From Candidatus Phoenicimicrobium oleiphilum (lineage in GTDB: Bacteria > Atribacterota > Phoenicimicrobiia > Phoenicimicrobiales > Phoenicimicrobiaceae), in NCBI GenBank assembly GCA_039638295.1, contig JBDIWJ010000005.1:416-64415 (forward strand): DNA of 64,000 bases, in the 5' to 3' direction. The position numbers were made by a program, and so were the translations under genes. Numbering within the stretch: position 1 is the first letter of the stretch; each line of letters starts with the position of its first letter. Shown one piece after another: positions 1-64,000 of this stretch. The notes beneath the pieces are model-generated. The model was not told the origin of the DNA. It searched no databases and saw nothing but the letters and a program-made list of their open reading frames with translations.

Positions 1-234
1 TAAAGTTTTTCTGATTTAACCGGTTCTAACATAATAAATCTATCCTCATTTTATGGGTCTTATTATCAAAATACATCTATAATTTCAAATTTCAATTAAT
101 GTTAAAGTGGTAAATTGGCTAAGTGGCGATATCAATTATAAGTTTATTGATTATATTATACAATATAAATTTAAAAAATCCTTTTTTTTTTTTTTTTTAA
201 AATTTTTCATATTTTTCAAATAGATATAAAGCAA

Positions 235-276
235 ATAAAAAATAGGAGGCTTAAAAGCTCCTATTTTTTATTTCTC
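235..276. terminator. Palindromic hairpin (ATAGGAGGCTT-AA-AAGCTCCTAT) flanked by A-run upstream and T-run downstream; likely bidirectional intrinsic terminator ending the AOR-thiS transcript
   Basis: Inverted repeat read directly; U-tract on both strands; lies 3' of the minus-strand thiS-like gene; preceded by an 18-nt poly-T tract at 183-200. Confidence 0.55.
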
Positions 277-324
277 TATAATAGAATTATCAAATTTAAA
301 ACTTTTAATCTTGGGAAATTTTTA

Positions 325-522
325 TTACCCCCCAGCAATTGAATGGATGACCTGAACATCATCATTATCCTTAATTAAAGTATCTTTGTATTTTTCCTTG
401 GGAATATATTTTCCATTGACCTTTACTATTATTAAGGGAAAAGAATATTTACATTTTTTCAGCAGAAGATCAACGGTTAAATTTTCTTCCCATTCTCTAT
501 CTCTTCCATTTACTTTAATCAT
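325..522 (-). CDS. ThiS/MoaD-family sulfur-carrier protein (65 aa, C-terminal Gly-Gly)
   Basis: Small beta-grasp-like sequence ending in IAGG-GG; overlaps by 4 nt with upstream AOR gene (translational coupling). Confidence 0.6.
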   Translation of the reverse strand: MIKVNGRDREWEENLTVDLLLKKCKYSFPLIIVKVNGKYIPKEKYKDTLIKDNDDVQVIHSIAGG

Positions 523-2684
523 AACTGATATTTCTTCACCACTTCCAAGACTTCGGGAAAATCTATTTTTAATCTCTTAATAGTTTCTAAAGTAGGTACA
601 CCATTGGTATCCCATCCTCGTCGATTATAGACCGCATCGCAAAGTTTCTGATATTGCTCTTCTCTATACTTTCGTAGAGTTTTAATTTTTTCTTCAACTG
701 TTTTCGTCTTAATGTCAAAATCAGCTATCTCTTGAAGTTGTTGATCATAAAACTCCTTGTGTAATTCATATTCTTCCACAGTTACTGGTCCCATTGCTCG
801 ATAGGGAATTTTATCATATTCACGGGTACCAAAACCCATCCTTAAGTTGAATAGTCTTTGGAGGTTATGGACTCTTTCTGATTGTAAGATTAATTCTTCG
901 GGAGTAAGACGCTTACCAGTAACTCCTTCAAAAAGCCAACAATAATTTTCTACATGCTCCGGAACTTTTGCTGCCTCTATCCCGTGGTATTTTTGTTTGT
1001 TATCTTCGGGCTCGATATCGTTCCAGGGTAATTTACAGAGACCGACAATAGAAAACCAGGTTCGAAATAAAGGAAAATAATGGAGTGCTTCTGCTTTATC
1101 CTCAAAAGTAGGAATCTGATTATTCACCTGATCCATAAAGATAAGCCAGGATTCATCATGCTGCGGTCCTTTATTAGCTATTCCATATCCACCCTGTTGG
1201 GCTAAAGACTCTTTGGTTACATATTCAGAAAATTCCATCCCTTTACATTCCATGCCGATATCTTGTAAAAATTGTTCATCTGCCCCGTATTTCTCCACTA
1301 ATATTTTCTTTATCTGCCGAACCCCTAAACCAGCAATTTTACCGAACCCTTTTCCTTCTGCCATCTGGTGAATTAATTCTAAAGCTGCTTTGGTATTTCC
1401 AAAGTTAAGTTCTAACCCTTCAGTAATTTCCTTATTTATAATATTATTTTCGTAACATTCCATAAGAAAAGCCATAGTAGTACTGACTCCAATGGTATCT
1501 AATCCATAATTATCACAATAAAAATTAGCTTCTAAAACAAAATCAGGGTCAAAGCATCCGCAATTTCCTCCAAATCCGGCAGTGGTTTCATATTCTGGCC
1601 CATCTACCAGAACTCTTTCTCCTTTTAGGGGACCAGTTTCCAATTCAAAATTATCTACTCCATGAGAACAGCGTAAGTTACAACCGATCCAGCAGGAATC
1701 ACCTGCCTGATTCTGGGTCATCCGCTGATGCCACACTTTAGAATCTATTTTAAAAGCATCAGGATGTGAACCAAATTTAAAATTATGAACGGGTAAACAA
1801 TTATAATTCTGCATATGGTCTAACAGATTAACCGTTCCTATTTCTCTCATCCCATTCTGGATATGATCTAATTTTAATATTTCTCTGGTTATTCTTTGCC
1901 CTGCTTTTCTAATAAGCTCGGGATTAGCCACATTATTAGAATTTGCATTTACTCCAGAATATTTAATTACTATGGCCAAAATTTTTTTATTTCGAAATAC
2001 ACTCCCCGTCCCACCTCGACCAGCTTGCTTAACTCGTATATGTTTGCGTCGACTATCATACCAACTAACATTTAAGATCCCTAAATTAGTGTTCTCCGCA
2101 CCCTTTCCGGAGGAAACAATACTAATGTTTCTTCTATCTTTTTCGTTATCAGCATATCTTTCGATCAGTTTTTCGATAAGTAAATAGGTATCCGAATTCA
2201 ATCCTGTTGCTTCCTCAATAATAACTTTTCCTTGATTGCCGTCGATAAAAATAATCACATCCTGTTTGGCTTTACCTTGAATCTCTAAAAGGTCCCAACC
2301 AGAAAATTTTAAAAAAGGAGCAAAATAACCCCCTACATTATTATCATTAACTGTTGCGGTCTCGGGAGATAGGCTGACTATATGAGTCTTCCCAGTTCCT
2401 GAGTATTGGGTAATCCCACAAATTGGGCCGGTACAGAAAATTATTTCGTTTTCCGGGTCATTCCATTTAGTCCTATTAGATACAGCCTGCCACAAATACC
2501 ATATACCATAACCTCGTCCACCGGTGAAAGCTTCTTTCACCCGGGGATCAATGGGTTTTTCTTTAATCTTATTTTCTGAAAGATTTATATATAAACGCCT
2601 ATCCGTATACCCTTTTTCTACTTTTCCCGGTTCAAATTTAAAAGAGGTTAATATTTTTTTGCTTTCTTCGTTTTCTTTAAACAT
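519..2684 (-). CDS. Tungsten-containing aldehyde:ferredoxin oxidoreductase (AOR) family protein, long form (721 aa)
   Basis: N-terminal AOR_N-like GYT..R.L.INLS motif, GGRGYG, internal Cys cluster (DSCWIGCNLRC) typical of AOR 4Fe-4S/tungstopterin domain. Confidence 0.85.
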   Translation of the reverse strand: MFKENEESKKILTSFKFEPGKVEKGYTDRRLYINLSENKIKEKPIDPRVKEAFTGGRGYGIWYLWQAVSNRTKWNDPENEIIFCTGPICGITQYSGTGKTHIVSLSPETATVNDNNVGGYFAPFLKFSGWDLLEIQGKAKQDVIIFIDGNQGKVIIEEATGLNSDTYLLIEKLIERYADNEKDRRNISIVSSGKGAENTNLGILNVSWYDSRRKHIRVKQAGRGGTGSVFRNKKILAIVIKYSGVNANSNNVANPELIRKAGQRITREILKLDHIQNGMREIGTVNLLDHMQNYNCLPVHNFKFGSHPDAFKIDSKVWHQRMTQNQAGDSCWIGCNLRCSHGVDNFELETGPLKGERVLVDGPEYETTAGFGGNCGCFDPDFVLEANFYCDNYGLDTIGVSTTMAFLMECYENNIINKEITEGLELNFGNTKAALELIHQMAEGKGFGKIAGLGVRQIKKILVEKYGADEQFLQDIGMECKGMEFSEYVTKESLAQQGGYGIANKGPQHDESWLIFMDQVNNQIPTFEDKAEALHYFPLFRTWFSIVGLCKLPWNDIEPEDNKQKYHGIEAAKVPEHVENYCWLFEGVTGKRLTPEELILQSERVHNLQRLFNLRMGFGTREYDKIPYRAMGPVTVEEYELHKEFYDQQLQEIADFDIKTKTVEEKIKTLRKYREEQYQKLCDAVYNRRGWDTNGVPTLETIKRLKIDFPEVLEVVKKYQL

Positions 2685-2849
2685 TGAGCAATTTCCCCCA
2701 TTAATCTACTTAATCAAATAAAATATGTTTAAAAAATCTGTTTTCTCTAAACTCCACCAGATAAGGTTAATGAAGCCACCTTATCATCTTAAAAACCAGG
2801 ATACGATGGCTTCATTTTTGATTTTACCAATTATAAAACTAAATATGCT

Positions 2850-4529
2850 TTAAACTTCTTTTGCTTCCTTTACCTGAAGCTCAGGTAGAGGGAACGAAAT
2901 TCCAGCTGATTTTGCTGAAATACTGGAAAATAGGTAAAGCAAAATTCCTACCAATATTATTCCTAAAGGCAACACTAAAGCAACAGACATGCCACTTCCC
3001 GCCAAAATATAGCCCACTACAGCAACTCCCGCAGCAGTTAGGGAATAAGGTACCTGAGTCTTAACATGATCTATATGGTCAGAACCAGAAAACATTGAAG
3101 ACATAATAGTAGTATCAGAAAGTGGTGAACAATGGTCTCCCATAACTGAACCGGTTAATACCGCAGATATGCCTAAAGGTAAAGGAACACCCAAAGCAAG
3201 GGCTAAAGGAATAGCAATAGGCATAGCTATAGCCATAGTCCCCCAAGAAGTACCAGTGGAAAAAGAAATTATATTGCAGATTATAAATATAACCATAGGT
3301 AGTAAAACGGGAGAGATAACCCCTTTAGCAGCATTTACTACATAAGGAGCAGTTCCAATTTCATCACAAACACTACCAATTGACCAAGCAGAAATTAAGA
3401 TTAAGTTAGCTAAAACCATCATCTTAGCACCATCTATAAAGGCATCCATCATATCAGCCAGGGTTCCAATCCCCTGGGCTTTATACATTATTATGGCAAC
3501 GATTACTGCAAATACAGCGCCCCACAAAAGAGCAGTCATAGCATCAGCATCAGCAATTGCAGTAGTAAATGATTCAGCAGAGGTCCCTCCTCCAGTCCAC
3601 CACATTCCGAAAATACTCACTCCTACCAGAACTATAATGGGAACAACCATATTTATGGTCTTTTGAGGAACGCCTTCTAATACCTTTAATTTACTCCCCC
3701 CAGAAAGTGGAGTTGCTCCATCTGCAAAGACTTTACCAGTTGTCCTTGTTCGATGTTCAGCTTTTAACATAGGACCATAATCTCTTTGAGATAAGGCAAC
3801 AAATAAGACTAATAATATTGCAAAGATACTGTAGAAACGATAAGGTATAGATTGTAAAAAGATGGTATAAGGAGTCAGGGATACCGAAGTACCTTCGATA
3901 GCATCACCGATAAGTCCCACCTCATAGCCAATCCAGGTAGAAATCAGAGCTAGAGAAGCAACTGGTGCTGCAGTAGAATCGACAATGTAAGAAAACTTTT
4001 CTCGAGAAATACCCAATTTGTCGGTCACTGGTCTAAAAGCATTTCCCACTATAGCAGTATTAGCATAATCATCAAAGAAAATTATTAACCCAAAGAGCCA
4101 AGCAGTAAATTGGCCGCCGCGAGCGGTTTTTACTTTATCGGTAATGCTTTTTACAAAGGCATAAGCCCCACCAGATAGGTAGATTAAACCGATAAGTCCT
4201 CCAACTACAAAGTCAAACAATAAAATAGTAGCATTCCAACTGTCAGCAGTATTATCTACCAGGTAACCTAGGGTTTGAGTAACCCCAGCTAAAGGATTCC
4301 AACCCGTCAGTATAGTAGCACCTATCCAGATACCAATAAAGAGTGAGGCTAAAACTTGCTTGGTGATAAAGCATAAAACTATGGCTACCAATGGTGGTAA
4401 TAGAGATAAGAAACCATAACTTGCTGCAGTTTCTTCTTCTGCAGCCCAGGCAATTTCAGATAAGATAAAGAAAATTACTATCGAAAAAATTAAAAGCAAT
4501 CCAATTCTATTCTTGTGCCATTGATACAT
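2850..4529 (-). CDS. NhaC-family Na+/H+ antiporter-type membrane transporter (candidate LysW-like lysine transporter)
   Basis: 559 aa polytopic membrane protein with NhaC-like repeat architecture; last gene of a co-directional block downstream of a lysine riboswitch. Confidence 0.55.
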   Translation of the reverse strand: MYQWHKNRIGLLLIFSIVIFFILSEIAWAAEEETAASYGFLSLLPPLVAIVLCFITKQVLASLFIGIWIGATILTGWNPLAGVTQTLGYLVDNTADSWNATILLFDFVVGGLIGLIYLSGGAYAFVKSITDKVKTARGGQFTAWLFGLIIFFDDYANTAIVGNAFRPVTDKLGISREKFSYIVDSTAAPVASLALISTWIGYEVGLIGDAIEGTSVSLTPYTIFLQSIPYRFYSIFAILLVLFVALSQRDYGPMLKAEHRTRTTGKVFADGATPLSGGSKLKVLEGVPQKTINMVVPIIVLVGVSIFGMWWTGGGTSAESFTTAIADADAMTALLWGAVFAVIVAIIMYKAQGIGTLADMMDAFIDGAKMMVLANLILISAWSIGSVCDEIGTAPYVVNAAKGVISPVLLPMVIFIICNIISFSTGTSWGTMAIAMPIAIPLALALGVPLPLGISAVLTGSVMGDHCSPLSDTTIMSSMFSGSDHIDHVKTQVPYSLTAAGVAVVGYILAGSGMSVALVLPLGIILVGILLYLFSSISAKSAGISFPLPELQVKEAKEV

Positions 4530-4629
4530 TCTGAATTCACTCTCCTTTCTTTGTTTTAAGAATAAAAATTCACATAATTCAATTGCAAGCTAGACTTTTA
4601 AATATTTAAGCATTTTTAAACCTTCTAAA

Positions 4630-5955
4630 TCACCTCCTATCTTTAATTTTTTCGTTCAGGATTTCTTCTAAATCTGGTCTGCCAATTTCCTGTAATTCAT
4701 ATCTTACTCTTACTGATTTCTTGTTGATCTTAATAATTCGAGTTAGGTCTATAGGGGTACCAACGATCACTATATCGCAATCAGTAGAATTTATAGTATC
4801 TTCCAGTTCCTGAATCTGTTTTTTGCCATACCCCATTGCCGGTAATAATGTCCCTATCCCCGGATATTTAATATAAGTATCTTTAATACTGCCTACTGCA
4901 TAAGGTCGAGGATCTATAATCTCTTTTGCCCCAAACTTTTGAGCAGCTACTATACCTGCACCATACTTCATTTCTCCATGGGTTAATGTAGGCCCATCTT
5001 CAACTACCAGCACCCTTTTACCCCTAATAAGTTCGGGATAATCCACAGTAAGAGGGGAGGCAGCTTCAACTAAAATAGCATTAGGAGCAAGTTGATAGAT
5101 ATTTTCTCTGAGTAAATTTATTTTATCTGGTACAGCAGTATCTATTTTATTCATTACTACCACATCTGCCATTCTGAGATTTGCCTCTCCAGGATAGTAA
5201 GTCATTTCATGACCGGCTCGATGGGGGTCAGTAACAACAATATGCAAATCTGGTTTATAAAAGGGAATATCATTATTACCTCCATCCCAGATGATTATAT
5301 CTGCATCTTTTTCAGCTCTGGTTAATATCTCTTGATAATCGACTCCAGCATAAAGGATATTTCCTCTATCCAGATGAGGTTCATATTCTTCCCTTTCTTC
5401 AATAGTACAGTTGTAGCGGTCTAAATCGGAATAATTTTCATATCTTTGACAGATCTGTTCTTTTAGATCACCATAGGGCATTGGATGCCTGATTACAGCT
5501 ATTTTATAACCTTTCTTCTTCAAAATATCTGTAACTTTGCGAGTAGTCTGACTCTTGCCGCAACCAGTTCTAACTGCACAAATAGATACCACGGGCAGAT
5601 TGGACTTTAACATAGTACTCTTGGGTCCCATTAATCTAAAGTCCGCCCCACTGGCTAAAACTATTGAAGCTTTATCCATAACATATTGATGCGAAAGATC
5701 GCTATAAGCTAAAATTACCTGGTCAATCTGCTTCTCCCTTATTAGTGCAGGCAATTCTTCTTCGGGATATATAGGTATACCTTCGGGATATAAAGACCCA
5801 GAAAGTTCAGCGGGATATTTTCTACCGGCAATATCCGGAATTTGAGTAGCGGTAAAGGCAACTACCTCATAACCAGAATTATTTCTAAAATACACATTAA
5901 AATTATGGAAATCTCTTCCAGCAGCTCCCATAATTAAAACTTTAATTTTACTCAT
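4630..5955 (-). CDS. COG2403/DUF1611-like P-loop protein (cyclic 2,3-diphosphoglycerate synthetase-like predicted GTPase/ATPase)
   Basis: N-terminal Rossmann-like MSKIKVLIMGAAGRD, central Walker-A-like CAVRTGCGKSQTT; function not assignable from sequence. Confidence 0.4.
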   Translation of the reverse strand: MSKIKVLIMGAAGRDFHNFNVYFRNNSGYEVVAFTATQIPDIAGRKYPAELSGSLYPEGIPIYPEEELPALIREKQIDQVILAYSDLSHQYVMDKASIVLASGADFRLMGPKSTMLKSNLPVVSICAVRTGCGKSQTTRKVTDILKKKGYKIAVIRHPMPYGDLKEQICQRYENYSDLDRYNCTIEEREEYEPHLDRGNILYAGVDYQEILTRAEKDADIIIWDGGNNDIPFYKPDLHIVVTDPHRAGHEMTYYPGEANLRMADVVVMNKIDTAVPDKINLLRENIYQLAPNAILVEAASPLTVDYPELIRGKRVLVVEDGPTLTHGEMKYGAGIVAAQKFGAKEIIDPRPYAVGSIKDTYIKYPGIGTLLPAMGYGKKQIQELEDTINSTDCDIVIVGTPIDLTRIIKINKKSVRVRYELQEIGRPDLEEILNEKIKDRR

Positions 5956-6043
5956 TAAAATTCCTCCGTTTTATATTATATAATAATTATTCGACAAAAC
6001 TTTTTAAATTCCTCTTTTTTTTACCTATTTTTTCAATTTTTTA

Positions 6044-7348
6044 TCAAACTTTAGCTATTGCCTTCTCTAACACCTCTAAGGCCTCATCCAACTGCTCATC
6101 AGTAATCTCTAAAGAGACCAACATTCTCAAAACATTCTTGTTAATCCCTGCGCCAGCAATAAGTACTCCATTTTTTACACATTCCTGTATAACTTGAGCT
6201 GTCTCTTGGGTGGCTGGTTCTTTAGTCTTTCGGTCTTTTACCAGTTCTATAGCCATCATCGCCCCTATACCACGCACATCACCTACTATAGAATATCTAT
6301 CTTTCATCTTAAGAAAACGCTCTTTCAATCTTTCCCCAATCTTCAAGGCTCTTTCTAAGAGTTGTTCTTCTTCGATAATTTTTATCACCTCCAGGGCTGC
6401 CCGGCAGGCTAATGGATTACCTACATAGGTTCCACCAATACACCCGCCAGGAAGGGTATCGGTAATCTCTTTTTTGGTAATTACTGCCGAAAGAGGAAGG
6501 CCAGAAGCTAAAGACTTGCCCAGACAGATAAGGTCTGGCTCTATATTCCAGTTTTCTATGGCATAAAACTTTCCAGTCCGACCTATACCACTCTGAATCT
6601 CATCGGTGATAAGTAACATACCGTATTTCTCGGTCAATTCTCTTAAATATTCTAAAAATCCCTCCTGAGGGACATTAAATCCTCCTTCTCCCTGGATAGG
6701 TTCAACCACTATAGCAGCGACAGAGTCAGGGATTACAGTATTTACCAGTATCTTTTCAAAATCTTCTATATCAGCCATAGGATGAGAAGAACTGGGGAAA
6801 GGTAAGCGATATATCTCGGGGGCAAAGGGTCCGAAGTGGTATTTATAAGGCATAGCCTTGTGGGTCATAGTCATAGTAAGCAAAGTGCGACCATGGAAGG
6901 CATTTTCGAAGACAATAATAGCTGGTCTTTTGGTATGTGCCCTGGCAATCTTTACCGCATTTTCTATTGCCTCTGCTCCGGAGTTAAAAAAGGCGGCTGA
7001 CTTGGGAGTGCTCCCGGGGGCCAACTTAACTAATTTTTCAGCCAGTTCTACCAGAGGCTCGTAAGGGACAGCAGTAAAATCGGTATGCAGATATTTTTCT
7101 GCCTGGTCTTTAATAGCAGCTACCACTTTCTTGTGGGTATGGCCTACGGCCAGACATCCCCAGCCTCCAGTAAGATCGATTAATTGATTACCATCTACGT
7201 CAGTGACTAAAGCCCCCTCTCCATAGGCAATATAACAGGGGGAAAGAGAACCGCTCATAGGTTTGGCTACATACTTTTCTCTTTTTTTAGCAATTTCTTG
7301 AGATTTTGTTCCAGGTAGACTGGTTTTAAGAGAAATAAATTTACTCAT
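6044..7348 (-). CDS. Class-III PLP-dependent aminotransferase (GabT/acetylornithine/DABA aminotransferase family)
   Basis: Motifs ITDEIQSGIGRTGKFYA and LICLGKSLASGLPLSAV (PLP-lysine region) typical of class-III aminotransferases. Confidence 0.8.
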   Translation of the reverse strand: MSKFISLKTSLPGTKSQEIAKKREKYVAKPMSGSLSPCYIAYGEGALVTDVDGNQLIDLTGGWGCLAVGHTHKKVVAAIKDQAEKYLHTDFTAVPYEPLVELAEKLVKLAPGSTPKSAAFFNSGAEAIENAVKIARAHTKRPAIIVFENAFHGRTLLTMTMTHKAMPYKYHFGPFAPEIYRLPFPSSSHPMADIEDFEKILVNTVIPDSVAAIVVEPIQGEGGFNVPQEGFLEYLRELTEKYGMLLITDEIQSGIGRTGKFYAIENWNIEPDLICLGKSLASGLPLSAVITKKEITDTLPGGCIGGTYVGNPLACRAALEVIKIIEEEQLLERALKIGERLKERFLKMKDRYSIVGDVRGIGAMMAIELVKDRKTKEPATQETAQVIQECVKNGVLIAGAGINKNVLRMLVSLEITDEQLDEALEVLEKAIAKV

Positions 7349-7556
7349 TTAATCATTCTCCTTTAATCTAAATTTTTAATTAGTTAATAGTAAATAATCG
7401 CTGGTCGTTAGTTTAAAAATCAAAACTTTTTTCGTATAAATTATTGCTTTTTTACTCCATTTCGATTTTATATAAATCTTTTCCTGACAATCTTGTTAGA
7501 ATAAATATACTGTCTTTTAAACTTGTGCCCGTGAAAACGGGTAAAAGTATCCTTGT

Positions 7557-7591
7557 AAGAGCATCGGAATTTTAGAAATTCCGATGCTCTT
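7557..7591. terminator. 35-nt perfect palindrome (16-bp stem) 20 nt downstream of the stop of the 7613-8857 gene; intercistronic terminator/attenuator or protein-binding site
   Basis: AAGAGCATCGGAATTT-TAG-AAATTCCGATGCTCTT read directly; no clean U-tract on the mRNA strand. Confidence 0.4.
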
Positions 7592-7612
7592 AAATTATCT
7601 TTTAGTACCTTA

Positions 7613-8857
7613 TTATATCTTTTGAGAAACCTCAAGTATATTTATCTTTCTTCTTTTCAATTCTTCCAAGAAGTTCTGATAGACTTTTCCTTCTATAGCA
7701 TCCTCAGGAGCAACTATGCCCTTCTTGGTTATCTCTCCTTTTCCTAACATCACAGTAGTGATAGCCTCTGGAAAAGCAGTAACTCTTGCCATTGCTGAAA
7801 TACCATTCTCAGTATCTGCCTCCTCCCACATATAATAATCAATTCTCATTTTTTGGCTATCTTTTATCCCGGTAACTGTATTCCACATTACACATACATC
7901 AGTTTCACCTTCTAATGGTTTAAGTTTAGGTGTCATTATAAAGGACAAAAACTCACGGGGAGTAATTTTCATACTTTTAAATTCTACCGGAGTAGAATCT
8001 AACATTCCACATTCCTTCAATACCTTCGCCCCCTCCCAGTGACCTGGCCAACGAATGGTCTTCTCTGCACATTCTTTAAGTTGTGGTCTGGTATAAAGAA
8101 AGCTGGGCATCCCCGGAGTAATGGCGCAGGTTAATTCTTCATCTTTACCTAATTGATTAAATCGAAACTTTTCAAGATCATCCATTGCATTTGCTTCTAC
8201 GATTTTACCATTCTTGATTACATCTACCTTGATCATATATTCTCTTAAAACATGCTCAAATGCCCAGGTAATCATATATTTTAAAGGATGATTGTTAGCA
8301 TATTCTTTTGCCGGAATACCCCCACATCTGGCTATGGCTGATTCTGCCTGGCTCATTTTTTTGATTCCTTCACCTAAAGTAATATTAGTTAACCCTGGAG
8401 CAAAACCTGCTCCATCAACAATAGTCACTCCATTCTTTATTGCTCTTTGGTGGAGTGATTCACCATATTCATCCAGGGTCATCCCATCAGGAATTTCTAA
8501 TCCTTCAACCTCATATTTATCTGGTCTTCTATGATACTCTTCCAAAATATCAACAATATTAAGTCCAGCCTCCACAGCCATATTTACTACTTTGTAGCTA
8601 CTTCTTCTATCTGGCAGAGCAATTGCGCCTACATCATATTTTTCCATTAATTTCATAGTCTCTTTTCGATTGTTTACGTCAACAATATGTAATACTACCT
8701 TATCACTGCCTATCCATTTTTTAGTCTTTTCCAGGGTATTCTCTCTCCTACCAGTAATTCCTATAATTCCTACTTCTCCAACTTTGCTGTTTTTAGCCAA
8801 ATCCCAGGCAACTGCTGAACCCATTTTGCCTGAGCCTCCAAAAACTAAAACCTTCAT
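7613..8857 (-). CDS. Saccharopine dehydrogenase-family NAD(P)-binding oxidoreductase (paralog 1; LysDH/saccharopine reductase/carboxy(nor)spermidine DH-like)
   Basis: N-terminal Rossmann MKVLVFGGSGKMGSAVA, GFAPGLTNI motif, 414 aa; first gene after a lysine riboswitch. Confidence 0.7.
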   Translation of the reverse strand: MKVLVFGGSGKMGSAVAWDLAKNSKVGEVGIIGITGRRENTLEKTKKWIGSDKVVLHIVDVNNRKETMKLMEKYDVGAIALPDRRSSYKVVNMAVEAGLNIVDILEEYHRRPDKYEVEGLEIPDGMTLDEYGESLHQRAIKNGVTIVDGAGFAPGLTNITLGEGIKKMSQAESAIARCGGIPAKEYANNHPLKYMITWAFEHVLREYMIKVDVIKNGKIVEANAMDDLEKFRFNQLGKDEELTCAITPGMPSFLYTRPQLKECAEKTIRWPGHWEGAKVLKECGMLDSTPVEFKSMKITPREFLSFIMTPKLKPLEGETDVCVMWNTVTGIKDSQKMRIDYYMWEEADTENGISAMARVTAFPEAITTVMLGKGEITKKGIVAPEDAIEGKVYQNFLEELKRRKINILEVSQKI

Positions 8858-9099
8858 ATATTTTTCCTCCTTCTTTGGTTATTTAGTTATTAAAACAGTC
8901 GATAGTGAATAGTCGTTAGTCGTTAGTTTAAAACTCAAAACTTTTTCGTATAAGATATTGCTCTTAAAGTAGGGGTCGGATTTATTCGACCTGTTTTTAT
9001 TGCGGGTTCGATTAATGAGCACTTACGATAACAGGAAATTCCTATACCATTTAGTTAACTAGCTATCTTTAAGATGACATTTGCTAATAAAAAATCTAC

Positions 9100-9365
9100 C
9101 AAATAAAAAAGGCAATTAATGATAGAGCCTTCATTAATTGCCTAACTTTGTTCCCCCTAATTTAGATGAAGTACTCTATCTTGAGGTAGCGCTCCATCTA
9201 AATCGGGGGACAGATTTGATGACAGTCTTATAGTTATTCACTATAAGCCCAGCAAGAAGATTTTATCTGATCTTTCTTGCTTCGGCGGAAATACCTTTCT
9301 GGGCAAAGTTCTAAACTATTCACCCTTACTCATTATTATCCGCGCCTCTACCTTGTATTATTTTA
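9100..9365 (-). promoter_or_regulatory. Lysine riboswitch (L-box) with intrinsic-terminator expression platform
   Basis: On minus strand: GGTAGAGGCGCGG ... CGCCGAAGCAAG ... CTGGGCTTATAGTGAATAA ... AGACTGTCATC ... GGAGCGCTACCTC (L-box conserved blocks), then antiterminator GATAGAGTACTTCATC and terminator GGCAATTAATGA-AGGCTCTATC-ATTAATTGCC followed by TTTTTTATTT (9105-9142 on + strand). Confidence 0.8.
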
Positions 9366-9485
9366 AATACAAGTAAATATTAATTTGTGAAACTTATTTT
9401 AGTAGACTTAAATTCTTAAATTACCACCTCCTCATTTAATCTACCAATTATACAATTGACCAATTTACCAATCAAATTAATGTAA

Positions 9486-10622
9486 TCACACTTTAATTAT
9501 ATTTTCTTTATAGAACACATTTCTTTTTTCTAATTCTTTCATTACCCTCTGATATACTTTATGTTCCCTGCCTATATATTCTGGAGGAGAAATCCCTTTA
9601 CGGGAATATTCTCCCTGAGCTACCAGGCGAGCCATAATTGCACAGGGAAAACCAGTCGTACGTGACATAGAGGTAGCTTCCTCATTCTCGTCATAATAAT
9701 CTAATAAATCATAGATATAACATAGTCTTTTTTCTTCTTTCTTACCTTGAACAATTACCCTCATCACTGTTAACTCTCTTTCTCCTTCTTTTAATCCCCA
9801 TTTGGAAAAAAGCAATTTAGAGGCAACATCTATAGGGCTGACTTTTACCCCTCCTGCTTCTATAGGTTTTTCATTAAAAAATCCTGTCTCTCTTAACATC
9901 CGCATCTTTTCCGCATACCCTGGATAACGCAAGGTCTTCTCTCTCATAGAGGGAATTTTAATGGTGTAAAGTAGACTACGAAGTCCATCAGTATTAAAAG
10001 CTTCTAAAGTACCAATTCCTGGTAAATCAACCAATTCAAGATCAGAAAGCGCGGGTTTTTCTACAATTTTTCCGCATTCAATTAATCTTGCCGGTCTTAT
10101 ATATTCTTCTATAACATCTTTAGGAGACCAGGCAATTTTATATTCATAAGGCCATTCTCTTATTACTGGAAGCCCTCCTACTAAAATAGTAGCACTCTCG
10201 GTTTTATCCAACAGGCTATAGACATAACCTACAATCATATGACTCATCCCCGGAGCTACTCCCATATCCACCACAGCAGTTACTCCTCTACTTTTAGCAA
10301 GCCCATCCAGGCTTAAAGTATCTTCAGCCATAAATGATATATCAACTATGTTCTTACCAGCTTCAATAACCGACCGCAACATATTAAATCCTAAAAACCC
10401 TGGAACAGCACCAATTACAATATCTTGATCAGCAACTATCTTTTTAATATCACTCGAAACAGATAAATCTGCTTTTACACCTCTTATTCCTGCATCTTTT
10501 GTTAACTTATCCAATCTTTTTTCATCAATATCTGCTACAGTTACTTGAATATTTTTATCTTTTGCTAAATCTTTGGCAATTAATCCGCCTACCAAACCAC
10601 AACCCAGTACTATTGCTTTCAT
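9486..10622 (-). CDS. Saccharopine dehydrogenase-family NAD(P)-binding oxidoreductase (paralog 2)
   Basis: N-terminal MKAIVLGCGLVGGLIAKDLA Rossmann fold, 378 aa, same family as 7613-8857 but divergent. Confidence 0.7.
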   Translation of the reverse strand: MKAIVLGCGLVGGLIAKDLAKDKNIQVTVADIDEKRLDKLTKDAGIRGVKADLSVSSDIKKIVADQDIVIGAVPGFLGFNMLRSVIEAGKNIVDISFMAEDTLSLDGLAKSRGVTAVVDMGVAPGMSHMIVGYVYSLLDKTESATILVGGLPVIREWPYEYKIAWSPKDVIEEYIRPARLIECGKIVEKPALSDLELVDLPGIGTLEAFNTDGLRSLLYTIKIPSMREKTLRYPGYAEKMRMLRETGFFNEKPIEAGGVKVSPIDVASKLLFSKWGLKEGERELTVMRVIVQGKKEEKRLCYIYDLLDYYDENEEATSMSRTTGFPCAIMARLVAQGEYSRKGISPPEYIGREHKVYQRVMKELEKRNVFYKENIIKV

Positions 10623-10649
10623 ACTTTTATTGTTTCCTTTCCTTATTTT

Positions 10650-12023
10650 CTATTTATCGCTTACTAAAAGTTTCATATATTCTCCGATTTCATTGATATT
10701 CTCTAATTCCTTAGTGGCTTTTATAATATCCTCCATTCTGGAAGGAGAGATTTTTTTCTCAGAGTTGGCTTTAAATTTAGAAATAAGTTCTTCTTCGCTT
10801 AGAGGCCGCTCCGATTGGCCTTTGGCGAAATCTTCCTGTTTTTTATATTCTCCCTTGGAAGTTTTAATGGTCACAATAGCTCGTTTTACTTTGGGGAAGA
10901 GGGCATCTATTTCAGGGTTGGCTATTACCTTAATCTTTTCGAGCAATGACCAGACAAAAGGGTCTCGTAAGGCATCTTCTTCAAAATCAGAAGGAAGGAC
11001 ATTGCCCTTAGCTACTGCAACTGCTATACAGTAGGGTAGTGAATGGTCAGCAGTCTCTTTAGTAGTAGGTTTATATTTACTGGGGTCAGAAAGAATATCT
11101 GCCCCCCGAGTTGTAGTCTCTACTAAAACTTCTTTTACTTCTTTTGGGTCAATACTATTTTCTTGCATAACTTCTAAAGCAGCAGTAATGGGCTGATGAG
11201 TTAAAGCTTCAGTGGGAAAAGCTTTATAACCACATTGATTAATCAGAAATTTTTCTCCTAATCCTTTGGTTAAAACATCTCTATCCCATTTTACTTTATC
11301 CAATACTTCAAACAATCCTTCTTTACCTTCAAATACTTCTACCGGACCGGTATAACCTCTGCTGGCCAGTAAGGCAGCCCGTACACCCGCCTCCACAGCG
11401 AAAGGATCGGCCGCATTTTTCATATTAGTAAGATGACCGGCTACTACTCCTCCTAAAGTAAAATGAGAAGAACCGCTAATCCCGAGGGCAGCGACTATCT
11501 CATCTTCGCTTAGTTCCAACATCCTTCCGGCTACTACAGGACTTACCAATTGAGTTAGGGTTGCATGATGCCAGCCTATCTCCCGAACTCCCGGGGAAGC
11601 AGCCTGACATAGACGCATCTCTAATTCATAAGCAATCACTATCCCCAACAGTACTTCTTCCCCATTTTTCTTCATAAATTCTCCAGTACTAAGGACGGCA
11701 GGGATAATATCTGAAGGATGGGAGGGATCTTGTTCCCAGTAGATGTCATTATAATCCAAAGCCCTAATAAGTAAGGAATTCAACAAAGTAGCTAGTGGCA
11801 AATTGGTTTTCTCTCCCCACCCAATAACAGTACTTTGTTTCTTTCCACCTAAATCTCGAATGTAATTATAAGCTGCTTGGGTATCTTTATTATTCAAAGC
11901 AGAAAAGGCACACCCCACACTATCTAAAAGAAACCTTTTAGCCTCTTTTATAGCTACAAAAGGAATATCTTTATAATTTAATCCGAGGGTAAACTTAGCC
12001 CATTTTTGACTTATGGTCTCCAT
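10650..12023 (-). CDS. MmgE/PrpD-family dehydratase (2-methylcitrate dehydratase-like)
   Basis: 457 aa; N-terminal FLLDSVGCAFSA and overall MmgE/PrpD architecture. Confidence 0.75.
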   Translation of the reverse strand: METISQKWAKFTLGLNYKDIPFVAIKEAKRFLLDSVGCAFSALNNKDTQAAYNYIRDLGGKKQSTVIGWGEKTNLPLATLLNSLLIRALDYNDIYWEQDPSHPSDIIPAVLSTGEFMKKNGEEVLLGIVIAYELEMRLCQAASPGVREIGWHHATLTQLVSPVVAGRMLELSEDEIVAALGISGSSHFTLGGVVAGHLTNMKNAADPFAVEAGVRAALLASRGYTGPVEVFEGKEGLFEVLDKVKWDRDVLTKGLGEKFLINQCGYKAFPTEALTHQPITAALEVMQENSIDPKEVKEVLVETTTRGADILSDPSKYKPTTKETADHSLPYCIAVAVAKGNVLPSDFEEDALRDPFVWSLLEKIKVIANPEIDALFPKVKRAIVTIKTSKGEYKKQEDFAKGQSERPLSEEELISKFKANSEKKISPSRMEDIIKATKELENINEIGEYMKLLVSDK

Positions 12024-12255
12024 TTTTTCACCTTCCTTTTAATTTGGTTAGTTGATTACCTAGTTACCTGGTTCGCTAGTTAACCGGTCTTCTAGTCATT
12101 TCAGTCGTTAACCTCTACTGTATAGGTTTGAATTTATTCGACCAAAATTATTTGGTAATCTTTTTAGCGGGCTCGATGAATCGAGCCCCTACTTCTGGCT
12201 TCTGGATCTTTAACTCGTAACCTGTAATTTATAACCCATTACTTATTACTCATTA

Positions 12256-13383
12256 CTAATTACTTTGTATTTTTCTGGCTACTTCCCTGGCTACATCTAA
12301 AGTTGAGGCTGTTCCGCCTAAATCATAGGTCCTGACTTTTCCTTCCTCAATGACCTGAGCAATAGCATTTTCTAATCTTTGAGCCAATTCTTTTTCCCTT
12401 AAGTAATCCAACATTAATTTAACTGTTAAAAGCATGGCCATAGGATTTACTTTATACTGCCCTGCATACTTAGGAGCAGAGCCATGAGTAGGCTCAAAGA
12501 CGGCATAGTCATCACCAATGTTAGCACTAGAGGCAAAACCTAAACCTCCTACCAATTGTGCACATAAGTCAGAAATTATATCGCCGAACATATTAGAAGA
12601 AACCAAGACACTATAATTTTGAGGGTTCTTAACCAACCACATACACATTGCATCTACATTGGTTTCCCACAATTCAATCCCGGGATATTCTTGAGCAATC
12701 TTACGAGCTTCTCTTATCATTAATCCACTGGTTTCTCTGATTACATTAGGTTTTTCCACAACTGTAACTGAATTCCTTTTAAACTTCTTAGCATATTCGA
12801 AGGCTTGTCGAACAATTGATTGGCAAGCTTTTCTGGTAAAAATTCGGCAGGATAGAGCAATATCTTCTAAAGGAGTATCTTTGAATCTTTTCATTTTAGG
12901 ATGATTTTTTAAAAGAGAATCCATTACTTCTTTAGGTAGAGGATGAAATTCTATCCCACTGTATAACCCTTCGGTATTTTCTCGAAAAACTACCAAATCT
13001 ATATCGTCTCTATAATTCAAAGGATTTCCTTTGTAGGCTTTGCAGGGTCTCAGGTTAGTATGTAACTTAAATTCCTGGCGTAATCTTACAATAGGGCTCG
13101 AATAGACATAACCCTTTCCTTTAACTTCAGGAGCAAGTTCCTTTTCTGCTTCCTCTTTAGGTTTAGAGGTTATTGCTCCAAAGAGACAACAATCAGTTTC
13201 TTTAAGAATTTTTATGGTCCTATCAGGTAAAGGGTTTCCTTCTTTTTTCCAAAATTTCCAACCAACATCGCCGGGTATATAATCAGCATCCAGTTTTAGC
13301 ACATCTAATACGATCTTCGCTGCCTCCATTACATCATTTCCGATTCCATCACCCGGCAGCCAGGCTATCTTATATTTTGCCAT
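12256..13383 (-). CDS. Isocitrate/isopropylmalate dehydrogenase-family enzyme (LeuB/homoisocitrate DH-like)
   Basis: N-terminal IAWLPGDGIGNDV, 375 aa beta-decarboxylating dehydrogenase fold. Confidence 0.8.
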   Translation of the reverse strand: MAKYKIAWLPGDGIGNDVMEAAKIVLDVLKLDADYIPGDVGWKFWKKEGNPLPDRTIKILKETDCCLFGAITSKPKEEAEKELAPEVKGKGYVYSSPIVRLRQEFKLHTNLRPCKAYKGNPLNYRDDIDLVVFRENTEGLYSGIEFHPLPKEVMDSLLKNHPKMKRFKDTPLEDIALSCRIFTRKACQSIVRQAFEYAKKFKRNSVTVVEKPNVIRETSGLMIREARKIAQEYPGIELWETNVDAMCMWLVKNPQNYSVLVSSNMFGDIISDLCAQLVGGLGFASSANIGDDYAVFEPTHGSAPKYAGQYKVNPMAMLLTVKLMLDYLREKELAQRLENAIAQVIEEGKVRTYDLGGTASTLDVAREVARKIQSN

Positions 13384-13386
13384 TTT

Positions 13387-13890
13387 TTATTCTCCCTTCT
13401 CTGCTCTCAATATTTTTTTAATATGAGGAATAAGCCCCCCATCTTTAAGAATTCCTAATACCGATTCCGGTAAAGGAGGGAAATTAAAAACTCCCTTTTT
13501 ACAAGATAATTCGCCTTTCTCGAAATCAATAGTAATCTCCTCACCCGGAGATACATTTTCCGCTGCTTCTTTACACTGAACCAGGGGAAGTCCCTGATTA
13601 ATAGCATTTCGAAAAAATATTCGAGAAAATGATTTGGCAACAATTGCTCCTACACCGGCATATTTTAGGCAGGTTGCGGCTTGTTCCCGAGAACTACCAC
13701 AGCCAAAGTTCCTTCCCGCGACAATAATATCTTCCTTTTTAACTTCTTTGGCAAACTTCGGATCAAGGTCTTCTAGGGCATGAAGAGCCATCTCTTTGGG
13801 GTCTGTTATGGTATAAGTATATTTCCCCGGAAAAATAACATCGGTATTTACATCATCGCCATATTTCCATACTTTTCCTTTAATACTCAT
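13387..13890 (-). CDS. 3-isopropylmalate dehydratase/homoaconitase small subunit (LeuD-like)
   Basis: 167 aa aconitase swivel domain; overlaps the large-subunit gene by 4 nt. Confidence 0.8.
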
Positions 13891-15146
13891 TTTAAATCCC
13901 CCCTTATATCAGTAATTTCACCGTAAAGGGAAGAGATAGCGACGGTTGCCGGACTAGCTAAGTAAACTTCTGCCTCTTTACAGCCCATCCTTCCTTTAAA
14001 ATTTCTATTAGCTGTACTCAAGCAAACTTCTCCCGGAGCTAAGGCCCCTTCGTGAGCTCCTAAACAAGGGCCACATCCCGGATTCATTATTACTGCCCCA
14101 CTTTTAACTAATTCCTGAAGGATTCCTAATTCCATCGCCCGGGCAAAGACCTCCATCGAGGCCGGAAAGACTAAAAGTCTAACTCCGTTAGAAATCTTTT
14201 TACCACGAAGAATCTCGCTGGTAATTTTTAAATCTTCTATCCTTCCGTTGGTACAGGTCCCAATTAATGCTTGGTTAATCTTGGTCCCTGCCACTTCCGA
14301 AACAGGTTTTACATTGTCTACTGTGTGAGGGCAGGCAATTTGAGGTTCTAAACTACTTATATCGTAATCTATGATTTTTTCATACTCAGCATCAGTATCT
14401 GACTTTATTATTTCGTATTTTTTATTGGTTCTTGCGGTAAGCCACTGTATGGTTTTTTCATCCGGTTCTACATAGCCGATCTTTGCTCCCATCTCCACCG
14501 CCATATTGCATAGAGTCATCCTGCCCCCGATATCCATATCCCTAATTACTTTTCCGCTAAATTCTACTGCCCTATACAATGCTCCATCCGCACCTAAATC
14601 CCCAATAATGTGGAGGATTATGTCCTTGGGATATATTCCGGGGGGAATTTCCCCTTTAATATTTATTTTAATAGTCTCCGGCACTCTAAGCCAGATTTCA
14701 TCTGTAGCCCATATAGAAGCTACTTCACTTCTGCCAATCCCAGTTGAAAAAGCACCAAATGCTCCATAAGTAGTGGTATGTGAGTCGGCTCCTAAAATTA
14801 AAGTCCCTGGAAGTACATAACCCTTTTCCGGTAAAACCTGATGGCAGACTCCGGTATTAATATCATAAAAATTTTCAATTTTCTGTTCCTGGATAAATTC
14901 TCTTATCTCTTTATGATTAGTAGCATATTTCTCTGTTGCTGCCGGAACACAATGATCTAGAGGTATTACTATTTTTTCAGGATGTTTTACCTTATCAATT
15001 CCAATCTGATTGAATTTTTTGGCTATAGCAGCAGTATTATCGTGAGACATTACTATATCCGGAGATACAGTTACAATTTCTCCAGCAATTACACTTCCCT
15101 TACCCGATTTAAGAGCTAATATTTTCTCTGCAAAGGTTTTTCCCAT
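13887..15146 (-). CDS. 3-isopropylmalate dehydratase/homoaconitase large subunit, short (archaeal-type, ~420 aa) LeuC-like
   Basis: Aconitase-family Cys ligand region (GTCTNGR...GCGPCLG), 419 aa. Confidence 0.8.
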
Positions 15147-15160
15147 TTTTACCCTTCTCC

Positions 15161-15691
15161 TTATCTAAATTGTTCGAAGTTAGTAAAATCAGCATGATGA
15201 ACAATAATGGCTTCCGGGATTCTCTTAGAACGATCTCCTTCCCAGGAATGAGAGGCAATAATATGCATTACTTCTTCCGGAATTCCTTGACTGTAACAAA
15301 GACCTACTCCGGATATAGGATGACGTACCAGCTTCCCCAAATTACTCTGAATAAATTTTCCGTTCTTCTCTTTATATTCTACTAACTTCCCAATATCGTG
15401 AAGCAATGCCCCGGCAATAAGATAATCCTCATTTATTTTCACTTTATCTTCATAGATGCTTTGAAGAGCTTTCGCCGCCCCTATCGAAACATTTACTACT
15501 CCCCTAATATGTTCAATCATACTACAAGGACAGGGATCAATTAATAAAGTAAAAGGCATTCTCTGCAGGTCACTCACTTTCCATCCCCCAGCAGCAAGAG
15601 CAATCTCCCAAACTTTCAAAACCTTTTCCTTCAAATCTGAATCTTTGATTAAATTAAATTCCGGAATAAATTTTAATAAATCATCTCTCAT
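15161..15691 (-). CDS. HD-domain phosphohydrolase
   Basis: HD motif (LLHDIGK ... HHAD) in 176-aa protein. Confidence 0.65.
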   Translation of the reverse strand: MRDDLLKFIPEFNLIKDSDLKEKVLKVWEIALAAGGWKVSDLQRMPFTLLIDPCPCSMIEHIRGVVNVSIGAAKALQSIYEDKVKINEDYLIAGALLHDIGKLVEYKEKNGKFIQSNLGKLVRHPISGVGLCYSQGIPEEVMHIIASHSWEGDRSKRIPEAIIVHHADFTNFEQFR

Positions 15692-15702
15692 CTTTTCCCT
15701 CC

Positions 15703-16032
15703 TTATTCCTCGTAAGGTATTTTGATCTCCAAAAGTGGAGCGTGTTGTTGAGCACCATAAACATCAGTCTCCCCGATGCTGCCTGAATCTACTGGCCTTA
15801 CAATAGTTGCTTTTATAGCATTAGCGGGGTCAAATTCTACAAAATAAAGAACTTTTTCGATGGGAACATGGTAAAGTTTGGCAATAAGTTCTTTGGTAAT
15901 TACTTTGGTTTTCTTGACTTTTTCGTAAGTTTCCTTGTCTTTAAAAATTATATCAAAGGTCAACTCAAAGGGGCCAGCATTTTTACTTCTGATTACGCTT
16001 GCTAAGTCTATAATAGAAACCTCTTTAGTCAT
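15703..16032 (-). CDS. Small DUF4387-like protein (partner of AtuA-like DUF1446 proteins)
   Basis: 109 aa, directly downstream of and co-oriented with a DUF1446-like gene; assignment by recalled family pairing. Confidence 0.4.
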   Translation of the reverse strand: MTKEVSIIDLASVIRSKNAGPFELTFDIIFKDKETYEKVKKTKVITKELIAKLYHVPIEKVLYFVEFDPANAIKATIVRPVDSGSIGETDVYGAQQHAPLLEIKIPYEE

Positions 16033-16065
16033 TTATATACTCTCCTTTTTAAATTCCTTATTATT

Positions 16066-17424
16066 TTAAAATTCCACTATTTCTATAGAAAAAAGTTCAT
16101 CAGGGTTATCGACTTCTACTAAGTGATGAATATTAAATTTATATACCGCTCCGGTAGGTATATCTGAAGGAGCATAAGGAAAAGCTAAATTACCGGCAGT
16201 AGCAACGCGCCCCCTGTAAGAATAATGCATTAAAGTAGAACGAGCAAAAGCACAAATAGTATTGGCCAGCTCCTGGTCTTTAGCCACAACTTCCAGGATC
16301 AGACAAAGTTCATGAGAGGCAATCTCTTTTCGAGGCTCTAATTCTCCCATCACTCCGTTCTTCCCATAAATATGGAAGATTAATTGGTAATCTTCCGGAG
16401 AAATATCATTAAAGTAAGTAAGTACGGTATTACGGACATGTTTTTCACATTCATCAATCTGTTTAATCATAATAGGATCTCTTACGCCAGCAATACATAT
16501 AGTCCGATAAGCCACTTTGCTGGCACCTTCAAGTTTTATATTAATGGCTTCACTCTTATTTAGTTTAGAACCCGATACCTTTACCGCTCTTTCGCTATAC
16601 TGTTCGAATTTACATCCGCTAACATCAACCATCCCTTCCGGACCAATAATATGTAACGGGCTGGATTTTTCATAAAGAGTGTGAGCAGCTACTGTGCTGG
16701 GGATACATTTTCGCAGGGCATTAGTAGGTTCTACTATAAAACAATCCTCTCTTAAATATGCCATCATACAATCAGAGGTAGTCCCGGGAGTGGAAGCCAT
16801 AGCTCCACATTCTAAAATTTTTCCCATATGCAAAGCCAGTCCGGGGTTATATCCTTCCTTAATGGGAAGAGCGGCAAACATAGCCGGATCATTGGAACGA
16901 CCGGCAATAATAACCTCCGCCCCCATCTCTAAGGCTTTTATATAAGAGTGCACTCCCATTACCGCCACAATTCGAGTAGCTTCTTCTATATCTTTAGAAG
17001 TTAAGTCGGGGACGGGACCTAAGGGTTTTATCTTTCCTTGAGCTAACTTCTTTTGAAGATAATCTTTTTCAACTTCTGCATGAATTAAAGCCATCTTAAA
17101 GTGTAGATTTTTTTCTTTAGCAATTTCTTTTACTATTTCTAAAGTCCAATTAAGATGGACTTCTGCACCAGAACCTCCAGCAGAACCGATAATAACCGGG
17201 ATTTTATGTTCGCAACCCGCTGTTAACATTAAAGTAAGGTCTTTTTTGGTTGCTTCTTTGCTTACAATACCCACTCCTGCTCCTAATTTATGGGGGCCGG
17301 CATCAGTGGAGCCGGCATCAGCAGCAATAACATGAGGTTTCTTTTCTAAACCCTTTTGAAAAGATTCTGCCGGGAAACCATATCCTAACATCCCTACCGG
17401 TGATAGAACTCTTATCTCTTTCAT
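16066..17424 (-). CDS. AtuA-like DUF1446 family protein
   Basis: 452 aa, N-terminal PVGMLGYGF...AADAGSTD pattern recalled for acyclic-terpene-utilisation AtuA/DUF1446 family. Confidence 0.5.
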   Translation of the reverse strand: MKEIRVLSPVGMLGYGFPAESFQKGLEKKPHVIAADAGSTDAGPHKLGAGVGIVSKEATKKDLTLMLTAGCEHKIPVIIGSAGGSGAEVHLNWTLEIVKEIAKEKNLHFKMALIHAEVEKDYLQKKLAQGKIKPLGPVPDLTSKDIEEATRIVAVMGVHSYIKALEMGAEVIIAGRSNDPAMFAALPIKEGYNPGLALHMGKILECGAMASTPGTTSDCMMAYLREDCFIVEPTNALRKCIPSTVAAHTLYEKSSPLHIIGPEGMVDVSGCKFEQYSERAVKVSGSKLNKSEAINIKLEGASKVAYRTICIAGVRDPIMIKQIDECEKHVRNTVLTYFNDISPEDYQLIFHIYGKNGVMGELEPRKEIASHELCLILEVVAKDQELANTICAFARSTLMHYSYRGRVATAGNLAFPYAPSDIPTGAVYKFNIHHLVEVDNPDELFSIEIVEF

Positions 17425-17504
17425 AATATATATCTCCTCACTTCTACAAGATTGTCAGGGGAGTGAGCTCCCCTCCCATTCTTAATACATTTTTCAATCT
17501 AATT

Positions 17505-18263
17505 TTATATCTTACCCAAAACTTCTCTTATGTTTCTTAAATGTTTTAGCATAGCTTCTCCAGCTTTTTTAGCATTATGTTCTTTGATGGCCTGTAATAT
17601 TGCCTGATGTTCTTGATATTGTTTTTCTCGTCTTCCTGGTATTTGCCAGGTCTTTCCTCGAGTCTCTTTTAATAGGTCTAAATGTAATTTTATTATATTT
17701 ACAAAGACAAAATTATGAGAAGCGCTGGCAATAGCTAAATGAAATTCGGTATCTGATTCTGTTTCTTTGCCATATTTTAATTCTTCTTCTTCTTCGTTTA
17801 TTTTATTTAAAGCCTTTTCAATTAATTCTATATCCTCGATAGTGGCTTTCTGAGCAGCAATTTTAGCAATTTTAACCTCAAATACCTCTCTTGCCTCTAA
17901 AAGTTCTAAAATGGAAGATTTTTTTAAACTTGAGATAATATTTTCTGTACTGTCGTGGCCATTTTCCCTTATCTCTCGAATAAATCTTCCTCCGCCCGGT
18001 TTGCTTTTAATTAAACCTCTTGATTCTAAAACTCGGAAGGCTTCCCTTAGAGATCCTCTACTTATAGACAATTTTTCAGCTATTTCTCTCTCTGGAGGAA
18101 GTTTATCACCTGGTTTTAATTTATTATTTTTTACCAAATCCATAATTTGCTCTATTACACTTTCATATAAACGAACAGGAGTAATTTCTTTAAATTCCAT
18201 ATTTTCCTCTCTTTGGGTAATTGGGTAACTGGTCGACCCACTTTTATATTCATTATATAACAT
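17505..18263 (-). CDS. GntR-family (FadR/FCD subfamily) transcriptional regulator; true start probably internal Met (MEFKEI..., ~18200)
   Basis: wHTH EREIAEKLSISRGSLREAFRVLESRGLI plus C-terminal all-helical FCD-like domain. Confidence 0.8.
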   Translation of the reverse strand: MLYNEYKSGSTSYPITQREENMEFKEITPVRLYESVIEQIMDLVKNNKLKPGDKLPPEREIAEKLSISRGSLREAFRVLESRGLIKSKPGGGRFIREIRENGHDSTENIISSLKKSSILELLEAREVFEVKIAKIAAQKATIEDIELIEKALNKINEEEEELKYGKETESDTEFHLAIASASHNFVFVNIIKLHLDLLKETRGKTWQIPGRREKQYQEHQAILQAIKEHNAKKAGEAMLKHLRNIREVLGKI

Positions 18264-18269
18264 AAATTT

Positions 18270-18322
18270 AAAAAATCAATCTTTTTCTGAAAAAAATTTT
18301 AAAAATATTTTCGGAAGTAATA
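18270..18322 (-). promoter_or_regulatory. Sigma-70-type promoter with AT-rich UP element for the GntR gene (TTGATT-17-ATAATG)
   Basis: Minus strand TTGATTTTTTAAATTTATGTTATATAATG upstream of ATG at 18263; nearly identical UP/-35 block recurs at 24862-24915 upstream of the IclR gene (TTGATT-17-ATAATA). Confidence 0.45.
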
Positions 18323-18561
18323 CCATAAATATGATGTAAGAATAAAGATGTGAGAATAAAATTGAAGATAAACAGTTAGTTTATACAAGATTATGCATAT
18401 AGTGTGCTGTAGACAATTTTATAGTAAATTATAATTCTTGTTATAATTGAATTGTAGGGGCACAATGAATTGTGCCCCCTGTTTCATCGTTTTTCATTTA
18501 TATTGTGGGAACAAGGAATCGTACCCTTATATTAACATTTTGTTTTCCGTTTAGATTACAT

Positions 18562-20400
18562 TCATGCATCTAAAAACTTAAAAGGTGAAATTATATCTTC
18601 TCCAAATTTTGCTCTGGTTTCTTTTAACCTTTCAGTCTGTGCTTCTAATTCTTTAGTAAAGGCGGTAGGCATCTTAATATTTTTAAATATCTTGTTCATC
18701 CTTTCCATCTTCTCTATGTATTTTGTCACTCTTAAGGAGAACTGCTGAATATATTCGTCCATAGTGTAATCTTTGTCCAGCTCACTGATAAATAAACTTT
18801 TTAAATCTTCATATTTGGGTATTCGGCCTACCGGAGTTTCGATGGCTTCAAATTCGTGGTGCACTCTCCCTTCAGCCCAGAGTACCCAGACTTTCTTATC
18901 AAGTTTACCGTTCAGGTAATTACCAGACTCATCTTTTAAGAAATAATTGGTAGCATAAATTTTGGGGACCTCTTTGAGGCCATCGGCAAATTTCAGGTGA
19001 TTCTCTATGTAGGTATTAAACGGTACCGAGATAAAGTCAAGATTGGCCATCGGGTTATGTTTCCTTATCCCCTGGGCACCGATAGTAGCAGAGGTAGTCT
19101 CTGATTCTACGGTAGCCCCAAGAAAGACTCCTTGGAACCAACTGAGAGATTCTACTATTGGCATAGTGGTATCAGAATCTCTTCCTCCATAGATAATGGC
19201 CTGCACAGGTACACCTGCCGGGTCATCAGCCTTGGGGTCAATATTTTCTAAGGCATTTAGTCTTATGGTGTATCTGGCATTTTTATGGGAACAATCGATA
19301 ACATTACCTTTCTTATCTTTTTTACCTTTATACCACTCTCCTGAATGATTAATGCCTTTATCCGGTATATCTTTACCCATACCCAACCAATAAGGGACAC
19401 CATCATTAACAAGTACATTAGAAAAAATAAGTTCTCTCGGAGTGGTTAGGGCTTTATATATCAAGGGATCATCCTGGGGATTTACATCCTGAATGATACC
19501 AAATATACCATTTTCCACATTTACTGCTTTTATTATCCCGTTAATTTTTTTGAGGTAGGCGATATCATCACCAACTACGGTCTGCCCAGGAATCATGGCA
19601 GTGCTGGTCTTCCCACAGGCACTGGGGAAGGCACCAGTAAAATAGGTAATACGGCCTTTTGGACCATGGACACCCATTATAAACATATGCTCAGCTAACC
19701 ACCCTTCTTCATTGGCCTTCTTGATAGCTAATCGGAAGGCTAACTTTTTTAGTCCCAGAGAGTTACCAGCATATTGATTATTCACTGAATAGACCTTATT
19801 CTCTTCCAGGTCGATGTAGATCCTCCGTTTATCTATATCTTTACTCACACCATTTTCTAATCTTCCCGCTGAATGAAGAAAGAAAAAGAAATCAGGAGAT
19901 CCATCAAGTTTTTTAAATTGTTCATAGGCTGGCCGATAGAGGATATCTTCACTATGGGCGACATAAGCCGAATCAGTAATCTGTAAGGCTAAAATCGAGA
20001 ACATAGAATTAGTAGGACCAAGAGAAAAGAACCTTACTAACATCTCTTTCCCAGCCATACTTCCGTCAAGAAGAGAATATATTTCTTTTAGGCCTTTATC
20101 TTTTTCTATCGAATTTACCTTTATCCCCCAATCTACATCTTTAGATAATAAATATCTGGTATTGGCTTTATCTCTGGCCTGATCATAATAACCATCAAAG
20201 TGAATGGTATGTCCTCCCATCTTTAACTTCTTTTCTTCACCATTGATTAAAGCCAATTCTCTTACATAGGTAATATCTTCTTTTGAGTCAGTTATCACAG
20301 TTACCTTTTCCGGTTTACAGAGCTGGATGGCCTCTTGAACCACCTTTGTAACATATTGATTATTTAGTTCTTCTAACTTCCGTAAATAATTTTTATCCAT
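18562..20400 (-). CDS. pckG: Phosphoenolpyruvate carboxykinase (GTP)
   Basis: GTP-PEPCK kinase-1a motif GAFPSACGKTSTAM, 612 aa. Confidence 0.9.
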   Translation of the reverse strand: MDKNYLRKLEELNNQYVTKVVQEAIQLCKPEKVTVITDSKEDITYVRELALINGEEKKLKMGGHTIHFDGYYDQARDKANTRYLLSKDVDWGIKVNSIEKDKGLKEIYSLLDGSMAGKEMLVRFFSLGPTNSMFSILALQITDSAYVAHSEDILYRPAYEQFKKLDGSPDFFFFLHSAGRLENGVSKDIDKRRIYIDLEENKVYSVNNQYAGNSLGLKKLAFRLAIKKANEEGWLAEHMFIMGVHGPKGRITYFTGAFPSACGKTSTAMIPGQTVVGDDIAYLKKINGIIKAVNVENGIFGIIQDVNPQDDPLIYKALTTPRELIFSNVLVNDGVPYWLGMGKDIPDKGINHSGEWYKGKKDKKGNVIDCSHKNARYTIRLNALENIDPKADDPAGVPVQAIIYGGRDSDTTMPIVESLSWFQGVFLGATVESETTSATIGAQGIRKHNPMANLDFISVPFNTYIENHLKFADGLKEVPKIYATNYFLKDESGNYLNGKLDKKVWVLWAEGRVHHEFEAIETPVGRIPKYEDLKSLFISELDKDYTMDEYIQQFSLRVTKYIEKMERMNKIFKNIKMPTAFTKELEAQTERLKETRAKFGEDIISPFKFLDA

Positions 20401-20453
20401 TTATCCTTCCTCACTTTTCCTTAAAGTCTGCCTACAATTTTATTAAAAAAACA

Positions 20454-21836
20454 TCAGCTTCTATATACTTTTACAATCTCTCCATATCCCGGAGAGACAG
20501 TTATTTCACCATCATCAAAGACCACTTTCCCTCTAACAATAGTCTTTTCCGGCTTTCCATATACTCCCCATCCGTCATATACCAGGGCGCTGTCTCTACA
20601 TTTGGTAAACATTTTATCTTTGGAAATAATGTCTTTTTTGTTAGGATCAAAAATTACAAAATCTGCATCTGAACCAAGAGCAATTACCCCTTTTTTGGGA
20701 TACAAACCAAACACTTTTGCCGGATTTTCACAGATAAGCTCAACCATTCTTTCTAATTTAATCTTTCCTTCTTTTACTGCAGTAAAAAGTAAAGGTAATC
20801 TGGTTGATAAACCTGGAAATCCTGCAGGCGGAACAAAGATATCTTCACTCCCTCTTTCTTTTTCTTCTTTAGTATAAGGAGCATGGTCACTTCCGATAAT
20901 ATCGACACTTCCGTTATTTACCATTTCCCACATTCCCTGCCGCTTTTCTTCGCTCCTTAAGGGAGGATTAACCTTGGCAAATACTCCCAATTTATTAAGA
21001 ACATCCTCATTAAGAAACAAATAATGGGGACAAGTCTCTGCAATAGCATATACCCCTTTATATTTTGCTTCATTTACTAATTCTACTACTTCCGGAGTGG
21101 TAATATGACATATTTCAACTTTCGCCCCAGTCTTTTCGGCAAAGAGTAAAATCTTAGAAGCAGTTTCTATTTCTACGACTGGTGGGCGAGATCTACCATG
21201 GTAAATTGGAGAAGTTTTTCCTTCGCTTCTTAGCTTAGCTATATTCTTATTAACCATATCATTATTTTCTGCATGAAAACCGATCATCACACCGGTTTGG
21301 GCTACTTTTTCCATAAGCTCATATTGGTCTCCGGTGTTAGGAGCAGTTAGACCGATAAATTCTTCTCTTCTCCCTGGAGGAGCCTCATGTAAAAAAGTTT
21401 TAAAGGCAACAATCCCTGACTTTGCACAGGGGATAATATCATCTAGACAATCTGTCCCCGCTGCTCCAAAAAAAGCTATATCGACTACAGTTTCTTTATC
21501 CGCAATATCCATTCTTCTTTTTACTATTTCGGGAGAATGTGGTGGAGGAACAGAGATGGGCATTTCAATTATAGTGGTAACCCCGCCCAAGGCTGCATCT
21601 TTTGAACCGCTTTCAAAGGTCTCTCTTTCATCATGTCCGGGAGCTCGGATATGTACATGAGGATCAACGGTTCCGGGTAAAACCATTTTTCCTTCTGCAT
21701 CGATAAATTTTTTAGCCTCTAATTTTTCTTTACTTATTGTGGCAATTATTCCATCTTTCACTCCTACATAACAATCTATTAATCTGTCATCTATAAATAT
21801 CTTGTCCGACTTTATTACGAGGTCAAATTTGTTCAT
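20454..21836 (-). CDS. pyrC: Cyclic amidohydrolase of the dihydroorotase/allantoinase/dihydropyrimidinase family (PyrC-like)
   Basis: Metal-binding GTVDPHVHIRAPG motif, 460 aa; immediately downstream of pyrB. Confidence 0.65.
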   Translation of the reverse strand: MNKFDLVIKSDKIFIDDRLIDCYVGVKDGIIATISKEKLEAKKFIDAEGKMVLPGTVDPHVHIRAPGHDERETFESGSKDAALGGVTTIIEMPISVPPPHSPEIVKRRMDIADKETVVDIAFFGAAGTDCLDDIIPCAKSGIVAFKTFLHEAPPGRREEFIGLTAPNTGDQYELMEKVAQTGVMIGFHAENNDMVNKNIAKLRSEGKTSPIYHGRSRPPVVEIETASKILLFAEKTGAKVEICHITTPEVVELVNEAKYKGVYAIAETCPHYLFLNEDVLNKLGVFAKVNPPLRSEEKRQGMWEMVNNGSVDIIGSDHAPYTKEEKERGSEDIFVPPAGFPGLSTRLPLLFTAVKEGKIKLERMVELICENPAKVFGLYPKKGVIALGSDADFVIFDPNKKDIISKDKMFTKCRDSALVYDGWGVYGKPEKTIVRGKVVFDDGEITVSPGYGEIVKVYRS

Positions 21837-21999
21837 ATTTTATCCTCCGCATCGTTACTTTTCAACATTCCAGTTTATATTATGCCTAATATCTCTTGGG
21901 GGCACGATGCATTGTGTCTCTACACTACTGTTTTATTTACATTATAAGTTATAATTATATTATAGCTTAATACTGCTTCGTGGAAAAATTATTATTGGA

Positions 22000-22923
22000 T
22001 TATGCTTTACCAGTAACCAATGCCAAAAGTGCCATTCTAATGTAAAGGCCATTGTGGGCCTGTCTAAAATATGCAGCCCCTTCATAATCATCAACATCAG
22101 TAGATATTTCATCTACTCTCGGTAGGGGATGAAGAATAGTAATTCCCTCTTTAGCCTGATCAATCAGGGCTCTATTGATAACATATGAACCTTTAAGTTT
22201 TTCATATTCAGCAGGATCTTCAAACCGTTCTCTTTGTATCCGGGTTACATAAACAATATCACTTATCGCTAAAGCTTCTCTTAAATCTTCAGTCTCTTCA
22301 ATTTCTGCTCCTCGACTTCTTAGGTCAGCAGTTATCTTTTCAGGCATTTGTAAAGCTTTTGGGGAAACAAAGATCATCTTATTCTTATAGAGAGCCATAA
22401 AATAACCTAAAGAATGAACAGTTCGGCCATATTTTAAGTCACCAACAAAGGCAACTGTATGTCCTCCCAAAGCTCCCTTTTCTTTGCGTATGGTGTATAT
22501 ATCTAAAAGAGCCTGGGTAGGATGTTGACCACTTCCGTCTCCAGCATTAATAAAAGGGTGAACAGCATTGTCAGCAGCAATCTGGGCAGAGCCCTTCATA
22601 GGATGACGCATAACAATGACATCAGCATAACCATCTACTGTCCTAATAGTATCGGCTAAAGACTCTCCCTTAGCTACTGAAGAACTAGCTGGATTAGCTA
22701 CAGTAATTACTCGTGCTCCTAATCTATTGGCAGCAGTTTCAAAGGAAAGTCGAGTTCTGGTACTCGGTTCGAAAAATAAAGTAGCCACTACTTGCCCTTC
22801 CATATTTCTGATTATATTTCCATCCTTAACTTGTTTTTCAAAATTTGCTGCAGTATTCATAATTATATTAAGCTCCTGAGTTGAAAACTGAGCAGTGTTT
22901 AATATATCTTTTCCTTTAAGCAT
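22000..22923 (-). CDS. pyrB: Aspartate carbamoyltransferase catalytic chain
   Basis: STRTRLSFETA, KGESLADTI, VMRHP, GDGSGQHPTQALLD, VGDLKYGRTVHSL, HPLPRVDEI match E. coli PyrB block-for-block. Confidence 0.85.
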   Translation of the reverse strand: MLKGKDILNTAQFSTQELNIIMNTAANFEKQVKDGNIIRNMEGQVVATLFFEPSTRTRLSFETAANRLGARVITVANPASSSVAKGESLADTIRTVDGYADVIVMRHPMKGSAQIAADNAVHPFINAGDGSGQHPTQALLDIYTIRKEKGALGGHTVAFVGDLKYGRTVHSLGYFMALYKNKMIFVSPKALQMPEKITADLRSRGAEIEETEDLREALAISDIVYVTRIQRERFEDPAEYEKLKGSYVINRALIDQAKEGITILHPLPRVDEISTDVDDYEGAAYFRQAHNGLYIRMALLALVTGKA

Positions 22924-22963
22924 ATTATCATCTCCTTTTAATTTAATTTTTATAACTCTTACC

Positions 22964-23935
22964 CTAATCTTTTTCTATAATTGTTCCACTCTGCCCCCGA
23001 AAAGCTTCCAAAGCCTTATCAAGTGAGGCAATTATAGCTTTTTCCCCTCCATTTTCTAAAAATCGTAAGCAAGCTTTGACTTTTGGACCCATACTTCCCG
23101 CCATAAAATGCCCTTCATCAAAATATTGTTTTGCTTCTTTAAAATTTATTCTGCTTAAGCCTTTCTCATCAGGTCTACCATAATTAATTTTTGCTTCTTC
23201 TACATCGGTAAGAATTAAAAATATATTAGCACCTACTATTTCTGCTAATCTTTCTCCTGCAAGATCTTTGTCTATTACTGCCTCAATTCCTTGATAATTT
23301 CCTTCTTCATCTTCTAAAACGGGTATACCTCCCCCACCTGAAGCAATAACAATTACCCCCACATCAACTAATTTTTTAATAACCTCGGCTTCTAAATTTG
23401 ATATAGGATCAGGGGAAGGAACAGTTCTCCTCCAACATCTCTCACCATTTGGTTTAACCTTTTTGATTATATATTGTGGATTATTCTTTTTTATCTCTTT
23501 TGCTTCTTCTTCGGTTAAAAAATTCCCTACCGGCTTGGAAGCTTTATCCCCGAAAAACTCTGGATCATTTTTATCTACCAAGACTTGATTAATTATAGCA
23601 CACACTGGTATCTCAAGATCCATTTTTTTAAGATGATTCCTTAATGTTTGTTGTAACATATAACCAATTTGCCCCTGAGTCATTGCCCCTACTACATCCA
23701 TAGGATGAGCGGGAACAACATCTTCTGCTAATTTTTGCTGTACCATTAAATTGCCAACCTGGGGGCCATTCCCGTGAGTTATTATTAGTCGATCTTCTTT
23801 GCCAAGATTCTTTACAATTTCAGCAATGTACTTTGTTGTTTTCCAACAATTCCTGAATTGTTCTTCTGAAGTTCCTTTTTCATCTGCCTGTTTTATTGCA
23901 TTTCCACCTAAGGCTATTAAAACTACTTTCGACAT
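22964..23935 (-). CDS. arcC: Carbamate kinase
   Basis: N-terminal VVLIALGGNAI...THGNGPQVG amino-acid-kinase fold characteristic of carbamate kinase, 323 aa. Confidence 0.85.
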   Translation of the reverse strand: MSKVVLIALGGNAIKQADEKGTSEEQFRNCWKTTKYIAEIVKNLGKEDRLIITHGNGPQVGNLMVQQKLAEDVVPAHPMDVVGAMTQGQIGYMLQQTLRNHLKKMDLEIPVCAIINQVLVDKNDPEFFGDKASKPVGNFLTEEEAKEIKKNNPQYIIKKVKPNGERCWRRTVPSPDPISNLEAEVIKKLVDVGVIVIASGGGGIPVLEDEEGNYQGIEAVIDKDLAGERLAEIVGANIFLILTDVEEAKINYGRPDEKGLSRINFKEAKQYFDEGHFMAGSMGPKVKACLRFLENGGEKAIIASLDKALEAFRGQSGTIIEKD

Positions 23936-24004
23936 TTTCTTGCTACTCTCCTCCTAAATTTATTCTTGTATTAGTATTATACAAAATTATGAATTGCCTT
24001 ACTG

Positions 24005-24784
24005 TTAATTAACCTTCTTTAAAATACTTTCCTCTTTATATCCTAACTTTTTTGATATTTCCTGTGCTGAATCGGTAACGATTTTAATAAATCTTTCCAT
24101 ATTGCTCGAAGACATTCTTTTAGATAATCCTGTTATAGTAATGCTAGCTATTGTTTTTCCGTTAATATTCTTTATAGGGGCAGCAACTGCTTTTATTCCT
24201 TCTTCAAGTTCCTCGTCGCAAATTGCATAACCCTTATTTTTTATATCTAATAAGTGCATTATTAATCTTTTGGGCTTTGTAATTGTCTTTGAGGTATATT
24301 TTAAGAATTGTTTTTTATTAATAATTCTTCTTATATCTTCTAGTGGTTGATTAGCTAAAAGAATTTTTGAACTAGCGGCACAATGAAAAGGCATTCCCCT
24401 GCCAATTTCAACAAAAAGTTGAGTGTTTGTGTTTCTACTCGAAGAAATTGAATCAATACAAATCCCCTGGTCTTTTCTCCAAATAGTTAAGAAAGTAGTT
24501 TCTTGAGTTTCATTACAAACTTTTCTTAAAATAGGTTTGGCAATTTGTCTAATATCGAAGGATCTTAAAAGGGAATTAGAGTATTTGAGTAAGCGTAACC
24601 CGATTTTATACCTTGAAGTATCATTTTCTTTTTCTACTATTGAATATTTTAATAAATCCTTTAATATTCGATGAACTGTACTTTTTGGTAAATCTAATGC
24701 CAAGCTCAATTCTGTTATTCCCACATCTTTCTTTACATCGCTTAAATGATCCAAAATTTTTATTATTTTTTCTAATGATTTCAT
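24005..24784 (-). CDS. IclR-family transcriptional regulator
   Basis: N-terminal HTH (ILDHL...GITELSLALDLPKSTVHRIL) plus C-terminal IclR effector domain. Confidence 0.85.
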   Translation of the reverse strand: MKSLEKIIKILDHLSDVKKDVGITELSLALDLPKSTVHRILKDLLKYSIVEKENDTSRYKIGLRLLKYSNSLLRSFDIRQIAKPILRKVCNETQETTFLTIWRKDQGICIDSISSSRNTNTQLFVEIGRGMPFHCAASSKILLANQPLEDIRRIINKKQFLKYTSKTITKPKRLIMHLLDIKNKGYAICDEELEEGIKAVAAPIKNINGKTIASITITGLSKRMSSSNMERFIKIVTDSAQEISKKLGYKEESILKKVN

Positions 24785-24989
24785 TTATTCCTTATTATTT
24801 TTGTTCCGTAATGTAGAATGCTGTTCCATTTTATAACCCTAATTATATTATATATTATTATAATACATAATATTAAAAAATCAATCTTTTTAAAAAAATT
24901 TTAAAATTTTTGTATTTTTTTTATTAAAGTACGTTAAATCATTAACAATTGTAGGCTTTCAAAATGAATTTATTTTTCTAATTAAAAAA

Positions 24990-26042
24990 TTACTCACCAC
25001 CAGTAATAATTTTTAACTTTCGGGGAGCTAAAATTAACCATACTTCGTCGCCAGAACTTAAACTCATACCGACAAATATTTCCTTAGGCAGTTTTACTTT
25101 TAAAGAATTTTTCCCTGTTGTAACAGTACAACAGACTGTTGAAGATGATTCCTCAATTTCACTTAATCTTCCTATGACCCTGTTTACATCAGGTCCGGGA
25201 GGTCTGGCATCAGAAAGATAAATATCTTCCGGTAAAATTGCTACTTTTTTTATTTTCTCTCTTTCACTGTAAACCACTAGAGTAATATCACCACACTTTA
25301 CCTCTACTAACCCAAAACCCAATCTATTACAATAATCACAGTTTAAAATATTGGGTGCTCCAATAAAATCATTAACCGCTTCTGTAGGATGAAAAAATAT
25401 TTCCTTAGGGGATCCTATTTGCTCTACTCTGCCTTTGTCAAGTACCGCAATTCTTTCTGCCATTTCTTCTGCCTCATAAAAATTATGAGTAACATAAATA
25501 GTGGTAATACCCAATCTTTTCTGTAACATTTTAAACTCTGTCCTGAGATATTTAGAAGTACGATAATCCAAACTGTTCATCGGTTCATCAAGAAGTAAAA
25601 TGAGAGGAGAATTGGCTAAAGCCCGGGCCAAAGCTACCCTCTGTTTCTCGCCCCCGCTTAATTCTTTAGGATAACGAGAAGATAAATGTTTTATCTTCAT
25701 TATTTGAAGGAGTTCTTCAACTCTCGCTTTTATTTCATTTTTAGGTCTTTTTTGCATCTTCAAACCATAAGCAATATTAGCAGATACATCAAGGTGAGGA
25801 AATAAATTCAACTCTTGAAATAAGTAACCTATTCTTCTCTGATTAGCGGGCAACATATCTACCGGTTTATTGTCAAACAATACAGAACCTTCGTAGTCAA
25901 TTAAACCAGCGATGATATTTAATAAGGTGCTTTTCCCTGCCCCATTGGGCCCCAACAACACTAACAATTCTTTATCAAATATTTCCAAGTTAACATCTTT
26001 ACAAACATATTTAGAAATGTTTTTAAGCGTGATAGATGACAT
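24990..26042 (-). CDS. ABC transporter ATP-binding protein with C-terminal TOBE/MOP-like domain
   Basis: Walker A GPNGAGKST, signature LSGGEKQRVALARAL, ~100-aa C-terminal OB-like extension. Confidence 0.8.
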   Translation of the reverse strand: MSSITLKNISKYVCKDVNLEIFDKELLVLLGPNGAGKSTLLNIIAGLIDYEGSVLFDNKPVDMLPANQRRIGYLFQELNLFPHLDVSANIAYGLKMQKRPKNEIKARVEELLQIMKIKHLSSRYPKELSGGEKQRVALARALANSPLILLLDEPMNSLDYRTSKYLRTEFKMLQKRLGITTIYVTHNFYEAEEMAERIAVLDKGRVEQIGSPKEIFFHPTEAVNDFIGAPNILNCDYCNRLGFGLVEVKCGDITLVVYSEREKIKKVAILPEDIYLSDARPPGPDVNRVIGRLSEIEESSSTVCCTVTTGKNSLKVKLPKEIFVGMSLSSGDEVWLILAPRKLKIITGGE

Positions 26043-26043
26043 A

Positions 26044-26805
26044 TTACCTCCATCGATTAGTTAACTTATTTTCTAAGAAAGCAAAAAATTTCTCAAAAGA
26101 AAGACACATTACTCCCAAAACTATTAGACAGACTATAATAATATCTATACGAATAAGACTCTCAGCCTTCATCATCAAGGCACCAATCCCGGTAGGAATA
26201 GCTACCATCTCAGCTGCTATTATCACTCGCCAGGCCATCCCTGATTCTAATCTTAATCCGGTAAAAATATTAGGCAAAGCAAGAGGAATGACCACTGTAC
26301 TTAAAATTTTTAGGTCAGACGCACCTAATATCCTGGCCACAAAGATATAATTTTTGTCCACATTTTTAATTCCGGTAACTGTATTGTAAAGAATGGGAAA
26401 GAAGGAACAGATAAATATTATGGTAATCGGTAAGATTTCACCAATACCAAACCACAACATCAATAAAGGAAGCCAACCCAGAGCAGGAATAGGATAAATT
26501 AAGCTTATTATAGGGTTTAATGACCTATTAACCAGATTATTCCACCCCATTATAATTCCGATAAATAGCCCGGTAATAGAACCCGCAAAAAAACCTATGA
26601 GGACTCGAATTAAACTGCTCACGAAATTACTCCCCAATACCCCGCTGATTGTTAAATGCCAAAATTCTGTTAACACAACAGAAAAAGGAGGAAAAAAGAA
26701 TTGACCAGGGATTAAATTCAATCGGGCAATTATCTCCCATATTCCCAGAAATGTGATAATGGGGATTATCTCCCATTTTAATTTAAATATTTTATATCTT
26801 TTCAT
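26044..26805 (-). CDS. ABC transporter permease (NitT/TauT-family-like BPD_transp_1)
   Basis: 253 aa, 6 predicted TM segments, EAA-like loop region. Confidence 0.75.
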   Translation of the reverse strand: MKRYKIFKLKWEIIPIITFLGIWEIIARLNLIPGQFFFPPFSVVLTEFWHLTISGVLGSNFVSSLIRVLIGFFAGSITGLFIGIIMGWNNLVNRSLNPIISLIYPIPALGWLPLLMLWFGIGEILPITIIFICSFFPILYNTVTGIKNVDKNYIFVARILGASDLKILSTVVIPLALPNIFTGLRLESGMAWRVIIAAEMVAIPTGIGALMMKAESLIRIDIIIVCLIVLGVMCLSFEKFFAFLENKLTNRWR

Positions 26806-27815
26806 TGTTTTATAAAACTCAAATCTAAAATATCTTCAGCCTTAAAGCTACTCCTAATGTAACCTAATTCGGCAACATAATCTATTGCTTCCTGAACTAC
26901 TGCAAGATCGATATCGGTAGTATATTCCAACCTGCTCATAGACCTTAATAAAACTTTGGGAGTAATCTTTGTCTTGGTAGCTATATCGGCTATTTGCACC
27001 GGAAAAAGACTTCCCCCGGCTTCCCGTAATTGTCGAGTCACAATTTCTGCTGCTTCCTGAGGATGCTGATTAATCCAATCGTTCGCCCTTTGTGATATCT
27101 TTACTAATTTTTTAACGACTTCGGGATGGTCTCTTATCAATTCTTCCTTAACCACTAAAATACTCCCCTGCATTTCAGGCCAAACATCTTGACTCATCAG
27201 CAACATCTTAAAACCAAATTCCTCGGCCATAGTAGCCCATTGCTCAGGGAGAAAGGCAGCATCCAATTGCCCTGTTTTAATAGCCAAAACCTGTTTTGGT
27301 GGATTTATGCGCTGAATATTATTTGATATTTTCTTCTCATTCAAATTATATTTGTCTATCGTTTTGTGGAGAAGCACATCTACTGCCCCACCTTCCCTAA
27401 CACATCCAATACGAACCCCTGGTTCTTCTAAGTCTTTAACACTTTTTATCTTCTCAGGATTAACTACCAAGCCATAACCATACTTATGAGTTCCGGCAAC
27501 TATTTTTATAGGAACTTTGGCATTAGCATAAACATTTATGGCTGGGATTAAACACATATAGGCCACTTGAATATCCCCTCGAGCTAAAGCAGAAGCCAAA
27601 GCCATTCCAGTTACATAACTCTCATAGGAAGTTAAATTAAGCCCCTCTTCTTCAAACCAACCCTTATCCTGGCTTATATAAGCACAGGCAGCATGATCCA
27701 TAAATTCTACCGCCATACCGATAGGAGCCTTTTTTGGTGGAGCACATTCACCAAAGGATGCAAAAATCAATAAACTCATTATTAATATTAAAAATATAAA
27801 AACTTTTTTCATCAA
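26802..27815 (-). CDS. ABC transporter substrate-binding protein (NMT1/SsuA/COG0715-like), secreted
   Basis: Signal peptide, 337 aa periplasmic-binding fold resemblance. Confidence 0.6.
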   Translation of the reverse strand: MMKKVFIFLILIMSLLIFASFGECAPPKKAPIGMAVEFMDHAACAYISQDKGWFEEEGLNLTSYESYVTGMALASALARGDIQVAYMCLIPAINVYANAKVPIKIVAGTHKYGYGLVVNPEKIKSVKDLEEPGVRIGCVREGGAVDVLLHKTIDKYNLNEKKISNNIQRINPPKQVLAIKTGQLDAAFLPEQWATMAEEFGFKMLLMSQDVWPEMQGSILVVKEELIRDHPEVVKKLVKISQRANDWINQHPQEAAEIVTRQLREAGGSLFPVQIADIATKTKITPKVLLRSMSRLEYTTDIDLAVVQEAIDYVAELGYIRSSFKAEDILDLSFIKQ

Positions 27816-27863
27816 TTTTCCTCCTATAATTAGTGCTCTATTAAATAAAGTATGTTATATTTC

Positions 27864-27960
27864 TTGAGATTGCTTCCCCTATTTTCGCAGGGGCAGGCTT
27901 GCTTTGCTCCACGCAATGACACTTGGTGTTATGTCATTGTGAGGGTTAGCGAAGCAATCT
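27864..27960. repeat. Nested-palindrome intergenic element (outer 11-bp IR GAGATTGCTTC/GAAGCAATCTC; inner hairpins CCCCT..AGGGG and CAATGACA..TGTCATTG)
   Basis: Inverted repeats read directly; shares TGTCATTG...GAAGCAATCTC with element at 39033-39104. Confidence 0.5.
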
Positions 27961-28000
27961 CAAAACTATCCTACCTTAGTTAACTTAGCAGTAGTTATTT

Positions 28001-28729
28001 TCAATGTCCACAGAAACAATACTGTTCAAACCCTTTAAGATAGGCAATCCCGGCAATGGTAACGCCATAAAATATAATTGGCTTTTCTATTAAAAGTGAA
28101 GTTAAAGTATTATTAACTACTGAAGTACCAGTAGCTAAAATTACATCTGCCCAGGATAATATTTCTTTGGTATGGGCAGCATCCTCTATTAATACTCCAC
28201 ACTTTTTTTGACCCACATTATCTGGATCTAAGTCTACTACTCTAATTTCAAATTGAGCTGCTAAAACCTCCACCATAGCTGGCTGCATCCCGATAAAAGC
28301 TATACGGGGATTGCCAAATTGCTCTTTGATATAATCTACCAGGTGAGTGGCGCACTCTCTCGGTTCTTTATCTTTGCAGTGAACTGTTTTGGAAATATAA
28401 TTTAGGTATCGCAACACAGCATTTAAAGTAGCGATAAAAACTGCCCTTTTAAAATTATTATCCAGGGGCATAGTTAAAATTTCCCGTAAACTTCCGCTAT
28501 AATTCCCAGGCATATCGGTAAAGGCCTGGCCTAAACTCCCTTTAAAATCTGCTTGAAGCATTACTTCCTTCCCTTTTAATAGAGGAAAATCATCCCGTTC
28601 TGGTTTTCCGATAACTTCTTGAGGAGTTAATGTCCGGGCACTTACCACTTCTACCCTCGAAGAAATTAAATCTTTTTCTTTAATTAGATTAAAAAACCTT
28701 TCTTTTATTTCCTCATAAAAATCCGACAT
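28001..28729 (-). CDS. DUF4213/DUF364-like protein (putative heavy-metal chelation domain; Rossmann-like)
   Basis: 242 aa; family recollection only, typical neighbour of Mo/W-cofactor genes. Confidence 0.4.
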   Translation of the reverse strand: MSDFYEEIKERFFNLIKEKDLISSRVEVVSARTLTPQEVIGKPERDDFPLLKGKEVMLQADFKGSLGQAFTDMPGNYSGSLREILTMPLDNNFKRAVFIATLNAVLRYLNYISKTVHCKDKEPRECATHLVDYIKEQFGNPRIAFIGMQPAMVEVLAAQFEIRVVDLDPDNVGQKKCGVLIEDAAHTKEILSWADVILATGTSVVNNTLTSLLIEKPIIFYGVTIAGIAYLKGFEQYCFCGH

Positions 28730-28767
28730 CTTAATCTTAACCTCCTTTTCCCCTTTTATATTTACTT

Positions 28768-29832
28768 TTAACCAAACTCGTCCATCTTTACTCTTGTTGA
28801 CTTTGTTAAGATATCAAAACAGAAAAAACATCGAGGGTAACGACAAGCTTCGCAATTTAAACAAAATCCTCCCTCTCCCATCTTTATAAAATCCTCTTTG
28901 CTTAGAATTTCCCCTGTAAAAATTCGGGGTAGTATCACATCTAAAATAGTAGTCCTATAATACATAGCACAACCAGGAACTCCTAACAAAACAGTATCCC
29001 CCAGATAAGCCATCATAAACATATTCCCAGGTTGAACTGGCACTCCATAAGTTACTACTTTAGCTCCACTCCTTCTTATCGCCCCGGGAGTAAGGTCATC
29101 AGGGTCTACGGACATCCCTCCAGTTAGTATTATTAAATCAGCCCCCTTTTGTTTATAATGCAAAATTTCCCTTTTAATCTCTTCTATATCATCGGGACAA
29201 AAAGCTTGACCTAGATAATGGACATGAAAAAATTCTAATTTTTTTCTCATTACCGGCCCAAATTTATCCTGAATCCTTTTTTTATATATTTCATTACCGG
29301 TAGTTATTAGAGCAACTTTTAATTTTTTATATTTTTTAATTTCAAAGACCTTCCCTTTTTTCTGACATAAATCTTCCATCTGAATTAGATATTTCTCTTT
29401 AGTAGTAAGAGGAATAATCCGAACACCAGCTAACTTTTGACCTCGTTCTACAATAAAATTCTGAGGGAGAGAAGCTATGGAGATACCTTTAATAGAGTTT
29501 ATTTGGTATAAAAGGGTAGAGTTAATCTTTAGCAACCCTCTCTCTTTTGCTTTTAAGATAGATTTCCCTTCCTGGGGTTCATCATAATTTATATTTTCCC
29601 CTGAGACTGCCCGCGCTATACGGAGAGCAGCTTCATCTTCATGAATTTCCCCGGCTTTCGGTTCCCATACATATATCTGTTCTTTCCCTAATTCCAATAA
29701 TTTTTCTATATCTTCTTTCTGGATAATATGTCCCTTCTTAAAAGCCCTCCCTTTAAATTTTCCCGGGATAATTTGGGTAATATCGTGACACAAAATCATC
29801 CCTATTGCTTTTTCAACAGGTATCTTTTTCAT
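28768..29832 (-). CDS. MoeA/MogA-like molybdopterin-binding (MoCF-biosynthesis) domain protein with C-terminal Cys cluster
   Basis: VALITTGNEI ... LTGGMSVDPDDLT MoCF_biosynth motifs; C-terminal CLNCEACRYPRCFFC. Confidence 0.5.
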   Translation of the reverse strand: MKKIPVEKAIGMILCHDITQIIPGKFKGRAFKKGHIIQKEDIEKLLELGKEQIYVWEPKAGEIHEDEAALRIARAVSGENINYDEPQEGKSILKAKERGLLKINSTLLYQINSIKGISIASLPQNFIVERGQKLAGVRIIPLTTKEKYLIQMEDLCQKKGKVFEIKKYKKLKVALITTGNEIYKKRIQDKFGPVMRKKLEFFHVHYLGQAFCPDDIEEIKREILHYKQKGADLIILTGGMSVDPDDLTPGAIRRSGAKVVTYGVPVQPGNMFMMAYLGDTVLLGVPGCAMYYRTTILDVILPRIFTGEILSKEDFIKMGEGGFCLNCEACRYPRCFFCFDILTKSTRVKMDEFG

Positions 29833-30068
29833 AATATTTAAAGTTACACCCCCACTTTAATCATCTCCCTTAGGGGAAGAGAAATATAGAGCTTATCCTC
29901 TCCCTCAAGGAGAAAATTTAAAAAATATTCTCAGTGGGCACGATTCATCGTGCCCCTACATTACCATTTTGCTTAATTTTTGGGTTACAATCATATTATT
30001 TATTATTCATCTTAAAAGATTCAGTAATATTATACTTTTATTAGTATAACGCAAATCAAATAAAAAGT

Positions 30069-30425
30069 TTAATCTTCTTCCTTAAATTCTTTAAATGTTT
30101 CCTGATATAGTGAGATCAAACATTGGTCAGCTTTCTTGCGAAATATCTCAAATTTCATCATCAGCTCTCTGGCTTTATCGGTAATTTCTGATCCTCCTCC
30201 TCTTTTCCCTCCAACACTTCTTTTTAATAGATTAAATCCTAATCTTTTTTCCAAATCTTTCATTAAGTTCCAGGCCTGGGAGTAAGACATATTTATTTCC
30301 TCTGCAGCCTGTCTTAAAGAACCCGTCCTCTCTACCCGATGAAGAATATCCAGGGGGCCATCACCAAAGACTTTCTCTCCATTTTTTTCCAGCCAAATTT
30401 TATATCTTAATTTCAATGTCCTCAC
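30069..30425 (-). CDS. ModE-N-terminal-like winged-helix regulator (MOP-less, 118 aa)
   Basis: GSLRQAAEEINMSYSQAWNLMKDLEKRLG resembles the ModE HTH; short protein lacking MOP domains. Confidence 0.5.
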   Translation of the reverse strand: MRTLKLRYKIWLEKNGEKVFGDGPLDILHRVERTGSLRQAAEEINMSYSQAWNLMKDLEKRLGFNLLKRSVGGKRGGGSEITDKARELMMKFEIFRKKADQCLISLYQETFKEFKEED

Positions 30426-30714
30426 TTCCTATAGACATATTCTTTCGTCCCATCAAGTCTCGTTCGCAACTAAACGGGCGTATGCAATACGCCCCTACTT
30501 CTGGATTCTGGCTACTGACTTCTATTTCTTTCATTCTTTACTATATACTAATTATCTTATCCGCTATAGTATATACTAATGACTATTCACTATTCGCTAA
30601 TGACTAAATTGACGGGGCAAATATCTAACCGGTAAACTACTATGTAAGCCAATTGGTAAATTGGTAGATTGGCGAATTGGTCAATTTATTTTTCTTTTTT
30701 CGATTCGAAAGTAA

Positions 30715-30939
30715 TTATATTCTATAAATATTTTCATATTCAACTTTCCCATCTTGTAGAATTTTTTCTATCTTTGACTTATCTTCATTATTAAACCGTA
30801 AACAGATACCACAATCAGAACTTAAGTGTCGAGGAACCGGAATGAGTTTTATTTTTAAATTTTCTTTTTTGGTTAAACTTTCCGCTCTTATCGCAGCACT
30901 GTTAGAATAAAATATTACCACACTAAAATTATCCTTCAT
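30715..30939 (-). CDS. DUF3343 family small protein (putative Se/S carrier-like)
   Basis: 74 aa with conserved Cys in SSDCGICL context; sits next to EF2568-type cysteine desulfurase. Confidence 0.5.
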   Translation of the reverse strand: MKDNFSVVIFYSNSAAIRAESLTKKENLKIKLIPVPRHLSSDCGICLRFNNEDKSKIEKILQDGKVEYENIYRI

Positions 30940-30968
30940 TAGTAAAAACTCCTTATCACTTATACACC

Positions 30969-32120
30969 TTATACACGCTGAGCAATTTTTCTTACAGCTA
31001 AAATTGTCTTTTCCACTTCCTCGAAAGTATTAAACCAGCTCAAACTAAAACGAATCGTACCAGTAGGAAAAGTCCCGATAGTTTTATGGGCAGCCGGAGC
31101 ACAATGCAGGCCAACTCGAGACATAATATTATATTCCTCATCAAGTCTTAATCCTACCTCTGAAGGTAACTGGTCTTTAATATTAAAAGAAACTACTGCC
31201 ACCCTATCTTTCACCTGGTCTTCTCCATAAACTATAACTCCAGGAATTTCTTTTAGACCCTCAATTAACTTTTGTGTCAGCTCAAGTTCGTATTGGTGAA
31301 TTTTGTCAATCCCTTTTTTAAGGACAAAACGCACACCCTCTTTTAATCCGATTAGACCTACTATATTGGGAGTTCCACTCTCGTAGATATCAGGCAAAAA
31401 ATCTGGCTGTTCCTCTGACTCAGACCGACTACCAGTTCCTCCAAATTTTAAAGGTTTTAATTTTTTAATATCCACTCTTTCCCCAACTACCAACCCTCCC
31501 GTTCCTGTGGGTCCAAAAAGTGCTTTGTGTCCGGTAAAAGCTAAAAGGTCGAGGTTATCCTTTCTAATATCCAAAGGATAACAACCAGCAGTCTGGGCAG
31601 CATCTACTAAAAAAAGAATACTATGTTTTCTGGCAATTTCTCCTACTTCAGCAATAGGCAATAAAGTACCGATAACATTCGAACTATGATTTAATACAAT
31701 TAATTTTGTATTTTTTTTAATCGATTTCTTTATATCAACAGGGTCAAGGTCTCCCTGAGGAGAGCAAGGAACAACTTTGACTTCAACCCCTCTTTTTTCT
31801 AATTCACGAAGAGGCCGCATAACTGAATTGTGTTCCATACTGCTGGTAATTACCTGGTCCTCAGGCTGCAATAACCCTTTTAAGACCAGATTTATTGCCT
31901 CGGTTACATTTAAAGTAAAGATAATTCGCAAGGGGTCGGTAACATTAAATAATTCCGCTAAACTTTCTCGCGTCTGATAAAGCAAGCGTCCGGCTTCTAT
32001 AGAAAGCCGATGACCAGAACGACCAGGACTTGCTCCCACCTTTTCTAAAAAATGTAACATTGCCTTGCCTACCTCTTTGGGTTTGGGATAAGAGGTAGCT
32101 GCATTATCCAGATAAATCAT
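30969..32120 (-). CDS. Class-V aminotransferase, cysteine desulfurase/selenocysteine lyase family (EF2568-like)
   Basis: MIYLDNAATSYPKP start and PLP-lysine region FTGHKALFGPTGTG; 383 aa. Confidence 0.8.
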   Translation of the reverse strand: MIYLDNAATSYPKPKEVGKAMLHFLEKVGASPGRSGHRLSIEAGRLLYQTRESLAELFNVTDPLRIIFTLNVTEAINLVLKGLLQPEDQVITSSMEHNSVMRPLRELEKRGVEVKVVPCSPQGDLDPVDIKKSIKKNTKLIVLNHSSNVIGTLLPIAEVGEIARKHSILFLVDAAQTAGCYPLDIRKDNLDLLAFTGHKALFGPTGTGGLVVGERVDIKKLKPLKFGGTGSRSESEEQPDFLPDIYESGTPNIVGLIGLKEGVRFVLKKGIDKIHQYELELTQKLIEGLKEIPGVIVYGEDQVKDRVAVVSFNIKDQLPSEVGLRLDEEYNIMSRVGLHCAPAAHKTIGTFPTGTIRFSLSWFNTFEEVEKTILAVRKIAQRV

Positions 32121-32146
32121 AATTTATCCTCTCAAATTTTTCTTTT

Positions 32147-32359
32147 CTACTTGGAAATAGTAAGCAAATATTCCCCATTTTCTTCTCTTACTACTACTTT
32201 CCAGCCTTCATTTACAGCCATCCGAGTAATATTATCTTTGGATGTTCCGGTATCTATTAGAACTTCTAAAATTCCTTTTTCCATCTCCAGTAGCTTATTC
32301 CTAACCGCAACTACCGGAAGCGGACAGGAAAGTCCTCGAACATCAATATTTTGATTCAT
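32147..32359 (-). CDS. yedF: TusA/SirA-like sulfur (selenium) transferase, YedF-like
   Basis: 70 aa with CPxP active-site motif (GLSCPLPV). Confidence 0.65.
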   Translation of the reverse strand: MNQNIDVRGLSCPLPVVAVRNKLLEMEKGILEVLIDTGTSKDNITRMAVNEGWKVVVREENGEYLLTISK

Positions 32360-33453
32360 TTCTTATCCCCCATTTGCTTTTTCCCTAAATCACTCATACT
32401 AAAACCAATAATAAAACAGACAATTAATCCTGTAATAACTGAAGCTGGTCCCCAAAGACCCGGACCTTTTGGAGAACTGGCAGTAGCAAAATTATGGGCG
32501 AAACCTGCGCCCACAACCATCCCTAAAACAAAAATAGCGGCATCGGCATCGCCTTCTCCGGAAAGGAAAAGTTGGCGACCCGGACAACCACCGGCTAAAG
32601 TAAAAGCCAATCCTGCTAAGACCATCCCTCCAAAATTCCATAATTGACTGTTATGAGCAATGGGTTGACCTTGAAACCCCGGATGGAATTGTTTTAAGGT
32701 TAGATTGCTCACCAAAGCAGCCAATAACAGACTAACAACTCCTGTCAAAAGATAAGTGTCTTTAATAAGGATTGCATCTCGAACAGCTGCTACCGTACAA
32801 AACCTGGTTCTTTGAGCCAAAAATCCTATCGCTATAGCTATTATCAGAGAAATAAATATAGGAGCATGTTGGGCTCCCGGCCCCTTACTGCTGAAAAAAA
32901 CCGCCCCTGAAGATAAGTGGGGCTGAAAAATAAGAAGCAAAAAAATCCCTAACATTATAACCGGCATAATCCAACCGACCAGCTGGTGAGTTCTCTGATT
33001 TCGACCTAAATTATAACCAGATTTAATAAAAAATATTCCTATCCAAATTCCTACTATTAACCCAGCCAAACCGAAAAGGGCATTACCATCCCCACCGGCC
33101 AATCGAAGTAATGTCCGCCATGGACAACCTAAAAAGACTAATGCACCTACCATAGATAAAAAACCTAAAACAAAACGCACCAGCGGAGCTGAACCAGCTC
33201 GTGGTTTAAACTCCTTAAATATTAAAGCGGCTAATAAAGAACCTAAAATAAAACCGATAATCTCGGGACGAATATATTGCGCTACTTCTGCTCTATGCAA
33301 ACCTAAAGCTCCAGCAATATCCCGTAGCATACAGGCAACACAGATACCCATATTAGGTGGATTCCCTAATTTTTGCAAATACGCTGCAGAAATGCCTATA
33401 AATATACCGGTAAAGATAATATTCTTTCGAGAGTTAAAAAAATTTTTCCACAT
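32356..33453 (-). CDS. yedE: YedE/YeeE-family membrane protein (sulfur/selenium-compound transport)
   Basis: 365 aa, two-repeat polytopic membrane protein with conserved Cys in each repeat (GICVAC..., FCTVAA...), overlaps yedF-like gene. Confidence 0.7.
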   Translation of the reverse strand: MWKNFFNSRKNIIFTGIFIGISAAYLQKLGNPPNMGICVACMLRDIAGALGLHRAEVAQYIRPEIIGFILGSLLAALIFKEFKPRAGSAPLVRFVLGFLSMVGALVFLGCPWRTLLRLAGGDGNALFGLAGLIVGIWIGIFFIKSGYNLGRNQRTHQLVGWIMPVIMLGIFLLLIFQPHLSSGAVFFSSKGPGAQHAPIFISLIIAIAIGFLAQRTRFCTVAAVRDAILIKDTYLLTGVVSLLLAALVSNLTLKQFHPGFQGQPIAHNSQLWNFGGMVLAGLAFTLAGGCPGRQLFLSGEGDADAAIFVLGMVVGAGFAHNFATASSPKGPGLWGPASVITGLIVCFIIGFSMSDLGKKQMGDKK

Positions 33454-33457
33454 ATTA

Positions 33458-34246
33458 TTAAATAATTCCTCTCCTTCCTCTTCTAACCTGAATAATCTCA
33501 GCTATAATACTTACTGCAATCTCTTCGGGAGTTTGAGCTCCAATATCTAATCCAATAGGAGCATAAACTTTTTCTAACTCTTTTTCGGCTATTCCCTTTT
33601 CTTTTAAATGTTGAAATACTGTCGCATTCTTCTTTCTACTTCCAATCATCCCGATATAGTGAGCCCTTGTTTTAATGACCCCAGTAAGAACTTCTTCATC
33701 TTTTAAATGACCCCGCGTTACAATAATGATATAAGTAGAGGGAGTAACCTCCAATAATTTAAGGGCTTCTTCTACTTCTTCAGTCAATATTCTATCGGCC
33801 TCTGGGAATCTATCCTGATTGGCAAATTCTTCCCTTTCATCAATTATGGTCACTTTAAATCCTAACATCTTGGCTAATTTAGAAACACAAACTGCAATAT
33901 GGCCTGCCCCAAAAATTAATACTTCTTCTTTTGGTTGAAGGATTTCTATAAAAACTTTCATCTCTCCACCACAGATAGCCCCTTCATCCAAGGCAGCTTG
34001 TTCCTTGGTTAGATGATAATTCAAAAGTTTTCCTTTCCCATCTTTTAAAGCCTGTTTTGCCTCTTCTATTACTCTGGCTTCGGTTATCCCTCCTCCTATA
34101 GTGCCAGCTACTAAACCATTTTTAGTTACTAGCATCTTCGCCCCTATTTCTCTCGGGGTGGAACCCTTAGTTTCAACCACAGTAGCCAAAGCGATTGTTT
34201 CACCTTTATCGATTCTTCCCAAAGCTTTTTTTAAAATCTCTATCAC
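33458..34246 (-). CDS. xdhC: XdhC/CoxI-family molybdenum-hydroxylase maturation factor
   Basis: N-terminal XdhC_CoxI (ALATVVETKGSTPR) plus C-terminal Rossmann (IFGAGHIA). Confidence 0.75.
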   Translation of the reverse strand: MIEILKKALGRIDKGETIALATVVETKGSTPREIGAKMLVTKNGLVAGTIGGGITEARVIEEAKQALKDGKGKLLNYHLTKEQAALDEGAICGGEMKVFIEILQPKEEVLIFGAGHIAVCVSKLAKMLGFKVTIIDEREEFANQDRFPEADRILTEEVEEALKLLEVTPSTYIIIVTRGHLKDEEVLTGVIKTRAHYIGMIGSRKKNATVFQHLKEKGIAEKELEKVYAPIGLDIGAQTPEEIAVSIIAEIIQVRRGRRGII

Positions 34247-34335
34247 CTCTCCCCTCTCCCTCCTTGGATAAAATCTCTCTTATACTCTAATCGTTATTCT
34301 AATATAAATATAACGAAATGTAAAAATTTTCTCTA

Positions 34336-35133
34336 TTATTTTTTATTCAAATACGCACAGATGGCCTCTAATACTGCTCCGCCTATAGAGCGGGCCTTAT
34401 CAGAAACGGTAAAACAGTATTCTCTTATCCCTCGGGGGTCAATATCTCCCACCTTCATCCCTTTGGTCACCCAGCTTTCAGGATAAATTAATCCCCGTAG
34501 AACGCCAGATATTTCTGTTTTTAAAGAAACTCCCTCCACTTCAGCAATCACTTCTCCTGCCTTAACTAAATCTCCAATTTTGCACAAAGGGAAGATTCTG
34601 CCTTGGGCGGGTGCTCGTAATAATCTTTTTTTTGATTCTCTTCCTACTTCCCCAGGCACACCAGTATCTGGCTCTGCTTGACCGTTATAAATAACTCGAC
34701 CTAAATTATGTCCACGCTTGGTCTCTATTACTACATCAACATCTTCTCCTGCAGTAAAACCTGGGCCCAAACCAATAACTAAGGGAGCCTGATTTATCTT
34801 TGTTCCCAAATTACGTTTGGCCATAATAGCATCTACTAAAACATCAGGAGAAAGTTTTTCAATACAATAACCTTCGGGGTCTATTAAAACCGGAATCTTC
34901 CACTGTTTAAAGGTATCTCTCGCCTTTTCCCAGGAAGGAATCAAAACAGCTTCTACCTCTTCTACAACTGCCTTGCCTTCATAAACTGCTCGAGCAAAGG
35001 AAACAGGTAGACGGATAACTGTAGGATGGTCTATCTCTAAAACTAACACAGAAAATCCAGCTCGAAAGAGTCTCACCGCCACACCGGTTGCTAAATCTCC
35101 TCCACCTCGGATAATTACTAATATATTATTCAT
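34336..35133 (-). CDS. YqeB-like selenium-dependent molybdenum hydroxylase system protein (C-terminal-domain type)
   Basis: 265 aa; assignment from recollection of the EF2563/YqeB family and its position between xdhC and ygfJ-like genes. Confidence 0.45.
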   Translation of the reverse strand: MNNILVIIRGGGDLATGVAVRLFRAGFSVLVLEIDHPTVIRLPVSFARAVYEGKAVVEEVEAVLIPSWEKARDTFKQWKIPVLIDPEGYCIEKLSPDVLVDAIMAKRNLGTKINQAPLVIGLGPGFTAGEDVDVVIETKRGHNLGRVIYNGQAEPDTGVPGEVGRESKKRLLRAPAQGRIFPLCKIGDLVKAGEVIAEVEGVSLKTEISGVLRGLIYPESWVTKGMKVGDIDPRGIREYCFTVSDKARSIGGAVLEAICAYLNKK

Positions 35134-35753
35134 CTTATTAAATCTTTCCCTTTTTTTTGAAAAGAGTCAAAGATATTTTTCATCCTCTCGTAATCTTCCT
35201 CCCGGTCAATATCTACTAATATAGATTCATCTGACATCTTAAGCTTTTTTATTCTCTCAGGATGAGCTTTAATCAAAACTTTCCCTCCCACGTCACCGGA
35301 AAGTTTCATCAACTCATCTTTCCAATAACCATCAAAGAGCACAGGATTTCCTTGTCTATCTTTATAAAAGGGAACTACTATCTCTTTTTTACCCGGAGTA
35401 AAAGCCATAATCATCTTATGTAATACAGAGGGATTAATCAAAGGTTGGTCCCCTAAAATTATAAAAAATCCCTCTACCCCTTCAGACGGTATCCGGGAAA
35501 GACCTTTTCGGATTGAACTGCTCATCCCAGATTTATATTCGGGATTAAGGACAATTTCCGCCCCCCAGTTATTTCCTATTTCAATAATTTCTTTATCTTC
35601 AGGGCGAACCACCAAAAAACATCTATCCAGGGGAGTTAACTTTACTGCTTGCAACACCCACTCTATTAACTGCTTATCACCCAAAGGAAGAGTTAATTTT
35701 ACTTTCCCCATCCTTTTACCTTCCCCTGCCGCTAAAATTATTCCGTAAATCAC
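35130..35753 (-). CDS. MobA-like NTP transferase (YgfJ/MocA-like molybdenum cofactor nucleotidyltransferase)
   Basis: GIILAAGEGKRMG nucleotidyltransferase motif, 207 aa. Confidence 0.7.
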   Translation of the reverse strand: MIYGIILAAGEGKRMGKVKLTLPLGDKQLIEWVLQAVKLTPLDRCFLVVRPEDKEIIEIGNNWGAEIVLNPEYKSGMSSSIRKGLSRIPSEGVEGFFIILGDQPLINPSVLHKMIMAFTPGKKEIVVPFYKDRQGNPVLFDGYWKDELMKLSGDVGGKVLIKAHPERIKKLKMSDESILVDIDREEDYERMKNIFDSFQKKGKDLIR

Positions 35754-36562
35754 GATGATTTTATCCTCCTGATTACCTCAGTTACCACTTCCTTCTGACC
35801 GGCAGCTCCAACAATTATATTATTAATTCCTCGAGGACAAATCTTTAAAACCTGAAAGGTTAGTTCTTCAGCCATTTTTAGATTTTCTGGATTTTCTACT
35901 TTATTAATAAAAAGATGACGACAGCAACCTGGAGGGGCTCCTTTAAATAAACCTTTGGGGTGGCAAATTAAAAGGGCTAAGGTTTCTAACCCAACCTTTT
36001 CTCCAAATTCCAATCCGGTTATTTTGGAAAAAATCTCAGAACGAAAAACATTCTCTTCCCGCAAAGAAAGACCCAGGGCGTCTATACCAATTACCCCGAT
36101 TAAATCTGTAGTCGATAAGGGAATTATCGGCTCATAAGAAGCAGGGGCCTTTACTGGTCTTCCTGCTGCCCCATCGGCTTCTACTAAAAAGTAATCTGCT
36201 ATTTTATCCTCCCACCAGCTATCCAACCAATCCGGAGGCAGACCGATTAATTTCTCTTTTCCATTAATTTCCTCTATCTCCTCTCCTATAACTACCAATC
36301 TTCTTTCTTTACTCTCATACGAAAAATATTTTTCGATAGATTCCCGAACAGGTTTTTCATTGTGCCCTTCAATTAATCTACCTTTTTTTATAAAAGGAGC
36401 TATTTGCCAGCTAAACATTTTAGTAGTAGTGGTGAGAATCATCCGCTTATTTTTAAGATCCAGTTCTTCTGCTAATCGGTTAAAAAGAGTACTCTTCCCA
36501 CCTGCACCTACTAAAGATATAAAAGCTCTCTCTTTTAATTGCAAAACTTCACTGATTAACAT
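35750..36562 (-). CDS. yqeC: YqeC-like putative selenium-dependent hydroxylase accessory protein (P-loop-like)
   Basis: LVGAGGKSTLFNRLAEEL ... ILTTTTKMF pattern recalled for the YqeC family (TIGR03172-type). Confidence 0.55.
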   Translation of the reverse strand: MLISEVLQLKERAFISLVGAGGKSTLFNRLAEELDLKNKRMILTTTTKMFSWQIAPFIKKGRLIEGHNEKPVRESIEKYFSYESKERRLVVIGEEIEEINGKEKLIGLPPDWLDSWWEDKIADYFLVEADGAAGRPVKAPASYEPIIPLSTTDLIGVIGIDALGLSLREENVFRSEIFSKITGLEFGEKVGLETLALLICHPKGLFKGAPPGCCRHLFINKVENPENLKMAEELTFQVLKICPRGINNIIVGAAGQKEVVTEVIRRIKSS

Positions 36563-36638
36563 TTAGTTTAATCCTTTTTTTCTTTTATCGATTATCAATG
36601 ATTAAATTTTTTAAAATATCTTTAACTGGCTAAAATTT

Positions 36639-38948
36639 CTACTTTTCAAAGTACTCTTTTTTTAAGGCTCGAATTATTTTTTCCGGGGTTGCGGGCAAAT
36701 TCTTAATTCTTACACCGATAGCATCATAAATAGCATTTAAAATAGCCGGGGCTATAATACTACAAGCAGGCTCGCCAATCCCTTTAGCACCATAAGGTCC
36801 TAATCCCCCGCCAGACTCTACTAAAATAGCCTTTACATCCGGCACATCTGCTGCAGTAGGAATAATATACTCGGAAAAAGAGGGAGTCATAGTAATCCCC
36901 TTTTCTATAATCACTTCTTCCATTAGGGCATACCCCATTCCATATATTGAACCACCTTCCATCTGACCTTCTACACTTAACGGGTTAATGGCTTTACCCA
37001 CATCATAGCAGGTAATAAGTTTTAAGATTTCTACCTGACCGGTTTCTGTATCTACCGCCACTTCTACCGCCTGGGCACCAAAAGTAAAATCAGGGAAGGT
37101 CATTCCTCTAATATTTGATAAATCAGGTACAATAGTAAATGGAGCATTAAACTGTACCTCACAGAATAATTCAATTCCGGCAGTATTACAAGCTTTTATT
37201 ACTTCAACTAAAGGCAAGTATTGTGATTGGTTATATTTTACAATTACTTTCTCTTCAATAATATCTAATTTATCTGGATTAACATTCAACAATTCTGCAG
37301 CTTTACTTATAATTCGTTTTCTTATCTTTCGAGCAGCTTTAAGGGTAGCATTTCCAGACATATAAGTTTGTCTGGTAGCAGTAGTAGTCCCGGCAAGTGG
37401 TGTTAGTGCTGTATCACTATAATATATTTTTATCTTAGACATAGGTATGCCTAATTCTTCAGCGACAATCTGACAAAGTAAAGAAACCTGTCCACCTCCT
37501 AAATCAGGAATCCCGGATCTGATTAATACACTTCCATCTGACTCTAACCTTACATAACATCGAGAAGAATCATGGAGAAAAGTCATTCGACCATAACTCA
37601 TTAATCCTATAGCTAATCCTCGACCGACCTTCCTATTCTTATCTTCACATTTAGCAAGTTCACCCAGTGCCTCCCAGGCTTTCTCGGCAACTTCGGGAAG
37701 AGCAACATAAGTTTTAAAGACCTGACCAGTTGTAGATAAAGATTTTCCCGTAGTGAGACAATTTCTACGTCTAATTTCTAAGGGGCTTATATTGAGCTTA
37801 TGAGCTAATTCATCCATTAAACTCTCATACACTACATTTGGCTGAGGAGCCCCAAACCCCCTATTTGCACTGGTAAATGTATTATTAGTTAATACACAAT
37901 AAGTTCTAACCTTAACATTGGGAATACAATAGGGACCAGCTGCATTAACTGTTGCATATAAATTCACCCAGGGACTTAAATAAGGATAAGCTCCGGCATC
38001 AGAAATTAATTCCGCATTTAAAGCAACCAGTTTACCATCTTTTTTAGCCCCTACCTTATATTTCATAACAAAAGGATGCCTTTTGCTATGACATAAAATA
38101 GATTCCTCGCGAGTATAGAATAACCTCACGGGCTTCTTGGTTTTCCAGGTAAGAAGAGCTAAATAAGCCTCCACGGTAATATCCTCTTTGCCACCAAAAC
38201 CTCCGCCCATCATCGTACCTATATAGCGAACCTTATTATGGGATAAGCCCAGAACATCAGCAACATCTCTAAAATGCTCGATTACCTGAGAGCCCACCCT
38301 GATATTAATTACTCCATAATCATCTATCCAGGCAATACCCCCCTCAGTTTCCAGATAAGCATGGTCAACAAAAGGCACTTTATAGGTGTCTTCAATTATT
38401 ATATCAGCTTCAGCAAACCCCTTTATAATATCTCCCTGACTACAGCCAAATTGTCCTATTATATTACTATTATTCTCTCCCACCAAATAGGCTCCAGGTT
38501 TCATAGCTTCAACTGGATCAAAGACTCCTGGAAGGGTTTCATAATTTACTTCAATTAAATCTAAAGCTTTCTCGGCAATTTCTTCTGTATCAGCAGCAAC
38601 CAGAGCTACTGCCTCTCCCATAAATCTAACTTTCTTATCTGCTAAAACCCGGTATAACCCCTCAAATCCCTTACCTACTTCCGAACTCTGGCCAAATCTG
38701 GTTACAGTTTCATTATGAGGAACATCTTTAGCAGTTAAAACAGCTCGCACCCCATTTAATTTCTCTGCTTTCGCGGTATTTATAGAAATAATCTTAGCAG
38801 CTGGATATTTGCTGCGAAGCACTTTGGCATATAACATCCCGGGTAAAGAAAAATCATCAGCATATTTAAGTTCCCCGGTTACCTTTGCCCAGGCATCATC
38901 TCTGGGTATTGGTTTACCTACTATTTTAAATTCAGACATAAGCTTCAC
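36639..38948 (-). CDS. Xanthine dehydrogenase-family molybdopterin-binding large subunit (enzyme 1)
   Basis: Ald_Xan_dh a/b-hammerhead N-terminus and Mo-binding domains (GGGFGGK), 769 aa. Confidence 0.85.
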   Translation of the reverse strand: MKLMSEFKIVGKPIPRDDAWAKVTGELKYADDFSLPGMLYAKVLRSKYPAAKIISINTAKAEKLNGVRAVLTAKDVPHNETVTRFGQSSEVGKGFEGLYRVLADKKVRFMGEAVALVAADTEEIAEKALDLIEVNYETLPGVFDPVEAMKPGAYLVGENNSNIIGQFGCSQGDIIKGFAEADIIIEDTYKVPFVDHAYLETEGGIAWIDDYGVINIRVGSQVIEHFRDVADVLGLSHNKVRYIGTMMGGGFGGKEDITVEAYLALLTWKTKKPVRLFYTREESILCHSKRHPFVMKYKVGAKKDGKLVALNAELISDAGAYPYLSPWVNLYATVNAAGPYCIPNVKVRTYCVLTNNTFTSANRGFGAPQPNVVYESLMDELAHKLNISPLEIRRRNCLTTGKSLSTTGQVFKTYVALPEVAEKAWEALGELAKCEDKNRKVGRGLAIGLMSYGRMTFLHDSSRCYVRLESDGSVLIRSGIPDLGGGQVSLLCQIVAEELGIPMSKIKIYYSDTALTPLAGTTTATRQTYMSGNATLKAARKIRKRIISKAAELLNVNPDKLDIIEEKVIVKYNQSQYLPLVEVIKACNTAGIELFCEVQFNAPFTIVPDLSNIRGMTFPDFTFGAQAVEVAVDTETGQVEILKLITCYDVGKAINPLSVEGQMEGGSIYGMGYALMEEVIIEKGITMTPSFSEYIIPTAADVPDVKAILVESGGGLGPYGAKGIGEPACSIIAPAILNAIYDAIGVRIKNLPATPEKIIRALKKEYFEK

Positions 38949-39032
38949 CTTCTTCCCGTTTTTCTAAAACTTGACATAGGACGGTTATATGTCGGGTTTT
39001 ATCCGCCCCGCATTTTGTTCTAATAGATTTTT

Positions 39033-39104
39033 GTCATTGCGAACGAAGTGATGAAGCAATCTCAATTCCGAGATTGCCACGCTCCCTACGGTCGTTCGCA
39101 ATGA
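39033..39104. repeat. Nested-palindrome intergenic element (outer 13-bp IR GTCATTGCGAACG/CGTTCGCAATGAC; inner hairpin GCAATCTC-AATTCC-GAGATTGC)
   Basis: Read directly; related to element at 27864-27960. Confidence 0.5.
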
Positions 39105-39158
39105 CTTTATAGACAGGCTCTATGAAAACAATGAACGCCTGTCCTACAGAATTTGAAT

Positions 39159-39635
39159 TTATTTTGATCTTTGATTTTCTACAGCTACTGCATAAATGGC
39201 ATCAACAATCTTTTTATATCCAGTACACCTGCATAGATTTCCAGATATCGCTTTTTTAATTTCCTCTCTATTAGGAATAGGATTTTGGTCAAGATAATTT
39301 TTTGCAGTAATTATCATTCCTGGTGTACAAAAGCCACATTGTATTGCCCCATAATTTACAAAACTTTTCTGGAGTTTCCTGCCAAGTTCAAATTTTTCCA
39401 TACCCTTAACAGTCCATACTTCTTTATGATTAGCTTGAAGAGCTAAGGTGATGCAGGATTTAACGGCTTTCTCATTTAGAATAACTGTGCAAGTACCACA
39501 CTCCCCTTTTTCACAGCCACATTTCACCTCGGTAAAACCATTTCGACGTAAAAATTTTAATAGAGATTCTTCTGCTTTGGCAGTCGTACTTATTTTCTCA
39601 CCATTTACGGTTAAATCTATTTTATATTCTTCCAT
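39159..39635 (-). CDS. (2Fe-2S)-binding small subunit of molybdenum hydroxylase 1
   Basis: CGCEKGECGTCTV plant-type and CGFCTPG second 2Fe-2S motifs, 158 aa. Confidence 0.85.
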   Translation of the reverse strand: MEEYKIDLTVNGEKISTTAKAEESLLKFLRRNGFTEVKCGCEKGECGTCTVILNEKAVKSCITLALQANHKEVWTVKGMEKFELGRKLQKSFVNYGAIQCGFCTPGMIITAKNYLDQNPIPNREEIKKAISGNLCRCTGYKKIVDAIYAVAVENQRSK

Positions 39636-39755
39636 CTACACTCTCCTTTTTAGTAAGTAATAAGTAATGGGCGATGAGTGATAAGTAATTAGTAACAAGT
39701 AATAAGTTATATGCAATTCGTGTATCGACTAATTGGTTAATTATTTTCTCTCCTA

Positions 39756-40631
39756 TTAATTGGTAAATTGGTGAATCGATGAATCGGCTAATTTTTTAAA
39801 GGCCCGTTTGAATAAGAGCCCGGAGATATATCGGCGATATTCTTCAGATGCTCGAATATCACTAATAGGTTTAACTTCTTCGCGCACTCTATCTATAGCC
39901 TCTTCAACCAATTTATCATTTATTTCTTTATTTTTTAAAAAACTCTCTGCACCAGTCAATCTTACGGGCGTAGGAGCTACAGAGCCAGCAGCAATCCGAA
40001 TTTGATTAATTTTATTTTGTCTAACTTCTAAATTTACTGCTACCGTTGCAATGGAAATAGCCATCGCTTTCCTCTGTCCTATTTTAATAAAATAGCCATT
40101 TTTATTTACATCACTTTGTTCAAATTCGATTCCCACAATCATTTCATCATCCTGCAAGATTGTTTCACCTGGGCCCACAAAAAAATCTTTTAGCTTAACT
40201 TCTCTCTTATCTCTAGTGCTCTCTATTTTTATAAGAGCATCAAGAGTTAAAAGTGGTATGGCTATATCAGCTGCAGGTGAAGCAGTTACTAAATTTCCAC
40301 CTATAGTGGCAGTGTTCCTTACCAGTGGGTCAGCAAATTCTTGGGCAGCTTGGGTTAATACCTTATACTCTTTTGATGTAATATCTGAATAAATCAATTC
40401 ATTAATAGTAGTGAGGGGACCTAAGAATATTTTATCTTCTTTTTGGTAAATACCCTTTAATTGTTCGATATTAGTAATATCTATTAAAACCTTAGCTTTT
40501 ATTTCTTTATCCCTTATATTGGGTAAAACATTGGAACAACCTGCAACTATACAAGCATTAGACTTCTCTTTTTGTAAAATTTCTAAAACTTCATCTTTTG
40601 TCTTAGGAGAAATATATTTAAATAGGCTCAT
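39756..40631 (-). CDS. FAD-binding (CO-dehydrogenase-flavoprotein-like) medium subunit of molybdenum hydroxylase 1
   Basis: FAD_binding_5 N-terminus (AGCSNVLP) plus CO_deh_flav_C, 291 aa. Confidence 0.8.
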   Translation of the reverse strand: MSLFKYISPKTKDEVLEILQKEKSNACIVAGCSNVLPNIRDKEIKAKVLIDITNIEQLKGIYQKEDKIFLGPLTTINELIYSDITSKEYKVLTQAAQEFADPLVRNTATIGGNLVTASPAADIAIPLLTLDALIKIESTRDKREVKLKDFFVGPGETILQDDEMIVGIEFEQSDVNKNGYFIKIGQRKAMAISIATVAVNLEVRQNKINQIRIAAGSVAPTPVRLTGAESFLKNKEINDKLVEEAIDRVREEVKPISDIRASEEYRRYISGLLFKRAFKKLADSSIHQFTN

Positions 40632-40726
40632 TTTCCCCTCCTTTTATTTGGTCAATCCTTTAATTGTTTTCTCATACTATTTAGTTGATCGGTTTCTTGT
40701 ATTAATTATATTAATTGGTAAATTGG

Positions 40727-41203
40727 CTAATCGCTTTTTTGTTCTGCTACGCAAGACTTAATCGCCTTTACTATTTGCACATATCCGGTACAACGACAAA
40801 GATTTCCTCTCATATAATCCCTGATCTCGTTTTCGGTAGCATTAGGATTTTCTTTTAATAATGCCGTGGCAGTTAATATCATTCCCGGCGTACAAAAACC
40901 ACATTGCACAGCTCCATTCTCTAAAAACGCTTTCTGCACGGGATGTAGTTCATCACCCTTTGCCAGTCCTTCAATAGTGGTAATTTCTTTACCATTAACA
41001 GTTACCGCTAAAGTAAGACAAGATAAAACTGGTTCACCATCCAACAAAACGGTACAGGCTCCACATTCCCCAATACCACAACCATATTTACTCCCGGTTA
41101 GATATAAATCATTTCTTATTATATTAATTAAAAGGTCATTTGGTTTTACAAAAATCCTTCTCTTTTTACCATTAACGATAAACTCTATCTCTATTTTTTT
41201 CAT
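40727..41203 (-). CDS. (2Fe-2S)-binding small subunit of molybdenum hydroxylase 2
   Basis: CGIGECGACTV and CGFCTPG motifs, 158 aa. Confidence 0.85.
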   Translation of the reverse strand: MKKIEIEFIVNGKKRRIFVKPNDLLINIIRNDLYLTGSKYGCGIGECGACTVLLDGEPVLSCLTLAVTVNGKEITTIEGLAKGDELHPVQKAFLENGAVQCGFCTPGMILTATALLKENPNATENEIRDYMRGNLCRCTGYVQIVKAIKSCVAEQKSD

Positions 41204-41206
41204 ACC

Positions 41207-42106
41207 TTACAACTCACCTCCAGCTCTACCCCAGGCAAGTTTAAGGGCGTCTTCTGTCATTACCCGAGCTAGCTCAGTTCTATACTCAGCAGTAGAGCGA
41301 ATATCATCGATAGGTTTAATCACCTCTGAGGCTTTCTTCGCAGTTTTGATAATGAGATCATTGTTTATTACTTGCCCTCTTAAGAGCTCTTCTGCCTTTT
41401 TAGCCCGAACAGCTTTAATAAAAACTGAACCGAGTACTATTCGGCAATCTTTGCAGATCTCTCCTTCTCTTTTCAGGCAGACAGCTAAATTTATCTTGGC
41501 AATATCAGCTTTTACTCGACCTTTTTTTAAAAAAGCACCACCTGAATTTTTAGATATTTCAGGGATAATCACCTGGGTAAGCAGCTCGTCTCTCTTGATA
41601 ATAGTTTTCCCTACTCCAGTTATAAAATCTTCTACCAGAACTGTGCGTTCCCCCCTCTTACTGACCAATTTTAATTTTGCCTCATAGGCAATTAAGGGCG
41701 GAATAGTATCACCGGCTGGAGATGCATTGCAAATATTACCAGGCATTGTAGCCATATTTCTTATAGCAATTGCTGCCATAGACTTAATGCTTTCATATAA
41801 GGCAGGGTATTTTTCTCTGACTTTTTCTATCTTTTCAATGTGGGATAAAGGAACAGCTGCTCCTATCCTTAATCCCGCATCTGTATCAATAAATTTAAGT
41901 TCAGGAATTTCTTTTATACTTATCAGATAATCAGCATCAAGACCAATAGTCTTCATCTTAACTAAAAGGTCAGTACCCCCGGCTAATATCCTGGTATTCT
42001 TATCTTGATATCTATAAAGCAAGTCCAGGGCTCCAGCTAAAGTTTTAGGAGCAAAATATTCAAATTCTTGGGTTAAAATCTTGGTATTGTTAGTCAACCT
42101 TATCAC
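41207..42106 (-). CDS. FAD-binding medium subunit of molybdenum hydroxylase 2
   Basis: FAD_binding_5/CO_deh_flav_C architecture, 299 aa. Confidence 0.8.
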   Translation of the reverse strand: MIRLTNNTKILTQEFEYFAPKTLAGALDLLYRYQDKNTRILAGGTDLLVKMKTIGLDADYLISIKEIPELKFIDTDAGLRIGAAVPLSHIEKIEKVREKYPALYESIKSMAAIAIRNMATMPGNICNASPAGDTIPPLIAYEAKLKLVSKRGERTVLVEDFITGVGKTIIKRDELLTQVIIPEISKNSGGAFLKKGRVKADIAKINLAVCLKREGEICKDCRIVLGSVFIKAVRAKKAEELLRGQVINNDLIIKTAKKASEVIKPIDDIRSTAEYRTELARVMTEDALKLAWGRAGGEL

Positions 42107-44492
42107 CTACCCTTCTCCGACTTTCTTTTTCTTCTTCTTCCTTTCTTTTAAGAGCTTTCAGAACTTTTTCTGGAGTAATAGGCAGGTCATAAAATCTTAT
42201 CCCTATGGCATTATAAATCGCGTTAGCTACGGCAGAGCCTACAGAACTCAAAGCTGCTTCTCCTATCCCCTTTGCTCCAAATGGACCGGTAGGTTCATAA
42301 GTATGAGCAGAACGTACAATAATATTGTCTACTTTGGGCATCTCTACAGTAGTCGGAATCTTATAATCAGTTATCAACCCGTTACATTCTAATCCACCAC
42401 TATTTAAATCATATTTGGTCTCTTCTAAAAGACTGAATCCCAGTCCCCTACTAAAAGCACCAATTATTTGCCCTTCCCATAAATCAGGGTTGATGATAGT
42501 TCCTGAATCACCCATAATTACTGCTCTGGGGACTTTAACTTCTCCTGTTTTCGTATTTACTTCCACCTCCACAAAGTGGGTGATAAAACAGGGAGGACAA
42601 TTTTTCTGTCTTAGGGTAGATGTATAAGCGATAGCCCCCCAACTGGTAATATGGGCATGTTCTGCTATTTCTCCCAAGGTCATATAATTCTCGGGAATTT
42701 CTCGAGGGTAAATTACTGCCTGACCAAGCTTTTTATTACAGGCTAATTTTAAATTTTCCGGTAAATCTTTGAAAAGAGTCGCAGCGTAATTTAAAAGCAT
42801 CTCTTTGACTTTTTCAGCCACAAATTTTACAGCTCCACATCCGCAATATACCCCGCGAGTGGCATGAGTATTGACGTCAAAGACTGTGGTACGAGTATCT
42901 ACCTCATTATAAATACCAACTTTCTCATACGGTACCTTTAAAACTTCAGCCACCACTTTAGCTACGGCATCCCAGGTACCTCCCCCATGATCCATTAAGG
43001 CAGTCAATACATCTACTGAACCATCTTCATTAATTTTAATGGTTGCCCCTGAATAATCAATTACCTCACCAGGATTAGGACCACCAGTACCGGAAGTATG
43101 AAACCCTCTGGCTACGCCGATACCTCTCCTTAACTCTCCCTTCTTTTTAGAAGGGGGAGTTCTCTTCTCCCATTCAGCAAGTTTTGCTCCTTCAATCAAC
43201 ATCTCTTCCACTCCGCAACTCCTGATAATGGATCTTACTGTCGGACCCTGACCCCAAAATTCATCCCCTTTTCCTACATAATTTTTAAGACGAAGTTCAA
43301 TGGGATCTATATCCAATTTTTCAGCCAAAATATCCATTAAACTCTCTACTGCAAAATTTATCTGAGGATTTCCATATCCTTGCATTGCACAAGTAGGTAC
43401 TTTATTGGTATAGACAGCAGTTCCTTCATATTTTATGTTTTTCCACTTATAGAGAGAGGCGAACCATCCAGCCACACAACCTAAATAAGGATAAGCTTGA
43501 ATATTATGACCACCAATCTCCACCCAGACCCGACAGTGGGCAGCAGTTAATGTCCCATCTTTCTTAGCGCCGATTTTCAATATAGTTTTTAGAGGATATT
43601 TGGAATGATCGTAAATATCATCCTCTCTGGTAGATACCAATTTTACCGGTCTTTTTGCTTTTAAAGCTAAAGCAACACATATTGGAGTAATAGAATTCAT
43701 CTGGATACTTGAGCCAAAAGAACCGCCCAAAGTAATTCTCTTAACATTCACTTTATTTAAAGGAATATTAAAAATGTTTCCCAGGAGAATACGGACATTA
43801 TGAATCCCTTGAGAAGTTGTCCAGACGGTTATTCCTCCATCTGCTTCAGGGACACATACTGCAGACTTTGTCTCTAATTGCATATGATAAATTCTTTGAG
43901 TGTTAAAGGTTCTCTCTACAACTACCTCTGCCTCTTTAAAACCTTTATCAATATCGCCAACATCGATATTCCTCTCACAAGCTATATTATTCTTAATATC
44001 TACTTTTTCTTCACCTAAGTACACACAATCATATATGGAAGGTGCATCATCTTTTATAGCCTCATCAAGATCTATTAGTGGCTTCCATTTTTTACCCCAT
44101 TCTATTTTTATCTTTTTGAGGGCTGCAAATGCCTCTTCCTCTGTTTCAGCAGCACAGGCAGCAATAGCCTCTCCTATATGACGAACTTTATCTTTGGGTA
44201 AGACTGTTCTATCTCGATAGGTCTTTTCTGGTATGCTAACTATCCGCTCATTATATAAATAATCAGGGACATCATCAGGACCGATGCATATTGCCCCCAT
44301 CTTTTCTGCTTCTGTATAATCAATCTTTTTAATCTCGGCATGAGGGTAAGGGCTACACAGAACTACTGCGTATAGCTGACCAGGAATATTTATATCGGAA
44401 GAATACAACTCTTTGCCGGTTACTTTACCAATATTCTTTATGTCGAACTGTTTTCCAATAAATTCATATTGCTGTTTTTCCAATAAGATCAC
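42090..44492 (-). CDS. Xanthine dehydrogenase-family molybdopterin-binding large subunit (enzyme 2)
   Basis: 800 aa, aldehyde oxidase/xanthine DH Mo-binding domains, overlaps medium subunit gene. Confidence 0.85.
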   Translation of the reverse strand: MILLEKQQYEFIGKQFDIKNIGKVTGKELYSSDINIPGQLYAVVLCSPYPHAEIKKIDYTEAEKMGAICIGPDDVPDYLYNERIVSIPEKTYRDRTVLPKDKVRHIGEAIAACAAETEEEAFAALKKIKIEWGKKWKPLIDLDEAIKDDAPSIYDCVYLGEEKVDIKNNIACERNIDVGDIDKGFKEAEVVVERTFNTQRIYHMQLETKSAVCVPEADGGITVWTTSQGIHNVRILLGNIFNIPLNKVNVKRITLGGSFGSSIQMNSITPICVALALKAKRPVKLVSTREDDIYDHSKYPLKTILKIGAKKDGTLTAAHCRVWVEIGGHNIQAYPYLGCVAGWFASLYKWKNIKYEGTAVYTNKVPTCAMQGYGNPQINFAVESLMDILAEKLDIDPIELRLKNYVGKGDEFWGQGPTVRSIIRSCGVEEMLIEGAKLAEWEKRTPPSKKKGELRRGIGVARGFHTSGTGGPNPGEVIDYSGATIKINEDGSVDVLTALMDHGGGTWDAVAKVVAEVLKVPYEKVGIYNEVDTRTTVFDVNTHATRGVYCGCGAVKFVAEKVKEMLLNYAATLFKDLPENLKLACNKKLGQAVIYPREIPENYMTLGEIAEHAHITSWGAIAYTSTLRQKNCPPCFITHFVEVEVNTKTGEVKVPRAVIMGDSGTIINPDLWEGQIIGAFSRGLGFSLLEETKYDLNSGGLECNGLITDYKIPTTVEMPKVDNIIVRSAHTYEPTGPFGAKGIGEAALSSVGSAVANAIYNAIGIRFYDLPITPEKVLKALKRKEEEEKESRRRVGDKVD

Positions 44493-44544
44493 CTTCTTTT
44501 TATAGGAATAGACAATCTTTTGGGTATTAATTTAATTCGCTATC

Positions 44545-45225
44545 TTATAAAATCATCCGGGCATCAATTACCTGTAAACCCCTTTCAAAAACAAATATGG
44601 GATTTAGGTCTATTTCCTTAATTTCAGGATTTTCCATAGCAAGCTTAGAAACTTTCATTAAAACTTCTTCTATGGCCTTAATATCTCGGGGAGGTTCACC
44701 CCTTATCCCTTTTAGAATTTCATATCCTTTAATCTCGCTAATCATCTCCTGAGCATCTCTTTTTTTTAAAGGAATAATACGGAAGGAAACATCTTTTAGT
44801 ACCTCTACATATATCCCTCCCATACCAAACATTGCCACGGGGCCAAAATGAGGGTCTTTGATCATCCCTACAATAACTTCTACTTCCTTAGGGATTACCG
44901 GGTATGCTATCACCCCTTCAATCCTGGCTACTTTATTATAATTTTTAATATTGCGGATAATCTCTTTATAAGCAAATTTAGCTTCCTCCTCATCTTTTAA
45001 CCCTATCTTTACTCCTCCGGCATCTGATTTGTGGATAATGTCAGGAGAAACAATCTTCATGGCAATAGGAAAATTTATTTCTCTAGCCAATCCGGAAATT
45101 CCTTCTTCACTCTTTATCAATCTAAAATCTGGAACCGGGATATCATATTCCCTCAACAATTCCTTTGCCTCTGTCTCCAATAAAGACCTATCCTCTTTTT
45201 TAGCTCTTTGGATAATTCGATTCAC
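44545..45225 (-). CDS. Acetyl-CoA synthetase (ADP-forming) beta-subunit-type ATP-grasp domain protein
   Basis: 226 aa ATP-grasp_5-like (EAKELLREYDIPVP ... GGVKIGL). Confidence 0.7.
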   Translation of the reverse strand: MNRIIQRAKKEDRSLLETEAKELLREYDIPVPDFRLIKSEEGISGLAREINFPIAMKIVSPDIIHKSDAGGVKIGLKDEEEAKFAYKEIIRNIKNYNKVARIEGVIAYPVIPKEVEVIVGMIKDPHFGPVAMFGMGGIYVEVLKDVSFRIIPLKKRDAQEMISEIKGYEILKGIRGEPPRDIKAIEEVLMKVSKLAMENPEIKEIDLNPIFVFERGLQVIDARMIL

Positions 45226-45254
45226 CTACTACCTCTTTCTTTAAAACTATCAGT

Positions 45255-45995
45255 TTATATACCTAAATAATGTTTCTTTATATGTTCACTATTTAAAAGT
45301 TCCTTACTCCTCCCCTGCATAACAATTTTGCCATTTTCTAAGACATAAGCCCTTTCTGCAAATTTTAAAGCATAAATTATATTTTGCTCTATCAATAACA
45401 TAGTAAGACCCTTTTTCTTTAAAATAGATAGCTTTTGATAAATATTATCTACTAATTTCGGAGCTAACCCTTGAGAAGGCTCATCAAGCATTAAAAATCT
45501 TGGCTGACTTGCTAAACTCCTACCAATAGAGAGCATCTGCCTTTCACCACCACTTAATGTCTTTGCCAACTGCTTTTCTCTCTCTTTAAGTATAGGAAAA
45601 ATTTCATAGATCTCTTCCAAAATTTTCAGGTTTATTTTTTTTCTATTTCTATATGTTCCCATAAGAAGATTCTCATAAACAGTCATATTAGAGAAAAGTT
45701 TCCCACCTTCTGGTACATGGGCAATTCCAGCTTGAGAAATTAGGTGAGGTGGAAATTTGGTAATGTCTTGTCCTTCAAAAATAATTTCTCCAGCAAAAGG
45801 AGAAATTATTTTAGAAATTGTCTTTAAAAGCGTAGTCTTCCCTGCTCCATTTGAGCCAATAACAGCTACAACCTCATCTTCTTCTATTTGGAAATTAATA
45901 TCTCTTAAAATAGTGACTCTTCCATAACCTGAACTTAAATCTCTAACTTGCAGAACTTGACTCACTATAACCTCTCCTTCCAAGGTAAGCTTCAA
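45255..45995 (-). CDS. livF: Branched-chain amino-acid ABC transporter ATP-binding protein LivF
   Basis: GSNGAGKTTLL, VPEGGKLF, LSGGERQML. Confidence 0.85.
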   Translation of the reverse strand: MKLTLEGEVIVSQVLQVRDLSSGYGRVTILRDINFQIEEDEVVAVIGSNGAGKTTLLKTISKIISPFAGEIIFEGQDITKFPPHLISQAGIAHVPEGGKLFSNMTVYENLLMGTYRNRKKINLKILEEIYEIFPILKEREKQLAKTLSGGERQMLSIGRSLASQPRFLMLDEPSQGLAPKLVDNIYQKLSILKKKGLTMLLIEQNIIYALKFAERAYVLENGKIVMQGRSKELLNSEHIKKHYLGI

Positions 45996-46692
45996 TAACT
46001 CGCTGATTATTACTTATTTCGCTCGGAACACCTTTAGCGATAAGTTCCCCAGCATCCAAGACAAATATTCGCTCACAAAGTCCCATAACCATTTGCATTA
46101 CATGTTCAACTACACATATTGTAATTTTAGTTTCTTGGTTAAGTCTTTTGATTTCTGACATAAGTCGAAATAGTTCAGTAGAAGTAAGTCCAGCTCCCAC
46201 CTCATCAAGAAGTAAAAGATCAGGTTCGGTGGCAGTTGCTCTGGCTACTTCCACTTTACGTAAAGATGCTAACCCCAAATCACTGCATTTATAATTTCTG
46301 ATATCCTCCAGTTCGAAAAATTTAATCACCCAATCTACTTTTTCTTGCACTTCTTTTTCCTTTTTTCTATTATAAGCCCCTACTCTTATAACCTCTTCAA
46401 CAGACATTTCGGTAAAAGAACGTGCAACTTGAAAGGTACGTGACATTCCCAATTGGCAAATTTTATGTGGGGGTATAGCAGTAATATCAGTACCTTTAAA
46501 AACAACTTGGCCTTCGTCAGGAATTTCCAATCCGGTTATCAAATTAAAAAAAGTAGTCTTTCCAGCACCGTTTGGCCCAATAAGGCCAACAACCTCTTCT
46601 TTATAAATCTCCAAATTGACATGATTAACTGCAATGAGGTTGCCAAAGCTTTTGGTAAGCTTGGAGGTTTTAAGAATCTGCTCATTAGACAT
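45943..46692 (-). CDS. livG: Branched-chain amino-acid ABC transporter ATP-binding protein LivG
   Basis: GPNGAGKTTFFN, RTFQVARSF. Confidence 0.85.
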   Translation of the reverse strand: MSNEQILKTSKLTKSFGNLIAVNHVNLEIYKEEVVGLIGPNGAGKTTFFNLITGLEIPDEGQVVFKGTDITAIPPHKICQLGMSRTFQVARSFTEMSVEEVIRVGAYNRKKEKEVQEKVDWVIKFFELEDIRNYKCSDLGLASLRKVEVARATATEPDLLLLDEVGAGLTSTELFRLMSEIKRLNQETKITICVVEHVMQMVMGLCERIFVLDAGELIAKGVPSEISNNQRVIEAYLGRRGYSESSSAS

Positions 46693-47722
46693 CTTCCTTC
46701 TTCACCTCCCGACGTATAAGCTTTTGATAAATACCCTGAAAAATAGTAGCAATCCCCTTAGGTCTAAAAAGAACAACTAATATTAAAATAACTGAATATA
46801 TTACTAAATATAAACCTGATACTTCTCCGCCAATACTCGCTCTTAAAAATTCTTGGATGCCCACTAACAGCAGAGCAGCCAAAAGGGGACCATAAGCAAT
46901 ACCTCTGCCTCCCACAATTCCCAATATTGCTACTTTAATGCTTTCTTGACCATTAAAAAAACTGGGATGGACATAACCATACATATTGGCATAAATTCCC
47001 CCAGCTACACCAATTAAAAAAGAATAGTATACCAATGCTCTCAATTTACAAACCCGAGTATTAACTCCCAGTGCTTCTGCTGCAATCTCATCCTCCCCCA
47101 AAGCCTTTAAGTAATAGCCAAGCTTTGTCTTAGTAATTCGGTAGTTTACCAACAATACTATTAATAAAAGACCTAATATAAGATAATAATAAGGAATATA
47201 AGAACCAAAACGCATATGATAAAGTGAACCACGATAGTAAGGTAAATATCTTTCTACTGGGCCACCTACTTCTTCCCACATAGTAAAAACTACCTTTAGT
47301 ATCTCAACGAGGGCACAGGTAGTTAAAGCATACCATACTTCCCGTATTCGGAAGCGAAACAAAGGAATACCAATTAATAGGGCAAATCCAACTGCCACTA
47401 AACCCCCTATAACCATTCCAATCCAGGGAGAAAAATTATAACGAATAAACAAGGTACCGGAGGTAAAAGCCCCTAATCCCAGATAAGCAAATGAAGCTAG
47501 ATCAAGTTGCCCAGCTAGACCACCAATAATATTCCAAGAAGTAGCCATTACCCCATATAGTAATACAGTGGTAACTAAAAGTACATTGTATTGATTTGAA
47601 CCAATTATCAAAGGTATAATTAAAGCGAAAATCAATAACAATAGTAATAAAAATTTTTCGATAATACGGTCTTTTTTATGTTTCATTACTTCCTCCCAAA
47701 AATACCTCGAGGTCGTAACCAA
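46685..47722 (-). CDS. livM: Branched-chain amino-acid ABC transporter permease LivM
   Basis: 345 aa polytopic permease in liv operon context. Confidence 0.8.
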   Translation of the reverse strand: MVTTSRYFWEEVMKHKKDRIIEKFLLLLLLIFALIIPLIIGSNQYNVLLVTTVLLYGVMATSWNIIGGLAGQLDLASFAYLGLGAFTSGTLFIRYNFSPWIGMVIGGLVAVGFALLIGIPLFRFRIREVWYALTTCALVEILKVVFTMWEEVGGPVERYLPYYRGSLYHMRFGSYIPYYYLILGLLLIVLLVNYRITKTKLGYYLKALGEDEIAAEALGVNTRVCKLRALVYYSFLIGVAGGIYANMYGYVHPSFFNGQESIKVAILGIVGGRGIAYGPLLAALLLVGIQEFLRASIGGEVSGLYLVIYSVILILVVLFRPKGIATIFQGIYQKLIRREVKKEDV

Positions 47723-48546
47723 AGAACCAAAATAAAGATAAGATATATTACTAGTGATCTGGCTCTAGGATCCCAAAAGGTCATAGCCAGTGATTCGCCC
47801 ACCCCTACAATCAAACCAGAGATTAATAACCCTGGGATCGAACCTAATCCTGCAAGAGCAAGAATACACCAGCTAAGTAATCCAAAACGCAGCCCCATAG
47901 TAGGATCTACTTGTTGAAAAGTCATTAATAAACTTCCAGCTATAGCGGTTAAGCTTGAACCTAATCCAAAGGCAAGAGCATAAGTCTTTTGGAAATCAAC
48001 CCCCATAAGGGAAGCTGCATCAAGATCATCAGAAGTTGCCCTAATTGTACGTCCTGGCCAAGTCTTACTTAAGAAAAAAGATATACCTGCAATTATAATT
48101 AGACTTATTGTTGCTGAGGTTAATCGGGAAAGAGCGATGACATACCCTCCAAGATGAATATTGCCTTGAATAAAAGAATAAGGAAGAGCTCGTGGTTGGG
48201 CATGCCACACCAATTGAGTAATAGCACGTAAAAAGGTCATTAATCCCACTGTTACAGCTATTTGTATAGTATAGTGTTCTCGGAGTGTCCGATTAATCAA
48301 TCCATAATAAACAATTATACCAAATGAAAATAATAGAGGAAAGGTAATCAAAGGTGTTAGAGCAGCGTCAACTCCCCATATTGAGCCAGCCCAAAAAGTA
48401 AAATACATAGAAAGCATCACAAAATCCCCATGCGCAAAATTAACTACATTCATTACTCCAAATATAAGCGATAATCCTAAAGCAATTAGGGCATATGTAC
48501 AACCCATTAATGCTCCATTAAAAACACCTTGAATAATTGTTTCCAT
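47686..48546 (-). CDS. livH: Branched-chain amino-acid ABC transporter permease LivH
   Basis: 286 aa polytopic permease in liv operon context. Confidence 0.8.
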   Translation of the reverse strand: METIIQGVFNGALMGCTYALIALGLSLIFGVMNVVNFAHGDFVMLSMYFTFWAGSIWGVDAALTPLITFPLLFSFGIIVYYGLINRTLREHYTIQIAVTVGLMTFLRAITQLVWHAQPRALPYSFIQGNIHLGGYVIALSRLTSATISLIIIAGISFFLSKTWPGRTIRATSDDLDAASLMGVDFQKTYALAFGLGSSLTAIAGSLLMTFQQVDPTMGLRFGLLSWCILALAGLGSIPGLLISGLIVGVGESLAMTFWDPRARSLVIYLIFILVLWLRPRGIFGRK

Positions 48547-48749
48547 TTTTTATCCTTAATTCCTTCCTTCAGTCTTACACATATTCGCAATTCAATATAA
48601 ACTTTTGCCTGGCAAAAAATCAAAAAAATTCAAGCTTCGCCAGACAAAAGTTTATAAAGTTCGTTCAATAGTCGACAGTAAATACTGCTTTAATAATTTT
48701 ACACCCTACTGAAAGTATTGTTCAAAACTCAAGTTGTTAATAAATAAAA

Positions 48750-50021
48750 TTAATAAGTAGCATCTAACCTTGGGAAGACACACTCAGTTTCAGCATCTTC
48801 AAAAGGCCAAACTACCTTGGATTCACCATTAATTACTTGTATAATTGTTGCTCTAGCATAAGGATTGTCTCCTTTTCCATCAAAAGTTACACGATTTACT
48901 GGAAAAGTTTCCACCGCAGGACCAGAGGTTAAATCGAGTGCTAAAAATGCTTTCCGTAAATTGTCTGGGTTTAGCGGATCATCTGGAGAAAGATTCCCCG
49001 AAAGTTCAAGTGCTTCTTTTAATATCCACATGCCATAATAGTTCATTCCCGCAGCTTCAGTAGGTATATGTCCAACTTTAGCGGCATATTCTTCAACAAA
49101 TTTGTTATTTTGGGGAGTATTTTTAGCCGGGTTATAACTGTAAGTATTGGAATAATGTTCAGATATTTCTCCTAATGATTTTATAGATTCAGGATCCGTG
49201 TATCCACATGCGCCCATACCCGAAATAAATTTGGGAATTTTCCCTAATTCTTTAAAGGTCTTGGCAAATATAATTGCATCCATAAAATAAGGGCAGTGAA
49301 CCACAAAGTCTGATTTGGCTGTAGCAATTCCATGGACAATAGAGGAAGCATCGGTAATATCATAAGGATATTCCTTTTGGTACACAATAGTAAGACCATT
49401 ATCTAAGGCAGCTTGAACAGCACCTATTGCATTACTTCTTCCAAAAGAAGAGTCCTCATTTAAGATGGCAATTTTTTCGATAGAGACTCCGGCTTTTTCA
49501 GCTGCTTCTAAGACAAATTCAACAGCAGATCTGCCATGCATACTCGCTTTCGGTGCAGGTCTAAATAGATATTGACGTCCCATCTCAGTTACACTATCTA
49601 CTAAAGCATCAGCAACTAGAATAACTCTTTCTCTTTCGGTAATTTCAGATGCTGCTGTAGTTAGTCGGCTAATATAAAGGCCTAAAATAGCTACAGGATG
49701 ATGTTTACTTATCAGACTTTCCGCTGCTAAGCGAGCACTCATTGCAGTTTCTCCTACATCTTCCGTTACCAATTCTAAAGGAATGTTACCTAATGATTGA
49801 ATTCCGCCAGATTCATTGATATGCTGTACAGCAAGCTCCATCCCTATTTTCGCTTCGGTGCCAAATACTGCGTGAGCACCAGTAAGGGGTTCGAGACATC
49901 CAACTATAATTTTTTCAGGTAATTTCTCAGCTAAAACTGCAGAACTGAATATTAATAAACTCGCCAAAACAATAATTGAAAATTTTCCGACAAAACATAA
50001 ATTAAATTTCTTCCCCAACAT
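48750..50021 (-). CDS. livK: Branched-chain amino-acid ABC transporter substrate-binding protein (LivK/LivJ-like), secreted
   Basis: Signal peptide, Peripla_BP_6-like 423 aa. Confidence 0.75.
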   Translation of the reverse strand: MLGKKFNLCFVGKFSIIVLASLLIFSSAVLAEKLPEKIIVGCLEPLTGAHAVFGTEAKIGMELAVQHINESGGIQSLGNIPLELVTEDVGETAMSARLAAESLISKHHPVAILGLYISRLTTAASEITERERVILVADALVDSVTEMGRQYLFRPAPKASMHGRSAVEFVLEAAEKAGVSIEKIAILNEDSSFGRSNAIGAVQAALDNGLTIVYQKEYPYDITDASSIVHGIATAKSDFVVHCPYFMDAIIFAKTFKELGKIPKFISGMGACGYTDPESIKSLGEISEHYSNTYSYNPAKNTPQNNKFVEEYAAKVGHIPTEAAGMNYYGMWILKEALELSGNLSPDDPLNPDNLRKAFLALDLTSGPAVETFPVNRVTFDGKGDNPYARATIIQVINGESKVVWPFEDAETECVFPRLDATY

Positions 50022-50282
50022 TTTCCTTATTGCCTCCTTTTTTAAATTTTAACCATTTTTAAAAAACTATTATTTTAAATAAGCATCCACCTCCTTAACA
50101 AAGTTATCTATTTTTGGTATATTCATTATATTTTAAAAAAATATTCTGGTCAAGAAGGGTGTTTGTAGGGGTATGGCGCATCGTGTCCCTACTTCTGACT
50201 CCTGGCTTCTGGATTCCGATTCCTTCTTTTATAACTAAACGTTAAATGCTAAATGCCATAAATTCCTTGTTAGATGTATTTA

Positions 50283-51623
50283 CTAGTAACTATTTTTCAA
50301 AGTCTGTAAAACTATCTTTTGGATTACTTTAGCACATCTTTCCCCGGTTTTATAATTAGGAATTCCATATCTTTTTAACTCTTCGATTCCTTCCTTTACC
50401 GATCTACCAGCCATAAAGCAAGCAAATATCGGTCTCTTTATGCTCTTTTTTGCTTCCCCTACGGCTTGGGCAATTCTTACAGAATCCATATAAGCAGTAG
50501 GAACAAATATAACAATTATGGCATCATATTCAGGAGCAATAGCCTTACATACAGAAGCAAAGGTCTCTGCACTGCCATAAGCTAAAAGGTCAAAAGGATT
50601 CCTTAAAGAAACATGGGGAGGAAGTAAATTTTTTAGTCTATTCTTTAAGGTAGATGAAGGTTCTGGGACCTGTAAACCTAAATCTTCTAACTTATCGGTA
50701 GTCATAACTGCTGGGCCTCCTGCGTTAGTTACTACAGCAATCCTCTCTCCCTCAATCCGAGGATAATAAATTAACCCTCGACTTAAATCAAACATCTCTT
50801 CCACATCATCAACCCGTAAAATTCTAAACTGTTTAAAAGCTGCATCATATATCCTATCCTCTCCAGCTAAAGAGCCAGTATGAGAGGAAGTAGCCCTTAT
50901 CCCTGCTTCGTATTTGCCAGCTTTAATAGCAATAATAGGTTTCTTGCTCACAGTTTCTCTGGCCTCTTTTAAAAACTTTCTCCCCTCCTGTAACCCTTCA
51001 ATATATATAGTAATAACTTGAGTTTGAGGGTCCTCTCGCAAATAACTGATTAAATCTGCTTCATCGACATCACATCTATTCCCATAACTTACAAATTTGG
51101 AAAAACCGAAACCTAATTCCTCTGCCATCATTAAGACTGCTCCACCCAGAGCACCACTCTGGGTAATAAAACCAGTATTACCTGAAAGAGCACGAACTTC
51201 AATACTGGCAAAGAGATTATTTTCAGTATTCATAATACCAGCACAATTAGGACCGATAATCCTCATCTGATATTTTCTGGCAATTTGTTTTATCCTCTCC
51301 TCTTCTTCAAAATTCCCTACCTCAGAAAATCCCGCAGATATTATTATTACTGAATCAACCCTTTGGTTACCTAAATCTTCTAAAAGAGGAGGAATTAATT
51401 GACTCGGGATGGCAATAACTGCCAAATCAATATCTAATTTTTTAAAGTCCGGATATATATTTAATCCGAAGATTTTGCCGCCACTCTGACTTATGGGATA
51501 TATATCCCCCTTAAATCCTCCCTCAACCATATTTTTTACTATCTCAAAACCAGTCTTTCCCTCTTTCATAGATCCAAAAATTGCCACCGACTGAGGGTTA
51601 AAAAAATTTTTCATCCCTTTCAT
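50283..51623 (-). CDS. Acetyl-CoA synthetase (ADP-forming) alpha-subunit-type protein (CoA-binding + succinyl-CoA-synthetase-like domains)
   Basis: PQSVAIFGSMKEGKTGFEI CoA-binding N-terminus, 446 aa. Confidence 0.75.
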   Translation of the reverse strand: MKGMKNFFNPQSVAIFGSMKEGKTGFEIVKNMVEGGFKGDIYPISQSGGKIFGLNIYPDFKKLDIDLAVIAIPSQLIPPLLEDLGNQRVDSVIIISAGFSEVGNFEEEERIKQIARKYQMRIIGPNCAGIMNTENNLFASIEVRALSGNTGFITQSGALGGAVLMMAEELGFGFSKFVSYGNRCDVDEADLISYLREDPQTQVITIYIEGLQEGRKFLKEARETVSKKPIIAIKAGKYEAGIRATSSHTGSLAGEDRIYDAAFKQFRILRVDDVEEMFDLSRGLIYYPRIEGERIAVVTNAGGPAVMTTDKLEDLGLQVPEPSSTLKNRLKNLLPPHVSLRNPFDLLAYGSAETFASVCKAIAPEYDAIIVIFVPTAYMDSVRIAQAVGEAKKSIKRPIFACFMAGRSVKEGIEELKRYGIPNYKTGERCAKVIQKIVLQTLKNSY

Positions 51624-52207
51624 ACTACCGTTCCTTCTGCTACTTCATAGCCTTGTTTAAAAGCAGCAATATTCTTATCTAATTCATAAGGTATATGTTT
51701 CTTTAAAACCGCTAACATAACTTCTTTATCAAATGAAGAGAGATAGGTTATCACCCCTAACAAGACAATATTTTCTGCTAAAGGAAGTCCGACTTCCGAA
51801 GCAATTTTCCCCGCATCTATCCAGATTATCCTTGCCTTCGACTCTTTAAATAACCTGATTATCTCCTCATCTTGAGGGTATTTTTCGGGATGGGCCATCA
51901 TATCAATAGGATATATCCTTTTTCTATTTAAAATAACTGTTCCTCCGGGCTTAATAAATTCTAAAGTTTTCAATCCTTCGGATAATTCCATTACTACTAT
52001 TATATCAGCAGAGAGGGGAGGAATTCTTGACCCAAACACTTCGCCTATCCTGACTTCGCAATGAACTGGACCACCTCTCTGAGCCATCCCTACTTCTTTA
52101 TAAAATTTAATCTTTTCACCTTTTTCCAGGGCATAACCAGCAATGATTTGTCCCAATCTTATTACTCCCTGTCCACCTACTCCGATTAAATAAAAATTAT
52201 TTTCCAT
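51620..52207 (-). CDS. iorB: Indolepyruvate:ferredoxin oxidoreductase subunit beta
   Basis: YLIGVGGQGV 2-oxoacid:Fd oxidoreductase gamma-like domain, 195 aa, overlaps iorA. Confidence 0.8.
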   Translation of the reverse strand: MENNFYLIGVGGQGVIRLGQIIAGYALEKGEKIKFYKEVGMAQRGGPVHCEVRIGEVFGSRIPPLSADIIVVMELSEGLKTLEFIKPGGTVILNRKRIYPIDMMAHPEKYPQDEEIIRLFKESKARIIWIDAGKIASEVGLPLAENIVLLGVITYLSSFDKEVMLAVLKKHIPYELDKNIAAFKQGYEVAEGTVV

Positions 52208-54080
52208 CTTTTACCACCTCTATCGTCCCTGTCGGACAAGTAAATTCACACAATCCGCAGCCGAAACAAGCAGAAGTAATTTCCATATAAGGTTTACTAT
52301 TGGCACCTTTGGGATGAAATACCATTGCCGGACAAGCTAAAGAATTCAAGCATACCTGACAGCCTGTACACTGGTCGGTATTTACTTTTCGCTGCGGGAG
52401 TCTAACCTTTCTTTTTTTAGCCTGAAGGGCACACTCCCTTCGGGAGACTACTACCGAAACTCCCGGATACTCTATAGACTTCATCATTATTTTTATAGCT
52501 TCTTCGGGTCTAAAGGGATCAATGATGTTTACCTGTTCTACCCCGCAACCTCGACATATTTCTATAATATCTATACGTGTATGGTCGCTTCCATTTAAAG
52601 GGATGGTCCCGGGGTTCTCTTCAAAACCGGTCATTGCAGTCCAACCATTATCTAAAATAATAATTGTTAAAGGGGCATTTTGATATACAGCATTAATAAG
52701 AGGAGGTATACCAGCATGGAAGAAAGTAGAATCTCCTATGGTGGCTATTACCGGTTTTTTAATTCCTGCCCATTTAAATCCCTGGGCTAAACCTATACTT
52801 GCCCCCATAGCCACTTCTGTCCAACAAGACTCAAAGGGTTTATTCATCCCTAAAATAGTACATCCGATATCACCAGTGATAATAATTTCATCTTTTCTAT
52901 ACTTCAAATTTTTTATCGCTCTGTTTAAAGCAAAATAAGTTCCTCGATGAGGACAACCTATACAGAAAGAAGTAGGACGTTTAATTTCTAATTCTTTAGC
53001 TTTCTCTAAAATTTTAGGGTCTTGCTCAGATTCAAGTCTTGTTTTTAAAAGTACTTCTAGAGCATTTTTTATCTTTTTAAAGGAATAATTTCCGAGTAAA
53101 GGCAGGGTTTTATCCAATTTTCCTAAAATTTCCACTTTTTTATCATTAAGAGAAGCAATCCTTAACACTTCTGCTTCTACAAAGGGGTCTAATTCTTCTA
53201 AGATAAGCACCTTATCTACTCTTTCTAAAAATCTTCTTATCCTTTCCTCGGGCAAGGGGTGAACCATACCTATCTTTAACCAGGAAAATTTTAAATTATA
53301 TTTTTTTAAAGCCTCCTTAAAATTTCCTTCCACTGCCCCGGCATAAATTACTCCACATTTACTATCTTGTTCTAAGTGTGTTTCGTTTACTTTTATTCCA
53401 GATTCAGTAGTATAATTATCGACAATCTTTGAAGCTTGCACTAATCGATTAAGGGCATCCTGGTGTTGAGCTATACACCAGGTAGCACCTGCCTTAGTAT
53501 ATTTAGCTATATTACGTTCGAAACTTGCTTCCCTTTTTTCTAATTTTAATTTCTTATCTATTTCAACATCAGAAGCAACATGGGAAACATCAGTGGTTGA
53601 CCTTAGAAAAATGGGACCCCCAATCTTTTCCGAAATTTCAAAGGCAAGTTTTATATAATCTAAACATTCCTGTTGAGAAGCAAGATCAAGCATAGGAATT
53701 ACCATTGACCTGGCATAATATCGGGAATCTTGTTCTGGCATCCCTGCATTTGCCCCCGGGTCATCAGCCACGAAAATGACAAATCCTCCGCGGCATCCAC
53801 TATATGCAATAGAAGCTAAAGAATCAGCCGCTACATTCACTCCTGACATCTTCATAGTAACCAGAGATCTTTTCCCTGCCCAGGCTGCACCTGCCGCAAT
53901 TTCCAAAGCCACTTTTTCATTTATACTCCATTCTATATGAATTCCCAGATCTTTTGCCTCAGATAGTAGAGTAAGAATTACCTCTGTTGAGGGAGTGCCC
54001 GGATATCCGCAGATTACTTCTACTCCCGATTCAATTACTCCTTCAGCAATAGCTTCGTTTCCGGTTAATAATTTTTTCAA
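52197..54080 (-). CDS. iorA: Indolepyruvate:ferredoxin oxidoreductase subunit alpha (TPP-binding, two C-terminal 4Fe-4S clusters)
   Basis: 627 aa, TPP motif GDIGCT, ferredoxin CxxCxxCxxxCP motifs near C-terminus. Confidence 0.8.
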   Translation of the reverse strand: MKKLLTGNEAIAEGVIESGVEVICGYPGTPSTEVILTLLSEAKDLGIHIEWSINEKVALEIAAGAAWAGKRSLVTMKMSGVNVAADSLASIAYSGCRGGFVIFVADDPGANAGMPEQDSRYYARSMVIPMLDLASQQECLDYIKLAFEISEKIGGPIFLRSTTDVSHVASDVEIDKKLKLEKREASFERNIAKYTKAGATWCIAQHQDALNRLVQASKIVDNYTTESGIKVNETHLEQDSKCGVIYAGAVEGNFKEALKKYNLKFSWLKIGMVHPLPEERIRRFLERVDKVLILEELDPFVEAEVLRIASLNDKKVEILGKLDKTLPLLGNYSFKKIKNALEVLLKTRLESEQDPKILEKAKELEIKRPTSFCIGCPHRGTYFALNRAIKNLKYRKDEIIITGDIGCTILGMNKPFESCWTEVAMGASIGLAQGFKWAGIKKPVIATIGDSTFFHAGIPPLINAVYQNAPLTIIILDNGWTAMTGFEENPGTIPLNGSDHTRIDIIEICRGCGVEQVNIIDPFRPEEAIKIMMKSIEYPGVSVVVSRRECALQAKKRKVRLPQRKVNTDQCTGCQVCLNSLACPAMVFHPKGANSKPYMEITSACFGCGLCEFTCPTGTIEVVKDGK

Positions 54081-54171
54081 ACCTATTCCTCCTATACACC
54101 AGTTTATACTGGTTTAAGATAGTTTTCTTTTTTAAAAACTTTAATAATCTAAATAAATTTCATCTTTCTTT

Positions 54172-54837
54172 CTACCCCAATCCGGGAATTTCTAATTTTT
54201 TCTCTAACATATCAAGAAACTTGGTAACTACAGAAACCATTAATAGATATATTATCCCTACAACCAGAAAAACCTCAGTATACTTAAAATAACGGGTAGC
54301 AATAATCTTTCCGGCACCAGTTAATTCTACGCAAGTTACCATAAAAGCCAGGGAAGAATATTTTACTAAATAGATAATTTCGTTGGAACAGCCTGGAATG
54401 GCTCTCCTCAAGGCTTGAGGAAGAATTATATATAAAATTGCTTGAACTCTGCTCATCCCCAAGGCCTCAGCAGCCATCATTTGACCACTTTTAATTGACT
54501 GTATTGCTCCCCTTATATATTCAGAATGATAGGCACAACTACAAAGAATAAAACCGATAACCGCAGCTACAAAGGGAGAAAAGAAAATACCCACCGAGGG
54601 TAGACCATAATAAAGGATAAAAAGTTGAACCAGTAAGGGGGTACCTCGGAAAAAAATTACATAGACAGCACAAAGAAATGAGATAATTCTATTTCCATAA
54701 ACCCTACCTACTGCTATTAAAACCCCCAAAATTAGACCCAGAGGGATGGAAAAAATTATTAGTTTAATGGTAACTAAAGTCCCCTCAAATAAGGAGGGTA
54801 AGAGAATCTCTCGAATAAAATAATAAAATTCATTCAT
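54172..54837 (-). CDS. Polar amino-acid ABC transporter permease
   Basis: His/Glu/Gln/Arg/opine permease pattern, 221 aa. Confidence 0.75.
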   Translation of the reverse strand: MNEFYYFIREILLPSLFEGTLVTIKLIIFSIPLGLILGVLIAVGRVYGNRIISFLCAVYVIFFRGTPLLVQLFILYYGLPSVGIFFSPFVAAVIGFILCSCAYHSEYIRGAIQSIKSGQMMAAEALGMSRVQAILYIILPQALRRAIPGCSNEIIYLVKYSSLAFMVTCVELTGAGKIIATRYFKYTEVFLVVGIIYLLMVSVVTKFLDMLEKKLEIPGLG

Positions 54838-54848
54838 ATTTTTTCACT

Positions 54849-55613
54849 CTATTCTCCGTATAATTCAGTTATCTTTTTAAGAAATCTTTTAGTACGTTCA
54901 TATTTAGGATTATTAAAAAGTTGATAAGGTGGTCCGCTTTCTAATATTTTACCATCTTCCATAAATATTATTTCGTTTGCCACAGAACGGGCAAAACCCA
55001 TTTCATGAGTTACCAAGATCATAGTCATCCCTTGTATTGCTAAATTTTTTATAACTTCCAGTACTTCTCCGATTAACTCAGGGTCGAGGGCAGAAGTAGG
55101 TTCATCAAAAAGCATAACTTTTGGGTCCATTGCCAAAGCCCTGGCAATAGAAACTCGCTGTTTCTGTCCTCCCGAAAGCTGAGCAGGATATAAATTAGCC
55201 TGTTCTTCTAAACCAACCTTCTTCAACTCTTCTATTGCTTTCTGTCTGGCTTCATCTTTGTCCATTCTTTTTACCCTGGTTAATCCTATTTCCACATTCC
55301 CCAAAGCAGTTAAATGATCAAACAAATTAAAATCCTGAAAAACCATCCCCATCTTCTGACGGAATTGATTGATATTCTTTTTTGTGTGAATCACTTCTTC
55401 CCCCTCTAACCAGATTCGTCCTTTATCTGGTATCGTTAATTGATTTATACAACGAAGAAGGGTACTCTTGCCTGTTCCCGAAGGACCAATAATAACTTTA
55501 GTCTCACCCTTTCTCACCTTAAAAGATATGCCTTTCAATATATCTTGACCCCTATATTTTTTATGAATATCTTCAACCTCTAAAACTACAACTTTATCTA
55601 TACCTTTTTGCAT
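54849..55613 (-). CDS. Polar amino-acid ABC transporter ATP-binding protein (GlnQ-like)
   Basis: IIGPSGTGKSTLLRCIN, LSGGQKQRVSIARAL. Confidence 0.85.
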   Translation of the reverse strand: MQKGIDKVVVLEVEDIHKKYRGQDILKGISFKVRKGETKVIIGPSGTGKSTLLRCINQLTIPDKGRIWLEGEEVIHTKKNINQFRQKMGMVFQDFNLFDHLTALGNVEIGLTRVKRMDKDEARQKAIEELKKVGLEEQANLYPAQLSGGQKQRVSIARALAMDPKVMLFDEPTSALDPELIGEVLEVIKNLAIQGMTMILVTHEMGFARSVANEIIFMEDGKILESGPPYQLFNNPKYERTKRFLKKITELYGE

Positions 55614-55618
55614 TTAGT

Positions 55619-56302
55619 TTAAATCTCCCTTCTCCCATATGCATAACCAGGAATTCTTACTTTTTTCTCCAAAAGATTAAGAACTTTTACTCCACCATAA
55701 GTTAAAAGGAGAAAAATTAGGGCACAGGTAAGAAAAACTGGCATCGGTTTATAGGTACGAGTAGAAATAAAATTTGCTCTGGTTAAAAGCTCCATTACAC
55801 CGATAGCATAACTAACTGCTGAATCCTTTAAGATAATTGAATACTCATTTGACCATCCTGGGATAGAAATTCTCAGGGCTTGAGGTAAGATAATATTCCA
55901 GATAGCCTGAATCTTACTCATTCCTAAAGATCGAGCAGCTAACATCTGCCCTTCTCCGAGTGACTGTATACTTCCCCTAAAAATCTGCGACTGATAAGCA
56001 GCACTTCTTAAACCCAAAACCAGGATAGCAGAGGTAAAAGCAGGTAAATTAAGCCCCATAAGAGAAAATAATCCAAAATAAAAAAGAAAAAGGAGGACCA
56101 AAACGGGAAGTCCTCGGAAGAACCAGACATAAAAGAAAATCAGATTAGCAATTAATTTATTACCATAGACCTGTCCCACGGCCATAGGAATACCCATAAT
56201 AAATCCCAAAAATAAAGCTCCTCCCACTAATCCTATGGTTACCAGGGAACCTCTAAGTAGATAAGGAAGAGCTTGAAAAATCATTAAAAAATTTTCAACC
56301 AT
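55619..56302 (-). CDS. Polar amino-acid ABC transporter permease (second)
   Basis: 227 aa, same family as 54172-54837. Confidence 0.75.
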   Translation of the reverse strand: MVENFLMIFQALPYLLRGSLVTIGLVGGALFLGFIMGIPMAVGQVYGNKLIANLIFFYVWFFRGLPVLVLLFLFYFGLFSLMGLNLPAFTSAILVLGLRSAAYQSQIFRGSIQSLGEGQMLAARSLGMSKIQAIWNIILPQALRISIPGWSNEYSIILKDSAVSYAIGVMELLTRANFISTRTYKPMPVFLTCALIFLLLTYGGVKVLNLLEKKVRIPGYAYGRREI

Positions 56303-56408
56303 AACTTTACCTTTTTTATTTTTAAATATAGAGGGATGCTAATGATTAACAAAACATCCCTCTATATTTAGATTTTTATAATTAATTTATTTAATTTTCT
56401 CCTTTATT

Positions 56409-57182
56409 CTATTCAGTGAAATATTTAGCTATTAACTCATCCCATTTTGGCGACTTTTTCAATCTGTTTATTCCTTCATTAAGCATTTCTTTTAATTCTT
56501 TATCTTCTTTCCGGACTGCTACTCCATATTCTTCACCAGTCTTAATTATCCCCACAATCTTAATAGGTTGCCCTTTCCTTAAAGCATCTTCAATCATAAC
56601 ATCATCCATCATAGCTGAATCTATTCTTCCATTTATTAAATCTTTTAAGGCTAAAGAAAAACTTTCATACAATTTTAGATTATCTTTTGGAAGTATGCCA
56701 GTTTTTATTAGATGTTCTTCAATCCACTCAGCAGCCGTACAACCCCTCTGACTTCCTACAGTATATTTACCGCATAAAGCAGCTATAATATTGAGGTCTG
56801 AATCTTCACGAACACAAAGTGCCTGATTGATTTCCCAGTAAGCTATGGAAAAATCTACTACCTTCTTTCTCTCTTCGGTGATAGACATACCTGAATAGAT
56901 GAGATCTATCTTCCCGGCTAATAAACTGGGTATTATACCATCCCAGGCTGTTGGTTGATGTTTAACCTCAAAGCCCATCTCTTGAGCAATCCAATCTAAA
57001 CACTCTACATCAAATCCAGCAGGATTACCCTTTTCGTCTACATAGGCAAAGGGAGGATAATCTGGATCAATACCGTTAACATATACTTTCTCTGCTGCCA
57101 ATAAATTACTCCCCCAAATACCAACAAATAACAAGATGAAAATCACCATTAATATCAATTTATTATTTCTCATTTTTTTCAC
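56409..57182 (-). CDS. Amino-acid ABC transporter substrate-binding protein (SBP_bac_3), secreted
   Basis: Signal peptide, 257 aa family-3 binding-protein fold. Confidence 0.75.
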   Translation of the reverse strand: MKKMRNNKLILMVIFILLFVGIWGSNLLAAEKVYVNGIDPDYPPFAYVDEKGNPAGFDVECLDWIAQEMGFEVKHQPTAWDGIIPSLLAGKIDLIYSGMSITEERKKVVDFSIAYWEINQALCVREDSDLNIIAALCGKYTVGSQRGCTAAEWIEEHLIKTGILPKDNLKLYESFSLALKDLINGRIDSAMMDDVMIEDALRKGQPIKIVGIIKTGEEYGVAVRKEDKELKEMLNEGINRLKKSPKWDELIAKYFTE

Positions 57183-57354
57183 CTCCTTCCTATTTTTATT
57201 TTTTGAAATCAGATATAATTTCTTTTTGACTAAAAGAGTCCCTCTTCTTGTCCTTTATATATATTCCACAAAAACTTTTAAAATCCTGCTTTATTTCAAT
57301 AAAATTACAAAAAATTTAAATTAATTTTCTTTCTATAATTCCTTTTTAGAATTT

Positions 57355-58155
57355 TTAAGTCACAAATAACAACATCCTTAAAATTTCAAAATAATTATCG
57401 GTTTCAAACACTAAATTGGTAGAAGAAATCTGTTTTATCCCTGGATAAAAAGATGCTTTATAAGCTCTCCCATGATTTCTAAAAGATAATTCCATTTCAA
57501 AATGCTCAGGTAGTTTTATTTGGCATTTATTGATGTCTCCTTTTAGTACGGACTCAACCCCTTCTTTTATTTTTTCTACCGCAAGCTTAGGATGAATACT
57601 AATTACGGAATTACCCATGCCTTTATTTACTGCCACAGTTTTGATATTTTTATTGACTTTGTTAGCTTCTATACAAATCCCCTCATCTCCACTAATAAAA
57701 GTCACCGGAACTCCCTTAGTTGCAGCAGCATAACTATGAATTAAAAATTCACTGGCAAATTCCCCATTTAATTTTATATAATTAAAAGTAGAAGAACTAA
57801 GCGTATGAGATAAAGGATTAGAACTTGAACTAGCAAAAGAATGATAACCAATCATTAATAAAGCATCAAATGATTCGTCCAATTCCTGAACCATTAAATA
57901 GGGATGTTCACTCCAACCCCGAACCAATTTAATCGTTTGCGGCAAATCATCTGCTAAGATATTTCTTCCGGTACCATGAGCATCTTTAATCCAAATTTCT
58001 TTTGCCCCTGCCTTCATTGCCCCTTCACAGGCTGCCTTGACTTCATTAGTCATTTGCTGGGCAAACCTCTGATAATCAGATTTTGATTTTTCAGTTTCAT
58101 TCCAATGGGTAATTCCAGTAACTCCCTCGATATCTGCACTGATATAAATTTTCAT
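57355..58155 (-). CDS. Peptidase M55 D-aminopeptidase DppA-like
   Basis: MKIYISADIEGVTGI start typical of DppA/M55. Confidence 0.6.
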   Translation of the reverse strand: MKIYISADIEGVTGITHWNETEKSKSDYQRFAQQMTNEVKAACEGAMKAGAKEIWIKDAHGTGRNILADDLPQTIKLVRGWSEHPYLMVQELDESFDALLMIGYHSFASSSSNPLSHTLSSSTFNYIKLNGEFASEFLIHSYAAATKGVPVTFISGDEGICIEANKVNKNIKTVAVNKGMGNSVISIHPKLAVEKIKEGVESVLKGDINKCQIKLPEHFEMELSFRNHGRAYKASFYPGIKQISSTNLVFETDNYFEILRMLLFVT

Positions 58156-58326
58156 AATTCCCTCCTGTAATGATCAATTTTTAAATAAATATATCTTTTG
58201 TATAATATCTTAAAATTACATTAACTATTGTATTTTCCAATCTCGTATTTTATCTTCACACCAGTAGCAAACTTCGAATCGAATAACACTAAACCGGGGA
58301 ACTGGCAAACCGCTTAACTACTTAAT

Positions 58327-59265
58327 CTAAGGTACATAATTTTTTCGCATATGTTCTGATTTTTGGACTAAATTTTTTATATAAATAACTTTATCTTCTT
58401 CTATTTCTAGTGCTGTAACTATATCTGCAAGTTTCCACCCCTTTTCTAAGGCTAATAAAATCAAATCCATCTTTTCATAAGAAATTCTAATTACTTCTTC
58501 GTCATCAGCAAGACCTGGCATCACATCGGGTGAGGGAGACTTCTCAATAATTCTTGCTGGAATATTTAAATAGCGGGCAAGTTCCCTTACCTGAGTTTTA
58601 TATAAATTTCGAAGGGGCATAATGTCAGTGGCATCATCACATCCATATTTTACAAAATATCCAATTTTATATTCAGTTTTATTAGCTGCTCCCACCACCA
58701 ATCTGTTCTCTAATTCAGCATAAAGGTAGAGTAAAATCATCCTTAAGCGATGCTTTATTCGATAATAAGCATTGCCCCTGGCCAGATAAGAACTGTATTC
58801 TTTGTCTTTAAATCCTGAAAGACTTTCTAAAAAAGGGATCTTTCCAGTCTTTCTTTCATAAAAATGATAAGCTTTTTTGACTAAAACACCTTTCAATTTC
58901 CCCCAGGATAGAGTTTTATCCCAGGGGAATAGCTTATATACGCCAAGTTTTTCGAGATAAGGAGTTATATCAACTAATTTTGCTTCAATATTTAATTCCC
59001 GGGCAAAGTTTAGAGCATTTTTAGTGTGTTCTTTTTTCGAATCTTTCTCGGGCATAACTAAAGCCAAAACTTTCTCTGGGCCAAGTGCTCGCTCACATAA
59101 TGCAGCTACTACCGCCGAATCAACTCCTCCACTTAAACCAAATATAACTCCTTCTCTTTCTAATTTATCAGTATATTCTCTGATAAAACTTTCCAAAGAA
59201 AGAGCCACTTTCTCAGTTTCAATCTGCATTTCTGCCTTCAATTTTTCTAAAAGAATATTATTCAA
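58327..59265 (-). CDS. nadE: NAD+ synthetase (PP-loop ATP pyrophosphatase)
   Basis: SGGVDS PP-loop motif in NadE-like context, 312 aa. Confidence 0.6.
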   Translation of the reverse strand: MNNILLEKLKAEMQIETEKVALSLESFIREYTDKLEREGVIFGLSGGVDSAVVAALCERALGPEKVLALVMPEKDSKKEHTKNALNFARELNIEAKLVDITPYLEKLGVYKLFPWDKTLSWGKLKGVLVKKAYHFYERKTGKIPFLESLSGFKDKEYSSYLARGNAYYRIKHRLRMILLYLYAELENRLVVGAANKTEYKIGYFVKYGCDDATDIMPLRNLYKTQVRELARYLNIPARIIEKSPSPDVMPGLADDEEVIRISYEKMDLILLALEKGWKLADIVTALEIEEDKVIYIKNLVQKSEHMRKNYVP

Positions 59266-59317
59266 TCTTTCTTACATCCCGTGAGATATTTTTAAAATTT
59301 TTCAAGCCTTAGCTTTT

Positions 59318-59914
59318 TTAATACTGCAAGTATTTTATAAGTTCAATTTGACTTTGTAATTCATCATCCTCAAATATCTTACTCCTAAGAGGTAGGGCTA
59401 ATTCTGGGTCAATAACCCATTCAGCTACCATTTTATCTTCTTCTTCAGCTGAAAAGAGCTGGCAGATAAATCCTTCTCTTCCGGCAATCTTTTCTTTCCC
59501 TATTATCTTTACTATTCCTGCTCCAAAAAAACTCATCTTTTCTCCTTCCTTTAAATCCATCTGGCTAAAGAAGAAGGCATAAGCAGGATTGATAACCAGC
59601 ATATTTAAGGATATTCCATAAACTCCCCATAGGCCGAAAGCTGTCTCTGGGCCTAACTCATCTTTAGCCAAGGTTCCTTTAGTTGTGTAGGTAACTTCAA
59701 AGACATCTTCATCTTTTTCAGATTTCTTGATATCTAAGATATAGATAACTTCACTTTCTTCCTCATCTTCTTCCAATAATATTTTATACTCAAAGCGTTC
59801 ATTCCCTCTAAATTGGAAAGGTTCCCATTTTCCTGCCCAGACTACCTGTCCTATTCCTGATAAAAATAAGATAATCAACAATACAATTATAAATTTTTTG
59901 CCTACCACTCTCAT
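59318..59914 (-). CDS. Hypothetical secreted protein
   Basis: N-terminal signal peptide; no recognisable family. Confidence 0.4.
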   Translation of the reverse strand: MRVVGKKFIIVLLIILFLSGIGQVVWAGKWEPFQFRGNERFEYKILLEEDEEESEVIYILDIKKSEKDEDVFEVTYTTKGTLAKDELGPETAFGLWGVYGISLNMLVINPAYAFFFSQMDLKEGEKMSFFGAGIVKIIGKEKIAGREGFICQLFSAEEEDKMVAEWVIDPELALPLRSKIFEDDELQSQIELIKYLQY

Positions 59915-60001
59915 TTTATTGTCCCTCCTTTTTAAAATTTTTCTTTATATTTATTTGTATTCGACAAAAGACCTAAAAATCCTTCCTATTTGAGAAATAT
60001 A

Positions 60002-61291
60002 TTATGGTAAAAAAGATAACCACCGGGGAGCAGATATGATTAAAATTTTATTCTTTTGATTTGTGACTATTTTCCCGACATGTTTTTTATTTACTAGTTG
60101 AATAGCAGGTATGTTGAGTTTATTCTGGAATTTTATCAAGTTATTTGAGATATTTTCACCTGATAACTTACATTCGATCAACAGTATAGGATAATGATCC
60201 TTACAAATAAGAAAATCAATCTCTTCTTTTTCTTTATTACGAATATAATGCAGGGAGAAATTTGCTAATCCCAAATCGTTCCAATTCAAAATTGCCCGAT
60301 ATAACTCTAAAGCAATCATATTTTCAAAACGAATACCTCTATCATTTATCTGGGCATAATCAAAAAGATAAATCTTCTTTTCCTTTTTAATTGCCCGAGG
60401 AATTTTATGTGTCCATGGTAATATTCGAAATATCAAATAATGGATTTCAAATACTTCAAGCCAGGTTTTGACACTGTCCACGGATACCTGGACATCTGTA
60501 TTTAATGAACTTAAAGAGAGAGGATTACCCACTTTTAGAGGTAAGAGTGAATATAAAATTTCCAGGGAATCAAACTTTTTAATTTGGGTCAAATCTCGAA
60601 TATCCTCCCGAATTAACTGGTGCTGATAATTATTGGACCACAATCGGTAAAAATCCTTTTTGCCTTTCAAGAATGGTTCAGGAAATCCACTAAGTTCAAA
60701 AAGATCATCCCATAAACTATAATCCGTTTTATTATCTTCTTGAAAATGAAGAGGATGTTTAACGAAAGAAGGTATAGAGTTCTGGTAATGCGTCAATTCC
60801 GAATAGGTAAAAGGTAGCAAGTGGAATTTCATATATCTGCCAGCCAAGGAATCTCCACCTTTTTGATACAAATCTAATCTACCGCTGCCGGTAACCAGAA
60901 ACTTGTATTCCTTGGCAAATCTATCATAAACTCCTTTGAGATAATTCTTCCAATTGCTGTATTTATGAATTTCGTCAAAAATAACCAGCGGGATCGATTC
61001 ATCCCTCCGGTCGACTTTCTCAAAAAAGTAAGGATTTTGAATCAACTCTCTCTTGCTGGGAATATCATCCCAGTTAAAGTAAACTTGGTTGCTAAAATCC
61101 CCGGCTATCATCTTTGCCAGGGTCGTCTTCCCGCTTTGCCTGGGACCAGACAAAAATACCATATTTTTATAAGATGATAGCTTTTGCCATATTTTTTGAT
61201 AAATGATTCTTTCTTTCATAGTAACTATAATACTAACTAATTCGAAAAAAGTCAAGACTTTTTTCGATAAGACTCGGAAAAAGTCATTCAA
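60002..61291 (-). CDS. AAA+ ATPase of the COG1373/DUF4143 family (true start probably MKERII at ~61219)
   Basis: Walker A GPRQSGKTT, Walker B VIFDEIH. Confidence 0.6.
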   Translation of the reverse strand: MNDFFRVLSKKVLTFFELVSIIVTMKERIIYQKIWQKLSSYKNMVFLSGPRQSGKTTLAKMIAGDFSNQVYFNWDDIPSKRELIQNPYFFEKVDRRDESIPLVIFDEIHKYSNWKNYLKGVYDRFAKEYKFLVTGSGRLDLYQKGGDSLAGRYMKFHLLPFTYSELTHYQNSIPSFVKHPLHFQEDNKTDYSLWDDLFELSGFPEPFLKGKKDFYRLWSNNYQHQLIREDIRDLTQIKKFDSLEILYSLLPLKVGNPLSLSSLNTDVQVSVDSVKTWLEVFEIHYLIFRILPWTHKIPRAIKKEKKIYLFDYAQINDRGIRFENMIALELYRAILNWNDLGLANFSLHYIRNKEKEEIDFLICKDHYPILLIECKLSGENISNNLIKFQNKLNIPAIQLVNKKHVGKIVTNQKNKILIISAPRWLSFLP

Positions 61292-61306
61292 GGATTTAAA
61301 TAAATT

Positions 61307-61583
61307 TTATATAAGATAGTAAGTCTGAAAGCCTTTTTTTATAAGGGTTTTGGAGGTAGATTGCGAAATAATGCGTATAAGAAAAAATTTTTGCCTTTGC
61401 CATACTTTATCCCTCGAAAATTACCTTTTTTTAACCAATTTTTTCATACTCTCAAATGCTGAAAGTGGCTATTTATAAGGGGTTTTAAGATTTTAGAGGA
61501 GTAAAAATACCTCAAAATCAGGGTAGTTAAATAGCTACACTTTTCTAAATTTAAACGCTAAAAAAGGCACTTTACGTGTGGTT
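61307..61583. repeat. Copy 1 of a ~277-bp direct repeat (ends ...GGCACTTTACGTGTGGTT); internally contains two CTGAAAG-N-TTTATAAGGGTTTT sub-repeats
   Basis: ~88% identical to 63343-63618 by eye alignment. Confidence 0.7.
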
Positions 61584-61874
61584 CTTGTGTCTTTAGTCCA
61601 ATTTGGGGAAAGCCCTTAAATATCCATACGGTTTTTTCTTAATTTAAAGTTCTATTACATATCGAAACCTAGTCACTCTTACTCACATTATTATATATGG
61701 GTAACAGAAATTTTTTTATAACATTCATTACATATGCAAATTCAATATCCTGTTGGCCTATCTTTTTTAGAAACAATTTCCATTGATTTATTCTATTATT
61801 ATCTTCGATAAAGTCTTTCTTAAAAACCTGATCAAATTTTAAAATATCTGTTCCTCTTCTCTTAAAAGTTTCTA

Positions 61875-62529
61875 CTATGGCCTTCTGTAAAAAATCTCTA
61901 TTAAATTTTTTTCAGATAGCAAAATAAAAATGTCGTAAAAATCTTTCATTCTGCTGTTCAGCTCTCCCAGAGAAACAATGGCCTCAAATTTTTCTGCTAT
62001 AACAGATTCAAAAGAATACATTTTTATTTTAGGATAATCCATATCCAGAAATACAGGATAATCAGCTATAATAACTTCCGGCATAACAATATCATTAAAA
62101 CCTATATCTACCCAAAGCATTTCCTTAGCTTTCCCAAGATGCCCAGTTAATTTTACTCTTACTCCTTCATATTTAGCTTCTTTCCTGATCTCTTCAACTA
62201 AAACAGAATTAGAATCAAATACAACGCTATCATCGTATTCAATCTTACATATATTTTTAAATATCTCTTTTATATTCTCCATATCATTTGATATTTGATA
62301 AGCCAGAAAATCTATATCTCTGGTCGGCCTACCCGTAAATTCAGACATTGAAAATAATAACAACCCACCTTTTAATATAAAATATCTTTATACTCAGAAA
62401 CACTTAAACGATATAATAATCTCTCTTGCATGTATAACTGCAGGATAAGATTAAAAGTTTTTTTGTAATCTTTGGCAATATTTTTAAGCCTTGCTATAAC
62501 TGAAGCCTCCATATTTCTTACTTCATTTC
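61875..62529 (-). pseudogene. AbiEii/AbiGii-family nucleotidyltransferase toxin (type IV TA), frameshifted into two pieces
   Basis: N-terminal piece (62371-62529; MRNEVRNMEASVIARLKNIAKDYKKTF...SVSEYKDILY*) ends at a TAA; an alternative reading frame continues (F)ILKGGLLLFSMSEFTGRPTRDIDFLA into ORF 61875-62363; an indel in the ATATTTTATATTAAAAGG run. Confidence 0.6.
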
Positions 62530-63141
62530 TCATACAAGTACCTCTATATATTTTTGAACGATTTCCTTAACCTTTGCTTTGGCCGCATAATTCATAAGTT
62601 TAGAAATATTTTTATCTCTTCTTTTAACATATTCCTTGATACTTTCTATAATAATATCTTTACTGATTTTATCTTCATATCTTAGGCAATCACATATAGT
62701 TTTTTCAATATTATATATCTTAATAATATTCCCATTTATATCTATTTTTTCCACTCCATCCATATAATATTTATCAGAAAAATAATAAAGTTTTATCGGC
62801 GGGTAATCAGGTAGTTTTATATTATAATTTCTCCTGACCGCTATCGTATATTCCCCCGGGGTATAAGTTGTAAGCTCATGGTAAGCCAGGGCTGATACAA
62901 GGCAAATAATTCCATGTTGAACAATTTTGGATACATTAATCAGTTCTTCTTCAACATCAAATTTAGCATCCTTCCATCTATACAAACCCCGCTTTATTCT
63001 TTCAATAGCATCCTCATTAATTAAATCTCTCAGGTATTTTCTATTTGTGCCTTTAGAACTTAGGTCTTTTGTTCTAATATAACCATGATTAACATAAAAA
63101 ACTTCTTTGATTTTCTCTTTAATTTTATTTTTCAATTTCAT
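62530..63141 (-). CDS. AbiEi-family antitoxin/transcriptional regulator (type IV TA)
   Basis: N-terminal GYIRTKDL...IERIKRGLYRW pattern of AbiEi; immediately upstream of AbiEii with overlapping stop/start. Confidence 0.55.
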   Translation of the reverse strand: MKLKNKIKEKIKEVFYVNHGYIRTKDLSSKGTNRKYLRDLINEDAIERIKRGLYRWKDAKFDVEEELINVSKIVQHGIICLVSALAYHELTTYTPGEYTIAVRRNYNIKLPDYPPIKLYYFSDKYYMDGVEKIDINGNIIKIYNIEKTICDCLRYEDKISKDIIIESIKEYVKRRDKNISKLMNYAAKAKVKEIVQKYIEVLV

Positions 63142-63342
63142 TCCCTTGCTTTTACAAAACTACGGCATTATGCTTTATTGCCGTAGATTTGTATATTTCT
63201 TTCCTTATTATACTTCTCTTCTCTATTTTTTCAAGTATGCATCTAATATTTTAAATATATTTTTATAGGAAGCATCAAGCGACCCCATAATTTAACATTA
63301 ATAAAATTATAATATAAATAAGCTTTTTGGCAGGGATAAACT

Positions 63343-63618
63343 TTATATAAGATAGTAAGTCTGAAAGCCTTATTTTATAAGGGTTTTAGGGACAGATTGC
63401 GAGATTTTGTTTATATGAAGAAATTTTTACCCTGGCTATAGTTTATCCCTCGAAAATTGCTCTTTTTTAACCAATTTTTTCACCCTTCTAAATACTGAAA
63501 GTGGCTATTTATAAGGGTTTTAAGATTTTATAGGAGTAAAAATACCCCAAAATTAGGGTAGTTAAATGGCTAATTTTTCGAAAATTTAAACGCTAAAAAA
63601 GGCACTTTCCGTGTGGTT
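63343..63618. repeat. Copy 2 of the ~277-bp direct repeat
   Basis: Aligned to 61307-61583. Confidence 0.7.
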
Positions 63619-63736
63619 TAAAACTTCCTAAAGGGATTTAATTTTCATTTTCTAAATAACGCTTAAATCCTTATAAATAAAAGCTTACATATACTAAATG
63701 AAGCAAGTATGATATGTATTATCGATTCGTTTCTTA

Positions 63737-63943
63737 TTAAAAGGCATCTTCGTGTTTTACTATAGCCAGAATATATACTTCCTCTCTTTCTTTTCTATAT
63801 ATACACCTATAGTTTTTATTGATGCTAAATTCCCATATATTAATAGTGCCTTTTACTGTTTTATTTCGTAAAGAAGGATGCTGCGGATTCTTTATAAGCA
63901 TTTCTAAACACCAATAAAATTTTCCTTTTATAGGTTCTGACAA
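63737..63943 (-). CDS. RelE/ParE-family type II toxin
   Basis: 68 aa; C-terminal YRCIYRKEREEVYILAIVKHED matches the RelE/ParE signature. Confidence 0.5.
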   Translation of the reverse strand: MSEPIKGKFYWCLEMLIKNPQHPSLRNKTVKGTINIWEFSINKNYRCIYRKEREEVYILAIVKHEDAF

Positions 63944-64000
63944 CTTTTTCTTGTTTTTAAGTTCCTTTATTAGATGATCTGGAATATTTATTTTTTTAAT

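What the first reader, a model, noticed from the sequence alone, without database searches (positions are those of the whole stretch)
61307..63618. ~277-bp direct repeats delimiting a TA cassette in a gene-repeat-gene-repeat-gene array
Two ~88%-identical 277-bp noncoding repeats (61307-61583 and 63343-63618) alternate with co-oriented defence/addiction genes: RelE/ParE toxin, repeat, AbiEi-AbiEii, repeat, COG1373 ATPase. Each repeat ends in GGCACTTTaCGTGTGGTT and contains an internal duplicated CTGAAAG-N-TTTATAAGGGTTTT unit. The alternating arrangement resembles a cassette array (integron-like or other site-specific recombination hotspot) rather than a simple duplication. The AbiEii toxin inside is frameshifted, which would fit cassette decay.
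Basis: seen in the sequence. Interest (0 to 1): 0.6.

Follow-up and report, generated by a model that had tools for sequence, protein, structure and literature searches.

The report
Dispersed noncoding repeat pair flanking AbiE
The two ~284-base repeats are real, but they are two copies of a previously undescribed non-coding repeat family scattered through intergenic DNA of Atribacterota genomes, often at the edges of toxin-antitoxin and defence gene patches, and they are not the recombination sites of an integron-like cassette array.

Summary
Two direct copies (61300-61583 and 63336-63618) are 87% identical and bracket a frameshifted abiEi-abiEii module, between mazE-parE and an AAA_14/DUF4143 ATPase, all on the minus strand.

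The integron-like reading does not hold. There are only two copies at the locus and no recombinase in the 19 kb held around it. There are no attC core sites and no bulged hairpin. The repeat ends are truncation points of copy 1, not a crossover site.

The repeats belong to a noncoding family of about 50 members, found only in Atribacterota/Caldatribacteriota contigs. It is absent from Rfam, phage, plasmid and viral collections. Members are modular, built on ~29-nt imperfect palindromes (CTGAAAgCCTTAT-n3-ATAAGGgTTTCAG). They occur as ~0.3-0.5 kb units or ~1 kb inverted double units, in about 35 unrelated intergenic contexts, and are mostly antisense to flanking genes.

About a third of annotated neighbours are toxin-antitoxin, restriction-modification or Abi-type genes. 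Four loci show direct pairs 1.7-2.0 kb apart around small cargo. Related species carry a family copy at the same nadE-upstream spot.

Best reading: a BIME/BOX/MITE-like modular repeat that marks, and probably promotes, recombination at variable gene patches. Function is unproven and interest is moderate.

The parts
61300..61583 (+). Repeat copy R1. It is a diverged family member truncated at both ends, holding palindrome module M1 and module M2. Family orientation is the window + strand, antisense to the genes.
   Evidence: 87% identity to R2; profile positions 120-400 only; more private changes than R2
63316..63704 (+). Repeat copy R2, a fuller 'short-form' family member. The R1-like core is 63336-63618. 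Family homology continues about 20 nt to the left and through a decayed M3 palindrome to the right.
   Evidence: nhmmer (63333-63704); alignment to L082/L039
61325..61351 (+). Module M1 of R1, an imperfect palindrome (CTGAAAGCCTT..TATAAGGGTTTT).
61459..61486 (+). Module M2 of R1 (CTGAAAGTGGCTATTTATAAGGGGTTTT). It keeps only the 3' half of the palindrome and is the most conserved block of the family.
63361..63387 (+). Module M1 of R2. It contains the exact inner palindrome CCTTAT-N3-ATAAGG.
63495..63521 (+). Module M2 of R2.
63662..63689 (+). Decayed module M3 to the right of R2 (CTTAAATCCTTATAAATAAAAGCTT).
   Evidence: inverted repeats I4 and I7
61566..61583 (+). Conserved 3' motif GGCACTTTACGTGTGGTT of R1. 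The R2 equivalent is 63601-63618. In most family members it reads AAAGGCAC-N5-GTGCG.
61687..63259 (-). abiEi-abiEii module with its own promoter-like site (63234-63207). It is a 1573-nt unit, 89-93% identical to copies in four other genomic contexts, with sharp ends that exclude the repeats.
61678..62533 (-). abiEii pseudogene, with two 1-nt deletions near 62384 and 61913.
62530..63141 (-). abiEi (AbiEi_4 domain), intact, 203 aa.
60002..61219 (-). AAA_14 + DUF4143 (COG1373-type) ATPase. It is inserted between R1 and the hyp198 upstream region, relative to the related locus L082.
63737..64000 (-). parE-type toxin gene, whose start is cut by the window end. mazE, tRNA-Ser(TGA) and serS follow just outside the window.
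59929..59997 (+). Short module (TTCGACAAAAGA..TTAAAAATCCTTC..) between the ATPase stop and hyp198. It also lies next to family copies in L082, L087, L022 and L077.

Best explanation
R1 and R2 are two old, diverged copies of a lineage-specific, non-coding, modular intergenic repeat family of Atribacterota/Caldatribacteriota. The basic unit is about 0.3-0.5 kb and carries three co-oriented ~29-nt imperfect palindromes (M1, M2, M3). A ~1-kb form is an inverted double unit. Copies are dispersed in many unrelated intergenic sites, nearly always antisense to the local genes and starting just after a gene's stop codon. They concentrate at the borders of variable patches of toxin-antitoxin, Abi and restriction-modification genes. 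Shown here: the family exists, is non-coding, is dispersed, is orientation-biased and is associated with accessory genes. Inferred: the repeats act as portable stretches of homology, with internal direct and inverted modules, at which recombination, deletion and module insertion occur. On this view accessory modules such as abiE and the ATPase pile up beside them. The pair here would then arise from an ancestral single copy upstream of hyp198/nadE (the state seen in L082), duplicated when the abiE-bearing segment was recombined in. The pair is not a working site-specific cassette array. How the family disperses is unresolved: it could be transposition in trans or recombination together with neighbouring modules.
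For: A family of about 50 copies (>100 bits) was found in Atribacterota contigs and nowhere else searched (negative results). It is non-coding: stops occur in all six frames, no Pfam hit was found, and 1-nt indels separate close members. The modular anatomy and the short and long forms are shown. Neighbouring proteins fall into 60 distinct clusters, which means about 35 or more different contexts. Copies that are 93-98% identical sit between unrelated flanks. Nine of 46 copies are cut by contig ends, which points to a multicopy repeat that breaks assemblies. The right neighbour is antisense in 24 of 31 contexts and the left neighbour in 21 of 29. Twelve of 37 Pfam-annotated neighbours are toxin-antitoxin, defence or restriction-modification types: Fic x2, MqsR, MazE, AbiEi, AlbA_2, HATPase_c_4, Polbeta NTase, HNH, PLD-SNF2, AAA_14 and a type III methylase. 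There is direct evidence of recombination at or within copies. L041 is L038 with an exact deletion between M2 and M3. L038 and L053 share the left flank (aspartokinase) and the repeat but have different right flanks. Truncated copies abut the abiE module in L086 and L091 at different positions. A family copy sits upstream of hyp198/nadE in the window, L082, L087-L090 and L077, while the gene content around it differs. Direct pairs 1.7-2.0 kb apart and 83-88% identical surround small cargo in L049, L056 and L075. Distances fit ((R1,R2),L082) with a long R1 branch.
Against: No transposition hallmarks were found: no terminal inverted repeats, no target duplications and no clean filled-versus-empty site pair. 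Recombination as the cause of the accessory-gene association is an inference; the association could simply reflect where insertions are tolerated. R2 is as conserved between species (84% to L082) as neighbouring coding DNA (hyp198 84%, nadE 73%). That suggests selection for an unknown function, or concerted evolution, rather than a passive role. The strong strand bias is unexplained. The M palindromes are not scattered alone in the 64-kb window, unlike classical REPs. All 22 contigs of this strain show the same arrangement, so there is no sign of current excision. Family sampling was seeded with the M2 motif, so M2 conservation is partly an ascertainment effect. Only L082 and L087 were found independently of that motif.
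Confidence: 0.55

Rival explanations
1. The repeats are the recombination sites of an integron-like or other site-specific cassette array. Each gene-plus-repeat unit would be a cassette, inserted and excised by a dedicated recombinase.
For: The layout alternates repeat, gene, repeat in one orientation. Three other loci have direct pairs around small cargo. A defence patch between a partial and a full copy is seen in L087. Clusters of attC sites without a nearby integrase are known in other bacteria (general knowledge).
Against: There is no attC core-site pair or bulged hairpin, and the size is 284-1000 nt. No recombinase lies in the 19-kb locus, and the rve gene seen in one strain is an unrelated IS about 5 kb upstream. 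No locus has more than two copies, and none follows beyond the window. Homology ends within pairs differ from locus to locus, and here they are truncation points of R1. The abiE module ends 76 and 103 nt from the repeats and occurs without full repeats elsewhere. Most family members are solitary, between ordinary genes.
Confidence: 0.05
2. The repeat is a gene for, or a cis-acting part of, a structured or regulatory RNA. One version is a small RNA transcribed from the family + strand, starting near M2 or the GGCAC-N5-GTGC motif and ending at the M3 hairpin, antisense to the 3' end of the neighbouring gene. Another version is a 3'-UTR element on the other strand.
For: Cross-species conservation equals that of coding DNA. 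The orientation relative to genes is fixed. The M1 hairpin keeps pairing through two compensatory changes, and 95% of cells pair in the predicted + strand structure. M3 is a hairpin followed by a run of U in most members. A GNRA hairpin is inserted in a predicted loop in L039/L052. The 3' motif fits the sigma-54 GG-N10-GC core in most members (the consensus is from general knowledge).
Against: Minimum free energy is no better than shuffled sequence on either strand as RNA (z = +0.56 and +0.17). The alignment fold is weak (-9.3 kcal/mol). Pairing barely exceeds the shuffle control (95.1% versus 94.7%) and most variation is wobble-tolerant transitions against invariant G or U. No Rfam family matches even at E up to 5. 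The window copies lack a good M3 terminator and have GT instead of GC at the putative -12 position. Many members are truncated or rearranged at different points.
Confidence: 0.17
3. The family is a non-autonomous transposable element (MITE-like or PATE-like), moved in trans by a transposase encoded elsewhere. One candidate is a Y1 (IS200/IS605/RAYT-type) enzyme that recognises the imperfect palindromes as single-strand hairpins. That mechanism would also explain the strand bias.
For: Near-identical copies lie between unrelated flanks. The co-oriented imperfect palindromes carry a conserved G.G (or C.C) mismatch. The orientation bias is as expected for single-strand transposition coupled to replication (mechanism from general knowledge of IS608). 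A Y1_Tnp gene exists in a related genome (L083). Deletion derivatives of various lengths exist.
Against: No autonomous copy with a transposase between family ends was found. No conserved target motif or target duplication appears at the ends. The Y1_Tnp gene in L083 is not flanked by M palindromes. No clean empty site was recovered. Copy density is low in the window.
Confidence: 0.18
4. The pair is a plain local duplication of an intergenic or promoter region, with no wider meaning.
For: There are only two copies in the window, both upstream of co-oriented genes.
Against: About 50 related copies exist in other genomes and contexts. The copies are 13% diverged. The best promoter-like sites of abiEi and the ATPase lie outside the repeats. 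The repeat is antisense to, and directly downstream of, genes in most contexts, including convergent gene pairs where it cannot be a promoter (L038).
Confidence: 0.03

Closest known systems
BIMEs / REP clusters of enterobacteria and pseudomonads
   Same: Both are extragenic and non-coding. Both are built from imperfect palindromes combined in mosaic arrangements, in direct and inverted orientation. Both often lie just after stop codons and are substrates for rearrangement.
   Different: Here the palindromes (~29 nt) are spaced 105-145 nt apart inside a conserved 0.3-1 kb unit and were not seen as free-standing copies in the window. Copy density looks low. No flanking RAYT gene was identified. 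There is no GTAG-type 5' tetranucleotide.
BOX elements of Streptococcus pneumoniae, and similar modular repeats (bcr repeats of Bacillus cereus, ERIC)
   Same: All are lineage-specific, modular (made of sub-elements in variable number), non-coding and intergenic. All are a few hundred bases long, with deletion and duplication variants.
   Different: There is no sequence relationship. The units here are longer. They show a marked association with toxin-antitoxin and defence gene patches and a strong strand bias.
MITEs / PATEs (non-autonomous IS derivatives, for example IS200/IS605-derived palindrome-associated elements)
   Same: Dispersed, near-identical copies sit between unrelated flanks. There are co-oriented subterminal hairpins with a conserved mismatch, a strand bias and a family of deletion derivatives.
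   Different: No terminal inverted repeats, no target-site duplication or target motif, no parent element with a transposase, and no empty site were found.
Integron attC sites and integrase-less attC clusters (CALINs)
   Same: Repeats alternate with co-oriented small accessory genes, including toxin-antitoxin genes, and the repeat follows the 3' end of the gene.
   Different: There are no R''/R' core sites, no L''/L' bulged hairpin and no integrase. The size is 284-1000 nt rather than 57-141 nt. There are never more than two copies per locus. Junction positions vary, and most copies are solitary.
tRNA-linked genomic islets and defence-island hotspots
   Same: The patch (mazE-parE, abiE, ATPase) lies directly downstream of tRNA-Ser(TGA), between conserved genes (serS and hyp198-nadE). 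Its content varies between relatives.
   Different: There is no integrase and no duplicated tRNA 3' end. The recurring landmark is the repeat family rather than an att site.

Membership tests
Integron attC site / cassette array | Core sites R'' (RYYYAAC) and R' (GTTRRRY) as the ends of an imperfect inverted repeat | tested here: not met
   A regex scan of both strands of 61250-61700 and 63290-63740 found no pair. The background rate was 4 of 284 windows.
Integron attC site / cassette array | The single strand folds into one long bulged hairpin; site length about 57-141 nt | tested here: not met
   RNA and DNA folds of both strands give branched, weak structures. RNA z-scores were +0.17 and +0.56; DNA z-scores were -1.2 to -2.7 against mononucleotide shuffles. 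The unit is 284 nt here and up to about 1 kb elsewhere.
Integron attC site / cassette array | An adjacent intI-type tyrosine recombinase with attI and Pc, or at least an array of several sites | tested here: not met
   No recombinase lies in the 19-kb locus L001. Only two copies are present and none follows beyond the window end. No locus in the family set has more than two.
REP / BIME | Short imperfect palindromes in extragenic DNA, combined in mosaics | tested here: met
   M modules read CTGAAAgCCTTAT-n3-ATAAGGgTTTCAG. Three lie in one orientation and three in the other in the long form. There are compensatory changes in M1.
REP / BIME | High copy number of the palindrome throughout the genome | tested here: inconclusive
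   Within the 64-kb window the palindrome occurs only inside the two repeats. The whole genome could not be scanned.
REP / BIME | A cognate RAYT (Y1 transposase) gene flanked by the palindromes | tested here: inconclusive
   A Y1_Tnp gene is present in a related contig (L083), but its upstream region lacks M palindromes. The source genome was not searchable.
MITE (non-autonomous DNA transposon) | Terminal inverted repeats and target-site duplications | tested here: not met
   Ends were aligned for five copies that are 93-95% identical and sit in different contexts. No inverted termini beyond a weak ACAGrGGGA resemblance were seen, and no duplicated flank.
MITE (non-autonomous DNA transposon) | Presence/absence polymorphism with precise junctions | tested here: inconclusive
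   The aspartokinase-downstream site holds a copy in L038, L041 and L053 and none in L093-L100, but the downstream flank differs in every lineage, so no clean empty site exists.
Known RNA families (Rfam 15) | A match to a curated covariance model | tested here: not met
   The gathering-threshold scan of the window found only a lysine riboswitch elsewhere. E-value scans of the region and of eight family loci gave only chance-level hits on the repeats.
tRNA-linked integrative island | An integrase gene next to the tRNA, and a direct repeat of the tRNA 3' end at the far border | tested here: not met
   tRNA-Ser(TGA) lies at L001:7069-7156. There is no integrase and no second copy of the tRNA 3' end in L001 or the window.

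The most novel reading that the evidence does not exclude
The repeat family is the boundary element of a previously undescribed gene-shuffling system in Atribacterota that needs no adjacent integrase. Units of 0.3-1 kb with co-oriented palindromes would be bound by an unknown trans-acting protein, or used as single-strand hairpins. They would direct the insertion, exchange and loss of small defence and toxin-antitoxin modules at fixed chromosomal hotspots, such as the region downstream of tRNA-Ser and upstream of nadE. That would explain the recurrent direct pairs 1.7-2.0 kb apart, the fixed polarity and the coding-level conservation.
Probability: 0.12. Interest if true: 0.7.

Novelty: new member of a known kind. 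Interest (0 to 1): 0.35.

Why it matters
Atribacterota are abundant in subsurface and bioreactor communities, but few are cultured and little is known of their genome dynamics. This repeat family has no match in Rfam or in the other collections searched, and two literature searches found nothing on it. It gives a sequence landmark for variable, defence-rich regions in their fragmented metagenome-assembled genomes. It also explains some assembly breaks. If the repeat proves to promote module exchange, it would be a simple, recombinase-independent route to building defence islands. If it proves to be transcribed, it would be a new conserved non-coding RNA of a candidate phylum. As the evidence stands, it is one more lineage-specific modular intergenic repeat, which is an ordinary class of feature.

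Tried and rejected
- **Integron attC:** rejected. Core-site regex and RNA/DNA folding were negative.
- **Third copy or recombinase beyond the window:** none was found in the source contig.
- **Known RNA family:** none matched at gathering or at E up to 5.
- **Significant RNA structure:** minimum free energy z-scores, RNAalifold and pair counts with controls gave no significant support.
- **Protein-coding or decayed gene:**
  - An ORF reading KALYNKGF...KVAIYKGF runs through M1 and M2 in some members. It is broken by stops and 1-nt indels in others.
  - A six-frame Pfam scan of a long form was empty.
- **Duplicated promoter:** the best sigma-70-like sites lie outside the repeats.
- **Mosaic R1/R2 pattern expected from a single crossover with an L082-like incoming copy:** not seen. 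L082 is simply closer to R2 along the whole length.
- **CRISPR leader or degenerate array:** module spacing of 105-145 nt and mixed orientation do not fit.
- **Viral, plasmid or phage origin:** no matches.
- **Literature on Atribacterota repeats or integrons:** nothing relevant.
- **Empty-site search downstream of aspartokinase:** relatives lack the repeat, but their downstream flanks all differ, so no junction could be defined.
- **tRNA-Ser att duplication:** none.
- **ATPase gene as cargo inside a long-form element:** the shared 69-nt piece is a short module that also lies next to copies without the ATPase, so this idea was not pursued.
Full report
**1. The observation**

The window holds two direct copies, R1 at 61300-61583 (284 nt) and R2 at 63336-63618 (283 nt). 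They are 87% identical with a single 1-nt indel, and BLAST gives E about 1e-94. No other copy is in the 64 kb, whether by seed-and-extend repeat finding or by nhmmer with two family profiles.

All the genes are on the minus strand:
- parE, from 63737 to the window end, with mazE just outside
- abiEi, 62530-63141
- abiEii
- an AAA_14 + DUF4143 ATPase, 60002-61219

Against an intact 289-aa relative, abiEii has two 1-nt deletions near 62384 and 61913 and is read in three frames.

**2. What lies beyond the window**

The exact AbiEi protein is on 22 public contigs, all with the identical arrangement. The longest contig extends 7.8 kb past the window end. In gene direction the order is MMPL, archease, rtcB, serS, tRNA-Ser(TGA), mazE, parE, R2, abiE, R1, ATPase, hyp198, nadE.

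- There is no third repeat copy.
- There is no integrase or recombinase in the 19 kb. One strain has an unrelated rve-type IS about 5 kb upstream.
- There is no duplicated tRNA 3' end.

The source is a Candidatus Atribacteria/Caldatribacteriota MAG.

**3. Direct test of the integron reading**

- Neither strand of either repeat region holds an RYYYAAC...GTTRRRY pair.
- Folding as RNA or DNA gives branched, weak structures, not one long bulged hairpin.
- The unit is far longer than an attC site.

**4. The repeats belong to a family**

A motif scan of one genome per species returned mostly chance hits. It also returned five true relatives, three in Atribacterota MAGs and two on short contigs binned with other phyla. 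A scan of metagenome contigs with the M2 core gave 41 more loci. Profile searches recognise about 50 copies above 100 bits, 46 of them non-identical.

Searches outside the phylum found nothing:
- Rfam, at gathering threshold or at E up to 5
- viral contigs
- plasmid and phage records
- two literature searches

The family is non-coding. All six frames of a long member are full of stops and have no Pfam similarity. Close members differ by 1-nt indels.

**5. Anatomy**

The recurring sub-element is a ~29-nt imperfect palindrome, CTGAAAgCCTTAT-n3-ATAAGGgTTTCAG, with a conserved G.G (or C.C) mismatch.

- A basic unit of about 0.34-0.5 kb carries three of these in one orientation (M1, M2, M3; spacing about 131 and 145 nt). 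M2 keeps only the 3' half. The unit also carries a conserved AAAGGCAC-N5-GTGCG motif between M2 and M3.
- A long form of about 0.8-1.0 kb adds three palindromes in the opposite orientation. It is weakly self-complementary over about 400 nt, so it is an inverted double unit.
- Other small palindromes are inserted at variable places: TGTCATTCCCGCG-GNRA-CGCGGGAATGACA and AATAGGAACAG...CTGTTCCTATT.

The window copies are the central part of a basic unit. R2 aligns to the family over about 63316-63704, including a decayed M3. R1 stops at both ends exactly where the R1/R2 identity stops. The 'ends' of the repeat pair are therefore truncation points of R1, not a shared crossover site.

**6. Contexts**

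- The genes next to family copies fall into 60 distinct clusters, which means about 35 or more different intergenic sites.
- Copies 93-98% identical to each other lie between unrelated flanks.
- Nine of 46 copies are cut by contig ends, as expected of a multicopy repeat.
- Orientation is biased. The gene on the right of the family + strand is antisense in 24 of 31 non-redundant contexts, and the gene on the left in 21 of 29. Read in gene direction, the element usually begins just after a stop codon. This includes convergent gene pairs, where it cannot be a promoter (L038).
- Of 37 neighbours with a Pfam hit, 12 are toxin-antitoxin, Abi, restriction-modification or similar: Fic x2, MqsR, MazE, AbiEi, AlbA_2, HATPase_c_4, Polbeta NTase, HNH, PLD-SNF2, AAA_14 and a type III methylase. 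The rest are ordinary metabolic genes.
- Three further loci show direct pairs 1.7-1.9 kb apart and 83-88% identical around small cargo antisense to the repeat: L049 (membrane protein plus ABM), L056 (C_GCAxxG) and L075 (HNH). No locus has more than two copies.

**7. The locus in relatives**

| Locus | Relation to the window | Arrangement (gene direction) |
|---|---|---|
| L082 (Caldatribacteriota) | hyp198 85% identical | One family copy between pheA and hyp198. The window has the ATPase gene inserted between R1 and the hyp198 upstream region. |
| L087-L090 | another relative | DEAD helicase, partial copy, hsdM-fic-HTH-x-abiEi-abiEii, long-form copy, nadE |
| L077 | another relative | A copy next to nadE |
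| L083 | another relative | No copy |

A family copy upstream of hyp198/nadE is therefore shared by several lineages, while the genes around it change.

R2 is 84% identical to the L082 copy. That equals the hyp198 coding DNA (84%) and exceeds nadE (73%). L082 is closer to R2 than to R1 at most informative sites along the whole length, with no mosaic pattern. The distances fit a duplication in the window's lineage followed by faster decay of R1.

**8. The abiE module moves independently of the repeat**

Window 61687-63259 (1573 nt) is 89-93% identical to abiE modules in L084, L086, L087 and L091. The ends are sharp, lie 76 and 103 nt away from R2 and R1, and the surroundings differ in each case. 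Hundreds of AbiEi variants 81-97% identical sit on mostly short contigs. In L086 and L091 the module abuts family fragments truncated at different positions. This argues for recombination at or near the repeats, but not at a fixed site.

**9. Evidence for rearrangement at and inside copies**

- L041 equals L038 with a precise deletion between M2 and M3.
- L038 and L053 share the aspartokinase flank and the repeat but have different right flanks.
- Close aspartokinase relatives (88-91% DNA identity) lack the repeat, and each has a different downstream gene.
- No target duplication, terminal inverted repeat or clean empty site was found.

**10. RNA tests**

- RNA minimum free energies are no better than shuffled sequence on either strand.
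- The alignment fold is weak, at -9.3 kcal/mol.
- On the predicted + strand structure, 95.1% of cells pair against 94.7% in shuffles. Only three pairs show changes on both sides, two of them in the M1 hairpin.
- Most variation is transitions opposite an invariant G or U, which is uninformative.

An RNA role is neither supported nor excluded.

**11. Interpretation**

The best-supported reading is a lineage-specific modular intergenic repeat, closest in kind to BIME/REP mosaics, BOX-type elements and MITE-like repeats. It sits at, and probably contributes to, recombination-prone borders of accessory-gene patches.

Shown here:
- the family exists
- it is non-coding and modular
- it is dispersed and strand-biased
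- it is enriched next to toxin-antitoxin and defence genes
- a copy recurs at the nadE-upstream spot
- deletions and flank switches occur at copies

Inferred:
- the repeats act as portable homology for exchanging modules
- the pair here arose when the abiE segment was recombined in beside an ancestral single copy

The dispersal mechanism and any cellular function are unknown. The coding-level conservation and the strand bias are not explained by a purely passive element. They keep the RNA reading (about 0.17) and the trans-mobilised element reading (about 0.18) alive. The integron-like reading is about 0.05.

**12. Caveats**

- The metagenome set was seeded with the M2 word, so M2 conservation is inflated. 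Only L082 and L087-L090 were found independently.
- Neighbour genes were called with a simple ORF rule.
- Some contigs are assigned to other phyla, probably by mis-binning.

**13. Verdict**

This is a new member of a known kind of feature, of moderate interest.

Noticed in passing
L001:7069-7156, which is 640-726 nt beyond the window end: A tRNA-Ser(TGA) gene lies between serS and mazE. The whole accessory patch (mazE-parE, R2, abiE, R1, ATPase) therefore sits directly downstream of a tRNA gene, with no integrase and no duplicated tRNA end.
   Followed up: partly
window 61687-63259: The abiEi-abiEii module is a sharply bounded 1573-nt unit. Copies 89-93% identical occur in at least four other genomic contexts, and hundreds of AbiEi variants 81-97% identical sit on short contigs. 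It behaves as a frequently exchanged module in its own right.
   Followed up: partly
window 61566-61583 and 63601-63618; family alignment A3 columns about 310-327: The conserved motif AAAGGCAC-N5-GTGCG fits the sigma-54 -24/-12 core (GG-N10-GC) in most family members. The two window copies have GT instead of GC. The motif is also a 4-bp hairpin. Whether these bacteria use it as a promoter was not tested.
   Followed up: no
L064, L071, L056-L058, L040, L039/L052, and L083:5260-5300: Several other small repeat types populate Atribacterota intergenic DNA. They include GC-rich palindromes with GNRA loops (TGTCATTCCCGCG-GAAA-CGCGGGAATGACA), AATAGGAACAG...CTGTTCCTATT hairpins and ATGGGGACAG...CTGTCCCCAT pairs. 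They are inserted at variable positions in and beside family copies.
   Followed up: no
L064:2560-2726; L049:6888-7832; L083:5341-6024: A group II intron D1-D4 match lies about 200 nt from a long-form copy. An IS110-type transposase lies 2.2 kb from a repeat pair. A Y1_Tnp (IS200/RAYT-like) gene is present in a related contig that has no family copy.
   Followed up: no
L041 versus L038; L038 versus L053: L041 carries the L038 copy with an exact deletion between palindromes M2 and M3. L038 and L053 share the aspartokinase flank and the repeat but have different genes on the other side.
   Followed up: partly
window 9179-9358 (- strand): A full-length lysine riboswitch (Rfam RF00168, 111.5 bits).
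   Followed up: no
window 7348-7431 and 8863-8946; 30627-30698 and 39758-39797: An 84-nt direct repeat (74% identical) lies near the lysine riboswitch region. There are also clusters of AATTGGTAAATTGG-type short repeats. None is related to the finding.
   Followed up: no
window 59929-59997; L082 about 9870-9940; L087:8664-8731 and 3427-3493: A short module (TTCGACAAAAGA..TTAAAAATCCTTCTTTTTT) recurs next to family copies and upstream of hyp198/nadE in several lineages. It may be a promoter or terminator piece.
   Followed up: partly
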